Shown in pieces: positions 1 to 64,000 of a stretch of 64,000 bases of DNA. Source of the stretch: Methanothrix sp. (lineage in GTDB: Archaea; Halobacteriota; Methanosarcinia; Methanotrichales; Methanotrichaceae); NCBI GenBank assembly GCA_963682135.1, contig OY821645.1:1504001-1568000 (forward strand). Reading direction: 5' to 3'. Made by a program: the position numbers and the translations under genes. Positions within the stretch are counted from its first letter, which is position 1. Each line of letters opens with the position of its first letter. Under the pieces are notes generated by a model. The model was not told where the DNA came from. It saw only the letters and a list, made by a program, of their open reading frames with translations, and did not search any database.

Positions 1-963
1 AACTTCGCGAGGCTCTAGCTTTGCCAGCCGGCTCTTCAGGTATGCTCCCATCTCCTCGGACCTTTGCACCAGCTTCTCGTCCCTGATGACCTGGATAGCA
101 GCCAGAGCTGCGGCGCAGATGAGTGGCCCTCCGGCAAAGGTGGAGCCGTGGTCGCCCTTCTGGAAGGCTTCTGCGGCTTTTCCAGAGGCCAGCATGGCGC
201 CGATGGGCAGGCCTCCTGCCATGGCTTTGGCCAGAGTCATGATGTCCGGCATAACTGAGAAGTGATCTTTGCCAAACCATTTTCCTGTACGCCCAAAGCC
301 GGTCTGAACCTCATCGAATATGAGCAGCGCTCCTTTATCATCGCATATCTGCCGTGCGCCGCGAAGGTACTGCTCATCCGCTACATAGACTCCGGCCTCT
401 CCCTGCACCGGCTCCAAGATGACGGCACCAGTCTCCTTTGTCACCGCAGCTTTGAGGGCTTCAACATCGTTAAAGGGAACGAATGTCGCCTCATTTAAAG
501 GCCGAAAAGGTTCGCGGTAGATGGATTTGTAGGTGGCGCCCAAAGCGCCCAAGGTGCGGCCGTGAAAGGCGCGCTCGGCAGCCACGATCTTTGATTTACC
601 TGTGGCGCGGCGGGTGAGCTTCAGGGCTGCCTCCACACTCTCTGCGCCTGAGTTGCAGAAGTAGGTCCTCTTCATGCCGGTAAGGGCCTTCAGCTCCTCC
701 GCCAATAGCACCTGATTTTCCGTGTAGTAGAGGTTAGAGGTGTGGATTAGCGTTTCCGCCTGCCTGGCTATTGCCAGTGCTACGGCCGGGTGGCAGTGGC
801 CCACGTTATTCACAGCGATGCCGGCCACAAAGTCCAGATACTCTTTTCCCTCCGAGTCCCAGACACGGGGCCCGCTGCCGCGCACGAGGACTACATCCTG
901 GCGAGCGTAAGTCTGGAATATGGCCTGCGATTGCCGATTCATCAGATCATTTTTGTCGGTCAT
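1..963 (-). CDS. argD: Acetylornithine aminotransferase (class III PLP aminotransferase), 3' end runs off the window
   Basis: Manual minus-strand translation from ATG at 963: ...YLDFVAGIAVNNVGHCHP...FCNSGAESVEAALK...FHGRTLG...EPVQGEAG...FDEVQTGFGRTG...PDIMTLAKAMAGG...HGSTFAGGP. Not in the ORF track because no stop lies in the window. Confidence 0.9.
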   Translation of the reverse strand, partial: MTDKNDLMNRQSQAIFQTYARQDVVLVRGSGPRVWDSEGKEYLDFVAGIAVNNVGHCHPAVALAIARQAETLIHTSNLYYTENQVLLAEELKALTGMKRTYFCNSGAESVEAALKLTRRATGKSKIVAAERAFHGRTLGALGATYKSIYREPFRPLNEATFVPFNDVEALKAAVTKETGAVILEPVQGEAGVYVADEQYLRGARQICDDKGALLIFDEVQTGFGRTGKWFGKDHFSVMPDIMTLAKAMAGGLPIGAMLASGKAAEAFQKGDHGSTFAGGPLICAAALAAIQVIRDEKLVQRSEEMGAYLKSRLAKLEPREV

Positions 964-1160
964 GGATACTGCTTCTGGATCCATTACAAGAGACTGTTTT
1001 GACATCATTTTCACAGCACACTCTTCTCACGGTCAGTTATGCTTACGGCATTTCGATGCCTTATGCGATCGTTAAGCTCGCTAAATTGAGGAGTTCATGG
1101 ATATAAACTGCCTGGCTCCTTCTTCAAATGATGCCATACCCAAAAAGGTTAATAAACGCT

Positions 1161-3182
1161 TCATTTAGCGACAGGACCATCGCAAAACTTCACCAGCAGC
1201 CTGGCATAAAACTCCCGCTCCGGCCCTTTGGTGGAGCGCACCAGCCTATCCAGTATCAGCTCCGGAGTGCTCTTGGCCAGATAGTTGTAGCGCGGGCTTC
1301 GGCTGACGCGCAGGTTGTTGTTCTCATCCAGACCCTCTGCCTCGATCCCATCGACGCGCACCGGCGTCTCAACGAAGCGTCTTATATCCTCGGCCAGGTG
1401 GCTGACGAAGACTGCCACGCAGCCGCGCCGATTCAACTCATCAAGCATGCAGGCGATTATGCGCGCTGAGGCGCCCGGCTCGGTGATGGACTCCAGCTCA
1501 TCCGCCAGGACGATCTTTCGCTTCTCATTCTCCACCACGGCAAACTTCTTCATGGCCGTCTCAAAGGCTCCGGCGGAGAGCGTGCCGCGGCTCTTGCTGA
1601 AGTAGTAAAACTCCTCAAAGAGAGAGAGTCGACAGGATTGGGCCGGCACGGGCAGGCCCATATGCGCCAGGATGACTATCTGGGAGATAAGGTCCAAAAG
1701 CGTGGTCTTGCCGCCCGAGTTCACGCCGCTGAGCAGCGCCACCTTCTCGGGGTGATCGGCGCTGCCGAGGGAGTAGCTCACTGGATCAGGCATCTCCAAG
1801 AAGAGATGACGGCCTTCTGCAAAGAAGAGGCACGGCTCCTTGGCGATCTCAGGGAAAGTGAGATTCTCTGCCAGGGCAAACCGCCCCAGTGCGTAGGCAT
1901 AGTCAAACTCCATCAGGGCATGCATGAGGGCAGCAGCCTCATCTCTTTTGTCTTGCAGGCCACGCGCGTTCTCTCTTTTCGTCTTCAAGCCCCGCCCTTC
2001 CCTGCGGCTTCGCAGCTCCTGCGCAAAAGAGCGCAGTGCCTGCCGATCTATCTCCAGAGGATAGCTGATCTGCGCAGAGAAGATCTCGTCCAGCCACACC
2101 GCCTCTGCTCCCACCAGTTCCAGCTCGCTCGTCGCTCGCGCCTTTGCGGCTTTCAGGACCTCTGCAAAGACGCTCTTCATCTGCACCTCCAATAGCTCTC
2201 GCACGCCCTCCCCCCTGCTCATGACCTGGAGCAGGTCCGTGCCGCCCAGGGTTAGCGAACTCTTCTCGATCTTACTCTTCAGCTCCTCATTGGCCCAGGT
2301 GGCCGCTTCCCCGACGCTCCCGCCCAGACGCGCTTCCAGTCTTCCCAGCCGTTCGCCTTCCTTATCCCCGCTCTCATTTAGCCTGGTGAGCAGTTTATGC
2401 AGGCTCTCCCATCCCGCAAATCCGGCAACTCCGGCTTCTTGCAGCTTTCTTGCCGCCTGGGCCGCCGCCTGCAGAGGCTCTAAATTCTCTTCATAAAATC
2501 CCAGGACCGCCTCGGGCACCAGATACCACTCCTCCAAAGACTCGGCCCGTTCCATATCCTCTGCCGCCTGCCCACCCATCTCTTCGCCTACCAGGCAGAC
2601 GTGGCTGTAGCTTTTGGCCAGGTCCGTTAGCTCCGCCGGGCTTTCTGCCAGATGCAGGTCGATCAGCCTGTCCAGCCCCATCGTCTTCAGCCTCTGAAAA
2701 TCCTCGGTAGAGGTGACGGCCACCGCTCTCTCCCGGACTCGCGCCGTCGCCTTCTCGCGCAGCGGCCGGATCTTTTTCAGCAGCCCCTCTAGGCCCAGGC
2801 CCTGCATCATCTGCGCAGCCTGGGCTGCCGCCAGGGCGGTTTTGCGATTCTCGGCCAGAAGCTGTGCAGAGGAAGAGGCAAACAGAGTGCCGATCTTGAG
2901 CCGAGCGTATTCGGTATGGGCATAGCTGGCCAGGCGGGTGATGAGCATCTGTTGAATTCTGCTCGCTTCATCCGTGGCCAGGAACTGCTCGGGCGTGACT
3001 GCGAACTTCAACCCCCTGGCATGCGAGACCAAGAAGAGAGCCTGGCGTTCGCTCAGCGCCCTGCACAGGCCTGCAACATCTGCGTTTAAAATCGCGTGCA
3101 GGGCTTTTTCTTCATCCCCATATTGCTCCAATAGGCGCTCTCTAATGCGAGAGCCCACACCAGGCAGATCTACCAGTTTCAA
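1161..3182 (-). CDS. Archaeal MutS2/MutS5-like ATPase (N-terminal HhH, C-terminal MutS domain V, no Smr)
   Basis: LPGVG HhH start; Walker A SGVNSGGKTT; SAGAFE signature; LADELESITEPGA; FVSH. Confidence 0.85.
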   Translation of the reverse strand: MKLVDLPGVGSRIRERLLEQYGDEEKALHAILNADVAGLCRALSERQALFLVSHARGLKFAVTPEQFLATDEASRIQQMLITRLASYAHTEYARLKIGTLFASSSAQLLAENRKTALAAAQAAQMMQGLGLEGLLKKIRPLREKATARVRERAVAVTSTEDFQRLKTMGLDRLIDLHLAESPAELTDLAKSYSHVCLVGEEMGGQAAEDMERAESLEEWYLVPEAVLGFYEENLEPLQAAAQAARKLQEAGVAGFAGWESLHKLLTRLNESGDKEGERLGRLEARLGGSVGEAATWANEELKSKIEKSSLTLGGTDLLQVMSRGEGVRELLEVQMKSVFAEVLKAAKARATSELELVGAEAVWLDEIFSAQISYPLEIDRQALRSFAQELRSRREGRGLKTKRENARGLQDKRDEAAALMHALMEFDYAYALGRFALAENLTFPEIAKEPCLFFAEGRHLFLEMPDPVSYSLGSADHPEKVALLSGVNSGGKTTLLDLISQIVILAHMGLPVPAQSCRLSLFEEFYYFSKSRGTLSAGAFETAMKKFAVVENEKRKIVLADELESITEPGASARIIACMLDELNRRGCVAVFVSHLAEDIRRFVETPVRVDGIEAEGLDENNNLRVSRSPRYNYLAKSTPELILDRLVRSTKGPEREFYARLLVKFCDGPVAK

Positions 3183-3283
3183 ACAGCCTCATTTTGTCAG
3201 GATTATAATATAATTGTTCCGCCAGTCATCCGGCGGAACGAATGCGATAAGATTGATATTCCGGGGCCAGAGAACAGGGAGGT

Positions 3284-4162
3284 GTGTTACTGAATCACCT
3301 ACTGAACCTGGGAGAGGATGAGGATATCTTTCTCGCAGAAGAGTCCTGGCAAGATCTGCTGGAGCTGCCCGTCACCAGAGAGATACTGCAGGATGATCTG
3401 GATGCAGATCTCTGCATTGAGGTCAAAGATATGGGGTTCGCCCTGCACCTATCTGAGCCGGCAGAGCTATGGCTGCTCCTCACAGATCATTATTCATCCC
3501 AAAAGATTTTGTCGGAGGAGGCAGAAAAATGGCGCTCGAAGATCACCAAAACGGTGCAGACAAATGAGATGGACTTTTTCTCGGCCCTGACGGAATATTT
3601 CTCCAATTCTCTGGCAGCAGAGCTTTTTTGCGAGAGCTGCTCTCTGAAAGGAGGGCCTCTTTATGTAGAAGAGAGGATCGAGAGGCTAATGCAGCTATTG
3701 CGACCGATACTTCCCAAAGACGAAAGCATACTGGAGATCTGCTGCGGCAGCGGCATGGCCACACAGGCGCTCATTCGTCAGGGGCATAGTCCCCTCTCGA
3801 TGGACAATGACCGCTGCGATCTATGCCAGGGTTTAAAGAGCGGGCTTGTGGACCCTAAGAGATGCTTCGTCCTGGATGCCAGGCTACTACCTAGTATCTT
3901 TCCAGACCGTTCTTTTCATACCGTTTTGGGATTTATGGTAGGGCTAATTGACGATTTCAACTGGCCGCTTTGGAGGGACATTCTCCTCAAATCCTCCCGC
4001 CTTGCGAAGAATAGGATTCTGTTTACCGTTTACACGCAAAAAGAAGCTGAACTCATCGCGAAAGCACTTGGGGATGCCGGGTGGAATGGTAAGGTAATCG
4101 ATAATCGCGACTCAAAGGGAATTTATGACCAGTGGGCCTATTTGGCAGAAAAGCAAGGATGA
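3284..4162 (+). CDS. Class I SAM-dependent methyltransferase
   Basis: Motif I ILEICCGSG; 292-aa ORF with upstream GGAGG. Confidence 0.75.
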   Translation: MLLNHLLNLGEDEDIFLAEESWQDLLELPVTREILQDDLDADLCIEVKDMGFALHLSEPAELWLLLTDHYSSQKILSEEAEKWRSKITKTVQTNEMDFFSALTEYFSNSLAAELFCESCSLKGGPLYVEERIERLMQLLRPILPKDESILEICCGSGMATQALIRQGHSPLSMDNDRCDLCQGLKSGLVDPKRCFVLDARLLPSIFPDRSFHTVLGFMVGLIDDFNWPLWRDILLKSSRLAKNRILFTVYTQKEAELIAKALGDAGWNGKVIDNRDSKGIYDQWAYLAEKQG

Positions 4163-4193
4163 ACGGAAAGGTTAATTACAGTTCCCAGTAGGG

Positions 4194-4334
4194 ATGAAAT
4201 CGGTGAGATTCTTGGCTGATTTTAAGAAAAGAAATACCGAGAGAAAGGGTGGCAAAAAAGAAGAGATTAAAAGCAAGAAGCTCATGGAAGATAACCTCGA
4301 TGACCTACGGGGTAGGGGAGAAGAAGTAAAATAA
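4194..4334 (+). CDS. Possible small Lys/Glu-rich protein (46 aa)
   Basis: Open frame MKSVRFLADFKKRNTERKGGKKEEIKSKKLMEDNLDDLRGRGEEVK; no recognisable family. Confidence 0.25.
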   Translation: MKSVRFLADFKKRNTERKGGKKEEIKSKKLMEDNLDDLRGRGEEVK

Positions 4335-4455
4335 ATCATTTTGTAGCAGCTTGCAGCAGGGGTTGTGCTGTCGTTTCGCTTTCCTGGTCGGATCAGCATA
4401 GGGCCATGGCACAATTAATGGAGATGGGATGCATCTTCACCATCTCTTCTTTGCT

Positions 4456-4851
4456 CTAGGAAGGCGTTACGCTTAATCCCCGACTTAACTCCTTGAGTTT
4501 CTCGATGCTCTCCTGTGTTTTGGCCGACTCTTTTCGCTTCTCATCCTCAAAGTGCTTTATGATTTCGTCTAAGGATATTGTAAGCCTGTAAACCTTCATG
4601 GGCCGACCCTTTCCGTCCTTCTTAATCTCTCTTTCTTCCACCCAATTGTTGCTGCGCAGCGTGCGCATAGCAATGCTTACCTCTGGTTGGCGCAGGTTCG
4701 ATCCGATCTCGATCTCCCGAGAGGTAGCCTCTTCCACATTGGCCAGATAGGTGATCATGCTGGCCACATTTCTGGGAATGTCAAGTTCTCGCAGAACCTC
4801 TACGAACTCCCGGTCGGCATCATCCAGAACTTTTACAGAGAATTGTCTCAT
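4456..4851 (-). CDS. Winged-HTH transcriptional regulator (ArsR/TrmB-like, methanogen type)
   Basis: SREIEIGSNLRQPEVSIAMRTL HTH and GKGRPMKVY wing. Confidence 0.85.
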   Translation of the reverse strand: MRQFSVKVLDDADREFVEVLRELDIPRNVASMITYLANVEEATSREIEIGSNLRQPEVSIAMRTLRSNNWVEEREIKKDGKGRPMKVYRLTISLDEIIKHFEDEKRKESAKTQESIEKLKELSRGLSVTPS

Positions 4852-5222
4852 AATAACCTCATTCTATTTTTGGATATAAGAAATACTCAATGATATAAAT
4901 AGTTTATTTCTCGACGTCTATTGTTCTGATCCTAAGATTATGCTGCAAATATGCAACTACGTAAAGATATTCCTTTCGCGCAATCATAATATATCTCGCT
5001 ATTCATAGATCCAAAAAAATGTAATTATTCCTGCTATTCGTGAGAGGGGCGAACCGGATAAATTCTAAAATTCTTATAACCCCTATTCTTATCTGAAACA
5101 TACAAAAACAAAAGCGTTAGATGGCTTCCAGTTGGCCATCCATAACTCGATAGGGCCCTGCAATATGCTTAAGCATCTCGCTGGTGCCAGGCGCAGGCAG
5201 AGTTGCAGCTGTTTAGACCTCT

Positions 5223-5762
5223 TTATTCCTCGAAAGCCGGTTCTTCCTCCTGGCTGTCGCTTTCACCTGCTAAATCAAAGTATCCGGAGATACGCACAAT
5301 GTCCAGCCGCGAGATCCGGTAAGCTCCGCCCTTCCGCTCCAATGGAGGATTGATCTCGATCTCCTGCAGGGTGATGCCCGTCTCTCCAGCTTTGTATCTC
5401 TGGAAGATCTGCCCCCAGGGAACCAGGTATGCAGTACGCGCTTTGCCGGCACCGTAGCGAAGCTCCACAGCCAAGATGCCCTGTCTTCCCGAACGGGTGA
5501 TGAAATCTGTCTCCCGCTTCATCTGATGCGCTCCGGCGGCAAGGCTGAAGTGCTGCTTGAAGTAGAGCGATTTTGTCTTGCGTGCATCCAGGCTCTTGCA
5601 TTCGATTGCCAGATAGTACTCTGGAGTCTTGGAGTCCACCAGTATGTCCATAAACTGGCCGGAGAAGCGTGATTGCTTTAGCCGGTAGGCAATGGCAGCG
5701 ATGCCATCCTTCTCGAAGAATGAGTTGAGGGCGCTTACCAGCGCCCACTCGAAGTCGGGCAT
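5223..5762 (-). CDS. PD-(D/E)xK nuclease, Holliday-junction resolvase-like (RecU/Hjc-like)
   Basis: FE near the N-terminus, MDILVD, AIECKS, downstream HQ motif. Confidence 0.65.
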   Translation of the reverse strand: MPDFEWALVSALNSFFEKDGIAAIAYRLKQSRFSGQFMDILVDSKTPEYYLAIECKSLDARKTKSLYFKQHFSLAAGAHQMKRETDFITRSGRQGILAVELRYGAGKARTAYLVPWGQIFQRYKAGETGITLQEIEINPPLERKGGAYRISRLDIVRISGYFDLAGESDSQEEEPAFEE

Positions 5763-5887
5763 TGTTTATTGTTTTCTGCGGATCTCTAAAAATATCTTTT
5801 CCTCTGATTACTTTCGCTCCGCACCCATTCCTCTCCTTTAATAACCCGTAAAAGAATCCTTTCCGGTGCGCTCTTCTGGAGGCAGCA

Positions 5888-6094
5888 ATGGTAGTGGGAA
5901 GGACTCTGTGGGACTTTGTTATTGAGGCATTTCGAACGCCGGGCGTGGGACTCATCCTCATAGCCCTGCTTATATTATTTGAAATTATATTGATATTAAT
6001 ACTATTATTAGCACATAATGGCCTCCTCGACATTAAATTCAGCTATGGCGGCCTGGGTCTGGAGCTGGGCCAATTTGCTGCCCTTCTGGCATGA
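5888..6094 (+). CDS. Small membrane protein
   Basis: GGAGG RBS before ATG; one long hydrophobic helix. Confidence 0.55.
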   Translation: MVVGRTLWDFVIEAFRTPGVGLILIALLILFEIILILILLLAHNGLLDIKFSYGGLGLELGQFAALLA

Positions 6095-6173
6095 GACTGC
6101 AAATAACAGTCCATCTAAGCAAAGCCTCCGTTCCTGAAGAAACTTAATGTATCATGCAGAAAAATGTGACCTC

Positions 6174-6329
6174 ATGGATATTGAGGAGATCGCCAGGAAG
6201 TACAGTATGAGGGAGCTGAAGCCTGTTGCCAAGAAATTCGGTATTGGAACACGCTGCGTCAAAAAAATAGATATCATCAAGGCATTTCCGCCGGAGGCGC
6301 TGGCGGAGTTGACAGGCGGGCGGCAATAA
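6174..6329 (+). CDS. Small helical protein, Rho-N/SAP-like (alternative start 6147)
   Basis: KYSMRELKPVAKKFGI...KKIDIIKA helix-extended-helix pattern; 17 bp upstream of thyA. Confidence 0.55.
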   Translation: MDIEEIARKYSMRELKPVAKKFGIGTRCVKKIDIIKAFPPEALAELTGGRQ

Positions 6330-6346
6330 AAATCAGGTGCTTTTTC

Positions 6347-7012
6347 ATGGCGAGAATGGGGAGATTCATTCGGGCGAAAACCATCTCCGATGCCTGGCAG
6401 AGGGGCCTATGCCTTATCTGGAGGCAGGGGGCAGAGATCACTGATGAGAGAGGCACCAGGATAAGGGAAATCCTATCGTTGCAGGTAGTGGTGGAGGACC
6501 CCTACCGGGAGATGATTCCCGCCCAGTACTCCTGGAATGAGGAACGTCTGGAAGAGTACGCCTCGCAACTCTTATCCGGCGAGAATCCTGGATTTGAGTA
6601 CACCTACGGAGAGCGCCTGCGTGCCTGGCATCTGCCGGGCATGCCCGCACTGGATCAGATCGAGCAGGTTATCTTGCGGCTCAGGGCCTCGGCCAATACG
6701 CGCCGGGCAACAGCCGTAACCTGGATCGTGCCCATAGACGCAGCCAAAGATGAGGTTCCCTGCATGATTGTGGACGACTTCAAGCTGCGCGATGGTCGCC
6801 TGCACCTGTCGATCTTCTTTCGCAGTCACGACTTTGCCGGAGCGTATCCTGCCAATCTCTACGGTCTGGCCAGGCTGCTACAATATGTCAGCCGCGAGAT
6901 AGGAGCTGAGCCGGGATCGATCTCGACCACCAGCGCTTCCGCGCATATCTACGAGCATGATTGGGACTTTGTGGAGAAGATGCTGCAGGAGGAGATTGTG
7001 GAGAATATTTGA
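6347..7012 (+). CDS. thyA: Archaeal thymidylate synthase family protein
   Basis: FEYTYGERL, NTRRA, VPCM (catalytic Cys), FRSHD, YPAN, SAHIYE. Confidence 0.9.
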   Translation: MARMGRFIRAKTISDAWQRGLCLIWRQGAEITDERGTRIREILSLQVVVEDPYREMIPAQYSWNEERLEEYASQLLSGENPGFEYTYGERLRAWHLPGMPALDQIEQVILRLRASANTRRATAVTWIVPIDAAKDEVPCMIVDDFKLRDGRLHLSIFFRSHDFAGAYPANLYGLARLLQYVSREIGAEPGSISTTSASAHIYEHDWDFVEKMLQEEIVENI

Positions 7013-7089
7013 AACTATTTGGCCAAGGGATGGACCAGGAATAAAGCACCGCAAAGAATATCTGCTTCTATCGAGATTTTCCTTCGTTT

Positions 7090-8112
7090 ATGGTCGATAG
7101 CCTGTTGATGATCAAGGCCGAGGAGATCCTGGAAAAGATCGAGAAGGGCAAACCGGTAGAGTATGAAAACGTAATCATCTATGGCGACCTGGATCTGCAC
7201 CGGCTGGATTTACCATTCAATAGAGCCAAGCAAAGAATCGTAAAATCAATAATAAAAATCGAATACTCGGTCATCAAGGGCGATGTATTCTTCGATCACG
7301 CAGCCTTCGCCGGGCTGGTGGACTTTGACGGCACATCTTTCACCGAGGCGGCCAACTTCTCAGGGTCTCACTTTCAGGAGGATGCCGGCTTTTCCGATGC
7401 GCAATTTCAAAGAGAGGCCAACTTCACCAGATCTCACTTTGCCATCGATGCCAATTTCTCTAGGGCCAAGTTCAATGATGCCGACTTTGGCCGGGCGAGG
7501 TTTGATAAATATTTTCATCTGGCCAATGCCAAGGTATACACATTAAATCTATCGGATGCGATCTTCTCGGACGGATCGAGCATCCACCTCAAGGACTTCA
7601 ATTTCAGCCGAATGGTCGTCCGCTGGAATATCATCAAAGAGCACATCCCCTTTAACGGTTCTGTGTACCTGACGCTCACCAGAAACTTTCGAAACCTGGA
7701 GCAGTTCGAGGACCAGGACGACTGCTATTATCAATATCGAAAGGAAAAGCAGTCGCTATCTCACAAATTCTTCCCCAAGTTCTTCGATTATTTGGCATGG
7801 ATCTCCTGCGGCTACGGAGTTCGTCCTTCCCATACCATTCTTCTCAGTCTGGCCATAATTCTATTCTTCGCAGGGATCTTTTGGGCAGGAAACGCTCTTT
7901 CGCCGGACGCTATGGGCGTGCATTCACAAGTGAAGGCGATCGTATCGACCAATGATGCGTTCTATTTCAGCAGCATGGAGTTTTTGGGCAAGACTCCCCA
8001 GAATTTCAGCATCATTGAGGGCTATGAGGTCCTGACGGTGATAGAGACGCTGCTTGGGTGGCTGCTTATGGCCCTCTTTCTGGTGACACTCAGCCGGGTG
8101 ATGTTGAGGTAA
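7090..8112 (+). CDS. Pentapeptide-repeat protein with C-terminal 2TM ion-channel-like domain
   Basis: xAxF repeats (ANFSGSHF, ANFTRSHF); GYGVRP; TM, then DAFYFSSMEF pore helix, then ETLLGWLLMALFLVTLSR. Confidence 0.8.
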   Translation: MVDSLLMIKAEEILEKIEKGKPVEYENVIIYGDLDLHRLDLPFNRAKQRIVKSIIKIEYSVIKGDVFFDHAAFAGLVDFDGTSFTEAANFSGSHFQEDAGFSDAQFQREANFTRSHFAIDANFSRAKFNDADFGRARFDKYFHLANAKVYTLNLSDAIFSDGSSIHLKDFNFSRMVVRWNIIKEHIPFNGSVYLTLTRNFRNLEQFEDQDDCYYQYRKEKQSLSHKFFPKFFDYLAWISCGYGVRPSHTILLSLAIILFFAGIFWAGNALSPDAMGVHSQVKAIVSTNDAFYFSSMEFLGKTPQNFSIIEGYEVLTVIETLLGWLLMALFLVTLSRVMLR

Positions 8113-8168
8113 GGATTGCCTGGCTGCATGGCAAAAATGACGAAGTGAGCACTATGTGCTTATTATCA

Positions 8169-8579
8169 TTATTTATTCTTTATCGCCCCACTTCTATTAA
8201 TTAAATAATATCCAATGGATAGCGCTATAATTAATGCCGAAAGCCCGATCAACTCCATGTCATTCGGGTCTCCTTCTATCTCCATGATGATGACTTTCCT
8301 GGATATTGCGATCAAGGCCACCAGCAACGCAATCAGCACATTAAACGTCTTATCTTGTTTAAAGTTCTTGAAGGTCTCCAGAAGCTCCACACCTATGAGC
8401 ACCAACAGTATGCTTCCGAAAAAGCTCAGAAGCTCGTTGATTTGCAGGTTTAAGGGAGGTAATAGCAGGTATTTGGCCAGGTTGTAGATCACATCTATCG
8501 TGACCAACAGCGTTACCAGAGTCATTGTCCATGCCAAGATGGTCAATATCGCATTCTGAAAACGTTCAATGTATGTCAT
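8169..8579 (-). CDS. PsiE-like (phosphate-starvation-inducible) membrane protein
   Basis: LLVLIGVELLET and ALIAISRKVII motifs; 4 TM. Confidence 0.8.
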   Translation of the reverse strand: MTYIERFQNAILTILAWTMTLVTLLVTIDVIYNLAKYLLLPPLNLQINELLSFFGSILLVLIGVELLETFKNFKQDKTFNVLIALLVALIAISRKVIIMEIEGDPNDMELIGLSALIIALSIGYYLINRSGAIKNK

Positions 8580-8880
8580 GAATCTGAGTCCTTCTTCTGA
8601 AAGCTCGGCTCAATGTACTGAGCTATAAAATGTCGTATGTTTCACTATAAAGCCATTTCTTAAGAAGTCCTATAGCTGATACTTTGGCGGACATTCTTTC
8701 CTGCCATCCATCCGCAAACTACAATATATTCCCTCGACGGAAATCCTTAAATACGGCGATTGACGTACAGTGTACTGGCGAAAGTCGACTGTCCATTTTC
8801 CCTCCTACACAAGGTGACTTTTGCCTCCCTCCTGATTCAAAACAATTATAAACCTCGGATATGAAAGGTCGTCAGAGGTT

Positions 8881-9189
8881 TTGAGAGTGCTCAAGCATAT
8901 CGTTATGTTCAAGCTCAAGGAATGGGCTGAGGGTGGCGACAGGGCGGCAAATATCAAGGCGCTGAAAGAAAAGTTGGAGGCTCTGCCTGCCCAAATCAAG
9001 GAGATAAGGTTCTTCGAGGTGGGTATCAACTTCATCGAGGCTAGCGTGGCTTACGATATGGTCCTGGTTTCTGAGTTTGAGAGCAAAGAGGCTCTTTTCA
9101 GCTATCAGAAAAACCCCGAGCACGTCCTGGTGGCAGGCTTTGTCGGCAGAGTATGTGAGAGCCGGATAGTAGTTGATTATGCCCTCTGA
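8881..9189 (+). CDS. Dabb-family stress-responsive A/B barrel protein
   Basis: KHIVMFKLK...YQKNPEH...VVDY. Confidence 0.85.
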   Translation: MRVLKHIVMFKLKEWAEGGDRAANIKALKEKLEALPAQIKEIRFFEVGINFIEASVAYDMVLVSEFESKEALFSYQKNPEHVLVAGFVGRVCESRIVVDYAL

Positions 9190-9202
9190 TACATCTTTTC
9201 CA

Positions 9203-9445
9203 ATGAAAATCGGCGTATGCGGTATCGCCTGTCAGGCCTGTCCACGCATGTCCTCTGGCAAATGTCCTCATGGCGAGGTGGGCTGCATTGCCCAGGAGAA
9301 CAGGATGTGCATGGTTGCCACCTGTGCTTTTCGAAAAGGCGTGGCTCTGTGCTTCCAGTGCCCGCAGTTTCCTTGCGAGACCACCAAGCTTGGGCCGATA
9401 AGCTATGGTTATTGCTGCTTTATCTCCGGGAAGGAAATGCCCTAG
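9203..9445 (+). CDS. Small Cys-rich protein (DUF3795-like)
   Basis: GVCGIACQACP...C...C...C..C...CFQCPQFPCE. Confidence 0.7.
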   Translation: MKIGVCGIACQACPRMSSGKCPHGEVGCIAQENRMCMVATCAFRKGVALCFQCPQFPCETTKLGPISYGYCCFISGKEMP

Positions 9446-12006
9446 CTGATCTCGTCCTTCAGCCCCTTCTGGAAATGGCCGTGGGTTATGCCTCCCAGAG
9501 CCAGGGGCCGGATGGACTCCTTCAGGCTTTCCAGATCTCGGCGGAGAGTTTCGCTTCCCTTCTCGGTCAGATCTATGGCTTTTCTGTAAATCTCCGTCAC
9601 CATGCGGGCGTACTCTCGCGTCCGACCCCGCGCGTCCATAGCCACACCATCCAGACCGATGGCGAAGATCTCTGGCATCTGGTCCAGCAGGCAGGTCTCG
9701 GCGGAGTTGAATATGTGCGTTCTATGATCATCATCCAGGCGCATGGGAAATATGCGTCTCATGTCCTGCAGGCCCCAAAATTCTTTTGGATCGTATACTC
9801 CTTTGGCCAGAAGGGGCATGCAGTCCTCGGCCACCATGACCTCCAAGTTGCCCTGCACCAGCAGCTCCATCTTTGCTGCATCGTAAAGATGGCGCACGGC
9901 GCCTGCCGTAGCGGCCAGTTGGCGGCAAGAGAGCTCCGGGGAAAGGGTGAGAAGCTCCAAGGGCGGAGAGAACGCTTGCACAGTCAGATGATTGCAGACA
10001 TTAAGGCCAGAGGCTCCAAAGATATGGACATCGGGCCTGGCCTCTATTGCCGCCTGCATGGCTCCTACGTTCTCCACCATAACAGCATCGATTTTTGCCT
10101 CGGACAGCAATGGCCCGGCAAATTTGAAAAAATCAGCATGCGTGATCTTAGGCCATTTCCAGATCAACGGCACTTTTCCGCATATGGCCTTAGCCTCATC
10201 TATCAGCTTCGCGGCCTTTGCGGCCCGATCTTTCTCCTCCCATCCTAAAACCGGCTCAAAGTAAACCCGCTGGCACCCGCCCTCTACTGCGCCCCTCACA
10301 GTCTCCAGGCTGTCGGCATAAACCGCCAGTGACGGCACACGGCCTGCAGAAGAGCCAGCAGCTGCGACACTGACAGAGGCAGGAGCTGATAGGTTCATCT
10401 CCCTCAATATATCTCGAGCCGTCTCTACATTCTCCTTTGTGGGGCGTCTCTCTTCAAGAAGTGCCTCCTGTACCTTTTCCAGGAGATCGCGCCGCAACTG
10501 GTTCAGGGCGCCCAGGGGGGCGAAGAGATCTCCTGCGTAGTCCATGGTAATCTTGCGAACGACAAAAGGAGTTTTGCCCGTTCGCAGCATCTGCGATTCA
10601 ATCTGCTGTCGGGATGTTGGCTGATTTTTGGCCTTTTCCATTTTAAAGGAAGCTTTTACCTGAACGACCCGTCCGCCTGGCAGCTCGGCCTGAAGCAGAG
10701 GCATTCCTTCCTGCCAGGTAAGGGTCAGATCCAGTGGGATCTGTATCTTGGCGGAGGCGATGATCTCCTGCGCTTTTTTGGCCAGAGCATTGCTGCCCGT
10801 CAGATAGACTTTGGCTCCGGGGCGCACCCTCTCCGGCGTCATCAACCGCAATAGGCCATCTTTCTGCACCACTTTTTGCACTACCAGGCCATTCTCCTGG
10901 CCCGGAGACTGAAAGACCAGGCCGTCGCCCTTCTCAGGGCAAAAGGGCCCTGTGAGCCTTACCGCCGCCTCGCCTCTCTGTACATCGAAGGAGGCCACGC
11001 TGCCGATGAGAACGCCCCGGTTGTCCGACATCTCCCGGCCCATGACATCCCTGGCTCCCAGCAGGTGGCCCTCTGTGAAGTCGCGGTTGAAGGATAATGC
11101 CAGGTCCCTTTCATCCTCAGGAGACGGCGTCCACTTGCCTTTGGCAATGGCCTGCATGGCTCTCTTGTAGATGCTGGTTACCACGGCAACGTACTGCGCA
11201 GACTTCATTCTCCCTTCAATCTTCAGAGACTCTACCGGCGAGCGGACGATCCTGTCCAGATGTCTGTAGACGCAAAGGTCGCGGGTGGAGATGAGAAATC
11301 GTTCTCTTTGCGGCTGAGCCACCAGGCTGGCCGGGCGACCGTATCGGTCCTTTTCTCCTCTGAGCAGCACGTAGGGCTTTCTGCAGGGCTGGGCGCACAT
11401 GCCACGGTTGCCGCTGCGTCCACCGATGGCCGAGGAGAGAAGACACTGTCCGGAATAAGAGTAGCATAGAGCGCCATGCACGAAAATCTCCAGGCCGATT
11501 CGCGGTGGTTTTGTCTGCTTTCCCGGCTCTTGCCTCATCTCTCTATCTATCTCATTTATCTCGTCCAGGCTCACCTCTCTGGCCAGGACAGCTCTTTTCA
11601 ATCCAGCGCGGGCCGCCCAGAGTGCTCCCTGCCGGTTATGGATGGTCATCTGAGTGGAGGCGTGCCTCTCCAGCTCAGGCACTATTTGGCTGGCCAGCAA
11701 AGACGCGCCAGGGTCCTGCAAGAGCACAGCATCTGCGCCCATTTCATAGAGCCTGAGAAGATATTTTGCGACGTCGGAAAGCTCGTTTTCTCTGATGAGA
11801 GTGTTTACCGTCACATAGACTTTCACGCCCGCCAGGTGTGCGTAGTCTATGGCCTTGGCCAAAGCTGTATCATCAAAGTTTGCGGCGAACTTTCTTGCAC
11901 CGAATCTCTTGCCGCTCAGGTAAACGGCATCCGCTCCTGCGGCAATGGCTGCAGTCAGAGCCTCTGGCGAGCCGGCGGGGGCGAGCAGCTGTGGCAGTCG
12001 TTTCAA
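9442..12006 (-). CDS. U32-family protein with DUF3656 region (RlhA-like RNA hydroxylation protein)
   Basis: LLAPAGS, GADAVY, HASTQ, HGALCYSYSGQC, GRSGNRGMCAQPCR, LKIEGRMK. Confidence 0.9.
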   Translation of the reverse strand: MKRLPQLLAPAGSPEALTAAIAAGADAVYLSGKRFGARKFAANFDDTALAKAIDYAHLAGVKVYVTVNTLIRENELSDVAKYLLRLYEMGADAVLLQDPGASLLASQIVPELERHASTQMTIHNRQGALWAARAGLKRAVLAREVSLDEINEIDREMRQEPGKQTKPPRIGLEIFVHGALCYSYSGQCLLSSAIGGRSGNRGMCAQPCRKPYVLLRGEKDRYGRPASLVAQPQRERFLISTRDLCVYRHLDRIVRSPVESLKIEGRMKSAQYVAVVTSIYKRAMQAIAKGKWTPSPEDERDLALSFNRDFTEGHLLGARDVMGREMSDNRGVLIGSVASFDVQRGEAAVRLTGPFCPEKGDGLVFQSPGQENGLVVQKVVQKDGLLRLMTPERVRPGAKVYLTGSNALAKKAQEIIASAKIQIPLDLTLTWQEGMPLLQAELPGGRVVQVKASFKMEKAKNQPTSRQQIESQMLRTGKTPFVVRKITMDYAGDLFAPLGALNQLRRDLLEKVQEALLEERRPTKENVETARDILREMNLSAPASVSVAAAGSSAGRVPSLAVYADSLETVRGAVEGGCQRVYFEPVLGWEEKDRAAKAAKLIDEAKAICGKVPLIWKWPKITHADFFKFAGPLLSEAKIDAVMVENVGAMQAAIEARPDVHIFGASGLNVCNHLTVQAFSPPLELLTLSPELSCRQLAATAGAVRHLYDAAKMELLVQGNLEVMVAEDCMPLLAKGVYDPKEFWGLQDMRRIFPMRLDDDHRTHIFNSAETCLLDQMPEIFAIGLDGVAMDARGRTREYARMVTEIYRKAIDLTEKGSETLRRDLESLKESIRPLALGGITHGHFQKGLKDEIS

Positions 12007-12569
12007 TTTTGATCGCCTGCGATGTCATCAATGGCTTTCATTACACTTTGCCACTGCGGGCAATAGTATACTTGTTCTGCATACTCTTCAATATCTGTGC
12101 CATTCAGGCTCCAGGGATGCAGGAAGAGAATTCCTCGTCGATCTGGATTGCTTCTTACAAATTCCACGATGTTCATATCCAGGTCATCTATCAGCACATC
12201 AGAGGGTATATTGTGCTTGGTGCCGGTCCTGGCATGATAATACTGCGTGAGGCAGGGAAAATGCAAAGAGAGCCATTTTCTCGTTGCCTCCTCGGCATTG
12301 GGCCTTCTCGCCGTCACCACGATTACATCACGCTTGCATAGCTGCTTTATGGCTTTTTGCGAGCCTTCGATCAACGGAACTCTCATAACATATTCCGGGT
12401 CGGCCAACAACCGGGCTATCTCCGCCCATATCTCTATTCCCGCAAAGCTCCAATGGGCACGATTGATATCGCTCTTGGAATACTTCAGTCCATAATCTTT
12501 TTCAATTTCCAGCAAAACCGCACTGACTTGATCAGCCAGAACTCCGTCAATGTCTACTGCGATCTTCAA
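12003..12569 (-). CDS. HAD-superfamily 5'(3')-deoxyribonucleotidase (NT5C-like)
   Basis: IAVDIDGVLAD, VTAR, K, LIDD. Confidence 0.8.
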   Translation of the reverse strand: MKIAVDIDGVLADQVSAVLLEIEKDYGLKYSKSDINRAHWSFAGIEIWAEIARLLADPEYVMRVPLIEGSQKAIKQLCKRDVIVVTARRPNAEEATRKWLSLHFPCLTQYYHARTGTKHNIPSDVLIDDLDMNIVEFVRSNPDRRGILFLHPWSLNGTDIEEYAEQVYYCPQWQSVMKAIDDIAGDQN

Positions 12570-12741
12570 ACCATGCCACTCCCAGAATTGCTCATCAAGC
12601 CTTTTCGCTCACAATAGTTCAACGAATGCATGGCATGATAAATCTTTTCTTGATCCAGGAGATGGCAAACGAAAAAATGCTATGCAACGCATACATGGGT
12701 TATTTATTGTAGGAGAAAGCAATTTTATTGAGGTGAATGGG

Positions 12742-13743
12742 ATGAGGTTTACTAAAGCAATTCTCGTTTTGATGACCCTTGTTATGCTCTGCTCAGCTGG
12801 GCAGGCATTGCAGGCGTTTTCGGGAGATACAGTCTCCATAGACTCGGCAGTTGCCGACGATATTATCGCAGCGGGCAATATGGTGAGCATTAATGCCCCG
12901 GTAGATTCGGCCATAGTGGCAGGCGGCAGCGTGAACATCAATGCCCCGGTGAAGGGAGACGTCATCGCCGTCGGTGGGCAGGTCTATGTTAATGCTGATG
13001 TGGGGGGAAAAGTAGTAGCAGCCGGCGGAAATATTAACCTGGGGGGAAACGTGGGCACCAATCTGGTAGCAGCGGGCGGCCAGGTGAATATCCTTCCCGA
13101 CAAAATGGTGGGAAGAGATGCACTCATCGGCGGCGGCCAGGTGGTTAACGCCGGACGGGTCAACGGCACCATCACGGTTAGCGCCAACCAATTCAATAAT
13201 ACCGGCTCGGCGGGATTGGTAAAATTCTACAAGGCAGAAGACCCATCTCCGAAGAGAGAGGATTATGATACGGGCTTTAGCATCTTCAGCTTGCTCGCCA
13301 TGCTCGGCTACTTCATCTTGGGGTTGATCTTGGTTAAGTCAGCGCCCGGCATCATGCAGGCAGTGGACGGCGAGGTGAGAAGCTCAACTCTTCTCAAGAC
13401 CTTACTGGGTTTTGTTATGATCATCGCCTCATTTATTGCTTTGCTGCTGGTGGCGGCTACTGTTGTGGGCCTGCCCATCGCCGTGATCTCAACTCTGCTC
13501 GTCTTCGCCGCCCTCATGCTGAGCGGAACCTTCGTCTCCTTCAGCCTGGGAAAATGGATCGGAGAGCGGGCCAAGATCAATCAGGGAGACCTGATATATT
13601 TCATAATCGGATTTGTGATCCTCAATGTGCTCTCTCTCTTGCCCTTTGTGGGCGGTCTGGTCTCATTGGTCTCCATGAGCCTGGGATTCTCGGCCATCCT
13701 TTTTGCAGCGCGAAGGATGACCGGCCAGGCAAAGGCGGCATAA
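12742..13743 (+). CDS. Bactofilin-like beta-helix plus multi-TM membrane protein
   Basis: Signal peptide MRFTKAILVL; repeated D/NxxAAGGxVxIN units; C-terminal TM helices. Start moved from 12550 to the ATG after GAGGTG. Confidence 0.75.
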   Translation: MRFTKAILVLMTLVMLCSAGQALQAFSGDTVSIDSAVADDIIAAGNMVSINAPVDSAIVAGGSVNINAPVKGDVIAVGGQVYVNADVGGKVVAAGGNINLGGNVGTNLVAAGGQVNILPDKMVGRDALIGGGQVVNAGRVNGTITVSANQFNNTGSAGLVKFYKAEDPSPKREDYDTGFSIFSLLAMLGYFILGLILVKSAPGIMQAVDGEVRSSTLLKTLLGFVMIIASFIALLLVAATVVGLPIAVISTLLVFAALMLSGTFVSFSLGKWIGERAKINQGDLIYFIIGFVILNVLSLLPFVGGLVSLVSMSLGFSAILFAARRMTGQAKAA

Positions 13744-14162
13744 TGTGTAAGTAGAATCTTTATTTAAATTTTTAATTTTAAGCTTAATAACACGCAGCAT
13801 GCTGCGCGAGTGCTCCGCAGCGATTACATTGGTAGCTAAAATTCACTGGCACCTATGGCAATTGCTTGGCTAAATGAATTGTCTTAGTTCTATATTACAT
13901 TATAAATATAACAACATTAGATGAACTAATAATCTCAAGGAGAACAGACCATGCTATGAACGAGGGGTCTCCAATTTGACCGCTTCCAAATGCGTCAGCA
14001 ACAGAGGTGAATAGTGCCGCAGCATGAAGGAAACAGAAGGCGACCATCCATTCATTTATAAAAGGAACTGCTGAACGGAGATTAATCGAAATATGATATC
14101 TAGTTATAAATAATTTGTTATCGGACGGAAAGTTATTTATTGTCTTGGAAGGATAATTAATT

Positions 14163-15755
14163 ATGTTCCATTCAGCATTTGCTGGCGATATCTCGAACAG
14201 AAGGTTATGGCGAGTGTTTCTTTGCGCTGCGGCCGCAATGCTGGCCGTATGTTTGGCCCATGCAGAAAATATAACTATATGCGAGGAAGGATGCAGCTAT
14301 GTTAATATAACTGCAGGCATAGCCGCTGCAAAGCCAGGAGATACCCTCGAGGTACATAGCGGAATCTATCGCGAGAACATCAACGTAACCAAGCCGATTG
14401 CCTTGTTAGGCATAAACACAGAAAAAGGAAGGCCTGTAGTAGATGCGAGTTATAAGGGAAGCGCGATAATCCTTTCAGCCGACGGGGTCAAAGTAGATGG
14501 ATTTGAGCTGAGATCTGCGTTAGGCAATCCTTACGTAGAATGGGCTGGCATCCTGGTCACATCAAATAATAATATCATTTCCAATAATATAGCTGTAGAT
14601 AATGACAACGGCATATATTTGTCTGGATTCGCTAACAATACCATTTTGCACAATAATGCGACCAATAATATAAACGGAATATGGCTCAATAAGTCCAATA
14701 GCAATAAACTCGGCAGCAATTACCTCGAAAGCAACAACCTTGGTTTAATCGTAGAATCATCTGCGGGCAACATTTTGGATGGAAATCATGCAACAAACAA
14801 TGACTACGGCATCCTGTTAAAATCATCAGAGGGCAATGCTTTAAAAGATAACCTGATGTACGAAAACAGCTACAACTTCGGAGCCGATGGCATCAATGAT
14901 GTATTACTAAGCAATTTAGTGGACAATAAGCCAGTCTATTTCTTGGTTCGGGCTTCAGGAAAAATCATAGACTCTTCCACTCGTGCCGGGGCTGTATATT
15001 GCATTGATTGCACAAATGTGACTATAAAAGATCTCATCATGGAGAATAATCAATACGGCATTTTCCTGAGCAATACCACTCACTCTGAGCTGGTGAACAA
15101 TAGGCTTACCAACAACACTTACGGAATAAGGCTAGTCTCTTCTCCAAAAAATATTATCCGGAATAATGAGATTACTAACAACCTCCTTGATGGCTTATCA
15201 TTAGATTCATCCAACAACAACATCATTGAGAATAATAGGGCCTACAAGAACCATGGTTACGGCCTGATAATATTGTACTCCGTCGACAACTCAGTGATCA
15301 CGAACAATATCAGCATTAACGACAATGGCATGGGCATTAATGACTCCAGTAATAATCTAATATCAAGAGATTTAATCGAATCCAATATAAATAGCGGCTT
15401 GTTGCTAAGGAACGCCAGCTACAACAACATTTCTTTGAACGCCTTAAATGACAGCCCTAGAGCAGTATGGTTGATCTCATCGTTCAAGAATTATATTGAG
15501 AGAAATGGCATCTTTGGCAATATCGATGGGATAACACTAGAATTCAGCAAAAACAATACTATAATCAAAAACAAAATTGGCAGTAATCGTAACGGCGTTT
15601 TATATGACATAGGATTTGATAATATTATGAGTGATAACGCCATGATTGGCAATGCAGAAGATCAAATAAAACTAATATCAACAACGACCGAGCAGCCGCC
15701 GGTTAGGCGAGTCTCTCCTAAATCGAAAGGGAATAAGGGCAAATCAGGAAAGTGA
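14163..15755 (+). CDS. Secreted right-handed beta-helix (NosD/CASH) surface protein
   Basis: Signal peptide; PGDTLEVHSGIYRENI; many NNxIxxN/GIxL repeats. Confidence 0.85.
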   Translation: MFHSAFAGDISNRRLWRVFLCAAAAMLAVCLAHAENITICEEGCSYVNITAGIAAAKPGDTLEVHSGIYRENINVTKPIALLGINTEKGRPVVDASYKGSAIILSADGVKVDGFELRSALGNPYVEWAGILVTSNNNIISNNIAVDNDNGIYLSGFANNTILHNNATNNINGIWLNKSNSNKLGSNYLESNNLGLIVESSAGNILDGNHATNNDYGILLKSSEGNALKDNLMYENSYNFGADGINDVLLSNLVDNKPVYFLVRASGKIIDSSTRAGAVYCIDCTNVTIKDLIMENNQYGIFLSNTTHSELVNNRLTNNTYGIRLVSSPKNIIRNNEITNNLLDGLSLDSSNNNIIENNRAYKNHGYGLIILYSVDNSVITNNISINDNGMGINDSSNNLISRDLIESNINSGLLLRNASYNNISLNALNDSPRAVWLISSFKNYIERNGIFGNIDGITLEFSKNNTIIKNKIGSNRNGVLYDIGFDNIMSDNAMIGNAEDQIKLISTTTEQPPVRRVSPKSKGNKGKSGK

Positions 15756-15777
15756 TAGCGACACAGAATTTGATCAT

Positions 15778-16920
15778 ATGTCAAGGGATTCCAGACTGAC
15801 TCGGCTTGAGGGACTGTTTAGAGGAGCAGGCATACCTTATCCAATTATTTTTATAGTTTTTGGGTTTTTAATCTTTATGGGTTATCTGTTTTTGGGCAGA
15901 ATGATTGAATGGGAATGGTCTCCTGATGATAAGATATCATTCATGCAGACAGGATTCTTGATAGCCTACCAATTATCAGGAATACAGTACTTATTGGACA
16001 ATTTTAGGAAAATTTTATCAGATCTCAGACTTTTGAGATCGGATATCGATGATGATTTCCTCACTGCTGTTGTGAGCAGATTCACATGCTCACTTTGGTT
16101 CTTTATTTTGCTGTCCGTAGTAATATTTCCATTCTATTTAGCCGATTGGATCTCTTCTGATTACACTTTGAAGGAAAATTATACGCTGATGCAACAATTT
16201 ATGCCAACCTATCTGCAGGACCCCAGCTTATGGATTGGTGCATTAGATATCTATCAGGATCTTGTAGGTTTCCTAACCCTTTTCCTGTTGGGATACATCT
16301 TATGGGTTATATTCAATATCGCATGGGCTCTTAGGAGCGCAAGCTTCAACATCATTGGTCGGCCTTCGGAGGTTAGCATTTTTAGTATTCACACGAAACT
16401 GAGGCCTATTAAGAATTCTCTATTAGGCATTTTGTTCTATTACTTTATTTGTATATCATTGCTTATTCTCAATTTGGGTTTAGCCGGCTATCTCTTCGAA
16501 AGAGTCACCCTTTTGGCATTATTGTTGGCAGGTCTTATTTTCTTCTTCGTAGGATACCAATCCCTAAATGAAATCGTCGAGCACCAAATTGATTTTGAAA
16601 TGGATCAGATAAATAAAAAGAGCATGGATTACACTAAAAAGCTATTAGCTATCGATTCAAATGGAGATTCTGGTCCAAAAATCCAAGAAATAAATTTTAT
16701 CTCAAGCATGTTGGAAGTTCTTCAGACGCAAAGAGCATCCCTAAAAGAAGCAAATATAAAAGTGTACGATTTGCGGTCAATTATATCGATTATCAGCGCG
16801 TTTATTCTGCCCATACTAACGGATATTGCTAAGAAGAATTTAAATCTTATGTTAGTGTCTGGAGATCTTGTTAATCAGGGATTATCCATTATATATTCGC
16901 TATTTCACAAAATAATTTAA
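15778..16920 (+). CDS. Polytopic membrane protein, unknown function
   Basis: 380-aa ORF with about 7 hydrophobic segments; AT-rich. Confidence 0.65.
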   Translation: MSRDSRLTRLEGLFRGAGIPYPIIFIVFGFLIFMGYLFLGRMIEWEWSPDDKISFMQTGFLIAYQLSGIQYLLDNFRKILSDLRLLRSDIDDDFLTAVVSRFTCSLWFFILLSVVIFPFYLADWISSDYTLKENYTLMQQFMPTYLQDPSLWIGALDIYQDLVGFLTLFLLGYILWVIFNIAWALRSASFNIIGRPSEVSIFSIHTKLRPIKNSLLGILFYYFICISLLILNLGLAGYLFERVTLLALLLAGLIFFFVGYQSLNEIVEHQIDFEMDQINKKSMDYTKKLLAIDSNGDSGPKIQEINFISSMLEVLQTQRASLKEANIKVYDLRSIISIISAFILPILTDIAKKNLNLMLVSGDLVNQGLSIIYSLFHKII

Positions 16921-16933
16921 ATCCGATGATCTT

Positions 16934-19216
16934 CTAGAAATCATACGAATAGCTTTCTCCAGCATTATAGGGATATTGCCACCACTTCCAGTTATATGGA
17001 TGTTCCGCTCTAATAGTATGTTGCTGATTTCCAGTTACCTTAAAGGTGTATATCCCGTCGAGGGCATCACTTCCATTGCCATCGGACCCAATCAAAACAC
17101 CATCAACTTTGACATCAAAGCCTTTATATTGAGCAGATCTGATTGTAATTGTTGCATAATCCGCTACAGGTTCATTAGGATCAATTAATAGGCTATAAGT
17201 ACTCTGAGACGATGGAGTTGTTCCATCTACCGCCATTTTCGAGACTGTTGATGCCGCCCCACTTATTATCAAAGTCTTTGTTGTTGTATTGCCTCGAACC
17301 TTATCGTTTGTTACAGTCAGCTTCACTTCATATGTCCCTGAATCATAATATATGTGTGATATAGAGACCCCTTTTCCCGAATATCCATCGCCAAAATCCC
17401 ATTCATAAATGACGATTTTTCCATCATTGGGAACGCTTCTTGATGCATTGAAGATTATTGCTTGCTCTGCCTTGGGCTCGGTCGGAGAATACGAAAATGC
17501 AGCATTCAGAATTGATTCTCCATGCAAATCATTCGCTGCTATTGATGGTGTCGGCTCAACTTCCGGGCTAACATTCACTTCAATAAATGTTGAACTGGAC
17601 AGGCCTTTGTCATTAAACACGGTCAGGTTAACGTTATAGGTCCCACTGTCAGAGTAAGAATGCTTAATAGATGCTCTTTTTCCTGAGCATCCATCATCAA
17701 AATCCCATTCATATCTGACTATTTGTCCACCTTTATCTGTGCTCTGGGTTGCATCAAAAGTTGTATCCTCATGGACTTTTGGATTGATTGGGGCATAGGT
17801 CCCAATGGCCTGCGGAAGTGATGCTTTATCTTCATCACCTGCAGGGTTTGATGAAGTAGGCTCAACTTCCGGGCTAACATTCACTTTAATAGTTGTCGAG
17901 CTTATCAATCCTTTTTCGCTATATACTGTCAGCCTGACGTTATAGGTCCCGCTGTCCGTGTATTGGTGCTTCATTTTAACTTTGTTTCCTGAAATGCCAT
18001 CATCAAAATCCCATTCGTATCTGATTATCTGTCCACTTTTGTCTGCGCTTTGGGTTGCATCAAATACTATATCTTCACCGACTTTTGGATTGATTGGGGT
18101 ATAGATCCCAATGGCCTCGGGAAACGGCTCCGTAACACAGATATTATATGTTTTTGTGCTCTCGCATCCTTCATCATCCTTTACTGTTAGGGTTGCCGAA
18201 AAATTCCCTTCGCTCGAGTAAACATGTTGGGATACTAATTTATGAGAGGTATCACCATCTCCGAAATCCCATTCATAATCTACGATCTTGCCATCTGGGT
18301 CTGGATCAAAACTTCCTGACGCATTAAAGCATACCACGTCATCCACATATGGATGAAGAGGGCTGAGGTTGAAAAAAGGCATAGGTGGCTGATTCTCGAT
18401 AGGTGTGAGAGGTGATTTAGCGGTTTCTTCTTGAATATATATAGGGACTTGGGATGTAGCCTGGAAGAACGGACCTCCCGGATGAAGTCTCGCACCTTCT
18501 TTTCCTTCTTCCGTCCACCAGTCCATGTTTAGCCATACATCACCTTTTTCAGGGTCAGAATGTATATAGACATCGTTCACTTTGTACTGTCTTCTGATCC
18601 ATTTCTCCATTTTTTCAATATCCGTATTATTATTGCTGTTACCCATATAAACTTCGGTGTAGGCGTGCCCTCCGGAAGGACTATAAGCGAGTATAATGCG
18701 CGGAGTGCCTCCGATGGACTCGATGAGAGCTGAAAGTAATATGGAGAAATCATCGCAATCTCCTATCCCAGAGTAACCGCTTTCTTTTCCCAACTCAAGA
18801 GTATAGTTTGAATACTGAAACACATCCATACCCCTCCAATCACTGGCAAAACTCCAGTTGCTTGCCATGTAATCGTAAATGGCACAAATTTGGTCTATTC
18901 TTTGAGCGCCTGATCTCCCGGCCGCCAATATGAGGCCTTTGCTTCTGACATCTTCATTTCCTCTATTTATCTTCTTATTAATTTCATCTCTAATGTCATC
19001 CGCAGTTATCTCTTTGGTCCGATTGTAGTTTGATGTCGGCCCTCGGGGAGAAGCCGATGTGGCAAAAGATATGAGCTCAGTGCCTTTGTATTCAGTTATA
19101 TTATTTTGGCCAATAGGCCTTTCGCCGTTTGGGCCGCTAGAGTAGGCTATCTCAGTGCAGTAGCAAGGAAATGCATAGATCAATAATGCCACCAAGAGGA
19201 CCAGATAGCGCCTCAT
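16934..19216 (-). CDS. Secreted transglutaminase-like domain protein with 4 PKD domains and a C-terminal beta domain
   Basis: Signal peptide; GDCDDF / GGHAY / WLNMD putative triad; four YEWDF(G/D)DG PKD repeats. Confidence 0.85.
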   Translation of the reverse strand: MRRYLVLLVALLIYAFPCYCTEIAYSSGPNGERPIGQNNITEYKGTELISFATSASPRGPTSNYNRTKEITADDIRDEINKKINRGNEDVRSKGLILAAGRSGAQRIDQICAIYDYMASNWSFASDWRGMDVFQYSNYTLELGKESGYSGIGDCDDFSILLSALIESIGGTPRIILAYSPSGGHAYTEVYMGNSNNNTDIEKMEKWIRRQYKVNDVYIHSDPEKGDVWLNMDWWTEEGKEGARLHPGGPFFQATSQVPIYIQEETAKSPLTPIENQPPMPFFNLSPLHPYVDDVVCFNASGSFDPDPDGKIVDYEWDFGDGDTSHKLVSQHVYSSEGNFSATLTVKDDEGCESTKTYNICVTEPFPEAIGIYTPINPKVGEDIVFDATQSADKSGQIIRYEWDFDDGISGNKVKMKHQYTDSGTYNVRLTVYSEKGLISSTTIKVNVSPEVEPTSSNPAGDEDKASLPQAIGTYAPINPKVHEDTTFDATQSTDKGGQIVRYEWDFDDGCSGKRASIKHSYSDSGTYNVNLTVFNDKGLSSSTFIEVNVSPEVEPTPSIAANDLHGESILNAAFSYSPTEPKAEQAIIFNASRSVPNDGKIVIYEWDFGDGYSGKGVSISHIYYDSGTYEVKLTVTNDKVRGNTTTKTLIISGAASTVSKMAVDGTTPSSQSTYSLLIDPNEPVADYATITIRSAQYKGFDVKVDGVLIGSDGNGSDALDGIYTFKVTGNQQHTIRAEHPYNWKWWQYPYNAGESYSYDF
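17553..18123. repeat. Intragenic tandem duplication (306-bp offset) encoding two near-identical PKD domains
   Basis: ggctcaacttccgggctaacattcactt at 17553 and 17859; similarity continues to cccaatggcct at about 17801 and 18107. Confidence 0.8.
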
Positions 19217-19393
19217 ATTTACTATACTGTTTTGGAATTCTTTATATAAATTATTGTTGGCTGCAATACACTAAGAGATTGTTTTCTGATAATTACTCGA
19301 CTTTACAGCCCGTAGGCAATATCGGCGATAGGTTTCTCATGCGAAACTGTTTTTAATTTAGAAAATAAGAAAATACACAATAGGTGATCCTTA

Positions 19394-20413
19394 ATGAGAT
19401 GTCGCAGAATTGCCTCAGTGATAACCAAGCTTGCCGTAATTTTTCTGATTGGCATTGCATATGGGGAAGACTATATGGGAAGTGGGTACATAAGAAGCTC
19501 CGACAGTTCTATTGTGGGAGACGAGTGGATATATGGAATGAACCAGTGGCTAGACGGGCCAGTCTCCACCATGCCTGGATATAGTTCCCATCCATCATCT
19601 AATGACCTAGCGTCCACTAATCCGACGCAGTCCTCCTTTAAATCTTACCCACCAACTAATGGAGTGACTGTCAGGAGCGAGACGATAAGCATTCCAGTTA
19701 AATTTAATATTACACAGGAGATGCCTTCGAACGTATACTATGGAGCAGGACACGAATTGCCATTTGTTCAATATGTATCCATAATGCCCTTTGAGACTAA
19801 TGACTTATGGATTCGAGGAGCAACGAATTGGACGAGGTATTTTGTGACTTCTGCGGGATCAAAGTTGCGCTTGATTGCCAATGTATCTGGAGGAGGTACT
19901 GCAACCATTTACGATTTAATTCAAACGGATCAGATCATTTTAAAGAACCAGACATATCCGTTCTACGAAGGCTATAACTCAATGGACTTCGTAGCTGACC
20001 AGATAGGAAAACATATGCTATATTTCGTGGCAAATAACCAGCCAAGCAACGTGGTAATTGTGGATGTAACTGGTCCGGCTCCCTCGACCAAACACCAGAC
20101 AGATCCTGGAACGTTTGAGGGCCAAATCTCGTCCGCAACGCCACAGGCATATTCAGCTATTGGAGACACTAATGTAATAATTCAATCTCAAGGTATGAAA
20201 GGATATCAGGTTTATGTAGATGATGCGTATATAGGGACCGAGGGTATGGCAGATGATCTACTTGACGGAATGTTCAGCTTCAGGGTAGTTGGCAATCAGA
20301 ACCATGACGTAAGAGTTTATGATGGTCAGTTCAACTACCTGAAGAGGATGTATTTCTCAAAGGGAGTCCAAAAGATAATCAACATAGAGCCAGGAGCGTC
20401 GGGCTATCTCTAG
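19394..20413 (+). CDS. Secreted protein with PEGA-like C-terminal beta domain
   Basis: Signal peptide; S/T/P linkers; C-terminal GYQVYVDDAYIGTEG..D.LDG.FSFRVVGNQNH. Confidence 0.75.
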   Translation: MRCRRIASVITKLAVIFLIGIAYGEDYMGSGYIRSSDSSIVGDEWIYGMNQWLDGPVSTMPGYSSHPSSNDLASTNPTQSSFKSYPPTNGVTVRSETISIPVKFNITQEMPSNVYYGAGHELPFVQYVSIMPFETNDLWIRGATNWTRYFVTSAGSKLRLIANVSGGGTATIYDLIQTDQIILKNQTYPFYEGYNSMDFVADQIGKHMLYFVANNQPSNVVIVDVTGPAPSTKHQTDPGTFEGQISSATPQAYSAIGDTNVIIQSQGMKGYQVYVDDAYIGTEGMADDLLDGMFSFRVVGNQNHDVRVYDGQFNYLKRMYFSKGVQKIINIEPGASGYL

Positions 20414-20498
20414 ATCGCCAAATCAAAGAGCACGCAAACATTATTTGCCATGAAGGTCACATGGTGCGAATTTAGCGTTATGCAAGTGTGGTGAATGC

Positions 20499-21284
20499 TT
20501 GAAATTGATAGTATTCTACAATGGGGAATTTGGCGAGAGGGTGGTGGGCAACCTCATCAACTATTCGGGCTTCTGCATCTCCTGTGCCGATGCCTGCACC
20601 CAGTGTCGCAATGTCCGGCCTGGCTATGCCCAAAACATCGTATCCCTGGTGGAGATGCCCGATCCCGCATCTTTGGGCGACTTCATCGATGACGTGGAGC
20701 CGCTCCTGCCCCAGAATATCCCTGCGGCAGACATCGCCCTGGTGATAAATGTCCATCCCGATATTCTCTTCGGCCTTCTTCCCAAGCTCAAGGAAGCGGG
20801 CGTGAAGGGCATTGTGGGCGGCTCGGAGTCGCCGCGCGATCTTCCCCTGGGGCAGAGAAAGCAACTGGAGGAGAAGGCAGCGGAGCTGGGAATGGAGGCG
20901 GCCTTTGCCAAGCCTTTTTGCGCTCTACGTCCCGATCCGGCCAAGCCGAACATCTACGCCTTTCTAACGGAAGCCGGCATTGGCGATCCCCTAATCGATG
21001 TAACGGTGCAGAGCAGCCGGACGGGAAAGGATCACATCCTGGCAGCCAATGTGCTGCGCAGCGCGCCCTGCGGATCCACCTGGTTTGTGGCCAAGCGCCT
21101 TCTGGGCCTCGAGCCCGACCAGCCCGATATCAGAGAGAGAATCTCCGAGGCGCATCATGCCTACCCCTGCACGGGATCGATGGAGAGGGATATGGAACTT
21201 GGCGACACCGTGCTGCACAAGGGCGGCTACATCATCCGCGATGCTGTGGAGGACGCTTTCAAGAGGGCGAAGAGGCAGGACTGA
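20499..21284 (+). CDS. DUF166-family protein
   Basis: GEFGERVVGNL, KPFCAL, VLRSAPCGSTWFVA, HHAYPCTGSM. Confidence 0.8.
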   Translation: MKLIVFYNGEFGERVVGNLINYSGFCISCADACTQCRNVRPGYAQNIVSLVEMPDPASLGDFIDDVEPLLPQNIPAADIALVINVHPDILFGLLPKLKEAGVKGIVGGSESPRDLPLGQRKQLEEKAAELGMEAAFAKPFCALRPDPAKPNIYAFLTEAGIGDPLIDVTVQSSRTGKDHILAANVLRSAPCGSTWFVAKRLLGLEPDQPDIRERISEAHHAYPCTGSMERDMELGDTVLHKGGYIIRDAVEDAFKRAKRQD

Positions 21285-21372
21285 TTATCCAATATCTTCC
21301 CTCGAAAGCTTTTTGCCGTGAGAGGCCACCTTTCTGTTTATGTTCTCTCCAATTCAGGCCTTTTCTGTTCTC

Positions 21373-21831
21373 ATGATCCCATCCGCCAGTGAAACTCAGT
21401 CAGCCGCATTTTGGCTGGAGAAAGGAAATGAGCTGTGCAATAGCGGGCTGGGGGAAGAAGCGATAAAAGCATACGATCAGGCTCTGGGCATCGATGCCAC
21501 TCTGATTGATGCCTGGAACAACAAGGGCCTTGTTCTGGCCAGCCGGGAACGTTTCATGCTGGCACTGCAATGCTTTGAGGAGGTCCTTAAGCTCTCGCCT
21601 ACGCATAAGCAAGCTATGAGCAATATGGGAATGGTCTTAGCCCAGCAGAAGAAATATCCGGAGGCATTACGTTGTTTTGAGGCAGCCATCGCCGCGGACG
21701 CTTATTTCGCAGGAGCCTGGTACAATATGGCGCTGGTCTTGCAGTGCATGGACCGGGGAAAAGAGGCGATGGCCGCCATGAAGACCGCTGAGACCCTGGA
21801 GGGGAAGGCAGGCGGTTGCTGCAGACGGTGA
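21373..21831 (+). CDS. TPR protein
   Basis: WLEKG...EEAIKAYDQAL...AWNNKG repeats. Confidence 0.85.
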   Translation: MIPSASETQSAAFWLEKGNELCNSGLGEEAIKAYDQALGIDATLIDAWNNKGLVLASRERFMLALQCFEEVLKLSPTHKQAMSNMGMVLAQQKKYPEALRCFEAAIAADAYFAGAWYNMALVLQCMDRGKEAMAAMKTAETLEGKAGGCCRR

Positions 21832-21846
21832 TTTTCTATTTTTTTA

Positions 21847-22584
21847 TTATCGCTCCGGACCATCCCGGCCCGCAGCGGCAATTTTCCAGCGAATTCTCTT
21901 TATCAGACCAAGCAATGTGCGCGCTTCTCTCTGTGTAAGTTCCGCCCGGCCCAGGATGCGGCGCAGCATGAGCAGGGTAAAATCCACTTTGTGTACGGGG
22001 TAATTGACCTCGTCGAGAAGCGATCCGGTCTTTTCTTGCAGCAGAGCCAGACTCTCGCCGCTGGCCATCTCCACTTTACCCCCGTCAGCGTCTTCTGTTT
22101 GGGACAGCTCGTAGAAGAGGACAGCCGCAGAGTGAGAGAGGTTCATGACCGGATACTCGCTGCTCGTCGGAATGGAGACCAGCATATCGCAAAGAGCCAG
22201 CTCTTCTGAATTCAGGCCGCAGTCCTCTCTGCCCAGGAGCAGGGCCACGGTTCCCTCTTTTCCCTTCAGTTTTTCGGCCAGCTCCGCCGGGGTGAAGCAG
22301 GGTACGCGCAGGTGCAGGCGCAGGTGGTGCTGCGCTTCATCCAGCCTCTTTCCCGTGGTGCCCACCACCAGGTTTGCGCCCGCCAGAGCTTCGGGCAGGC
22401 TGGAGTAGGAGCGGGCCATCTGCAGAACGTCCCGGGCGTGCGAAGCCATGGCTGATGCATAGTCCTCGATCTTGCAGGCATTGACCAGCACCAGATCATG
22501 AAAGCCGAAGTTCTTCATGGCTCTCGCTACGGAGCCCACATTGCCCTCGTAAAGGGGTTCTACCAGGACGACGCGCAGGTTCAT
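21847..22584 (-). CDS. trmJ: SPOUT tRNA (C32/U32-2'-O)-methyltransferase TrmJ
   Basis: VVLVEP..GNVGSVARAMKNFG, GREDCGL, MNLSHS. Confidence 0.85.
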   Translation of the reverse strand: MNLRVVLVEPLYEGNVGSVARAMKNFGFHDLVLVNACKIEDYASAMASHARDVLQMARSYSSLPEALAGANLVVGTTGKRLDEAQHHLRLHLRVPCFTPAELAEKLKGKEGTVALLLGREDCGLNSEELALCDMLVSIPTSSEYPVMNLSHSAAVLFYELSQTEDADGGKVEMASGESLALLQEKTGSLLDEVNYPVHKVDFTLLMLRRILGRAELTQREARTLLGLIKRIRWKIAAAGRDGPER

Positions 22585-22680
22585 CAGAAAAATGCTACCT
22601 TTTTTGCAGGGGGTTTCTTATCATCACCGGAATTGCCACCAACCTCTTTTTTTGGCCTCTTCCTGGGCTTGGTGGAAAGC

Positions 22681-23172
22681 TCACTGCATGCCCAAGCGTT
22701 CTTTTATGGTTCTGATATCTGATTGTACCTGTCTAAGAGTCATTGCGTATCCTGGCTGGATGTCTTCCCTCATGCCTTTGATCTCATCCAGCGTCATATC
22801 AGAGGTTTGCCGCACTGCTTTGAGATCATTTCTCATATCCAGGAGTAGAGGAATTGCCTTGTTCAACTGGATTGCTGAGCAAATTTGAGCATAGCTCTCA
22901 GTCTTCATAATATCGCCCTCATAATCCTCAAAAGCAATGCTCGATACCTGGGAATGTTCGGGTTTTTGGGTTTCTACCAGCTTCTTAAAATCCGCAATTG
23001 TTTCTTCATCGCCTTCAACCAGAGCTATTACTTCCGGCTCCTTTTCACCTGTTCTATTACGAGCATGAAAGCCTTTCAGACCCATGTCTATGGCATTGCT
23101 CATCAGGAAGTATCTGTAGCCCACCTCATGGACTTTCGGCCCGGCTATCTTTATCTTCAGCTTCATAGTCAT
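22681..23172 (-). CDS. Acylphosphatase-fold protein with helical C-terminal extension
   Basis: IAGPKVHEVGYR variant of GxVQGVGFR; ARN; VEG. Confidence 0.7.
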   Translation of the reverse strand: MTMKLKIKIAGPKVHEVGYRYFLMSNAIDMGLKGFHARNRTGEKEPEVIALVEGDEETIADFKKLVETQKPEHSQVSSIAFEDYEGDIMKTESYAQICSAIQLNKAIPLLLDMRNDLKAVRQTSDMTLDEIKGMREDIQPGYAMTLRQVQSDIRTIKERLGMQ

Positions 23173-23209
23173 CCATTATGTGAATCGGTAAGCTATTTGG
23201 TTCTTGCTA

Positions 23210-24634
23210 TTATCCCTTTGATACCCCCAGAGGCACCAGCCTGGCTACCTTGGTGGCTATGCCCAGGTTATGCACCACATCCACCACATCACCGGAGGGC
23301 TTGTAGACCTGAGGTGCCTCTTCGGCCAGCATGCCGGGACTGGTGGCCTTGACCACGATGCCGTCTCTGTTCAGAGCGGCTTTCACATTCTGGCCGGTGA
23401 AGAGCTTGAGGGCCTGGCTGCGGCTCATGACCCTGCCCGCGCCGTGGCAGGCGGAACCGAAGGTGAGGTCCAGCGCCCGGTCATTGCCGCAGAGCACGTA
23501 GGAAGAGGTTCCCATGCTGCCCGGTATGAGAACCGGCTGGCCCACATCCCGGTAGGTGTCCGGCACCTCGCTGCGGCTGGGGCCGAAGGCCCGCGTGGCC
23601 CCTTTGCGGTGCACATAAAGCCGCTCGCGTTTGCCGTCCACCTGGTGCTCCTCGATCTTGGCCACATTGTGGGCCACGTCATAGACCAAATCCAGCTTTG
23701 AGCCTGGAAAGTATCTCTCGAAGACCTCGCGCGTCCAGTGGGCGATGATATGCCGGTTGGCCCAGGCGTAATTGGCAGCGCAGACCATGGCCCCGAAGTA
23801 ATTGTCGGCCTCGGGCGAGCCCAGGGGCGCGCAGGCCAGTTGCTTGTCAGCGATATCGATGTTGTACTTCTTCACCGCTTTGGATAGAACCTCCAGATGA
23901 TCGGTGCAGATCTGATGGCCGGCTCCCCGCGAGCCGCAGTGAATCATAACTGTGATCTGGCCCTTGAAAAGGCCGAACTGCTTGGCTTTTGCCTCATCAA
24001 AAATCTCCTCCACCCTCTGAATCTCCAGGAAGTGGTTGCCGCTGCCCAGTGTTCCCAACTGAGGGCGGCCACGCTTTCGTGCCTTCACGCTCACCTGGGC
24101 AGGATCAGCTCCTGGCATATGCCCGCTCTCTTCGCAGTGGGAAAGGTCGGCTTCCTCTCCGTAGCCTTCCTCCACCGCCCATTTCGAGCCGCTCATGAAG
24201 GTCTCGGTGAGCTGCTGGTCGCTAGCATGCAATCGACCCGTGGCTCCCAGGCCGGAGGGTATGGCCTCAAAGAGAGCGTCGATGAGAGTATTGATGCGCG
24301 GCTGCACTGCCTCTGCCTGCAAGTCCGTTCGTAGTAGTCGCACGCCGCAGTTGATATCAAAGCCCACTCCCCCCGGGCTGATGATGCCGCCCTCCTCTCG
24401 AAAGGCAGCCACGCCGCCGATGGGAAAGCCGTAGCCCAGGTGGGCATCGGGCATGGCCATGGAGTACTTGACAATGCCGGGCAGGCCGGCAACGTTGGCC
24501 ACCTGATCTACTGTTCCCGGCTCCACCATATCCCGAAGCACTGCGGAGACAAAAATTCTCCCAGGAACGCGCATGCCGGGTCGGTAGCCGATGGGCACCT
24601 CGTAAATGTTATCGTTGATCTTGCTAATTTCCAT
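23210..24634 (-). CDS. rtcB: tRNA-splicing ligase RtcB
   Basis: MPDAHLGYGFPIGG, GFDINCG, GSGNHFLE, HCGSRG, HRKGAT, HGAGR; start taken at MEISK. Confidence 0.97.
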   Translation of the reverse strand: MEISKINDNIYEVPIGYRPGMRVPGRIFVSAVLRDMVEPGTVDQVANVAGLPGIVKYSMAMPDAHLGYGFPIGGVAAFREEGGIISPGGVGFDINCGVRLLRTDLQAEAVQPRINTLIDALFEAIPSGLGATGRLHASDQQLTETFMSGSKWAVEEGYGEEADLSHCEESGHMPGADPAQVSVKARKRGRPQLGTLGSGNHFLEIQRVEEIFDEAKAKQFGLFKGQITVMIHCGSRGAGHQICTDHLEVLSKAVKKYNIDIADKQLACAPLGSPEADNYFGAMVCAANYAWANRHIIAHWTREVFERYFPGSKLDLVYDVAHNVAKIEEHQVDGKRERLYVHRKGATRAFGPSRSEVPDTYRDVGQPVLIPGSMGTSSYVLCGNDRALDLTFGSACHGAGRVMSRSQALKLFTGQNVKAALNRDGIVVKATSPGMLAEEAPQVYKPSGDVVDVVHNLGIATKVARLVPLGVSKG

Positions 24635-24636
24635 AA

Positions 24637-25062
24637 TCACACGTCCAAAATAACCTGAATGCACCACACATCATTTTTCTTGATGCAAAACTTGTGCCGG
24701 GTGATGGCCTTGACCTCATTTGCGAAGGCGTGTCTCTTAAGATCAATCCTCTCACCGCCAATCTCTGCCTGAAGCTTCCAGGATTTCGTCACATCCTGCT
24801 CCAGTTTCACGGAAAAGGTGGAAAAGACTGCCGACTCCGTCTCAAAGAGAAAGACGATCTCAGAGAGCCATTGGTAGGCCAGATCCTCCAGATCATCGGC
24901 TTGCAGCTCTGTCTTCCAGGTCTCTTTAGCGGCGACCGTAGCCGGCTCCACCATGGATTTGAAGAGGGCAGCAGCGGCGTTGCAGAGCATCTCCTCCGGC
25001 GTCTTTCCGTAGGCTCGAAACTTTATGTCGGCAGTATGCTCCAGGTACTCAAAGGGAATCAT
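24637..25062 (-). CDS. Archease (RtcB cofactor)
   Basis: FEYLEHTADI, EVKAITRH, ILDV; directly upstream of rtcB. Confidence 0.95.
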   Translation of the reverse strand: MIPFEYLEHTADIKFRAYGKTPEEMLCNAAAALFKSMVEPATVAAKETWKTELQADDLEDLAYQWLSEIVFLFETESAVFSTFSVKLEQDVTKSWKLQAEIGGERIDLKRHAFANEVKAITRHKFCIKKNDVWCIQVILDV

Positions 25063-25106
25063 CTGATCAAATATTGGTGCTCCCAGGCATTAAAGCATTG
25101 CCAATT

Positions 25107-25302
25107 GGTGCCTGAGCCATTGCGGCCCGCCAGGGGCGCCTCTTCGCAAAAGTGCGGAGCGAAGCCGGCCACGAGCCACGCGGGCCTGCCGCCCACTGCT
25201 GCAGAAACCATGCTCGTCGGAAAGACGGTTAGCCCCACAGCAGCGGGGGCAGATCTCGCAGGCCTCCAGGCGAGCCAGGGCGGCGCGGGCGCGGTCTTGC
25301 AG
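25107..25302 (-). pseudogene. N-terminal fragment of a PflX-like radical-SAM gene, frameshifted
   Basis: Reads LQDRARAALARLEACEICPRCCGANRLSDEHGFCSSGRQARVA / GFAPHFCEEAPLAGRNGSGT; a 7-nt duplication at 25168-25181 breaks the frame; no CxxxCxxC follows. Confidence 0.75.
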
Positions 25303-25407
25303 AACTTCCTTCAGCTAATAATCTATCCCAATCGATTGTGCCAGATGGTCTTTGAGAGAATTGATATATTCAGAGCACCATGTACTTTGTAAGAACAAAT
25401 ACCGAAG

Positions 25408-25977
25408 GTGACAGGAATGAAAAGCCAGACCAAGTCTCTTTCAACAGGAATTATATTTTGTTTTTTATGCTTATCTTGCGTGAGCATTTGCATAGCCCAG
25501 GATTTCCCCCTGGAGAGTGGAGCCGCAGATTGCGCCGATCTGGTCACAGCTGGCCAGAACGATGTGGCATTTGGCTGCTTCGGGCGGGCAATCGAGGCGG
25601 ACCCAAGCTCAGCCTTTGACTGGGCCGGCCAGGGCGACGTCATGAATAATGTTGGATTTTATTATCAGGCACTGGTATATTACGAGATGGCGTTGAATCT
25701 CAAGCCGGACTCTTCAAATATACTAACGAGCAAAGGCAGAACTCTTACCCGTCTGGGCAAATATGATGAAGCATTGGATATCTTCGCTCAGGCGTTGGAC
25801 CTGAGTCCTGATAATACATATACCTGGGAGAGCATAGGTGATGTTTACTCAGAGCAGGGTGATACCGAGAAGGCTGATGCTGCGTACGCCAGAGGAAAAC
25901 CTGCAACGACGACAAAACCTGCACCACAACGCAAGACGGTTGACGACTACCTTGCCAGCAGCAAAGAGGGTATTTAA
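25408..25977 (+). CDS. Secreted TPR protein
   Basis: Hydrophobic N-terminus; TPR repeats (KGRTLTRLGKYDEALDIFAQALDLSP). Confidence 0.8.
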   Translation: MTGMKSQTKSLSTGIIFCFLCLSCVSICIAQDFPLESGAADCADLVTAGQNDVAFGCFGRAIEADPSSAFDWAGQGDVMNNVGFYYQALVYYEMALNLKPDSSNILTSKGRTLTRLGKYDEALDIFAQALDLSPDNTYTWESIGDVYSEQGDTEKADAAYARGKPATTTKPAPQRKTVDDYLASSKEGI

Positions 25978-26013
25978 TCCGCTTAAATCAAGAAAATTAG
26001 GCGAAGATCAGGT

Positions 26014-27516
26014 TCACAAGAACCTGATCCCTTTTGGCATTTCTCCAATACGTTTTCTAAATTCTTCCGGCCAGTTGGCGCTGTCCAGTCCCTTTTGGCT
26101 TAAGAATGCCGAGGCCCAGCGCTCCAGGCCCACGCCGCTGCATCCCGACCAAAGGGCTTCGCCGGACTGAGACTTTACGGTGAAGCCCTTGGGATACTTC
26201 TCTCCGTTCACAGACAGATTTTGAAACTCAATCCAGTTGCCGTTGTAGGGCAGCACTGCCTCATAGTCCACAGTTCCTGCCCCGGACATCTCGGCGAGAC
26301 CCGTCTTTCCTTCCTGGGCCATGAACCAGGGCGTGACCCAGGCCGTCCTCCAGTGCAGCTCCAGGATATCTTCGAAGATGTGCTTGTAGCAGGCCTTCAG
26401 CTTCTCTGCTTCCGCTAGGACCTGTTCCTTGCTGCCCAGCCAAACGATCTCTATCCTGTGGAACTCATCCACCCGCTCGATGCCGTGAATGCCGCCGGAC
26501 TCGTAGCGGTGAGAGGTGCCGGAGCGGTCAAAGACCGTGATGGGCAACTCCTCGCGAGGGAGTGTCATGCCCTGCAAAAATCCCCAGAAGGTAGGGCACT
26601 GGGCATAGCACATGCCTCCTATGGGCAGGTCGATCTTTTCTTTGACTAACTCAAGGGGCACCTCATGGGTGACCTTGTAGTAGTCCATGACCTCTTCCCA
26701 GAAGGCCGGGTCGCGAGTCTTGGGTGGGCAGACGAAGTAGATCTCCGGGTAAACGCCCTGGGCGTGGCCGCTCTTCTTCCATACATCCCATGTGTCAAGC
26801 TTGGGAAAGATCATCTCGCGATAGCGCAGCGGTCCTATGATCTCTTCCAGCACGATTTTCTCGAAGGTGCGAAATACGTGTGTCGCCTCGGGCCCGTAGA
26901 TCCATTGGCCGCGACTTGAACCGTGCTTGATCCAGCCCGCTTTTTGCATCTCTTCTGTGGGATCGGAAGTGAACTTGGGCGGGCGCGCAGAGCTCTCCCA
27001 GAGCAGCTCCCAGTGCTCGGTCTTACCACCATAGCCGCTTTGCATTTTCTCTTCCAGAAGGCTGATTATCCTATCTGGTATGCGGTTTTCCATCTCCGAC
27101 TGGCCCAACGTCCCATTGGGTCCTACGTCCAGAAATAGCAGCAGCCAGCCATCTTCAAATTTTATATCTCGAACATAGGGTATCTTGTGAGTGATGGCCC
27201 TCTGTGACTCGACCGCGATCTCAAATTTGCTGATATCCATGCCGCGCACGCCGATGCGAAATTCTTTCCCCAAAAGCTCAGAAAGCGGCCGGCGCAGCCT
27301 GAGCAGCGCATCATGGGCTCGTACAAACCTGTCGCTATCAATGACCAGATCGATCTTGCTACCAGCCAGCTTCCACGCAGCAATCTTGGCGCCCTGACCT
27401 AAAGGCGCGCCTTTCTGCAATATGGGCCCGGCGCTCTCAAAGAAGTCAGAAATGGCCGCCTCGGCCTTATCCGCGTCCGCGCTAAGTCGGAAGCTTGCCT
27501 CTAAATGGAATTTCAT
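26014..27516 (-). CDS. serS: Serine--tRNA ligase, methanogen type
   Basis: [45 protein letters not shown]; start MKFHLEAS. Confidence 0.95.
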
Positions 27517-27734
27517 CTCTCCTCCGTGCAAGATTGTGTTTCTTCCGCTATTTTAATGTTCATCAGTAGATCGTCAACTGTGGAGAGCAGAGTACCTATC
27601 TTCTCGGTGGAGAATTGCAGGCTGAAACGGTCGGCATCTATTACAAGACTCATATTGGGCAGGTTATCGGGTTGTACTGCTTTAGCCACAGTCTCTGCTT
27701 GTTCTCCCCAAAAAGTCAGACTGGCTATTGTCAC
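27513..27734 (-). CDS. pcc1: KEOPS complex subunit Pcc1
   Basis: AVQPDN...[17 protein letters not shown]; conserved position between the DHH gene and serS. Confidence 0.85.
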
Positions 27735-29050
27735 GACGCATCCTCTACCGCGGGCGCACCTTCTGCGGCCTTATGAAGTTGCCCTCCCACGATATCGTCT
27801 AAAATGACCAGGAACCGATCCTCAGTGCCCGGTGGGATGGAAGCGCCACTGGCGATAGTATGCCCCCCGCCCACTCCGCCGACTGCCCTGGCCGCTTCTC
27901 TCAGAGCAATGGATAAGTCAATGCCCCGGGAGATGAGCGGCTTGGTTGCGCGTGCCGATATCTTGACCATATCATCTTTATGATTCAGGGTGACAAGCGG
28001 CAGATCGGCATATAGATACCGGATCCCCAGTCCCGACACAATCGCGCCTGCCTCCATATTCACCATCTTGAGGTAGCGAATGTTCTTGAGCACCTGATTT
28101 TGTTCTCGCAGCATGCCAATCTCTCTTCGGATATGGCCTTTGTATTCCTGGGCCAGGCTTCTGGCCTGCTCAAGTGCACCCGGATCGCGCAGGCACAGTG
28201 TCAAGCCTAATCCCGGAACGTCTCTGTTGCCGCATGCGTTGAGCAGTTCTACCATCTCCAGAGAGTTTTCCACCAATTCGTGCTTGAGGCGGATAGCCTC
28301 TCCTATAATTGAATCTGCGGCAAAGCTTCCTTGCATAAGTAATTTCAAAGTTATGGCAGTGCATAATTTTGCCAGGTCGCCACCAGCCAGGCTCTCTACA
28401 TTGCCCTTAATCTTCAAATCATCTAAAAATTGGCGGGTTTTTTCCGTGTCTCCGGTAAAGTCCAAGAGCGGCTCTATGCTGCTCTGGAAGACTTCTTCGA
28501 CAGAACCGTCATCCGACATCTTCAGACCGGCTTTTAGCTCAACGGCCCCGCAAGCGATGGCCTCTTCCAGAATAGCCTTGTTCGCGCCGATCATGTTCTG
28601 CCGGTCGCCCATTGCACCCACCAGTGCCAGGCCGGATAGATCAGCGTTCTCGCCCATTTGACGCACCACGGAATAGACCGTGCCCGCGGCAGAGAGCTCA
28701 AAGGCCCCATCTATGCCGAAGAGATGGGGATTGAGGTGCATACAGTCCAATTTGCCGACGGGCCGATGATGGTCAAGGACAAAGCACTCATCTTCGATGC
28801 GAGAGATTAGCTCTGGTTTGCCGCTGCCCATATCGCAAAATACCACCGGCCCCTCCAGCTCGGCAAGCACGGACTCGTCCAGCCGATTTAGCAGGGTGGC
28901 CTGAAAAGGTATCCCTGCGCGAAGGAGGGCACTACAGATCAGCCCTGCGGAAGTGATCCCGTCCGCGTCGTTATGCGAGATCACACGCATGCTGTCGCAT
29001 TGCATTATCGACCTGGCAATAGCCCCTGCGGCTTTGTCCAGCCGCTTCAT
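27731..29050 (-). CDS. DHH-family phosphoesterase (RecJ-like, DHHA1)
   Basis: HNDADG, DMGSG, LDHH, GGGHTIASG. Confidence 0.9.
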   Translation of the reverse strand: MKRLDKAAGAIARSIMQCDSMRVISHNDADGITSAGLICSALLRAGIPFQATLLNRLDESVLAELEGPVVFCDMGSGKPELISRIEDECFVLDHHRPVGKLDCMHLNPHLFGIDGAFELSAAGTVYSVVRQMGENADLSGLALVGAMGDRQNMIGANKAILEEAIACGAVELKAGLKMSDDGSVEEVFQSSIEPLLDFTGDTEKTRQFLDDLKIKGNVESLAGGDLAKLCTAITLKLLMQGSFAADSIIGEAIRLKHELVENSLEMVELLNACGNRDVPGLGLTLCLRDPGALEQARSLAQEYKGHIRREIGMLREQNQVLKNIRYLKMVNMEAGAIVSGLGIRYLYADLPLVTLNHKDDMVKISARATKPLISRGIDLSIALREAARAVGGVGGGHTIASGASIPPGTEDRFLVILDDIVGGQLHKAAEGAPAVEDAS

Positions 29051-29502
29051 GAGATGAGAATCTCGGCCGTCTCAGGCGAGTAAGTCCAATCCGGTGCCAA
29101 TCTGCCGGAGTCATGATAGTATTTTACCAATCTGCGGACCTTGTTCTCTGTAAGATGCAATGATCTCTTGTTGTGAATGTCTTTCTTGTTAGCCTTGATA
29201 TGTTTGCGCACGTGCAGAGCTTTTCTCATCAGATTGGTGAGATCCTCCGGTATATCTGGCAGGGCTTTGTTCTCCTTTAAAAAGCCGGTTATATTCTTGC
29301 CCAAAAGCAGCTTGGTGCTGGGCACTCCGTATTGATCTCGCAAGGTGAGGCCAATGCGGCTGGGGGCCATTCCACTCTCGTGCAGCTTCATGATTGTCTT
29401 TTCTAACTCCTCTTTGGATACATCAGACCATGCGGGTACTTTTGCTGCCGCGGGTGGTCTGGATCGGGAGGAGCCCTTTTTTCTGCTGTGCATTTTAGCC
29501 AT
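29047..29502 (-). CDS. rps15: 30S ribosomal protein S15 (uS15)
   Basis: MAKMHSRKKGSSRS...IGLTLRDQYG...PEDL...KVRRLVKYY. Confidence 0.97.
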   Translation of the reverse strand: MAKMHSRKKGSSRSRPPAAAKVPAWSDVSKEELEKTIMKLHESGMAPSRIGLTLRDQYGVPSTKLLLGKNITGFLKENKALPDIPEDLTNLMRKALHVRKHIKANKKDIHNKRSLHLTENKVRRLVKYYHDSGRLAPDWTYSPETAEILIS

Positions 29503-29545
29503 CTTAATAGTCCTCATTAAATTTCATAAAGGCGAAGGTGTAAAT

Positions 29546-29592
29546 GCTCACTGCCAGGAGGGATAAAAAACTTGCGCCGCCCGGCAGGTAGC
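29546..29592 (-). promoter_or_regulatory. Hairpin in the rps15 5' leader (candidate S15 r-leader)
   Basis: On the minus strand gctacctgccggg pairs with cctggcagtgagc; TATA-like CTTATAAA at about 29617-29610. Confidence 0.4.
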
Positions 29593-29642
29593 TGACTGTA
29601 GGTAACAGATTTATAAGCATTAGGGTTTTCAAGACCATTGTC

Positions 29643-30314
29643 ATGTTCCCTGAGTATATAAACCAGCTATTTTATCTGGTAGGCGAAGTCGTGGTACTTT
29701 TAGTCGTATTGATCTTGATAATGTCGATAATTGTATCTATGCTCGTTCTCTATTCCTTTAAGACAGGTAACTTCTTCGCGGCCCGGTACATGCTTTTAGG
29801 TATTGTTCTTCTCGAAAATGTAATAACGGCTCTCTTCTGGATTTCCCGCGCCGATGATTCCATAATAGATGATGTGGGTGTGCGGCTTCGCAATTACATA
29901 AACAACAAGGAGTTTTTGAAGGTTCCTTTTTCTAAGCGGTTCATCTTCATGCCCCAATGCGTTCGCAGCACACAGTGCCCAGCTAAGCTCACGCCGGAGG
30001 GCATAAAGTGCGTGAACTGCGGGCGCTGCAGTGTTGGTGAAGCCAAGAAATATGCAGAGGGCCTAGGTTACCGTTTCTTCATAGTGCCCGGCTCCAGCTT
30101 TATAAAGAGAATAATCAAGACGTATCAGCCGCAAGCTATTGTCGGCGTTGGATGCCATATGGAGATAAAAGAGGGCCTCGATCTCTGCCACCGCTATGGC
30201 ATACCGGCGCGAGGAGTGCAGCTCTTGAAGGCGGGCTGCGTGGCCACGACATTGGACTGGGAGCAGTTCTACGAGACCATAAATGAAAATGGACCGCAGA
30301 TAAAAAATACTTAA
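29643..30314 (+). CDS. DUF116 family membrane-anchored Cys-rich protein
   Basis: PQCVRS..CPA, CVNCGRC, IVPGSS, GVGC. Confidence 0.85.
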   Translation: MFPEYINQLFYLVGEVVVLLVVLILIMSIIVSMLVLYSFKTGNFFAARYMLLGIVLLENVITALFWISRADDSIIDDVGVRLRNYINNKEFLKVPFSKRFIFMPQCVRSTQCPAKLTPEGIKCVNCGRCSVGEAKKYAEGLGYRFFIVPGSSFIKRIIKTYQPQAIVGVGCHMEIKEGLDLCHRYGIPARGVQLLKAGCVATTLDWEQFYETINENGPQIKNT

Positions 30315-30338
30315 AAAAATGTACTAAAGTGCTGTAAT

Positions 30339-30515
30339 TTATTCCATGCTGATGGCTTCGGATGGGCAAGCCTCAACACATGTCTTGCACTCAGTGCACT
30401 TTTCCTTATTTACGACTGCTATTTCTTCGTCGTCCAGGGTGATGGCCTCTTCCGGGCACTCCTCTACGCAAGTTCCACAGCTTACGCATTCTTCTCTGTT
30501 AACAACTGCAGGCAT
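30339..30515 (-). CDS. 2[4Fe-4S] ferredoxin (58 aa; below the ORF-track cutoff)
   Basis: [58 protein letters not shown]; GGAG RBS. Confidence 0.95.
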
Positions 30516-30599
30516 TAATAGACTCCTCCAATTTGCCTCACTAGGGCAAATCCACCTGTAAGTATATCTGATATATACCTTTCGTTTGCTTATGTCTGC

Positions 30600-32876
30600 T
30601 TATGCCAGTTCGTTGTACCTTTTTCGGTCTTTCAGCTCCTGGCGTTTGGCGCTGTTCCATCCGCTAACTGCCTGGAGGTACCCGGTAATTCGGCTAATGT
30701 GATCCACATCGTCCGACCCACAGCTAGGGCATTTATCTTCCAATCCACCAGAGACCTGAGAACAGCCCAGGCATACAGTCATATCCCTGCTGAAGGTGAA
30801 GTAGCCGATCTGAGTTTCTCTGGCCAGGCGCATTCCAAAGTCCATCAGTCCCCGGGGGTCAGGAGTAGCTTCACCCATGAAGATATGGAATATGTTGCCG
30901 CCATCGACGATGGGGAAGAAGACATGTTCGAGTTTTGCCCTTTCAAATATGGTCACATCTGCGCTGGGAGGCAGGTGAGTGCCGTTGGTGTAATAGACGG
31001 GCAGATCGCGCGTCTTATGTACGTTCTTTTTTACGGCAGCCAGGTCGCCCTTGACGACCTTCTCAGCACAATCTCGATACTCCTCGTGGATGAGGTCGGA
31101 TACAGCGAAGCGCTGGGCGGTGGTTTCCGCAGGTGTACGCGCCAGGGCAATGGTCATGCCGTGCTGCAAAGAGAGTTTTTTGGCGTAGATTTCCATCTCA
31201 GTCATGGCCCGCACGGCCAGCTTCCAGGCCTCCTTGGACTCATGCATCTGCTTTCCAGTGTGGAACGCCACCATCTCGTTGACGCCCACCACGCCGATGG
31301 TATAGACCAGCCCCTCCAGGCCCACGGCAACGCAGCCTTTCTCGCCCGACTGCGGGTCGCGCGGCTGCTGGGTGGCAAAGGGCATGCGATGGTTCTTGAT
31401 GATCTGGTTCATCCACTCGCGCTTGACTTTAAAGATCTCAACCGATGTGTCCATCAACTCTCGCAGATATTCGAAGAGCAGCTCATCGTCGCCCCTCGCC
31501 AGGTAAGCGGCGCGAGGACAGTTGAGAGATACTACCTGCCAGGAGCCCATGGAGAAGTGCTTGCCATCTTTGAAGTACAGCTTGTCCTCAAACTGGTTGT
31601 CGCTGTCATAAGTGGCAGCAAATTGATACGCGCAGCATTGATAGCATGATATCCCCTCCCCTGCACCGCGGTAAGCAGGAAGCTGGTTGTCGAAGTATGG
31701 CGTGCCGTACTCGGCGGCCAGCTTAAAGGTTAGTAGGTAGAGCTGCTGGTAGGTGGGCAGATCCGGATGGGCGGCATTGAAGTCCTCGTCTTCCTTCATG
31801 AAGTCCGGCTCGATGCTGATCTCTGGCTTGGGGAAGTTGAAGGGCTTGCCCCAGTAGTCGCCGGCCAGCATGACCTCCATGAGGGCTTTGAAGGCTAAAC
31901 GGACCTCGCGCTCGAATTGGCCGTAGGTCTTCAGCGGAGCCTCGGGCGACGAGCCGTTCCAGACTTTTCCTGCATAAACGGCAGGCTTATCCCGCCACAG
32001 TTTGGGAACTCCCGGCGTGAGCTGCACCGAGGAGAAAACGAGCTGACCGCCCCGAGCGACCATCATCTGTGTCATCTCGTAGACGAACATCTGCATGAGC
32101 TGAAGAATCTCATCGTAGTTCTTGCTCTCAAAGTAGGGGGCGATGAATGTGAGGAAGTTGTAGAAGCCCTGCCCTCCTGCGAAATTGGTCTGGGCGCTTC
32201 CCAGGGCTTTTACAGCGTGCAGCATGGCCACTTCCGGCTTCTTGGCTGGACCCGCGACGCTGGCTTTGGTGCCGAGACCATCGGGCATCAGGCCGTAGTA
32301 CAAGAAATAGCGCAGATCCCAATCCTGACAGAATGGTCTTGTTCCAAAATATTCCAGGTCGTGTATGTGCAGGTCTCCGGCCAGATGGCGATCGGCGAGA
32401 TGGGGCGGCAGCAGCAACAGGTATTGCTCCTTGCTGATCTTGTCAGCCTTCTTCTTGTGGCTGGTCTCGGCATTTTCCTGGAGGTTGGCATTCTCCTTGG
32501 ACTCAAAGCCCGTGCCGATATCGATGAGGTGGGCATCGAAGACAGGAGTCCCGACGCGAGTGCAGATGTTGCGCCACTCCGTGTGGTGCCTCTCCAGGAG
32601 GACCACATTCATGATCTCGCGCACGAGCGGGCCGCTGAGGTACTGGACGTTCATCCACCGCACCCGGCGCTCTACCTCTTTAGCGATATCCTGGGCCTCT
32701 TCCGCGGTTATGCCCGGCTCTTTGTAAAATTGTTCAGATAGCTTCGTCTCCTTGAGCAGCTGCTTGGCTATGGCTTCTCTATCCCAGTCCAGCAGATGGC
32801 CGTCTGTGGTCCTAACTCTAGGCATGGCAGAGACAGCCAGGCCTTCCAGGGTCTGCTGCACAATTCTACTGCTCAA
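30600..32876 (-). CDS. nrdD: Anaerobic (class III) ribonucleoside-triphosphate reductase with ATP cone
   Basis: HIHDLEY, YQCCAY, TPAETT, YYTNG, CxxC...CPSCG, RITGY glycyl-radical loop. Confidence 0.97.
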   Translation of the reverse strand: MSSRIVQQTLEGLAVSAMPRVRTTDGHLLDWDREAIAKQLLKETKLSEQFYKEPGITAEEAQDIAKEVERRVRWMNVQYLSGPLVREIMNVVLLERHHTEWRNICTRVGTPVFDAHLIDIGTGFESKENANLQENAETSHKKKADKISKEQYLLLLPPHLADRHLAGDLHIHDLEYFGTRPFCQDWDLRYFLYYGLMPDGLGTKASVAGPAKKPEVAMLHAVKALGSAQTNFAGGQGFYNFLTFIAPYFESKNYDEILQLMQMFVYEMTQMMVARGGQLVFSSVQLTPGVPKLWRDKPAVYAGKVWNGSSPEAPLKTYGQFEREVRLAFKALMEVMLAGDYWGKPFNFPKPEISIEPDFMKEDEDFNAAHPDLPTYQQLYLLTFKLAAEYGTPYFDNQLPAYRGAGEGISCYQCCAYQFAATYDSDNQFEDKLYFKDGKHFSMGSWQVVSLNCPRAAYLARGDDELLFEYLRELMDTSVEIFKVKREWMNQIIKNHRMPFATQQPRDPQSGEKGCVAVGLEGLVYTIGVVGVNEMVAFHTGKQMHESKEAWKLAVRAMTEMEIYAKKLSLQHGMTIALARTPAETTAQRFAVSDLIHEEYRDCAEKVVKGDLAAVKKNVHKTRDLPVYYTNGTHLPPSADVTIFERAKLEHVFFPIVDGGNIFHIFMGEATPDPRGLMDFGMRLARETQIGYFTFSRDMTVCLGCSQVSGGLEDKCPSCGSDDVDHISRITGYLQAVSGWNSAKRQELKDRKRYNELA

Positions 32877-33198
32877 AGCCCATCCCCTCTACCATAACGC
32901 AACATAACTCATCATCTCGGCAATCAACTTATTACACCAGTATTTCATCATGGGTTTATTCGGGTTTCGCTCCGAACTCTATCAAAATCTTTTAGCAATT
33001 ATGTTCCATCTAATTAATAAAGGACGCGATTGATGATCTGCGTTCCAGGCTATAATTAAGAGATCCGTGTGGGGCGAAAGTGTTTTCGAAGCAGATAGCT
33101 TCCTGGATAAATTGCTCCATGGGAGTGCAAAAGCTGGATTAGTGGGATTCAAAGGTGCGAAAATTTCTACTTCAAAATATGTCTATATAAAAAAGTAA

Positions 33199-33825
33199 TT
33201 ACTTAATTATAGCCTCCAGCCTCTTATTGACCTCTTCCCAGTTCACAATGTTCCAGAAGGCCTCCACGAACTTTGGCCTCTCGTTCTTGTAGTCGAGATA
33301 GTAGGCATGCTCCCAGACATCCAGGACCATGAGGATGCGAAGGTGGGGGTAGACGTTCACATTATGCTTCTCGATCTGCATGATCAGCAGCCTGCCGGTC
33401 ATGCCGCACCTGGCCAGCGCCGCCCAGCCCGAGCCTTCCGCGCTGGCAGCCGCCGCAGAAAACTCCTTCTTGAAGCGCTCGAAGGATCCGAACTCATTCT
33501 TCAGAGCTTCTGCCAGAACTCCGCCCGGCTCCTTGCCGGCCTTTGCCGCCGGTGCCAGATTTCGCCAGAAGAGGTCGTGCAGAACATGCCCACCTACCTG
33601 GAAGGACAGCTCCTTCAGGGTGGCCTTCATGTCCACATCTGCTCCCGCCTGGCGGGCCTTATCCAGCTTCTCCAGTATGGCGTTGGCGGCGTTCACGTAG
33701 GCAGCGTGGTGCTTATCATGATGCAAGCGCAGCTGTGCCTCTGAGATAAATGGCTCAAGCGCATTGTAGGCATAGGGCAGCGGTGGCAAGGAATACATTT
33801 TCTTATCCGACATAGTTGACATCAC
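33199..33825 (-). CDS. sod: Fe/Mn superoxide dismutase
   Basis: [33 protein letters not shown]. Confidence 0.97.
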
Positions 33826-33932
33826 CTTGAGAATAACGATATGTCAAGGTGGGCTGACTATTTATCTTTTCTTCTACGATGTTTGAGACATACAAAAGAT
33901 TATTAAGGGTTTACGTGATAATTTAGTTCAGG

Positions 33933-36563
33933 ATGTCCATCAATATGAGGTCTGCCTTTGGAGTCTTTTTGGTTTTAATGCTTGTGTTTTTAAATATTGC
34001 TGCATCGTCTGCTGCCCTGGAGAGCACTCCCAAGAATATTCTCATTCTTGCCTCTTATCATCCCGGCATGGCCTGGGAGGACAGCATTATCTCTGAGATT
34101 AGGCTACACTTCGCGATGAACATGCCATCCGCGATTTTTTCTGTGGCATATATGGACACAAAACGGATTGCCGCCGATGATGGACGTTTTGCCGATCTGG
34201 AGGCGCTTTACCAAAATAAGTATAAAGATCAGCCTTTTGACCTCATCATCTCAGTGGATACAGATGCATTCCACTTCCTGCAGAAAAATAGAGATGACCT
34301 CTTTCCTGGGACGCCTGTAGTCTTTTGCGGCGTGGTGTACTTTGACGAGAAGATGCTGAGCGGAAAAAGCGGCTTTACCGGCGTTGTGGAAGCATATGAT
34401 ATCGAAAGCACAATCTCGTTGATGCTCAGTCTTCATCCCCAAACCAAGCACATTGCCATAGTAAAAGATCAGACCGCAACTGGCCAGTCCGCTCGAAAGG
34501 TTCTGGATGAGATCATCCCTCGTTTCGAGAAGAATGTCTCTTTCCAATATCTCGACAACCTCACCGTTGATGAGCTTCGCCAAAGCCTGGCCCTTCTATC
34601 CAATGACAGTCTCATCCTGCTTATGACCCTTAACCGCGACCGATCAGGGCTTTTCCTGACTTACGAGGACGCAGCCCAGTTGATCCTGGAAGCAAGCCCG
34701 GTTCCATTTTACAGCATCTACGATTTCTACCTGGGCTACGGCGTCGTTGGGGGAAAGATGATCCGCGGATATTTCCAGGGCGATGAGGCGGCAGAGATTG
34801 CCCTTCGCATCCTGCGAGGCGAATCCGCTGACAAGATTCCTGTGATGAGGGAGAGCCTCAATCGCTATATGTTTGATAATTTTGTTCTGACTCGTTTCAA
34901 CATATCTCCCGACCGCCTGCCACCGGGCAGCATCATCATCAATCAACCCTTCCAGGCGCGGGCTTATCTTGTGAATGAGAATCTCAGCTACCTGGAATTA
35001 AGCAAAAAAGATCTCAGCCAGTCCGATCTGCAGAAGTCGGATATGATAAGCACAAATCTGAGTCATTCCAATCTCATGCGGTCTAATCTATCCAATGCCC
35101 GGTTGGTGGAGGGCAACCTCAGCTATGCCAATTTGGAGGAGGCTGACCTGCATGGCTCCAACTTATCTCTGGCCGAGATCAGAGGTGCCAACCTCGTAGG
35201 GGCCAATATGATTGGATCAAATCTGGGCGGTGCTGACATGGGCGGGTCCAATCTCGATCAAGCTCGCATCAGTGGATCGATTCTCAGGGGAGCAAACCTC
35301 AGTGGCTGCCGATTGGAGGCCACAAACCTTAGCCTATCCGAGATGAGCGGTGCGCAATTCGTGGGCGCCTTCATGAATCGCGTCCGGCTCCGTGGTGCGA
35401 AACTGGTAGGTTCGAATCTTACAAGATCAAGTCTGGTCGGAGCCAATATCATTGATGCCGATTTATCCCATGCATACCTGGATGGTTCTGATATCTCCGA
35501 GTCTCGCATGGCAGGCGCGAATTTATCCGGTGCCAGGCTAAATAATATAAGGTCGATTTTCACCAATTTGACCCACTCAAATCTCAGCGGAGCAGACCTA
35601 TCCGGTTCGAGCTTCCTGGCATCAGGTCTATCGAGTTCCGACATATCCGATGCGAATTTATCGGGGTGCAATCTTGAAAACGCCTGGATCTACCAGTCTA
35701 ACCTTGTCGGGGCCAGGCTGAAAGGCGCAAGGCTCGCGGGATCTCAAATGAACGACTCCGATCTTTCCGGCTGCGATCTGAGTGAATCGGACCTGACGGG
35801 CGCTTATCTCAATAGTGCTAATCTCACCAAAGCCGATTTGAGCCAGGCAAGGCTCATCGGAGCAGATTTCACACTTGCTAAACTAAAGAATGCCTCTCTG
35901 AGCAAGACGAGCTTTCTTGGAGCAAAACTCAATTGGGTAGATATGAGTGAGAGTCGGCTGCAAAGCTGCCAATTTGCGAGGGCAGAGCTGTTTGGTGCCG
36001 ATCTCAGTCGATCAGACCTGAGCGGATCTGACTTTACCAGAGCATATCTCACCAGAGCCAATCTATCTGGCTGTATATTTGGCAAATGCATACTGGATTA
36101 TGCAGATATGTCCTACGCAAATTTGTCGGGGGCAGATCTCAGAGGTATTCATTTCTTGAATAATCAAATGAACTATGCAGACTTTTCGGGTGCCGATCTT
36201 AGGAATGCTACATTTTACGCTCTAAATGCAGAAGGTTTGATCTTCCATAAAGCAGTGCTCAGTTCGGCCATAATGGATGGAATGCTCCTGAGCGAGGTGG
36301 ATTTCAGCAAGGCAGACTTGAGGGATATTACAATCAGCAAGGCTACCCTGGAGAACATCAACCTATCCGGCTCAGATATGCGAGGGGCTAACCTAACAAC
36401 CGTATATCTAGTAGGCGTCGATCTGAGTGGTGCCAATATGCAAGGAATCAAGTACGATAAGATAACGCTTCCATTCATTGCAGCATCCAATCTGAGCGGC
36501 ACGAAAATGAGCCTGAACATGCAAAAAGATATTGAAGAACTGTCATTGGAAAGAGGCTTGTGA
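33933..36563 (+). CDS. Exported substrate-binding-type sensor domain fused to about 500 aa of pentapeptide repeats
   Basis: Signal peptide; ILILASYH, PVVFCGV, FTGVVE, GVVGG, PPGSIIINQP; then A(N/D)LSG repeats to the C-terminus. Confidence 0.8.
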   Translation: MSINMRSAFGVFLVLMLVFLNIAASSAALESTPKNILILASYHPGMAWEDSIISEIRLHFAMNMPSAIFSVAYMDTKRIAADDGRFADLEALYQNKYKDQPFDLIISVDTDAFHFLQKNRDDLFPGTPVVFCGVVYFDEKMLSGKSGFTGVVEAYDIESTISLMLSLHPQTKHIAIVKDQTATGQSARKVLDEIIPRFEKNVSFQYLDNLTVDELRQSLALLSNDSLILLMTLNRDRSGLFLTYEDAAQLILEASPVPFYSIYDFYLGYGVVGGKMIRGYFQGDEAAEIALRILRGESADKIPVMRESLNRYMFDNFVLTRFNISPDRLPPGSIIINQPFQARAYLVNENLSYLELSKKDLSQSDLQKSDMISTNLSHSNLMRSNLSNARLVEGNLSYANLEEADLHGSNLSLAEIRGANLVGANMIGSNLGGADMGGSNLDQARISGSILRGANLSGCRLEATNLSLSEMSGAQFVGAFMNRVRLRGAKLVGSNLTRSSLVGANIIDADLSHAYLDGSDISESRMAGANLSGARLNNIRSIFTNLTHSNLSGADLSGSSFLASGLSSSDISDANLSGCNLENAWIYQSNLVGARLKGARLAGSQMNDSDLSGCDLSESDLTGAYLNSANLTKADLSQARLIGADFTLAKLKNASLSKTSFLGAKLNWVDMSESRLQSCQFARAELFGADLSRSDLSGSDFTRAYLTRANLSGCIFGKCILDYADMSYANLSGADLRGIHFLNNQMNYADFSGADLRNATFYALNAEGLIFHKAVLSSAIMDGMLLSEVDFSKADLRDITISKATLENINLSGSDMRGANLTTVYLVGVDLSGANMQGIKYDKITLPFIAASNLSGTKMSLNMQKDIEELSLERGL

Positions 36564-36587
36564 ATATTCTGGTTCAGAGGTGATATC

Positions 36588-36875
36588 ATGTTTTTTGTTG
36601 GCGCCATCCGTCTCATGTCCATTCTGTTCCTTGGGATGATTGCATCAATGGCCCTTGTATGCAGCGCCGCTACTGATTATCAGGGCCTTTTGGACCTGTC
36701 CAGTGCTAACGAAGATGTGCGAATTAATGCACAGGATCTGGCCTTCTTGCTTGTCACCCACAATTTTGATGCCACGCCAAGAGGCGACCATGTTGATGTC
36801 AAGATCAATGGCTCTATTTACAGGATGACGCCCAATGCCGACAAGGCCGGTCTGGCCGACATAGAGCTTGTATAA
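36588..36875 (+). CDS. Small secreted hypothetical protein
   Basis: GAGGTG RBS; signal peptide; DLAFLLVTHNFDATP. Confidence 0.65.
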   Translation: MFFVGAIRLMSILFLGMIASMALVCSAATDYQGLLDLSSANEDVRINAQDLAFLLVTHNFDATPRGDHVDVKINGSIYRMTPNADKAGLADIELV

Positions 36876-36951
36876 TTGGGCCGCTCTTTCTGACATGCGG
36901 CCCCGTCTGGCGGTGCCAAGGATTGCCGGGAAATACATCTTAATTATCTTT

Positions 36952-37797
36952 TTATGTTTTTGCCAGGCTATCTTTGATCGGCAACTGTATCTCAGTCAAA
37001 AGCTCCTCTGGGGCTGTCTTGCAGGGATCGCTCAGATAGAGCTCTCTGCCCGGTCCGGCAAACTCCATCCCATTTTTTATCATATGCTCATAGATATCCT
37101 TGTAGGTCAGGATGAGAGTGTCATAGCTTCCTTTGTGCACGACCGCCAGGACCCGGGCAGGAGGAAGATTCTTGACTTCCATACCCTCGTCTACTTCTAT
37201 CCTTCCGGTTATGGGTATGGCCACCTCTATATCGGCATCCTTTTCCTTATATTCCAGGTCGTGGTAAATCGCCATGCAAGGCCCGCTCATCTTCACGAGA
37301 TTTTTCTGGTTAACCGGACGGAAAAGCATTTCGCACAGCTCTCCAATGAAGCGACCGATGGTTTCGCCATAGCTTCCTTTATCTCTCTTGCTTACCACCC
37401 GCAGGGCGGGCACATCTTTGATAACCGGCTCACTTAATGCCATCTTTATCAGCTCCTTATCGCTCTGTTTGAGCAGGGCCTCGATCCTTTGCAGCCTGGC
37501 GATTTCGCCCCGGGTCCGGCTGAGATGTTTTTCTCTCAGCGCCTGCAAGGCATCCCTATCACCTTTCGCCTCAGCGTCGAGGTAGCTGGCTATCTCTTCC
37601 AGGGATATGCCCAAAGAGCATAATGTCTTTACTCGGACACCCCTCTCCAACTGGTCTGCTGTGTAGTAGCGGTAGCCGGTTAATGTGTCTTTAGCTGCCG
37701 GTACCAGCAGCCCCAACCGGTCGTAGTAGCGCAGGGCCTTGGGAGTGATTCTTGTAATAATTGAGAACCTGGTGATGGGAATCTGATCGACGGTCAT
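36952..37797 (-). CDS. MerR-family regulator with GyrI-like effector domain
   Basis: KALRYYDRLGLLVP...TGYRYY; HKGSY; RELYL; TEIQLPI. Confidence 0.92.
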   Translation of the reverse strand: MTVDQIPITRFSIITRITPKALRYYDRLGLLVPAAKDTLTGYRYYTADQLERGVRVKTLCSLGISLEEIASYLDAEAKGDRDALQALREKHLSRTRGEIARLQRIEALLKQSDKELIKMALSEPVIKDVPALRVVSKRDKGSYGETIGRFIGELCEMLFRPVNQKNLVKMSGPCMAIYHDLEYKEKDADIEVAIPITGRIEVDEGMEVKNLPPARVLAVVHKGSYDTLILTYKDIYEHMIKNGMEFAGPGRELYLSDPCKTAPEELLTEIQLPIKDSLAKT

Positions 37798-37899
37798 GGC
37801 TCACATTCAAGGAGATCGTTCTCATTTGTAAGGGCATGCAGTCTAACGCGGGGAAAGGTTTGGAGGAGATATCGGATAAGTCCTTGACGATGTTGCGCG

Positions 37900-38090
37900 C
37901 AGGATTGCCTTTGTAGTGATTTTGTTTGTACCCGCTGCGGTTCCTCAGCCGATGCAGACTACAACGCGGCTCTGAATATCAGAGCAAGGGTAGAAGCCAA
38001 CCTGCCCATCGTAGCGCGAATTTTTGCGCAGCTACAAGCCCCCAATATCGGCGGTGCTCATGCCCGCCAATTCATTGGTGGGTAGTTGAC
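37900..38090 (+). mobile_element. IS200/IS605-family remnant: tnpB 3' fragment plus right end
   Basis: Frame FVCTRCGSSADADYNAALNIRARVEANLPIVA (TnpB Zn-ribbon and RuvC-III); hairpins gtagcgcgaa-ttt-ttgcgcagctac and cccgccaa-ttca-ttggtggg followed by tagttgac. Confidence 0.8.
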
Positions 38091-38470
38091 CAGAGGACAA
38101 GGTAGACTGTGTCTCCTTCCCTCTTGCCTTTGAGAAGCTGGCAGTGGCGAAGGATGGCGAACTGGTTCTCCAGCTCCGGGGCAGGCAACTTAAAGTTCTC
38201 CATCAGCTCCGCTCTGGTGGCCTTGCCCTTCTCCCGGATGTACTCGTAGATCTCCTTTTGCAAATCCGTGAGTCCATCCGTTCCTTCCAGGCCGTGGCTC
38301 GTTCTGAATATCTTCTTTGACCTCTCTCCCCAGGGATCGCAGACGCGAATTCGGTGACCGACATCGATGTAGCAGTCTTCGCATAGGGTCTTGCCTTCCG
38401 TGGTGAAGACCTCATCCTCTGATATCGTCTTGCCACAATTTTGACACTTTATGCCTTCCAGCATCTTCAT
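38072..38470 (-). CDS. Zinc-finger plus winged-HTH hypothetical protein
   Basis: CQNC...CEDC...CDPWG; LTDLQKEIYEYIREKG. Confidence 0.75.
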   Translation of the reverse strand: MKMLEGIKCQNCGKTISEDEVFTTEGKTLCEDCYIDVGHRIRVCDPWGERSKKIFRTSHGLEGTDGLTDLQKEIYEYIREKGKATRAELMENFKLPAPELENQFAILRHCQLLKGKREGDTVYLVLWSTTHQ

Positions 38471-38501
38471 CTACCTCTTTACCGTCCGAAATTTATCATT
38501 C

Positions 38502-38804
38502 CTAATCATCCAGCAGGGCTGCAGCCGCGTTGAAACCCGAGCCCATGCGCACTAAACCGGCAACTGCCGCTGCCTCCAGTATCTCTTCCCGGCAGGCTCC
38601 TAGCTTTCGGGCCGTTTCCTTGTGCCTCTGAATACAGCGCTCGCATCTGACTGCAACAGAGCAGGCCAGGGCAATTAAGGCCTTGTCCTTTGCGGTGAGT
38701 GCTCCATCCTTCAGTATCAAGGAGACGAGATTCTTGAAAGCAGAGTCCACTTCTTCGCCTACGGCCTGTGTGAACTCTTCTGTCGTTCTTTTTTGTTCAG
38801 CCAT
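38502..38804 (-). CDS. Carboxymuconolactone decarboxylase/AhpD-like protein
   Basis: [28 protein letters not shown]. Confidence 0.88.
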
Positions 38805-38846
38805 TCATGAAAACCTTCTAATAGATAGAAGCTATTACGGAAAATT

Positions 38847-39554
38847 ATGAGGGCATGCTTAATATTAATACTAATCCCAATTCTGGTCCTGGGGTATGCA
38901 GATGCCACCAAGATAACAGTGGGGCCGAAGGATGCGGATTATTCGCATATTCAGCAGGCAATTGACAATTCCAGCCAGGGGGATATCATTGAGGTGCAGA
39001 GTGGACTTTATCGCGAGAACGTTTATGTCTATAAGACTCTCACCCTACAGGGCATCGATGCAGGCAGTGGTCTTCCAGTTGTGGATGCTGGTGGGTCGGG
39101 AAGCGTCATCAGCATAACATCCAACGATACGACTATTAGGGGTTTTAACATAACCGGTTCGGGCGGTTGCGGTTGCGGCAATGCCGGAATAAAGGTTCAA
39201 TCCAGTAATAATATTGTGCAAGGCAATATCATTCATAAGAATAAATATGGGATTTATGTCCAATCAGGCTGTGTAAACAACACCTTCCTTTCCAACGACC
39301 TGCTGGAGAATGAGATATCTGTAAGCGATAGTGGCACCAACAATCGATGGAATGGGAGCGCGCCAAATGCTGGATTGCAGAGCCTCCTGGCGATGATAAG
39401 CGGTTCGCAGATTGTAGGAAACCATTACAGCGATTACGATGAAGCGTCGGAGGGCTGTAATGATACCAATCAGGACAAAATCTGCGACCAGCCGAGGATG
39501 ATTGGAAGCGGTCCCGGCAAGGATGACTATCCCTCCGTCTCCTCCGAGAATTGA
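38847..39554 (+). CDS. Secreted NosD/CASH beta-helix protein
   Basis: Signal peptide; YSHIQQAID, GDIIEVQSGLYRENV, PVVDAGGSGS, GNHYSD. Confidence 0.85.
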   Translation: MRACLILILIPILVLGYADATKITVGPKDADYSHIQQAIDNSSQGDIIEVQSGLYRENVYVYKTLTLQGIDAGSGLPVVDAGGSGSVISITSNDTTIRGFNITGSGGCGCGNAGIKVQSSNNIVQGNIIHKNKYGIYVQSGCVNNTFLSNDLLENEISVSDSGTNNRWNGSAPNAGLQSLLAMISGSQIVGNHYSDYDEASEGCNDTNQDKICDQPRMIGSGPGKDDYPSVSSEN

Positions 39555-40066
39555 TGCCAGAAGGATGGATGAAAATGGACTTTACCACCGCCCCCGTCTC
39601 GAAAGAGGATGGAGTAGCCGTAATTGACATTTTCAACTATTACGTGGAGAATAGCTTTGCCGCTTATCCGGAGGATCCGGTTGCTTACCAGTTCTTTGAT
39701 CTCTTCCTGAATATGTCTGCAGGCTATCCTTTCCTGGTGGCCAAAGACGGCGAAGGAAATGTGCTGGGCTTTGCATTGCTCCGCCCGCATAGCCCCATGC
39801 CCGTCTTTTCCAGGGCGGCAGAGATAACCTGCTTCATCTCCCCCCAGCACATAGGAAAGGGGATAGGAAAAGCAATGCAAGAGCGACTCGTGCATGAGGC
39901 CAGGGAGAAGGGCATGACAACCATTCTGGCAGGCATCTCCTCCCTCAACTCGGCAAGCCTTGCCTTTCACAAGAAGCGCGGCTTTCAGGAGTGTGGACGC
40001 TTCCAGAAGATCGGCCGAAAATGGGGCCAGGATTTCGATGTGGTCTGGATGCAGAAGATGATCTGA
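39551..40066 (+). CDS. GNAT acetyltransferase (phosphinothricin-acetyltransferase-like)
   Basis: IFNYYV, GKGIG, NSASLAFHKKRGF, KIGRKWG. Confidence 0.88.
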   Translation: MMPEGWMKMDFTTAPVSKEDGVAVIDIFNYYVENSFAAYPEDPVAYQFFDLFLNMSAGYPFLVAKDGEGNVLGFALLRPHSPMPVFSRAAEITCFISPQHIGKGIGKAMQERLVHEAREKGMTTILAGISSLNSASLAFHKKRGFQECGRFQKIGRKWGQDFDVVWMQKMI

Positions 40067-40144
40067 AACTTGGATGATGATGAATCTAAAGAATCATCCT
40101 CTCTGCGTTGTTTTTATATCCTCTTGATGCTCTTTGCTAATAGA

Positions 40145-40792
40145 ATGCTCGATTTGACTGATTGCAGTCCAGGCAAGTGGTCATCCGTCCACTCTTCCAT
40201 CGAATTTTCCGGCGTGCTGACCCCGGAGGACTCGGCAAGAAAAAGCGGGTTCTGCCGAAAGCTGTGCCGCCTCTTCGACCGGCTGCAAGAGGGTTTCGAT
40301 CGCCTGGGGGCGGCGGAGAAGGCGAGATGCGGCATGGATGGTGTGGCAGCAGAAGTCTTTTTGCAGATCGATCTGGAAAATAGGAAAATCGTGCTGGATA
40401 AGCTCTTTAAATACTGTGAGATGGATTTTCATCTATTCACAGAGCTTCTGGAGATACTGCAGCTCTATTTTCCCAATTGCGATCTGGTAGTCCCCTCTCT
40501 GCAGGGATATGAGCTGGCCAGGGAGATCCGCCAATTTCTCGGTGTGCCCGAGGTGGAGTGTGTCTTCCTGAAAGGGGATAGCGAGGAGCGGCTGCTCATG
40601 GGCGAGGCTCTTCTGGGGCTGAGCTTCGATGACATCCTGAAGGATACGCAGAGGCACTACGAGGAGCGGGGTGGTGTGGAGAAGAAGAGTCAGATACTGG
40701 GGCAGGGCAGAGAGCTTCCCATGTACTGGCAGGGGATGGAAGGGGAGGAATCAGTCTTGTGGATACAGGTGAGAATTGAATTGTCGAGATAA
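40145..40792 (+). CDS. Hypothetical protein
   Basis: Long open frame with coding-like composition; start taken at MLDLTD; no family recognised. Confidence 0.6.
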   Translation: MLDLTDCSPGKWSSVHSSIEFSGVLTPEDSARKSGFCRKLCRLFDRLQEGFDRLGAAEKARCGMDGVAAEVFLQIDLENRKIVLDKLFKYCEMDFHLFTELLEILQLYFPNCDLVVPSLQGYELAREIRQFLGVPEVECVFLKGDSEERLLMGEALLGLSFDDILKDTQRHYEERGGVEKKSQILGQGRELPMYWQGMEGEESVLWIQVRIELSR

Positions 40793-40892
40793 GTTGTTTG
40801 ACATTCTCGCTCACATCTCAAAATAGGACTACAGGCTCTTTGGAGATGAGAAAGGCTAAATGCAATAAGATAGTTCTAGAAGAAGATCCGAG

Positions 40893-41651
40893 ATGGAAGA
40901 ACAAGAGATGGGGGAGCTATTCTGGGAGATCCACAGCGGCAATCCAAGAGAAGGCCCCGGAGAGTTTCAATCCACAAAAAGGGCCTTTGATATGCTAAAA
41001 GATTTGCCATCCCATCCCTGGATACTGGACATTGGTTGTGGACCAGGCACACAGACTATAGATCTGAGCCTTTTAACCGATGGAACTATCATGGCAATCG
41101 ACAACCATCCACAATTTTTGGAGGATTTGGGCAAAAAAATCAGGCTAAGCGGGCTAATTGATAGGATAACCCCCCTTATCGGGGATATGTGCGATCTGCA
41201 TTTTGAAGAAGGCACCTTTGATATTATCTGGGCGGAAGGTTCCATTTACATCATAGGCTTTGAAAAAGGGTTTCTGCAATGGCGCACATTTCTGAAGGAC
41301 AGAGGATATCTTGTCGCCTCGGAGCTAACCTGGCTTCGAGCCGATGCTCCTGAAGAGATCAAGGGATACTTTATAAAGGAATATCCTGGCATGCAGGATA
41401 TCGAAGGTAATCTGAGGATTATTCAAGGGGCGGGCTATCGCCACATCGGTCACTTCGTCATTCCAAAGTCGGCTTGGTGGTGCTACTATTCTCCATTGGA
41501 AGAGAAAATCTCTCAACTGAGACAGAAGTACGAAGGTCTTCCGGGTGCTCTTGCAGTATTGGAGGATCATCAGAGAGAGATCGACATTTTCAGGCAGTAT
41601 TCTGAATACTATGGTTTTGTATTCTATGTGGCTCAGCTCGATTCAGGTTAA
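40893..41651 (+). CDS. Class I SAM-dependent methyltransferase
   Basis: REGPG, ILDIGCGPG, FDIIWAEGSIY. Confidence 0.9.
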   Translation: MEEQEMGELFWEIHSGNPREGPGEFQSTKRAFDMLKDLPSHPWILDIGCGPGTQTIDLSLLTDGTIMAIDNHPQFLEDLGKKIRLSGLIDRITPLIGDMCDLHFEEGTFDIIWAEGSIYIIGFEKGFLQWRTFLKDRGYLVASELTWLRADAPEEIKGYFIKEYPGMQDIEGNLRIIQGAGYRHIGHFVIPKSAWWCYYSPLEEKISQLRQKYEGLPGALAVLEDHQREIDIFRQYSEYYGFVFYVAQLDSG

Positions 41652-41778
41652 TGGATGATAATAATAGAATGAAACAGATAAACGCCTGATGGTGACGCAA
41701 ACACGTACTGGCAATACAACAGTGTTTCGTTATCTTCGTTATCATTGGGTGAAACAGGCAATTTAACGGGGTGAGAGC

Positions 41779-42303
41779 GTGATTTTCATTCGAGAAGAGG
41801 GACCTAAGGACATCGAAGAAATCAGGAAGCTAAACGAAAAAACTTTCATGCAGGCCTTCGGCCAAGCCTCAGAGGCAAATGTGATCGATAGTCTGCGTGA
41901 GAACTGCACAAACATCCTTTCTTTAGTGGCGGTTAAAGATGATCAAGTCGTAGGTCATATCCTTTTTAGTCCGGTCAAGGTTGACGGTGATAAGGTAATA
42001 GAGGGCACGGGGCTGGGCCCCATGGCTGTCCAGCCCGAGCTTCAGCGTCAGGGGATCGGCACCCAACTAGTCCAGGCAGGCATAGAGATACTCAAGCGTC
42101 GAGGAGATCCCTTCATTATCGTGCTCGGGCATCCAGAATATTATCCTTGCTTCGGCTTTGTGCGCGCCTCTGTGCACGGCATTCGCAGCCAGTGGGAAGG
42201 AGTTCCCGATGAGGCCTTCATGATCCTGATTTTGAATGATGAGGCCATGTTCGGTGCGTGTGGCGTTGCCAGATACAGAAACGAGTTCGATGAAGCCATG
42301 TAG
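41779..42303 (+). CDS. GNAT N-acetyltransferase (YhbS-like)
   Basis: VVGHILFS, LGPMAVQPELQRQGIG, VLGHPEYY. Confidence 0.9.
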   Translation: MIFIREEGPKDIEEIRKLNEKTFMQAFGQASEANVIDSLRENCTNILSLVAVKDDQVVGHILFSPVKVDGDKVIEGTGLGPMAVQPELQRQGIGTQLVQAGIEILKRRGDPFIIVLGHPEYYPCFGFVRASVHGIRSQWEGVPDEAFMILILNDEAMFGACGVARYRNEFDEAM

Positions 42304-42319
42304 TGGAAAGGCAGGGTGA

Positions 42320-43402
42320 TTGAATGGAGATGACGTTTTGGATCTTGTGTTGAGGAAGCTTGGCTGGAACGCATTTTTTGGCGAAAGTTTCCGAGAGCAT
42401 GTTGAAGGGCATGAGCCTGGAAGGATCTCCAGCGTAAATAAGAATGGCTGCAAAGTTTATACGAAGAACGGCGAAGTAAGGGCCAGGGTTTCTGGCAGGC
42501 TGCGCCAGGATGGCCAGTATCCTGCGGTCGGAGACTGGGTAGCAATTTCAGAGGATAATACAGGCACCTGCACTATACACGCCATATTGCCAAGGAAAAA
42601 CAAGATCTCTAGGAAAGATGCAGGGAGAGCGACTGGCGAGCAGGTGATCGTTACAAATATCGATATCGCATTCATCATGACCTCGCTCAACAGAGACTTG
42701 AATATGAGACGGCTGGAGAGGTACCTGGCCATTGTGAGACAGAGCGGCGTTGACCCTGTCATTGTATTAAATAAATCTGATATCTGTAGTGATGTTGATG
42801 CAAGGATAAATGATGTGTTGGCAATCGCGCCGGACGTGCCGGTACATGCAATTAGCGCGACAGAGGATGTCGGAATGGGATCTCTGTCACCATATCTTCA
42901 GGATGGCAAGACCGTTGTGCTGCTCGGCTCATCCGGTGTCGGAAAGTCCACCCTAATCAATGCACTAGACGGGGTTGAAAGGCAAAAAGTCGGTGAGATC
43001 AGGGAAGATGATAGTCGAGGACGGCATATTACGACTATGCGGGAGCTGATATTGCTAAAGAAGGGCGGAGTCATAATTGATAATCCGGGCATGAGAGAGC
43101 TCCAACTATGGGATGCCAGCGATGGGCTACTTACAACGTTTCTGGATATTGAGGAGCTTGCAGCAAAATGCAAATTTTCTGATTGCCGGCATGAGACTGA
43201 GCCAGGTTGTATGATCAAAAAGGCAATTGCAGACGGAACGCTTGCGGAAATCAGATTTGAAAGCTACCGAAAACTTCAGCGAGAGTTGCTGGCAGTCGAG
43301 AGACGGAAAAATCCTGATCTTCAGAGAGCCGAAAAGAAAAAGTGGAAAAAGATCGGGATTATGGCCAAAGAAATCCAGAATAGGAAAGAAAGAGGCATGT
43401 AA
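42320..43402 (+). CDS. rsgA: Ribosome small subunit-dependent GTPase A (circularly permuted)
   Basis: VGDWV, NKSD (G4), GSSGVGKS (G1), GRHITT, DNPG, CKFSDCRHETEPGC. Confidence 0.92.
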   Translation: MNGDDVLDLVLRKLGWNAFFGESFREHVEGHEPGRISSVNKNGCKVYTKNGEVRARVSGRLRQDGQYPAVGDWVAISEDNTGTCTIHAILPRKNKISRKDAGRATGEQVIVTNIDIAFIMTSLNRDLNMRRLERYLAIVRQSGVDPVIVLNKSDICSDVDARINDVLAIAPDVPVHAISATEDVGMGSLSPYLQDGKTVVLLGSSGVGKSTLINALDGVERQKVGEIREDDSRGRHITTMRELILLKKGGVIIDNPGMRELQLWDASDGLLTTFLDIEELAAKCKFSDCRHETEPGCMIKKAIADGTLAEIRFESYRKLQRELLAVERRKNPDLQRAEKKKWKKIGIMAKEIQNRKERGM

Positions 43403-43418
43403 AGGCCAGCCACCTTCT

Positions 43419-44192
43419 CTATGCAATTACATCTGACTGTGGAATTTCTCCAGAAACCTCCCTCATCAGCTCCTCAGCCCTCGCCAACTGCTCCTCGCTG
43501 CCCTGCAAGGCCAGCCAGACCGCTCCCTCCGCGCCGCCTACTCCGCCCGCGGCCAGCATCGCTGCTTCTGCTCCCGTGAGCAGCCGGATGGCCTCGATCT
43601 CAGTGAAGACCTCACCCGGCACGGGCAGCAGCCGAAAGCCGCTCTCACCGGGCGCATTGATTCGAGCGGCCAGCTCCATCAGGTCGCCAGGTACGCGCTT
43701 TTCCAGGCCCACAGGCAGGATGAGCCGCACTCTGCGGCCCACAGCCGCCTGCAGGGCGGTGATGGTCGTTCCCCCACGAGGATGGCCGATGAGCACAGCC
43801 ACCTGCTTTCTGGCCAGGTCCAGGGCATTAGCGCCCTTCAGGATGACATCGCCCTCACTCAAGCCTTCGGCGACGTCGAAGAGGGTCTTGCCCTTCTGCC
43901 AGACTCCTTTTACTATTACCACATCGCCGGGAAAATCGCTCTCATCTGGCAGCCTTCCTGTCTCGGTGGTCCTTCCCGGCGGCAGGACGATGCCCCGGAA
44001 AAATCTCTTTCGGGAAAACTCTTCTGCGTAGCCTGCCACTTTCAAGATCTCCTCAGCGACGTAACCGTTGGTGGTTCCGGCAATGATAACCAGTGTAGCG
44101 GAGGAAAGGGCCGTTCTGATGGTCGGGTGGATTGCCAGGGCTTTGCCTATGAGTCGCTTTGCTGCGGCGACAGTCAGGACGAATTGCATCAT
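43419..44192 (-). CDS. Conserved hypothetical protein
   Basis: [33 protein letters not shown]; start taken at MMQFVL. Confidence 0.75.
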
Positions 44193-44238
44193 GTCATTGG
44201 CGAAGATTTTTTGATAAAGATAAGCCCACCGGTGAGAT

Positions 44239-44949
44239 ATGCAAAGAAATGTCCTGGAGGCCATGCGCCTAGAGCTGCAGCAGAGCGCTGACGAGAAGAC
44301 CCGAGAGAGCGCTCAGCGCTTCTTCAAAGAGGAGGTTAAGTTCCACGGAGTGAAGAGCGCTGCCGTCAAGAAGATCGCCGCCAAGTATTTCCGGGAGATA
44401 AAAGGCCGAGACAAAAACGAGATTTTCTCTTTGTGCGAAGATCTCCTGCAGGCAAACTTTGGTGAGGAGGCCTTCATCGCCTTCGAGTGGTCCTATTCCC
44501 TGCGCAGTCAGTTCGTCCCCGAGGACTTTGCCGTTTTCGAGAGGTGGGTGGATCTGTACGTGGACAACTGGGCCAAGTGCGACACTCTCTGCAACCACAC
44601 CCTGGGAACCTTCGTGGAGATGTATCCCCAGTTCATCGATAACCTGGCAGTCTGGGCCCGCGCTGAGAATCGCTGGCTGAGACGCGCATCGGCGGTGACC
44701 CTGATCTTGCCGGCCAGAAAGGGGCTCTTCTTGAAAGAGGCTTTTGAGATCTCCGATATTCTCCTCATGGACAAGGATGATATGGTGCAGAAGGGCTACG
44801 GCTGGCTGCTCAAGGAGGCAAGCAAAAAGCATCCGGCTGAGGTCTTCGATTATGTGATGCGCAATAAGGCGCAGATGCCGAGAACGGCTCTGCGCTATGC
44901 CATTGAGAAGATGCCGGTGGAGATGAAAAAAGAGGCGATGGCGAGGTAG
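44239..44949 (+). CDS. DNA alkylation repair protein (AlkD-like)
   Basis: [37 protein letters not shown]. Confidence 0.9.
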
Positions 44950-44959
44950 GCTGACCGTT

Positions 44960-45013
44960 CTTTGCGCCGCTACGTGAAATTTGGCCGGATCAGTTTCACG
45001 CGAAGGCGCAAAG
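44960..45013. repeat. REP-like imperfect inverted repeat between convergent genes
   Basis: ctttgcgccgctacgtgaaa (44960-44979) versus tttcacgcgaaggcgcaaag (44994-45013); 16/20 complementary. Confidence 0.65.
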
Positions 45014-45032
45014 CCGCGAAGTCAAACGTCGG

Positions 45033-46016
45033 TTATTTCGGCCTGGCTGTACAAGTCTCCCTGAACTGGGCCGCCAGGCAGAGGATCTCAAACATAATCG
45101 TGGCTCCGGCCAGAGCCGTAATCCCTCCGGCATCGTAAGGTGGTGCCACCTCCACCAGATCCCCGCCGATGACATTCAGCCCGGATAGGCCCCGCAAGAC
45201 CTGGAGGGCCTCAAAGCTGCTCATGCCACCGACCACCGGGGTTCCGGTACCTGGGGCAAAGGCCGGGTCCAGGCAGTCAATGTCGAAGGAGATGTAGACC
45301 GGACCGTCACCCACCAGGCTCCTGATCTCCGAGATTACTTTTCTCCAACCCAGCTCATAGAACTCTTCGATATGAATTACTCTCATGCCGCTATCGTAAG
45401 AGAACTGCCAGAGCAGCTCAGCCGTGCCGCGAATGCCGATCTGCACCGTGCGCTTTGGGTCCACCAGCCCTGCCTCAACGGCATTTCTCATGGGGCAGCC
45501 ATGCTGCAATCCGCTTCCGTGGAAAGGTGCCGACGTATCGCAATGCGAGTCGAAATGGATGAGCCCGACCTTCTCTTTTGGAGAGAGGCCTTTGAGAATG
45601 GGAAAGGTTATGGAGTGATCCCCGCCCGCGGTTATGGCCAGGACATTGGCTGATGACAATTTCCTGTAGAATGATTCGATATCCGCGTGAGCCTCTTTCA
45701 GATCATACGTGGTCTGAAACGGCACGTCTCCAGCGTCCGCTACTCGATGAGTGGCAAAGGGCGACATGCGGCTGTAGTGGTTGTAGACACCCACCAGCCG
45801 GGACTGGTTTCGGATCTCCCGCGGGCCCAGGCGCGTGCCGCTGCGGTTGGTCACGCCCAGGTCAAAGGGCACGCCCACCAAAGCAATGTCCAGGCCGCTC
45901 GTCTCCCGCTGGTAGGGCGCACCGAAGAATGTGGTGATGCCGCTGTAAGGGGGCTGCATCATCTCGGGCGCGAAGGTCTTTGCGATCTCTGCGAGCCTTT
46001 TCAATTTATCGTCCAT
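45033..46016 (-). CDS. speB: Agmatinase/ureohydrolase (arginase family)
   Basis: GVPFD, GGDHSI, DSHCD, HG, SFDIDCLDPAFAPGTGTP, DLVEV; exact substrate uncertain. Confidence 0.85.
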   Translation of the reverse strand: MDDKLKRLAEIAKTFAPEMMQPPYSGITTFFGAPYQRETSGLDIALVGVPFDLGVTNRSGTRLGPREIRNQSRLVGVYNHYSRMSPFATHRVADAGDVPFQTTYDLKEAHADIESFYRKLSSANVLAITAGGDHSITFPILKGLSPKEKVGLIHFDSHCDTSAPFHGSGLQHGCPMRNAVEAGLVDPKRTVQIGIRGTAELLWQFSYDSGMRVIHIEEFYELGWRKVISEIRSLVGDGPVYISFDIDCLDPAFAPGTGTPVVGGMSSFEALQVLRGLSGLNVIGGDLVEVAPPYDAGGITALAGATIMFEILCLAAQFRETCTARPK

Positions 46017-46064
46017 AACATTTCACCGTAGATTCCTGCGCGAATGTACCGCCACTTTTTTTCA

Positions 46065-46316
46065 CTATCTATACGCCTTGCTGCGATTTTTTATTCGCAA
46101 TATCAATACTCCGTCCTGTTTCTTGGAATAGACGACCCGGTAATCTCCAATGCGCAGCTTGAAAAGTCCTTTGAACTGTCCGGTGAGCGCCTCTCCGCAG
46201 TCCGGGTTACAGGATAACTCCTCTTCCAGTTCTTTGATTACTCTCTTAGCAACCGACTTATCCAGATTCTTCAGGTCGTGGGCCACAGATGATTTGTACT
46301 CAATCAGGCAGGCCAA
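46065..46316 (-). CDS. RelE/ParE-family toxin
   Basis: LTGQFKGLFKLRIGDYRVVY...R..AY. Confidence 0.9.
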   Translation of the reverse strand: MACLIEYKSSVAHDLKNLDKSVAKRVIKELEEELSCNPDCGEALTGQFKGLFKLRIGDYRVVYSKKQDGVLILRIKNRSKAYR

Positions 46317-46533
46317 GAAGCACCCTCATCTCTTCGCTAGATACCACGTTGTCGTTTTTATCGTTCAAACGCTCCTGGGCAATCAGGTAATCTGAATAAT
46401 CCTCAAGATATGCCTGCAACGCTTTCTTGATGATATACGCCTTGGAGCGATCTATGGTTTCAGAAAGGCTCTTCAGGCTATCTGCCATGTCGTCTGGAAG
46501 CCTGATCGATACTGATGTGGAGATCCTAATCAC
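46300..46533 (-). CDS. RHH antitoxin (RelB-like)
   Basis: VSIRLPD...RSKAYIIKKAL..YLEDYSDY; overlaps the toxin start. Confidence 0.88.
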   Translation of the reverse strand: MIRISTSVSIRLPDDMADSLKSLSETIDRSKAYIIKKALQAYLEDYSDYLIAQERLNDKNDNVVSSEEMRVLLGLPD

Positions 46534-46653
46534 CTTGTATTACAATGAATTACAAATATATCAATGTCTCTACGTTCTGGCATAAGCCCACAAGGGCCTT
46601 GATGATATGGCTCTTGCTAGCATTGGACCGGATATGAAGTTGGTTAATCATGA

Positions 46654-47760
46654 TCATACTATATCCCAAAATAGGATGAACCAACAGCTTCCTGGTCCGC
46701 GAACGGCAGGTTTCCCATCGGCACCATAATTCATCATGATGAATTCGACCGTTTTTCCTACTTGATTGCCAAATTCTTCATAGACGAGATTCGTTTGTAT
46801 CACCGTTCTTGCTGCTGCTGTGTCTCGAATCCCGTTGAACTCAAATGATTGCAGGTGCTTCGAATTATATATTTCTCTTATGCGCGCAGGCATTGCATTT
46901 TTATTGTCGCCAGAATTCAATAAGATGCAATCAGCCATGGTACGGTAATCCGGCCTAGCCTTTTTCCAGTCTGAAAGGAACTCTGCGAGCTTCCTTTCTG
47001 GCGTCCCTTTTTCATAATCATCTGGGCCTCCGGTTGCGGGAATATTTTGGCCGAGTTTAATAACCCTTGGTTTCCATTCTTGCAGCTTTAGCTTCTCTGC
47101 TTCGTCATTGATGAACTGCGTGATCACTTGACTCAACGTTATTGGCTTTTCCGGAGGTTTTGGATCTAGTTTTAGAGTTTCCACTTCTACTGGGCCACGG
47201 GCTGCGGGGATATTTTGGCCGGGTTTAATAATTCTTGGTCTCCATTCTTGCAGCTTTAGCTTCTCTGTTTCGTTATCGTTGATGGGCTTGATCACTTGAC
47301 TCCAAGATATTGGCTGTTCCAGAGGGTTTGGGTCTAGTTTTAAAGTTTCCACTTCTTCTCGCAGGCAAGCTGTCTGGAGATCTGCATAAGCCTTCTCATT
47401 TGGCACCCTCCAGTCAATGTGTGCGAACTGGGCGATGACATCGGGCGGATTACAGTCAGCGATAAGGAGCGGGATAAAACGGCGCTGGGCATTGGTCGGA
47501 TCACGGAAGAGCAGGGTGTAGTGCTCCAGTTTTCCCCATTCGGAGGCGAAATAATCTCGGGACATGCACATGAGGAGAGTGCAGGACTGCTCAATGCCGT
47601 GCTGTATTTTTAGGGGAATCAAATCCCCTGGCTTGATGACCCAGTCGTCCAGCCAGACTCGCAGGCCATCTTTTTTCAAGCGCTCGGCCAGAGAATGGAC
47701 GATCTTCCTGTCTTTAGAACTGTAGCTGAGAAAAACGTCATATTCGAACTCACTGCTCAT
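46654..47760 (-). CDS. TIR-domain protein with duplicated 56-aa linker and unknown C-terminal domain
   Basis: YDVFLSYSSKD...LRVWLD...SEWGKLE...FIPL. Confidence 0.88.
   Translation of the reverse strand: MSSEFEYDVFLSYSSKDRKIVHSLAERLKKDGLRVWLDDWVIKPGDLIPLKIQHGIEQSCTLLMCMSRDYFASEWGKLEHYTLLFRDPTNAQRRFIPLLIADCNPPDVIAQFAHIDWRVPNEKAYADLQTACLREEVETLKLDPNPLEQPISWSQVIKPINDNETEKLKLQEWRPRIIKPGQNIPAARGPVEVETLKLDPKPPEKPITLSQVITQFINDEAEKLKLQEWKPRVIKLGQNIPATGGPDDYEKGTPERKLAEFLSDWKKARPDYRTMADCILLNSGDNKNAMPARIREIYNSKHLQSFEFNGIRDTAAARTVIQTNLVYEEFGNQVGKTVEFIMMNYGADGKPAVRGPGSCWFILFWDIV
47022..47356. repeat. 168-bp intragenic tandem duplication (56 aa) in the TIR gene
   Basis: gtttccacttct at 47177 and 47345; protein units EVETLKLDP...EKLKLQEW(R/K)PR.IK.GQNIPA. 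Confidence 0.85.
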
Positions 47761-47804
47761 TGCTCAATCGCCTTCGTTTCTGCCCCGCAAGTTTTGCTTG
47801 CGCC

Positions 47805-48611
47805 CTATTCACTTTCTTGGTCAAATAATCCTTGCTCAGCTTTCATAGCCCAATCGCGGATAGAAAACAGCGCCGCCCAAGCTTTTGCGGCGACCATCTT
47901 ATTATCGTAGCCAAGATCCATGCCGTGCAGTATGCCGTTTCGATACGGGATGGTTATCTGATCTGATGTTGTTTTATAGCGACCTTTATTGAAAACCCCA
48001 GCCAGTGATTTCAATCCTTTGCTATGGCCAGAGATAGAATTCCATGCATCCATGTTAGCATTTTCGACAAAGAAGCCGAGTTTCGATCCTCTTCCTTTCT
48101 CGTGCGCGTCATTGACTATTCCATTAAGCAGAGCAAGAACAACAGGGACACAAGCATGATAACGCGCCTCACGATAATCAATTCGTGCCTTTTGTGCCAG
48201 ATGCCACCTTGCGCTGAATGCATCCACACGTTTCATATTCTTTATATTCCACCCAACTTTCTCGTCATCATAGTAATTTACAAGGTCAGTTTCGGCACCA
48301 TCAATATCCCCCGACTCTGCTTTCTTTATCGCAGCCTTAGCAACTTCAAGATTCATAAGTTCATAGATGATCCAGCCGCGCTCTGCGAATAGATCATTGA
48401 ATCGATCTGGGATCGATGCCAGCTCTTCAGCCGAGCTACTTAGCGCCTCTACCTTTGCCAGCTCTAAATCGATTTTATCCACCTCAATTCCAAATTGCTT
48501 TAAGAATGGTTTTAAAAGAGGCAAAGCGTCTTTCGCATTTTTAAGATTTTGAATGTCTCGAATTGGCTTGTTAATTGTTGGTATATCCCGAATGCTTGGC
48601 TCTTTTTCCAT
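47805..48611 (-). CDS. Hypothetical protein with HEPN-type RxxxxH motif
   Basis: YRNGILHG preceded by the helix YHACVPVVLALLNG; AT-rich; start MEKEPS (ORF track start 48641). Confidence 0.65.
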   Translation of the reverse strand: MEKEPSIRDIPTINKPIRDIQNLKNAKDALPLLKPFLKQFGIEVDKIDLELAKVEALSSSAEELASIPDRFNDLFAERGWIIYELMNLEVAKAAIKKAESGDIDGAETDLVNYYDDEKVGWNIKNMKRVDAFSARWHLAQKARIDYREARYHACVPVVLALLNGIVNDAHEKGRGSKLGFFVENANMDAWNSISGHSKGLKSLAGVFNKGRYKTTSDQITIPYRNGILHGMDLGYDNKMVAAKAWAALFSIRDWAMKAEQGLFDQESE

Positions 48612-48698
48612 AGTATTTCGCCTGGAATCGCACTCTGACAATCTATAACAAATTGATTCGTTGTCTTGCGAATTATGTCATTGTTCGGGGAGGGACTA

Positions 48699-48875
48699 TT
48701 ACATCTCCCATCCCACATCGTACCTCGCCCCGCACTCCGGGCAGATGAGAATGATCTTGTAACCATCCTCAGCCCGCTGAAAAGAGCTGTGAAAGCCCAG
48801 CTCATAGCCGCATTGCGGACAGACCCTAAACTCTTCTCCCAGTTCTACCTTAACAATCTCTTCAGAAGCTTTCAT
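48699..48875 (-). CDS. Small CPxCG zinc-ribbon protein (58 aa; missed by the ORF track)
   Basis: MKASEEIVKVELGEEFRVCPQCGYELGFHSSFQRAEDGYKIILICPECGARYDVGWEM; AGGTGA RBS. Confidence 0.85.
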   Translation of the reverse strand: MKASEEIVKVELGEEFRVCPQCGYELGFHSSFQRAEDGYKIILICPECGARYDVGWEM

Positions 48876-48901
48876 GATCTCACCTTAGGAGTTGATCGTA
48901 G

Positions 48902-49735
48902 TCATGCATCATCTTCTTCTTCCTTCATCATAACATAATCGCCTATGTACCTGTGGCAGTGCGGGCAGATCATCTTCTTCCGATGCTTCTCTTTTCTTCT
49001 CTGCAACACCTCGTTGAATCCCGAGGCCAGAATGCCTGCCGGAAGGGCAAACAGGCCGACTCCTGCTATTACCACAAAAGAGCCTATGAATTTCCCTAGC
49101 GGCGTCTTGGGATAGATATCTCCGTAGCCCACAGTGGTCAGGGTGACCACTCCCCACCACATGGCATCGGGAATGTTGGCAAAAGCCTCCGGTTGAACCT
49201 CGTTCTCTGCTTCATAGACCATGCTGGATGCTACCGTGAGCATAATCAGGGTGGCAAACAATGTCACACCCAGCTCTTCCTTCTTGAGGTTGAGGACTTC
49301 GGCAAATGTCTTGAGCGCATCGGAATACCTGGCCAGCTTCAAGATCCGGAAGAGACGGAAGAGGCGTAAGGCTCGAACGAAGCGCAGGTCCGGGATGACG
49401 AATGGAAGGTAGAAGGGCAGTATGGCCAATAGATCAATAATCGCCATGGGAGTAATAAGATAGCGCAGCCTCCCCGAAATGGGCGCTCTGAACTTGGGAT
49501 TTTCGGTGCAGCTCCAGGCGCGCAGGATGTATTCCACTGTGAAGATTGCGACGGAAAAGAGATCGAAGGCACGAAATAGCCGCCCATAACTGGCATTAAT
49601 CCAGTCTACCGTCTCCAGGACCACAGCGGCTACGTTTAATACTATCAGTATCGTTATGAATGGATCGAAGTACTTGCTGTCTTCGTCACCCGGCTCTAGT
49701 ATGCCGAAGATTCGCGTCTTGAGCTTCATATTCAT
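48902..49735 (-). CDS. 6TM voltage-gated potassium channel
   Basis: S4 RFVRALRLFRLFRILKLAR; filter TTVGYGD; C-terminal CPHC. Confidence 0.95.
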   Translation of the reverse strand: MNMKLKTRIFGILEPGDEDSKYFDPFITILIVLNVAAVVLETVDWINASYGRLFRAFDLFSVAIFTVEYILRAWSCTENPKFRAPISGRLRYLITPMAIIDLLAILPFYLPFVIPDLRFVRALRLFRLFRILKLARYSDALKTFAEVLNLKKEELGVTLFATLIMLTVASSMVYEAENEVQPEAFANIPDAMWWGVVTLTTVGYGDIYPKTPLGKFIGSFVVIAGVGLFALPAGILASGFNEVLQRRKEKHRKKMICPHCHRYIGDYVMMKEEEDDA

Positions 49736-49787
49736 TGTCCGGAATTAGGAAGTGCTTTTTTGCATTTAAATTCTTTCCCGCGTAATT

Positions 49788-50588
49788 TTATGGGCCATCT
49801 TCGCCGTCCACTCTCTCCTGAGCATCCTTCTCCTCCCGCCGCCGCTCCAGCTCATCCACGAAACCGGATGTGAGAATCGACGTGGGCAGCGCGAAGGTGG
49901 CCACGCCTAGAATTATGATCAGCCCGCCTGCCAGCTTTCCCAGAGGAGTTATGGGGTAGAAATTGTCTCCGACGGTGGTCATGGTCAGCACCGCCCACCA
50001 CATGGTGGCAGGTATGTCAGGAAAACGGTGGGGCTGCGCTTCATGCTCCAGGAAATAGATCAAAGTCGAGGACAGCACCATGAAGAACATGATGGCTGAG
50101 AAACTCATGATCAGCTCGCGCTGTTGGGCGCGAATCACATCCATTATGGTCTGCAGGGACTCGGAGTAGCGGCTGAGCTTGAGCAGCCGGAAGGTCCAGA
50201 GAACGCGAAGGCTTCGCAGGAGAATATGATCTGCGGGAAAGGCCAGGGCAGCTAAGGTTGGCAATATTACCAGGAGGTCTATCAGCGCCAACGGAGTCAG
50301 TGCGAAGCGAAGCCGTCCCGAAAATGGAGGCCTGTATTTGGGGTCCACATCGCATGACCAGATGCGCAAAATGTATTCGATGGTGAAAATTATCACAGAG
50401 ATATCTGCGAAGTAATGAAACAGAACTTTATGGGCCGCATAGATGCTCTCCACAGTCTCCAGGACCACGGCGGTGACATTGAGGACCACCAGTACCAGCA
50501 TAAAGAGATTTACCGCCTCAGCGGTTTTATCCTCGGCATCGGTCGACTCCAGGATCTCATAAATGCGGACCTTGTAGCTTCTGGTCAT
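49788..50588 (-). CDS. 6TM Kv-like channel paralogue with non-canonical filter (TVGDN)
   Basis: S4 RSLRVLWTFRLLKLSR; pore WWAVLTMTTVGDNFYP. Confidence 0.9.
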   Translation of the reverse strand: MTRSYKVRIYEILESTDAEDKTAEAVNLFMLVLVVLNVTAVVLETVESIYAAHKVLFHYFADISVIIFTIEYILRIWSCDVDPKYRPPFSGRLRFALTPLALIDLLVILPTLAALAFPADHILLRSLRVLWTFRLLKLSRYSESLQTIMDVIRAQQRELIMSFSAIMFFMVLSSTLIYFLEHEAQPHRFPDIPATMWWAVLTMTTVGDNFYPITPLGKLAGGLIIILGVATFALPTSILTSGFVDELERRREEKDAQERVDGEDGP

Positions 50589-50654
50589 AAAACACGCTCA
50601 CTTTTGGCTATGGTATGTCTATCTTAATATATCCGAACTTGCCCTATTTTTAGT

Positions 50655-51425
50655 ATGCGAGCTGCCTGCCTTCAGCTACAGGTTGAGCCCTGTAAAACCG
50701 AAGAGAACCTCTTTCGAGCATTGCAGATGGCAGGCTCTGCCCTGGCTGAAGGAGCCGAGATCCTGGTATTTCCTGAGCTCTTCCTGACCGGCTTTTGCTA
50801 CGAGCCATCTTTGCAGTCCACTTCCTCGGCACAAGATCTGCCGCCCTATCCTTCGCTTGATTCCTTCCAGGCGCTGGCCGAGGAGCACGACTGCCTGATC
50901 ATGGGCTCGCTGCGCAGCGGTCGCCAGAACCTGGGATTTTGTCTCGACCGGAGCGGCCTGCAGCTTCGCTCCAAGATCCATCCCTTTGGTGAGGAGAAGG
51001 AACACTTCGATGGCGGCGGCGCCATATCGCCGATAGATACAAGGTGGGGCCAAGTAGGCCTGCAGATCTGCTACGACCTGCGCTTTCCAGAGGTGGCGCG
51101 CTCTCTTGCCCTGCAGGACGCAGATTACTTGGTCAGCGTGGCCCAGTTTCCCGCCCTGCGTCGCGAGCAGTGGCGCACGCTGGCCATGGCCCGGGCCATA
51201 GAGAATCAGATGCCTCATCTGGCCTGCAACTGGGCCTCTGGCGGCGGATCATTGATTATCGATGCCCGTGGGCGGGTCTTGGCCGAAGCCGGCTTCGAGC
51301 AGACGGTCATTCTGGCCGATATAGACCTGGCTGATCGGGATCTATTCCGTCGCGAGGTCTCTTGCTTTGCCGATCGTCAGCCAGAGGTCTACGGAAGGTG
51401 GGATACTGAACGCTCTAACCCATAA
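50655..51425 (+). CDS. Carbon-nitrogen hydrolase (nitrilase family)
   Basis: FPELF, KIH, ICYDLRFPE, RAIENQ. Confidence 0.9.
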   Translation: MRAACLQLQVEPCKTEENLFRALQMAGSALAEGAEILVFPELFLTGFCYEPSLQSTSSAQDLPPYPSLDSFQALAEEHDCLIMGSLRSGRQNLGFCLDRSGLQLRSKIHPFGEEKEHFDGGGAISPIDTRWGQVGLQICYDLRFPEVARSLALQDADYLVSVAQFPALRREQWRTLAMARAIENQMPHLACNWASGGGSLIIDARGRVLAEAGFEQTVILADIDLADRDLFRREVSCFADRQPEVYGRWDTERSNP

Positions 51426-52611
51426 TTTCCTGGTCTCCAAGTTCCGGGGCTATTACCTTGAATCCTCCCTGGATGCTCCGCCCAGCCTCGCCTCTCGCGA
51501 GTGGGGCTTTCTCTTCTTCGACGACTCAGGTATGCGCCGGCACAAATCATTCTTCTCGCAGGGTGAGCTTATCGATTATGTGCGGGCCATGGTGCCGCGC
51601 CACGTCTATCACTCCGCAGCCTACTACCAGCGGCCCGGTGCTCCCACCATGAAAGAGAAGCTCTGGCAGGGTGCGGACCTCATCTTCGACCTGGATGCCG
51701 ATCACCTGAGAAATGCACCCAAGAGCTACAGCGAGATGCTGGACCTCGTAAAGAAGGAGACGCAAAAGCTGCTGGGATTTCTTACAGCTGATTTTGGCTT
51801 TAGCGAGAGCAGAATGAGTGTGGTCTTTTCCGGAGGCCGAGGCTATCATATTCACGTTCGAGACCCGCGTATCTTCGGCTTGGGCGGCGATGAGCGGCGG
51901 GAGATCGTGGATTACCTGGCAGGCCGGGGCCTGGCCATGGATCGGTTCATTCACATGTCCCCTATGGAAGGCGACTGGGGGAAAGACCGGGCTTTTCGGC
52001 TGCGTGCGCCCCCTGCGGGTGCTTCAGGCTGGGGGGGCAGGATCAATCGAGCCATCATCTCCTTTGTAGAAGATCTGCGCCGTCTAAACGAGACAGAGGC
52101 TATAGCTCTTCTCTCTAAACGCAAAGGGATCGGACCCAAAAAAGCTGCCAGCTTTTATCGGAGCCTGCAGGGTTCAAATGTTCTGGCTGAGATTGCCGGG
52201 GGAAATCTGGACCTCTTTCGAGGAAGCGCTTCAATCTGGAAGCTTCTTCTGGTGGAGTTCTTGGATAGCGAGGGCGTGAAGGTGGGCTTCAATTTAGATG
52301 AGGAGCGAGGCGAGACGGACGAGCCTGTGACAGCCGACGTGCGTCGGCTGATTCGCTGTCCAGGCAGCCTGCACGGCGGCTCGGGAATGCGCGTGACCCC
52401 ACTCACCCTGCGCGACCTGGAGGACTTCGATCCTCTGCAAGATGCCGTGGTCTTCGGGGAGGAGGCCGTGCCAATACAGATTTTAAAACCCTTCAAGACG
52501 GTGATGATGGGCGAAAGCTTCCATCTGGAGGAGGGGCCAACGGAGCTGCCGGCCTATGTCGCCGTCTTTCTCATGTGCCGGGGAGTAGCGGAAGCTCGCA
52601 CAAAGCATTAA
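51367..52611 (+). CDS. priS: DNA primase catalytic subunit (true start probably near 51406)
   Basis: REWG, RHKSF, LIFDLDAD, SGGRGYH, DEPVT.D..RLIR.PGSLH. Confidence 0.95.
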   Translation: MPIVSQRSTEGGILNALTHNFLVSKFRGYYLESSLDAPPSLASREWGFLFFDDSGMRRHKSFFSQGELIDYVRAMVPRHVYHSAAYYQRPGAPTMKEKLWQGADLIFDLDADHLRNAPKSYSEMLDLVKKETQKLLGFLTADFGFSESRMSVVFSGGRGYHIHVRDPRIFGLGGDERREIVDYLAGRGLAMDRFIHMSPMEGDWGKDRAFRLRAPPAGASGWGGRINRAIISFVEDLRRLNETEAIALLSKRKGIGPKKAASFYRSLQGSNVLAEIAGGNLDLFRGSASIWKLLLVEFLDSEGVKVGFNLDEERGETDEPVTADVRRLIRCPGSLHGGSGMRVTPLTLRDLEDFDPLQDAVVFGEEAVPIQILKPFKTVMMGESFHLEEGPTELPAYVAVFLMCRGVAEARTKH

Positions 52612-52669
52612 TCTATATATTATTTGGTCTCAGATAACAGTCCCGAACAGGGGCATGAAGGTGTAAGAA

Positions 52670-53236
52670 TTGGATCTGGCCAATGCGCTCCGAGAGGAAC
52701 GCAAATCCGCAGAGCTTCAGCATCTGGATAGGAACTTCTACCAGCAGGTGGGTGTTTATCTGGCAGGCCTGGGGCAGGAGCTCTCCAAGGTGGAAGACTC
52801 CTTTAGCGTAGAGGCTCAGATTCTGCAAGACACCCTCAAGAGCGAGAAGAACAGTGTTAACAAGCTCATTGACCAGAGGGTGAAAAAGATAGTCCGCAGA
52901 GCGCTACGCAGTGCCAGATCAGCTTCTCGAGAAGAGGCCCTCCCCGGCATGACTGAGGAGGAGGAAGAGATCTACCGGCAGATGCTCTCTGCCATAGCCT
53001 CTGGACGCGAGGCCATCCTAGCCCATGTAGCTCACACCGAAAGGCCTTTAATGGGCAAGAAAGATATACCTCGGGAATACGAAATTGTGCGGTTGCTGGA
53101 TAGTGTTCCTCTGTTCGTGGGAGTTGACGGGAGAAATTACCTTCTCGGGAAGGATGATGTGGCTGTGCTCCCGGCCGTTCACGCCAGAAATCTGCGCAAC
53201 AAAAAATTAGCTTCTGAAGTGAAGATTGAGAGATGA
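52670..53236 (+). CDS. GINS complex subunit
   Basis: Position after priS; ERKSAELQHL..NFY, RVKKIV, FVGVDGRNY.LGKDDV..LP. Confidence 0.8.
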   Translation: MDLANALREERKSAELQHLDRNFYQQVGVYLAGLGQELSKVEDSFSVEAQILQDTLKSEKNSVNKLIDQRVKKIVRRALRSARSASREEALPGMTEEEEEIYRQMLSAIASGREAILAHVAHTERPLMGKKDIPREYEIVRLLDSVPLFVGVDGRNYLLGKDDVAVLPAVHARNLRNKKLASEVKIER

Positions 53237-53242
53237 TGTGTT

Positions 53243-53524
53243 GTGAAGATGCCAAAAAAGCTTAACGCTTACTGTCCGTTCTGTAAAAAGCATACCCCCC
53301 AAACGGTGGAGAGGGTGAGAAAAGGCCGCGCTTCCTCGATGACTCATATCACGAGGCAGAAGGCGCGGGCCAATGGAATAGGAAATCAGGGCAAGTTCTC
53401 CAAAGTGCCGGGCGGCGACAAGCCCGTCAAGAGGCTGAACCTGCGCTACCGATGCAACACCTGCAAGAAGGCCCATAACCGTCCGGGCTTCAGGGCAGGC
53501 AAGTTCGATCTGGTGGAGGGATAA
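53243..53524 (+). CDS. rpl44e: 50S ribosomal protein L44e
   Basis: YCPFCKKHT...[12 protein letters not shown]...[11 protein letters not shown]. Confidence 0.97.
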
Positions 53525-53526
53525 AT

Positions 53527-53694
53527 TTGCCATCCAAGTTCGTCAAGGTAAAGTGCAACGACTGCGAGAATGAGCAGGTAATATTCGCCCATGCCTCTAC
53601 GGTTGTCAAATGTCTGGTCTGTGGGCGTACTTTAGCTGAGCCCACTGGCGGCAAGGCTGAGATCAAGACTACCGTTGTAGAAGTCTTAGAGTGA
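53527..53694 (+). CDS. rps27e: 30S ribosomal protein S27e (missed by the ORF track)
   Basis: TTG start; [45 protein letters not shown]. Confidence 0.95.
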
Positions 53695-53700
53695 TCAATA

Positions 53701-54474
53701 ATGCAACGTGAGGGCTGGCCAGAGGTCGGATCTCTAGTCGTCTGCACCGTGACTCAGGTAGTGGACTTCGGAGCTTTCGTCTCCATGGACGAGTATTCCG
53801 GTAAGCAGGGCCTGATTCATATCTCGGAGGTGGCCAGCGGATGGATCAAGTACATTCGCGACCACGTGCGAGAGGGGCAGAAGATCGTCTGCAAGGTATT
53901 GAATGTAGACACGTCCAGGCATCACATCGATCTTTCTCTAAAAGATGTCAATGAACATCAGCGTCGCGAGAAGATTCAGGAGTGGAAGGCAGACCAGAAA
54001 GCCTGGAAATGGTTGGAGATGGCTTACAAGGATCGGCCCGAGGACGTTAAGCGTGTCGCTGATGTTCTGGTGGCAGCGTACGACAGCCTCTACCTGGCCA
54101 TGGAGGAGGCGGCGATCAGTGGAGTCGATGCCCTGAAGGAAGTCGATCTGACGCAAGAAGATCTGAAGATGCTGGAGAGCCTCTCCAAGGATAATGTCAA
54201 GATACCCTCCGTTGATATCAGCGGTTATGTGGATATCACCTCTCCTGCTCCGGACGGCGTGGAGGTCATCAGGAAGGCCCTCAAGCAGGTCAAGCGCATA
54301 AAAGACAAAGATGCTACGCTCTTCATCACCTATATTGGAGCGCCGCGCTATAGAATTCATGTAACTGCGCCGGACTACAAGCATGCTGAGTCTGTTCTCA
54401 AGAAGTCTGCTCAGGCTGTGGTGAAATATATAGAACAGCACGGCGGAGAAGGCACTTTCCTTAGAGAGGCATGA
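53701..54474 (+). CDS. eif2a: Translation initiation factor aIF2 alpha
   Basis: WPEVG.LV.CTV, GLIHISEVASGWIK, IDLSLK, GAPRY. Confidence 0.97.
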   Translation: MQREGWPEVGSLVVCTVTQVVDFGAFVSMDEYSGKQGLIHISEVASGWIKYIRDHVREGQKIVCKVLNVDTSRHHIDLSLKDVNEHQRREKIQEWKADQKAWKWLEMAYKDRPEDVKRVADVLVAAYDSLYLAMEEAAISGVDALKEVDLTQEDLKMLESLSKDNVKIPSVDISGYVDITSPAPDGVEVIRKALKQVKRIKDKDATLFITYIGAPRYRIHVTAPDYKHAESVLKKSAQAVVKYIEQHGGEGTFLREA

Positions 54475-54632
54475 GATCCAAAATCCTGAGGTGTACGGCT
54501 TGCCACCGCTACACCCTTAAGGATATCTGCTGCGTTTGTGGGGGCCATACTGCTATTACTAAGCCCGCCAGATTCTCTCCCGATGACCCTTACGGTAAGT
54601 ATCGGAGAGCTCTCGGCCAGGAGGCAAAATGA
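54471..54632 (+). CDS. nop10: H/ACA RNP protein Nop10 (missed by the ORF track)
   Basis: MRSKILRCTACHRYTLKDICCVCGGHTAITKPARFSPDDPYGKYRR. Confidence 0.95.
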   Translation: MRSKILRCTACHRYTLKDICCVCGGHTAITKPARFSPDDPYGKYRRALGQEAK

Positions 54633-55399
54633 AGGAGACCCTGGTTTCCCGTATCAAAGAAGTAACCCTTAAGGACCCAATTCTGATAGAAGGTCTGCCG
54701 GGCGTGGGCCACGTGGGAAAGCTGGTAGCCGATCACATGGTGGAAGAGCTGAAAGCCGAGAAGATCATCGAAATCTACTCGCCTCATTTTCCGCCCCAGG
54801 TGATGGTAAAAGCAGACGGCACCATCAAGCAAGTCCGAAATGAGATTTATGCCTATCATGGCAAGGACGACGAGCCGGATCTGCTCATTCTCATTGGCGA
54901 CTATCAGAGTGCCACCAACGAGGGGCACTACGAGCTTTGCGACATCTTCCTGGACATTGCCCAGAGCTTTCATGTAAAGAGAATCTATGCACTGGGTGGT
55001 TACGGTACAGGCCAGTTCGTGGACAAGCCCACGGTCATGGGGGCAGCCACAAGTATCGAGCTTGTGGAAGAGATGAAACAAAAAGAGGTCATCTTTCACG
55101 AGAATGAGCCCGGCGGGGGCATAATCGGTGTATCGGGACTGCTCTTGGGCATGGGTGCCTTGCGGGGTATCGATGTCGTCTGTCTTATGGGGGTAACCTC
55201 CGGCTATCTGGTCGATCCCAAAGCCGCTTCCGAGGTTCTGCGCATTCTCTCCGGCATTCTGGGTATTGTTGTGGGTATGCAGGCTCTGGAAGAGAGGGCC
55301 AAGGAGATGGAGAAGATCATAGGCAAGCTGCAGGAGATGGAGCGGGCCCAGGCTCCTTATGAGGCGATAGGGGATGAAGATCTCAGATACATCGGATAG
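54629..55399 (+). CDS. PAC2-family proteasome assembly chaperone
   Basis: IEGLPGVGHVGKL, FPPQV, GYLVDP, C-terminal YIG. Confidence 0.9.
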   Translation: MKETLVSRIKEVTLKDPILIEGLPGVGHVGKLVADHMVEELKAEKIIEIYSPHFPPQVMVKADGTIKQVRNEIYAYHGKDDEPDLLILIGDYQSATNEGHYELCDIFLDIAQSFHVKRIYALGGYGTGQFVDKPTVMGAATSIELVEEMKQKEVIFHENEPGGGIIGVSGLLLGMGALRGIDVVCLMGVTSGYLVDPKAASEVLRILSGILGIVVGMQALEERAKEMEKIIGKLQEMERAQAPYEAIGDEDLRYIG

Positions 55400-56717
55400 T
55401 GTCGATGCTCTCCTGGATTATGGACATAAGCTCATCTCCCTAGCTTTGCGGGAAGGCGCAGAGCAGGCGGAAGTCTACGGCATGATTGGCCGCTCTGTGG
55501 ACATTGATCTGCGCAGGGATGCTGTGGAGCTGGCCAGCGAGAGCTTTCATCGCGGCCTGGGGCTTCGGGCGGTAATCGCAGGCGGTGTGGGCTTTTCCAG
55601 TACCAGCGACATGTCGCTATTGCAGTATGTGGCCAATAGCGCTGTTCTATCCGCTCGGGCCAGAGGCAGGGATGAATCCTGGCGTTCTCTTCCACAGCCT
55701 GGAAAGGTGGTGCATCCGGAGGGCATCTTCGATTTTCGTTTGCAGGAAATCGGCCCTGAGGAATGCCTTGACGCAGCAAAAAGCATGCTTTCCGGCTGCA
55801 TGACTGTCAAGGAAGCTGAGCCTGTAGCCGGTAGTGTGGCCTGCGTTTGCGGCACACATTTTGTTATAAACTCTCTGGGAATGAGGCTCCTGGAGGACTC
55901 TACTCACATGCATGCCTCTCTGGAGACCATTGCCCGAGGTGCAGATGTGGCTACAGGGAGCGATTTTTTTATCTCTCGATCCTACCGGCCATCGCTAGAG
56001 GACGTCGGCCGCTCCGCAGCACAGCAGGCTCGATCTTCTCTGGGCGGGGTCAAGGCCGAGAGCGGAACCTTTGATGTGCTCTTAAAGCCTCTGGCGATAG
56101 CCGAGCTGCTCGATTATACCTTGCTGCCCGCAATTACTGCCGACAATGTGCAAAAGGGCCGGTCGTCTCTTAGAGGCAGGGTGGGCGAGAAGATCTCAGC
56201 CGAAAGCCTCGTGATCACCGATGACGGACTTCTCCCCGGGGGATTAGATTCCTCGGCCTTTGATGGCGAAGGTGTGCCGTCTCAAAGGACGATCCTGATT
56301 GATGAGGGCATTTTAAAGGGCTATCTTTATGACAGCTACACAGCTGGAAAAGATGGCCTCGCGTCCACAGGCAATGCCGTGCGCTCCGGCTACACAGGCC
56401 TTCCCGGTGTAGGAATTCGAAATCTCATTGTCAGCTCCAGAGAGCCCCAGGATCTTCTGGAGGAGACAAAAGGCCTTCTGGTGGGCGGTCTCATTGGGGC
56501 TCATACTGCTAATCCTATCTCCGGCGACTTCTCAGTGGAGGCAAAAAATGCCTTCCTGATTGGCCCTGGTGAAGTGGGAAGACCAATTAGCTCTTTGATG
56601 CTGGCCGGAAATTTCTTCGAGCTCTTAAAGGATATCGAGGTTGGCAGAGATGTGCGGGCCGTGGGGGCAATAGTTACACCCACTGTGAAGGTCAGAATGA
56701 AAGTAGTAGGAAGCTAA
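55374..56717 (+). CDS. TldD/PmbA family protein
   Basis: GLGLR, FDGEGVP, GILKGYL, STGNA, SGDFS. Confidence 0.9.
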   Translation: MKISDTSDSVDALLDYGHKLISLALREGAEQAEVYGMIGRSVDIDLRRDAVELASESFHRGLGLRAVIAGGVGFSSTSDMSLLQYVANSAVLSARARGRDESWRSLPQPGKVVHPEGIFDFRLQEIGPEECLDAAKSMLSGCMTVKEAEPVAGSVACVCGTHFVINSLGMRLLEDSTHMHASLETIARGADVATGSDFFISRSYRPSLEDVGRSAAQQARSSLGGVKAESGTFDVLLKPLAIAELLDYTLLPAITADNVQKGRSSLRGRVGEKISAESLVITDDGLLPGGLDSSAFDGEGVPSQRTILIDEGILKGYLYDSYTAGKDGLASTGNAVRSGYTGLPGVGIRNLIVSSREPQDLLEETKGLLVGGLIGAHTANPISGDFSVEAKNAFLIGPGEVGRPISSLMLAGNFFELLKDIEVGRDVRAVGAIVTPTVKVRMKVVGS

Positions 56718-56727
56718 AGGTGATTTT

Positions 56728-57582
56728 TTGATGATTATTGGAGGGCCTGCCTCCCAGCTTCTCGCTGGCCGGGTAGCTACAATCTTAAATGAAACGCTTG
56801 CTCTTTGTGATTACAAGACATTTCCCGATGGCGAGTCGTACACGCAAATTGTAACGCCTCTTGATGATGAGATCGTAATAATCCAGTCGACACCTACAGA
56901 TCAGGACCTGGTCTATCTCTTGCAGCTCCTGGATGTCTGCCGGGATCGACATGTCTCTCTGGTCATACCTTACTTTGGATATGCCCGCCAGGATAAGATC
57001 TTCAAGCCGGGTGAGCCCATTACTGCCAGGGCGCTGGCTACGGCCTTGAATCCATTCTTGCAGAACGGTCGCGTCCATCTGGTAAACATTCATGCTCCTT
57101 CCATTATGGCACATTTCCAGTGCCACATCGAGAATTTGGATGCGACAGCTCTCTTAGCGGAGCGGATCGGCAGCATGGGGCTCGCAGACACTGTGGTCAT
57201 CTCTCCAGATAAAGGTGCGATGGCCATGGCCCGCACGGCGGCTGACTGCCTGGGCTGCGAGTGCGACTTTTTGCAAAAGACCCGTCTATCGGGGACGGAG
57301 GTCTCCATGGCCCCCAAAGAGGTGGCGGTGAAAGGCAGAGATGTGGTCATCTTCGATGATATGATCGCCACGGGCGGCACCATGGCTACGGCTATAGCGC
57401 TACTGCGCCAGCAGGGTGCCAGTCGTGTCTATCTGGCGGCGGTGCATCCCGTCCTCACCGGATCGGCAATTCTCAAGCTCTATCGCTCCGGAGTGGAGGC
57501 GGTGCTGGCCACGGACACCCTGGACAAGGGCGTGAGCACCGTATCGGTGGCGCCACTGATTGCCAGAGCGCTTAGGGCCTAG
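56728..57582 (+). CDS. prs: Ribose-phosphate pyrophosphokinase
   Basis: FPDGE, PYFGYARQD, SPDKG, DDMIATGGT. Confidence 0.95.
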   Translation: MMIIGGPASQLLAGRVATILNETLALCDYKTFPDGESYTQIVTPLDDEIVIIQSTPTDQDLVYLLQLLDVCRDRHVSLVIPYFGYARQDKIFKPGEPITARALATALNPFLQNGRVHLVNIHAPSIMAHFQCHIENLDATALLAERIGSMGLADTVVISPDKGAMAMARTAADCLGCECDFLQKTRLSGTEVSMAPKEVAVKGRDVVIFDDMIATGGTMATAIALLRQQGASRVYLAAVHPVLTGSAILKLYRSGVEAVLATDTLDKGVSTVSVAPLIARALRA

Positions 57583-57600
57583 AAAAAACATAACGGGAAT

Positions 57601-57642
57601 CTTGCGCCTTCGCGTGAACGGGGGCCTTGCGCGAAGGCTAAG
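57601..57642. repeat. REP-like palindrome downstream of prs
   Basis: cttgcgccttcgcgtgaa...ttgcgcgaaggctaag; same core as 44960-45013. Confidence 0.6.
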
Positions 57643-57801
57643 AAAGGGTGGGCGAGAGGAAACATGGCCTCAATTATCGCTTTTTTTAAAAGCTCGCCGG
57701 AGGCTTGCCAAGAGCCAAAAAGAGCTGGATTATATGAGGGCAATATACCGAAATGCTATATATTATGGGCGCAACTTCATTAGAAAAAAGAGGAACCTTT
57801 T

Positions 57802-58524
57802 ATGAGATTAATAAATTCTGGATCACTGATATTTTTGGCTGTACTGCTTGCCGTGTCCCTGGCGGGCCCGGTTCTTGCCGGCGAGGCCAATGCAGACGAT
57901 AACACGGGCATGATGTACGGCCTGGTTCTCGGCAACAGGATACCCTATGAGTACTTCGTCACCATGGGCCATAACGACACCGATTTAGGCCCAGGTGATG
58001 ATCCATGGGAGACGGGGTCTTACGATCTGGCTCTGATGGACGCCAGCATTGAGAACTTCAATGTGCTGAAGTACACCTCGGTGCTCCCCCCCGAATCAAA
58101 AGAGATCAACCTGAGCGAGGCCAGGGAGTATTTCCACCATGGCGCTGCCATTGAAACCATTATGTCTGATCTCAATGGCGTGCAGGGCGATACCCTGTGC
58201 ACCGGAGTAGGCAGGATATGGGTAAATACCACGGATGGATCTCTGGTCGGTGGGTTTGCCGCTGAGTACAAGAAGAAATACAATCAGACCGTCGTGCCTG
58301 AAGAAGAAGCCAGATCGGCGGCAAAAGAGGCATTGCATACCTCCCTGATGGGTGAGGTGAACAGAAGGTACAATGCCAGTGAGTATCAATTCTCTGAGCC
58401 AACCTATGCCATCGACTATCTCCAGGTGCAAAAGAAGTATGGTACCTCTCTGGTGGCACTATGCTGGGTGAACTACATATTTCCCCAGACCGAGATTAGT
58501 GGTGATGCATCGACAGAAGAGTGA
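57802..58524 (+). CDS. Pyruvoyl-dependent arginine decarboxylase-like protein with N-terminal signal peptide
   Basis: GNRIP...SYDLAL..ASIENFNVLKYT-SVLP self-cleavage motif, HHGAA.E.IM, GGFAAEY, KKYGT. Confidence 0.8.
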   Translation: MRLINSGSLIFLAVLLAVSLAGPVLAGEANADDNTGMMYGLVLGNRIPYEYFVTMGHNDTDLGPGDDPWETGSYDLALMDASIENFNVLKYTSVLPPESKEINLSEAREYFHHGAAIETIMSDLNGVQGDTLCTGVGRIWVNTTDGSLVGGFAAEYKKKYNQTVVPEEEARSAAKEALHTSLMGEVNRRYNASEYQFSEPTYAIDYLQVQKKYGTSLVALCWVNYIFPQTEISGDASTEE

Positions 58525-58763
58525 CCGAGAAGGATGATCGGCTGAATGGGTTGAGGCTTCAAGTGTGTGCAACCTTCATGCTGATGACCCACTTTTTCAA
58601 AGTCCATTAGAAACGCAAAATTTTTCTATTTCCCTCATTTCCCTCTACTGAATAGTGCGATTGCTCTTGCAGCCATTAGAACGAAAACATGGCAGAAGTT
58701 ATTAATGTGCAGAAAATGAAAGTCATAATCTCATAATATTATAAATCATGGGAGCTAATAATA

Positions 58764-59852
58764 ATGTCCGGAAACACCTTTGGCACCATATTTCGCATCA
58801 CCACCTGGGGCGAGTCGCACGGCAGAGCAGTGGGCGTGGTCGTGGACGGCTGTCCGGCCGGATTGGCCCTGACCGCAGAGGATATTCAAAAGGAGCTGGA
58901 CCGGAGAAAGCCCGGCCAGAGCCGCGCCTCTACCGCTCGTAAGGAAGAGGACCGGGTGGAGATACTCTCCGGCATCTTCGAAGGCCGGACGACTGGTACG
59001 CCCATCTCTTTGCTCGTCTGGAACAAGGACGCCGACTCTTCGGCTTACGATCTTCTGCGCAATAAGCCCCGGCCTGGTCACGCCGACTATGCCTATCAGA
59101 TGAAATACGGCCTGCGTGATCATCGAGGTGGAGGCCGGGCCTCGGCTCGGGAGACGGTGGGCCGGGTCGCAGCCGGGGCTGTTGCCAAGAAGCTGCTGCA
59201 TGCCGCTGGCATCTTGGTCGTGGCCTATGTGACAGAGCTGGGCGGAATAAAGGCGGAGATCGCATCTTCAGATTTACTCCAGCTTCAGGCTAAGGCTGAG
59301 TCCAATGCGGTTCGCTGCCCTGACCCCGCTGCTGCGCAAAGGATGATGGGGCGGCTGGATGGCGTGCGCGCAGAGGGCGACAGCCTGGGTGGCGTAGTGC
59401 TAATAAACGCAACGGGCGTGCCTGTCGGCCTTGGCGAACCGGTCTTCGACAAGCTGGATGCAGACCTTGCTCGGGCGCTCATGAGCATTGGCGCAGTGAA
59501 AGCCGTAGAGATCGGCGCGGGCCGGGAGTGCGCCGGAATGAAGGGCAGCGAGATGAACGATCCGCTGCTACTGCGGGACGGCAAGGTCGATTTTGAGAGC
59601 AACAACGCGGGAGGCATCCTGGGGGGCATATCCACCGGGGCTCCCATAGTCTGCACAATCTCAGTCAAGCCGACGCCTTCCATCGCCAAACAGCAGAAAA
59701 CGGTTGATCTTGCCCAAGGCGAGGCGGCGGAGATTGCGATCAAAGGAAGGCATGACCCGGCAATCCCGCCCAGAATTGTTCCCGTGGCCGAGGCCATGGT
59801 GGCCCTGGTGCTGGCAGATCACCTGCTGCGCCAGAGGGCGGGGAGGCTGTAA
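58764..59852 (+). CDS. aroC: Chorismate synthase
   Basis: [46 protein letters not shown]. Confidence 0.97.
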
Positions 59853-60031
59853 TTCTTTTGGCTTCTTCGCGTGAGGTTCCTCATTAAATCTCAAGGAGCA
59901 TACCTTTCTAATCTCGGATCTAGCTCTATCATAGATGCTGATGTTGCTTAACTCATTGTCTACTATAGGGGTTCACTCCCACTTATCCCTTATAACAAAT
60001 TACATATATGTGTGGCATACATTAAGATTAT

Positions 60032-60868
60032 ATGTTCTCGCGGGGTCTGAGTTCCGTATTGCTCTTCCTTCTCGTAGGATCGGCGGCGGACTTAAACGTG
60101 CCTTTTATCTTAGAATTGAATGCCAACGGTTCACATAGTGTTTTAGCATCAGTGAACTCGACACTTGGAACTCAGATCATTCCAGAATATTCTGCTGATG
60201 TCACACACGCACGTTGTGGCCAAGTTCCAGAAATTGAGTATAACATAGTAAAGATAAAAGATCTCAAAGAAATGCTAAACACGAGGATAGAACCGGATAA
60301 TTCACTAATACATGATGAAGCACTTTTGATGGTGGCAAGATTATCAGGACCTGGAGATTCTAAAATTAATCAAATATGTTCAATTTATGAATATCTGAAA
60401 AATGGTAACCCGCCGGTAAAGGGTTGGATTTATATAAATGACCCGAGAGGCTTAGATTACCTCAATTATGCAAATGAATCCGTGAGGATAGGCGACAAAA
60501 CCGATTGTACCGGAGATGGTGATTGCGATGATTTTGCTGTTCTGATAGCTTCCCTCATGGAGTCTATCGGAATGACTACTCGAATTATTCTGGCTAATAA
60601 CAACAGCACAAGTGAACATATCTACGCAGAGGTCTATTTAGGAAATTTAAACTCTCAGGGAAGCCAGGTAAACGATGCTTTAGACTGGCTTAAGCAAAAA
60701 TACAGTACCAATAATATTTTCACGTATAATGATACGGATACTGGTGACGTCTGGCTGAACTTGGATTGGGGGCAGGATGAAAAGGGGAATGAACACCCAG
60801 GGGGGGCTTTTCGTCAAGCAGACGGAAAAATGGTCATCTGGACGAGTAAATATTCTCATCTGGGTTGA
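60032..60868 (+). CDS. Secreted transglutaminase-like domain protein (stand-alone)
   Basis: Signal peptide; QICSIYEY, GDCDDF, HIYAEVYLG, WLNLDW, HPGG. Confidence 0.85.
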   Translation: MFSRGLSSVLLFLLVGSAADLNVPFILELNANGSHSVLASVNSTLGTQIIPEYSADVTHARCGQVPEIEYNIVKIKDLKEMLNTRIEPDNSLIHDEALLMVARLSGPGDSKINQICSIYEYLKNGNPPVKGWIYINDPRGLDYLNYANESVRIGDKTDCTGDGDCDDFAVLIASLMESIGMTTRIILANNNSTSEHIYAEVYLGNLNSQGSQVNDALDWLKQKYSTNNIFTYNDTDTGDVWLNLDWGQDEKGNEHPGGAFRQADGKMVIWTSKYSHLG

Positions 60869-61084
60869 ACTATACGCCATTGATCTCATGGATGACGCAA
60901 ACGAAGTTGATTGCACTTGATTAGTGCTCCTTATTTGGCCCCTGAATTGACAGGTTTTCATTTTCAACAACTCAGATTGATAGAGCGCCTGCCAAAAATG
61001 AGGATATCATTGCATGAGGTGGCAATAGTTGCTGGGTGCGTGACCACCCAAAAGTTTTTCTATATAGTAAGATGTTGAACATAT

Positions 61085-62563
61085 TTGATGCTTGATCATT
61101 ACTACCATCTTAAGCATGCTTTCAAACGGATCAAAAAAAGGATACCATCTCTAAAAACAATCGAGCAAATGTCTTTTTCTCTTCTCAAGATTATTATAAT
61201 TCTCTTTACGCTTTTCTTTGTGATTGTTGTTACAGTCTGGATATTCGATAAAGAAGACGGCATAGTTGTCCAGCCATTTGAGACATTTGGGATTGATGAA
61301 AATGTGGACGGAAAATCTCTTGCAACCCTTCTTAGTTTTGATCTACAAAAGATTAAAAATATCTATGAACCCGCCCCGAGGATAACAGTCAACCCCAAGA
61401 ACAGTAGCGTGAATAAGATAATCTCAAGACCGCTTGATGAATTTTGTATAACTAATCTTTCTATCAAAAATGCTCATAGTACGCCTTTAGAATATAGCCT
61501 CTCGCAGGTTGGGACTGTAGGCGCTCAAGGAACATCAATATCTATCGGTAATTTGCTCCTTTCCATGAAGGAATTTCTTGGCAATAAGGCGAATGTTATC
61601 ACCTGTAGCCTCCAACGATATAACTCCACCATAATTGCAGTAGCAATTCTTGAAGACTATCATTCCACGAATAGCGTTATGACTTATGAGGATGAAACTT
61701 ACATATCCAAAGATGAGCAAATTCCTTCCTTGATAGACGATCTTGCCTATATGATAGCTCTTGAACAGAGTAAACGAAGGGCTCAGCTAAAAGGGGACGA
61801 TATATTTCCACAAACTTGGCAAACTTTCAAATATGTGACCGAAGGGCGAGATGCTTATAACAATTACATAGAAAAGAAAAATATTAACGACACAAATAAA
61901 CTTAATTATCTAAATAAAGCAAAGAATATGGCTATATTAGCCACATTATCTGAACCTGGCTACAAGGGTTCGTTTGAGCTGCTTTCAGGTCTAGGTTTTG
62001 CACACCTAGAGATGGGAAAATACGATGAAGCGGAAGAAATTTTCAAAAAAATTACTCTGGCCAAGCCATTTGAAAGTGTATTGGGCCTTGGATTGGTTTA
62101 CAGTATGCAGGGCCGCTATGCTGACGCTCTGAATGCGTTCGACGAGGCCACCAGACTGAATCCACGAGATGCAGATGCCTGGAATTACAAAGGCATAGTT
62201 CTTGGCAAAAATGGCAATTACCGTGAAGCTGCTGAAGCCTTTAAAAACACTACGCTGCTAAATCCTCAATATGCAATGGGCTGGAAATATGAAGGCGATG
62301 CACTTGCTAATTTGGGACGTAATAACCATAGCAGGTACAACGAAGCCATCCAGGCTTACGACAAGGCCATCGAGTTAAATCCACAATATGCAGATGCTTG
62401 GAGCTACAAAGGCATTGTGCTATATAATCAGGGCAAGTATGATGAATCTATTCAAGCTTTCGACAAGGCTATCGAACTAAATCAATCTGATCCAAATCCA
62501 AGGACCTATAAAGCCACCGCCATTGAAGGATTAAATGTGCATAATGAATCGGTTAAAGAGTAG
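61085..62563 (+). CDS. Membrane-anchored TPR protein
   Basis: N-terminal TM; IVVQPFE; C-terminal TPRs (AWNYKG, EAIQAYDKAIELNP). Confidence 0.85.
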   Translation: MMLDHYYHLKHAFKRIKKRIPSLKTIEQMSFSLLKIIIILFTLFFVIVVTVWIFDKEDGIVVQPFETFGIDENVDGKSLATLLSFDLQKIKNIYEPAPRITVNPKNSSVNKIISRPLDEFCITNLSIKNAHSTPLEYSLSQVGTVGAQGTSISIGNLLLSMKEFLGNKANVITCSLQRYNSTIIAVAILEDYHSTNSVMTYEDETYISKDEQIPSLIDDLAYMIALEQSKRRAQLKGDDIFPQTWQTFKYVTEGRDAYNNYIEKKNINDTNKLNYLNKAKNMAILATLSEPGYKGSFELLSGLGFAHLEMGKYDEAEEIFKKITLAKPFESVLGLGLVYSMQGRYADALNAFDEATRLNPRDADAWNYKGIVLGKNGNYREAAEAFKNTTLLNPQYAMGWKYEGDALANLGRNNHSRYNEAIQAYDKAIELNPQYADAWSYKGIVLYNQGKYDESIQAFDKAIELNQSDPNPRTYKATAIEGLNVHNESVKE

Positions 62564-62599
62564 CTGGGATTTAAAAGCTAGTTCCCGTAAGGTAGCCAA

Positions 62600-63664
62600 T
62601 GTGTAGTCCCGAAACCTTTGATTTTATATACCCATCAAAGGGGCATGGGAAAGAAGAATAAAGTTGTAAAGCTAACAGATAGGAAGATCAGATATATCAT
62701 TCGGGCCAAAAAGAGAGGCGAGAGCACCAAAAGAATCGCGAAGGATATGAAGTTAAGTCCGTCCTCTGTGAAACGTGTCTGGATGCACTGGACGAAAACC
62801 AAGATGCCCCTAAACATTAAGAAATTTGGGCGAAATAGAAAGACCCTGGATGAAGAGTCAGTTAAGCTGATACTTGAAGTCCACAAAGAGCAAAATTTAG
62901 GCGCAAGACGACTCGAAAAGATCATCGAGTTCACACATGGAACGCATATCCCTCACAATGCTATTCATAAGGAACTGCTATCTCATGGCTTGGCCAATGT
63001 GAACCGCAACAAATCGAAGCGCAGAAAACCCTGGATTAGGTTCGAACGCAAGCACAGCCTGTCCATGGTGCATATGGATTGGCATACAAGCATTCACGAT
63101 GGAAAAAAGGTGTTCATCTGCTTGGTCCTTGATGATAGTTCGCGGCGCATTCTCGCGGGCGGGGAGTTCGATGCCGAAACAAAAGATAACGCTTTGCTAC
63201 TCCTCAAAGAAGCCATGGGCAGATTTGGCTGGCTGACAAGTATTGAGCAGGTGCTGACCGACAGAGGGACACAATTCTATGCAAACAAGCGAGACAAGAA
63301 CGGCGATGCTGATAGCAGATTTGAAGATTTTCTTGAGGCGAATAAAATCAAGCATATCAAGGCTCGCGTTAAGCATCCTCAGACCAATGGAAAACTGGAA
63401 AAATGGAACGACACTTATGAACGTAACAGGTTTAGATTCGAGAATTTTGACAATTTCATGAATTGGTATAATACAGTTAGATTTCATGAGTCCCTTGATA
63501 CAAAATGGTATCTACAGACGCCAGATATCGCATTCTGGTCAAGACTGCCAGAAGGATGCAAATTAGGAATGTTCCTGAATCGGATGGAGACTGAATTAAA
63601 TGGTTGATAAAGAATTTAATTTGCGGACCGGAGTATATAAAGTCCAAACATTCGGGACTATACA
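62600..63664 (+). mobile_element. Complete IS481-family insertion sequence (1065 bp) with 15-bp target duplication
   Basis: Left IR TGTGTAGTCCCGAA...TTTATATAC and right IR (revcomp) TGTATAGTCCCGAA...TTTATATAC; flanks ccgtaaggtagccaa at 62585-62599 and 63665-63679. Confidence 0.92.
62645..63607 (+). CDS. IS481-family DDE transposase
   Basis: HTH N-terminus; VHMDW, LDDSSR, LTDRGTQF, HPQTNGKLEK, YNTVRFHESL. Confidence 0.93.
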   Translation: MGKKNKVVKLTDRKIRYIIRAKKRGESTKRIAKDMKLSPSSVKRVWMHWTKTKMPLNIKKFGRNRKTLDEESVKLILEVHKEQNLGARRLEKIIEFTHGTHIPHNAIHKELLSHGLANVNRNKSKRRKPWIRFERKHSLSMVHMDWHTSIHDGKKVFICLVLDDSSRRILAGGEFDAETKDNALLLLKEAMGRFGWLTSIEQVLTDRGTQFYANKRDKNGDADSRFEDFLEANKIKHIKARVKHPQTNGKLEKWNDTYERNRFRFENFDNFMNWYNTVRFHESLDTKWYLQTPDIAFWSRLPEGCKLGMFLNRMETELNG

Positions 63665-63753
63665 CCGTAAGGTAGCCAACCATAAACTTAAATAGTCAAT
63701 CTCACCACAAGTATATATATTATTAGTTAAGATGGAAGGTATTTGAGGTTATT

Positions 63754-64000
63754 ATGTCCTCGTGGGTTCTTTGCGTGCTATGTGCAGTAGTTCTTTTAGG
63801 GCTTGGATTAGCCGCAGCTTCTACTAACTCCTCTCGGGAAATGATTTTTCCTGATGGCTTTCGTATTAATGTTCCACATCTCGGATCATCCACGGAGAGT
63901 GGCGGCCAAGGTACGGGCGTCGAATATCATGTGGTAACGATAAAAGATCTCAAGGAAATGTTAAACACAAGGATAGAACCAGATAATCCGCTAGTCCATG
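63754..64000 (+). CDS. 5' part of another secreted paralogue of the 60032 transglutaminase-like gene (runs off the window)
   Basis: MSSWVLCVLCAVVLLGLGLAAA...VEYHVVTIKDLKEMLNTRIEPDNPLVH matches IEYNIVKIKDLKEMLNTRIEPDNSLIH of the 60032 gene. Confidence 0.8.
   Translation, partial: MSSWVLCVLCAVVLLGLGLAAASTNSSREMIFPDGFRINVPHLGSSTESGGQGTGVEYHVVTIKDLKEMLNTRIEPDNPLVH

Follow-up and report, generated by a model that had tools for sequence, protein, structure and literature searches.

Background

The closest described relatives of the locus analysed here belong to several groups of proteins. TIR domains of the Thoeris ThsB/AbTIR type are NADases, and in AbTIR the residues W204 and E208 form a WxxxE motif in which the E208A change abolishes NADase activity (PMC10641520, available part). 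Other TIR modules are found in the TIR-WD40, TIR-TPR and TIR-SUMF1 proteins of bacteria and archaea. The DUF4209 proteins, which overlap the C6orf70 HEPN family (PMC3710099, available part), are ~600 aa long, begin with a long TPR-like region and lack an NTF2 domain. Finally, RelBE modules are type II toxin-antitoxin (TA) pairs.

The original prediction had read the locus, in the archaeon Methanothrix sp., as a compact anti-virus cassette in which a HEPN-motif RNase, a chimeric TIR protein and a RelBE pair would act together. We have compared the four genes with sequence, structure and genome collections, and the picture that emerges is a different one.

Results and discussion

Layout of the locus

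The window (the whole stretch of 64,000 nucleotides that was analysed) has four ORFs at 46065-48611, all on the minus strand and in the same orientation according to the ORF listing (Table 1), with 44 bp between the stop of ORF A (47805) and the start of ORF B (47760), exactly as predicted. The open frame of ORF A extends over 47805-48641 and its start was placed at the ATG at 48611 because the homologues begin at MEKEP. GC content is 0.43-0.50 over 46000-48750 versus 0.55-0.65 in the flanks, and the other neighbours in the window include a Zn-ribbon ORF, ion channels and an arginase gene. The stretch 46060-48650 was found unbroken and with 0 differences in contigs from two runs of two studies (X1 and X3); it is not an assembly artefact, and the genome may itself derive from one of these data sets. 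Since both are identical to the window they provide no independent lineage, and the chimeric gene is known from one strain only.

Table 1 Features of the locus (window coordinates)
Feature	Position	Strand	Remarks
ORF A	47805..48611	-	268 aa; N half (helical domain) of the ancestral gene of ~430 aa
R-x4-H motif R224-N-G-I-L-H229	47925..47942	-	codons in ORF A
Left junction	47819..47826	-	8-nt microhomology; intact-gene sequence stops and TIR-WD40 leader begins (alignment)
Inserted fragment	47339..47826	-	~487 bp; donor leader (66 nt), TIR module and first linker residues (...REEVETLK)
ORF B	46654..47760	-	368 aa; TIR (residues 1 to ~136), linker twice, NTF2-like C-domain
TIR domain	47386..47736	-	Pfam TIR_2, ORF B residues 9-125; candidate catalytic E79 at 47524-47526
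Tandem duplication	47017..47352	-	2 x 168 bp; unit of donor-derived VETLK and 51 ancestral linker codons
NTF2-like alpha+beta domain	46657..47013	-	equals residues ~315-433 of the intact family
RelB-like ribbon-helix-helix antitoxin	46300..46533	-	Pfam RHH_1, NCBIfam antitoxin_RelB_like
RelE/ParE-family toxin	46065..46316	-	Pfam ParE_toxin, NCBIfam RelE_StbE; 17-nt overlap with antitoxin ORF

One gene in two halves

ORF A has 799 relatives, nearly all of 420-440 aa, and the C-terminal ~170 aa of these ~430-aa proteins correspond to the C-terminus of ORF B. In one relative of 433 aa, residues 1-268 map to ORF A and 259-433 to ORF B, with residues 257-313 mapped twice. Furthermore, two proteins of 433-434 aa (P0004 and P0002) share 87-94% identity with ORF A over their residues 1-263, and a related locus (L017) is collinear with the window over 53000-47819, then over 47166-46770 and then into the arginase gene, with neither TIR nor RelBE. 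A search of 5.8 billion clusters gave no full-length match to ORF B except ORF B itself. The alignments show that one gene has been divided here, with ORF A as its first half and the last ~175 residues of ORF B as its second; in other genomes it encodes a stand-alone protein of ~430 aa with a helical N-domain and an NTF2-like C-domain. On the same sequence comparisons, the supposed TIR/HEPN pair arose when a TIR module was inserted into this gene, which is a single case of domain shuffling, and the proposal of a conserved defence system of two genes is not supported.

The TIR part of ORF B was correctly recognized. It matches TIR_2 (PF13676) at E 1.2e-26 and 94 bits, with a cut-off of 28, and PF01582 at 28.7 bits with a cut-off of 21.3. 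The segment SEWGKLE contains E79, and EWGKLE aligns with DWTNYE of AbTIR, W75 and E79 falling on the W and E of the motif. Once activated, ORF B would either deplete NAD+ or produce a signal of the cADPR type. Its TIR module is 65-81% identical to those of the TIR-WD40, TIR-TPR and TIR-SUMF1 proteins, but in place of the WD40 part it carries the linker and the NTF2-like domain of an unrelated gene; the description of this protein as chimeric was right. It shares TIR_2 and WxxxE with the ThsB/AbTIR-type enzymes and gave weak matches to ThsB models (E 5e-6 and weaker); unlike in Thoeris, the neighbouring genes have no ThsA-type SIR2/SLOG or Macro partner, and the NCBIfam scores for Thoeris and retron-TIR were 24 with a cut-off of 220 and 47 with one of 600. 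The PADLOC model PDC-S66 was rejected, as only ORF B residues 3-97, the TIR part, match positions 145-239 of its 282. PADLOC gave matches only at the level of the TIR domain, and the original prediction was right that the locus fits no named system. The C-domain of ORF B has the alpha+beta cone of the NTF2-like fold, with helices that lead into a curved antiparallel sheet. Compared with known NTF2-like/SnoaL-like domains (YchJ/SEC-C-associated, ketosteroid isomerase-like) it shows 6-15% identity and no sequence-family match.

Origin of the insertion

The junctions could be followed to the base. At the left junction the BLAST matches to intact relatives extend to 47819 and those to the donors begin at 47826. 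Three donor-like loci were found: L097, with 83% DNA identity over 47826-47364, leader included; L098, with 77% over 47835-47354; and L102, with 85% over 47826-47614. The ORF is a TIR-WD40 gene in L097 and in L098. In addition, the protein P0123 is 81% identical to the TIR part and reads ...REEVETLKPKVG ahead of its WD40 part. The genome itself does not contain the donor, as its closest TIR paralogue reaches no more than 53% identity. The donor leader (47761-47826) includes a conserved purine-rich element ahead of the ATG, and the inserted fragment also supplies the final 4 codons and the stop of ORF A. Predicted RNA hairpins in the leader fold no better than shuffled sequences (z 0.21).

The tandem repeat was detected by TRF at 47022-47356 (period 168, 85% matches), and the two copies differ at 27/168 nt, with dN 0.172 and dS 0.212. 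Each unit contains the donor-derived VETLK, which makes the duplication later than the insertion. A ~487-bp fragment of a TIR-WD40 gene thus entered the linker between the two domains at the 8-nt microhomology, and a tandem duplication of 168 bp across the new TIR/linker junction followed. As the crossover fell within the microhomology, the recombination was illegitimate, with no transposon involved. Two ORFs are the outcome, the N-domain alone, terminated by the stop codon of the insert, and a new TIR-linker-linker-NTF2 protein whose start codon and purine-rich leader came along with the insert.

The RelBE neighbour

The identification of the downstream genes as a ribbon-helix-helix antitoxin and a RelE toxin is borne out by Pfam (RHH_1 30.2 bits, ParE_toxin 46.7 bits) and by NCBIfam scores above the cut-offs (antitoxin_RelB_like, NF048017, 53.1 with a cut-off of 50; RelE_StbE, TIGR02385, 28.7 with one of 27.9). 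As in other RelBE type II modules, the antitoxin gene is followed by an overlapping toxin gene and nothing in it is unusual. In L043 the same pair adjoins an intact family gene, with 86% DNA identity over window positions 47170-46066, and in L016, L017 and L018 RelBE is absent from beside the family gene. Judged by this distribution, RelBE is a separate type II TA module, a variable neighbour and not, as the original prediction had it, a component; its tie to the ~430-aa family is one of occasional adjacency only.

The parent family

The intact gene belongs to a large family. In a collection of genomes from 185,579 species, 317 loci were confirmed out of 328 candidate stretches, and a cluster search (50% identity, E<=1e-3) returned 1,685 representatives from bacteria and archaea; the best 150 of these 1,685 were viewed and all are family members. 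No model of Pfam, NCBIfam or PADLOC matches the ~430-aa proteins. The distribution is patchy, both over bacteria and archaea at large and within the genus Methanothrix, where 6/24 sampled genomes had a family match. The available part of PMC7159879 has no passage on the family, and our literature search gave nothing linking HEPN and NTF2 domains to anti-phage function and nothing relevant on TIR-domain/WD40 proteins in Methanothrix.

The genomic neighbourhood is diverse, the commonest neighbour family being present in 5/80 loci only. The co-occurrence of TIR and this gene elsewhere, which a conserved cassette calls for, is essentially not found, with 0 TIR matches among the 146 immediate neighbours at 75 loci. 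TA modules adjoin the family gene in several cases (ParE in L024, PIN in L053, RHH in L043, MazF in L027), and other neighbours are restriction-modification, further TA, Schlafen/AlbA_2, AAA_15/21, KAP NTPase, transposase and integrase genes. RNA-repair genes (RtcB, Ro60-vWA, RlaP, Thg1) lie within 7 kb in 6/80 loci (L027, L041, L049, L051, L057 and L094, the last one a co-oriented operon), a count that stands without a background rate and in which three are related Acidobacteria. The N and C halves of the family have mosaic alleles, and partial tandem copies exist. The patchy spread, the mosaic alleles, the partial copies and the mobile and defence neighbours fit a fast-turnover conflict gene. 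Taken with the invariant HEPN-type motif, the NTF2-like domain and the RNA-repair neighbours, they make the family a fair candidate for a new conflict system that consists of one gene.

The N-domain and the R-x4-H motif

The motif RNGILH is encoded in ORF A as originally noted. A single R-x4-H in a protein of 268 aa is within chance, as roughly one protein in four would have it by a rough estimate. Its significance comes from the family as a whole, in which R224 and H229 never vary (44/44 and 72/72 members, down to ~43% identity) and the motif reads R-N-G-I-[LM]-H-G. The AF2 model of ORF A is all-helical (pLDDT 85, pTM 0.81) and places the motif in a loop of low confidence (residues 218-228), 8 residues ahead of a helix (237-259). 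A HEPN domain would be expected to have an R-x4-6-H motif where the last helix of a four-helix up-down core begins, and to act as a metal-independent RNase. An all-helical build and an R-N-x-x-x-H-G motif with a helix rich in aromatic residues after it are also features of the C6orf70/DUF4209 HEPN proteins (PMC3710099, available part), from which the family differs in the size and domains described above.

Searches for a HEPN relationship gave little. ORF A has no match in Pfam, NCBIfam, PHROGs or PADLOC; Pfam found nothing relevant on 44 family members, with PF13910 (DUF4209) in 0/44 at E<=1; and PDB profile searches with two family alignments (A1 and A3) returned nothing or chance matches. 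Foldseek against PDB with the full-length and N-domain models gave no match to the N-domain (best E 4.3). The VIA-wide Foldseek list was filled by the NTF2 domain or, for the N-domain model, by the N-terminal hairpin (residues 1-69), so that no HEPN chain could appear there. With the N-domain model against BFVD, the top match was a DUF4209 protein (E 7.6e-3, TM 0.42, 275 columns). In hhalign comparisons of small home-made alignments the probability was 0.3% for DUF4145, 7.5% for PF05168, on a stretch other than the motif, and 0.8-1.2% for DUF4209 (P 0.066 at 0.8%), with no signal from the full-length template; the control, DUF4145 against PF05168, both accepted HEPN families, was likewise not significant, indicating a low power of the comparison. 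The DUF4209 path, although not significant, is collinear, placing RYHACVPVV over ALHxLxPQ and YRNGILHG over LRNxIAHG. In the ESM Atlas the nearest clusters are unnamed (0.96-0.97) and the nearest named ones (0.77-0.81) are DUF7207, SEC-C, ATP-cone, DUF4209 and DUF4145, to be taken as leads only. When ORF A was modelled together with residues 193-368 of ORF B, the predicted complex scored 0.10 (mark 0.32), which speaks neither for nor against an interaction. The invariant R224 and H229, the RNA-repair neighbours and the DUF4209 match at the top of the BFVD list suggest that the N-domain may be a HEPN-like, probably RNA-directed, effector.

Selection and alternative explanations

We favour, with a probability of roughly 0.7, the explanation that one gene was split by the TIR graft, that both ORFs are still used and probably co-transcribed, and that the proteins of the parent family act by themselves as effectors in conflict or stress. 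In them the NTF2-like domain may be a sensing or assembly module and the N-domain the HEPN-like effector, in which case the rearrangement would have put a NAD+-cleaving TIR under the NTF2-like module and released the N-domain, an effector-module swap or addition. By their substitution patterns both ORFs look selected. The dN/dS ratio is 0.11 for ORF A (dN 0.023, dS 0.214 against L017), 0.18-0.31 for the NTF2 part (0.18 against L016) and 0.09-0.14 for the TIR against its donors, compared with 0.10 between donors, and most of this low dN/dS could predate the insertion. The ORFs are intact over 807 and 1,107 nt, and in a neutral simulation with the event dated by the repeat dS of 0.21, ORF A stays open in 3% and ORF B in 1% of cases (0.03 x 0.01 for both), although this age is rough, as the linker copies are almost neutral (dN/dS 0.81) and have only 38 synonymous sites. 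These figures, together with the retention of the start codon, the conserved purine-rich leader, E79 and R224/H229, argue against a dead gene, that is, an insertion that broke a dispensable gene and left ORF A and ORF B as non-functional remnants still open by chance. We consider such a death unlikely. It would agree with the chimera being found in one strain, with the near-neutral linker copies and with the patchiness of the gene in the genus. Decay at the linker does occur, since L051 and L054 have frameshifts in the family gene at this position or close to it, and a C-terminal remnant stands alone in G020. Against the favoured reading itself, counter-selection of a free toxic N-domain would be expected.

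A conserved multi-gene abortive-infection cassette of HEPN RNase, TIR protein and RelBE is very improbable. The co-oriented and tightly spaced genes, the catalytic-type glutamate of the TIR, the invariant R-x4-H and the TA modules that often adjoin the family gene would speak for it, but the neighbour counts given above, the recent origin of the TIR part as a graft from a TIR-WD40 gene, the loci with no RelBE and the PADLOC match to the TIR domain alone all go against it. Rather doubtful, and somewhat more so than the death of the gene, is that the family assists RNA repair or RNA quality control, or has some other housekeeping or stress role, and that the TIR graft is irrelevant to immunity. 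RNA-repair genes are adjacent or co-oriented in the six loci and PADLOC does not match the family; this context is limited to those 6/80 loci, the other neighbours being of defence, TA and mobile-element classes, and the patchy spread, mosaic alleles and partial tandem copies are rather those of a conflict gene. More specific than the explanation that we favour, and speculative, with low odds similar to those of a dead gene, is the idea that the ~430-aa family is an as yet undescribed one-protein RNA-targeting defence or abortive-infection system, in which a divergent HEPN-like RNase is turned on when the NTF2-like domain perceives a cue of infection. It would explain the copies beside RtcB, Ro60 and RlaP genes.

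Implications

An attractive annotation is corrected here, as a conserved TIR-plus-HEPN cassette is not present at this locus. The analysis also brings to light a large family, still without a model in the annotation databases, that combines an invariant HEPN-type motif with an NTF2-like domain. With the junctions resolved to the base, the locus provides a natural case of an effector domain that was grafted onto the putative sensor domain of another gene and brought along its leader and start codon. If the parent were indeed a one-protein RNase system, the window would represent an effector exchange in progress, with the sensor now driving a TIR NADase and the old effector kept separately, and it would illustrate in a working case the exchange of effector modules between defence genes via microhomology-mediated recombination at a linker.

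Gene content of the locus

The original prediction saw in this stretch a candidate anti-virus cassette made of a HEPN-motif protein, a chimeric TIR protein and a RelBE pair. Its account of the gene content was accurate: the ORF listing contains four ORFs in the same orientation, with 44 bp between ORF A, which carries the R-x4-H motif, and ORF B, the TIR chimera, as well as a TIR_2 domain at residues 9-125 of ORF B (E 1.2e-26) and a RelB/RelE-type pair. ORF A had no match in Pfam, NCBIfam, PHROGs or PADLOC, and the inner ATG was taken as its start because its relatives begin with MEKEP. The GC content is 0.43-0.50 across 46000-48750 versus 0.55-0.65 alongside. The stretch 46060-48650 was found unbroken and with 0 differences in contigs of two runs from two studies, one of which may be the genome's own source. 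Upstream, outside the variable stretch, a double zinc-ribbon ORF and a pair of paralogous Ion_trans channel genes keep their synteny in the relative loci L017, L018 and L043. The genome also has at least four further TIR-domain loci, 28-53% identical to the TIR of ORF B, one of them with an in-frame TAG.

Coordinates of the genes and fragments described (window positions unless a locus or genome is named)
Feature	Position	Strand	Size or match
ORF A	47805-48641 as open frame; start ATG at 48611	-	268 aa
ORF B	46654-47760	-	368 aa
RHH ORF	46300-46533	-	above NCBIfam cut-off for RelB-like antitoxin
RelE/ParE ORF	46065-46316	-	above NCBIfam cut-off for RelE/StbE toxin
Double zinc-ribbon ORF	48699-48875	-	58 aa
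Ion_trans channel gene	48902-49735	-	
Ion_trans channel gene	49788-50588	-	
Other TIR loci of the genome (G000)	C1:1235861-1236271, 2250433-2250723, 545706-545930, 649851-650177		
relB-like remnant	L016 6811-6879		69 bp, 83% identical to 46325-46392
Partial N-domain copy	L043 6338-6955		
Partial N-domain copy plus intact gene (L004/L010)	G024:C6:9909-11861		666-aa open frame
Frameshifted family gene	L051 2687-3993		
Frameshifted family gene	L054 148-1316		
Lone C-terminal match (L009)	G020:C1:498677-498904		last 76 residues, 84-aa frame
RNA-repair run	L094 1764-7157		
DUF4209 (C6orf70-type HEPN) gene	L145 19-1878		
TIR-domain gene	L145 1875-2858		

One ancestral gene split by a TIR module

With ORF A as query we retrieved 799 relatives, nearly all of 420-440 aa and without any Pfam domain. 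The ~170 residues by which they extend beyond ORF A at the C-terminal end are those that close ORF B. When the window's complete genome (a single contig of 3,043,341 bp) was searched with a 433-aa relative (P0004), the protein matched in three pieces: residues 1-268 fell on ORF A, 259-433 on ORF B and 257-313 once more inside ORF B. The genome has no intact copy. ORF A and the rear part of ORF B thus represent the two halves of one ancestral gene. It was split by a grafted TIR module that arrived with a leader and start codon of its own, and the junction was later duplicated.

The junctions emerged when the DNA was compared with syntenic loci in assemblies of related Methanothrix and Methanotrichaceae. 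In L017, collinearity with the window extends from 53000 to 47819, picks up again at 47166 and then leads directly into an arginase gene. The stretch in between is foreign to that locus, and a genus-wide DNA search found donor-type matches in L097 (83%, window 47826-47364), L098 (77%) and L102 (85%), the first two of which encode TIR-WD40 proteins. In the nearest protein match (P0123, 81%) the sequence ahead of the WD40 repeats is ...REEVETLKPKVG, the ORF B counterpart being ...REEVETLKLDPNP. Donor homology sets in 66 nt ahead of the TIR start codon, and in the aligned junction the switch from intact gene to donor falls within an 8-nt microhomology (47819-47826). From the donor leader ORF A takes its final four codons and its stop, and ORF B a conserved purine-rich element that lies 10-17 nt ahead of its ATG. 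At the other junction the ancestral sequence picks up at the LDP codons. Next comes a 168-bp tandem repeat whose copies differ at 27 of 168 nt. Each unit opens with the donor-type VETLK, so the duplication is later than the insertion. No transposase, integrase or inverted repeat was involved in the rearrangement, and the TIR insertion is an illegitimate recombination.

Distribution of the family and fate of the cassette

Of 328 candidate stretches in one-genome-per-species contigs, 317 proved to hold the intact family; the hosts include Methanothrix, haloarchaea, Acidobacteria, cyanobacteria, Paenibacillus and Chloroflexi, among others. With a profile built from the N-domain core, 1,685 cluster representatives (clusters at 50% identity) matched at E<=1e-3 and 477 at <=1e-30, and 6 of the 24 genomes sampled from the genus contained a family match. 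The commonest neighbour family appears in only 5 of 80 loci, indicating that the family gene stands alone. Among the candidates scored, the sole full-length match to ORF B was ORF B itself, the remaining ones covering the TIR part only (TIR-WD40, TIR-SUMF1, TIR-TPR) or the C-terminal part only (433-aa family), and a TIR domain was present in none of the 146 immediate neighbours of the family gene at 75 loci. In these searches the two supposed partners essentially never co-occur elsewhere, an outcome that the original prediction had itself named as refuting it. RelBE adjoins the intact gene in L043 (86% DNA identity) and is absent beside the family gene in L016, L017 and L018; it is independent of the split gene, and the proposed cassette is not a system.

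In L016 a relB-like remnant closely precedes the intact gene, which suggests that a TA module was lost or moved there. A real HEPN-TIR adjacency exists as a single case in a proteobacterial genome (L145), where the two genes are convergent with a 4-nt overlap.

Several signs of a fast-turnover gene were found. The nearest relatives differ between the halves (ORF A shares 95% identity with L017 and 68% with L043, the NTF2 part 82% with L016 and L043 and 57% with L017), indicating that alleles had recombined at the linker before. An additional partial N-domain copy (residues ~62-266, 58-60% identical) lies directly upstream of the intact gene in L018, L043 and the genome G024, in the last within one open frame with it. 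Among the representatives listed, P0234 and P0235 (645-648 aa) have two N-domains each, and another protein (P0014) starts with a fragment of the N-domain end. In L051 and L054 a frameshift at or near the inter-domain linker leaves N-only and C-only ORFs, which could be pseudogenes, MAG errors or a natural split form, and the lone C-terminal match in L009 is probably a remnant.

Family architecture and the HEPN question

The AF2 models of P0004 (pLDDT 81, pTM 0.53) and ORF A (pLDDT 85, pTM 0.81) give an N-domain made of helices, then a linker helix, then a C-domain that combines helices with a long curved sheet. Fourteen N-domain columns are invariant over 72 sequences, including R135, D145, R150, R211, P222, R224, G226, I227, H229, G230, K243 and W245, so that the R-N-G-I-[LM]-H-G motif, and with it the predicted R-x4-H (RNGILH, R224 and H229), is real and under strong constraint.

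No sequence profile matched the N-domain, a Foldseek search of PDB yielded no match (best E 4.3), and a wide structural search was dominated by matches to the N-terminal helical hairpin. The top Foldseek match in BFVD was a phage DUF4209 protein (E 7.6e-3, TM 0.42, 275 columns), and Atlas gave DUF4209 at 0.77. By hhalign, the last 200 residues of 53 DUF4209 proteins aligned collinearly, with YRNGILHG over LRNxIAHG (P 0.066), an alignment gone when the full-length template was used; this test has little power because its control, a comparison between two accepted HEPN families, also failed. These three weak pointers agree on one family, DUF4209. It overlaps C6orf70, a family that Anantharaman et al. 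(PMC3710099) include among the HEPN families and describe as having a conserved motif. We give the N-domain an even chance of being HEPN-like.

Immediate neighbours of the family gene are heterogeneous (raw counts: XisI 3, Uma2 3, Schlafen/AlbA_2 2, DUF4238 2, AAA_15/21 2, DUF5677 2), with others such as ParE, PIN, RHH, KAP NTPase, HsdM, an Eco57I-type enzyme, MTES_1575 helicase, Fic, an integrase fragment, four transposase-type genes and Rap1a. At 6 of 80 loci there are RNA-repair genes no more than 7 kb away. MazF is upstream and RtcB downstream in L027, Ro60-vWA is directly upstream in L041 and L057 (the latter also with RtcB), an RtcB fragment is directly upstream in L049 and a Ro60-like gene is near in L051. 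In L094 a co-oriented, tightly packed run of AAA_33 kinase, Thg1-like, unknown gene, 2OG-Fe(II) oxygenase, RlaP, RlaP and family gene looks like an RNA-repair operon with the family gene last. Since L041, L049 and L057 are related Acidobacteria, the independent cases are about four. They fit an RNA-directed activity of the family without being proof of it.

Are both ORFs still in use?

The two ORFs might be remnants of a dead gene, known as a chimera from one strain only, and the linker copies themselves do drift (ratio 0.81). Against this, dN/dS is low for ORF A versus L017 (dN 0.023, dS 0.214, ratio 0.11), for the NTF2 part (0.18-0.31) and for the TIR part versus donor-type genes (0.09-0.14, like donor versus donor, 0.10), although much of this may be older than the insertion. 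If the dS of 0.21 between the linker copies dates the event, a dating that rests on 38 synonymous sites, each neutral site has had ~0.105 substitutions, and in neutral simulations at that divergence the open frame was kept only 3% (ORF A) and 1% (ORF B) of the time. The TIR also retains W75 and E79, aligned with the WxxxE motif of AbTIR, in which E208A is stated to abolish NADase activity (PMC10641520). From these sequence comparisons we favour both ORFs being still in use, at odds of roughly 3 to 1.

Proposed mechanism

In kind, the locus combines what is already known, namely a TIR effector placed on a foreign sensor domain and a protein with a HEPN motif. The parent family probably works as a self-contained effector in conflict or stress, with an NTF2-like domain that would sense or assemble and an N-domain that would act on RNA. 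ORF B would then join the NTF2-like module to an NAD+-cleaving TIR, and ORF A would survive as a free N-domain, co-transcribed with ORF B from the old promoter. Literature searches returned nothing on a HEPN-NTF2 protein or on the ~430-aa family. The locus is a unique domain shuffle, resolved to the base, in a member of a large undescribed family.
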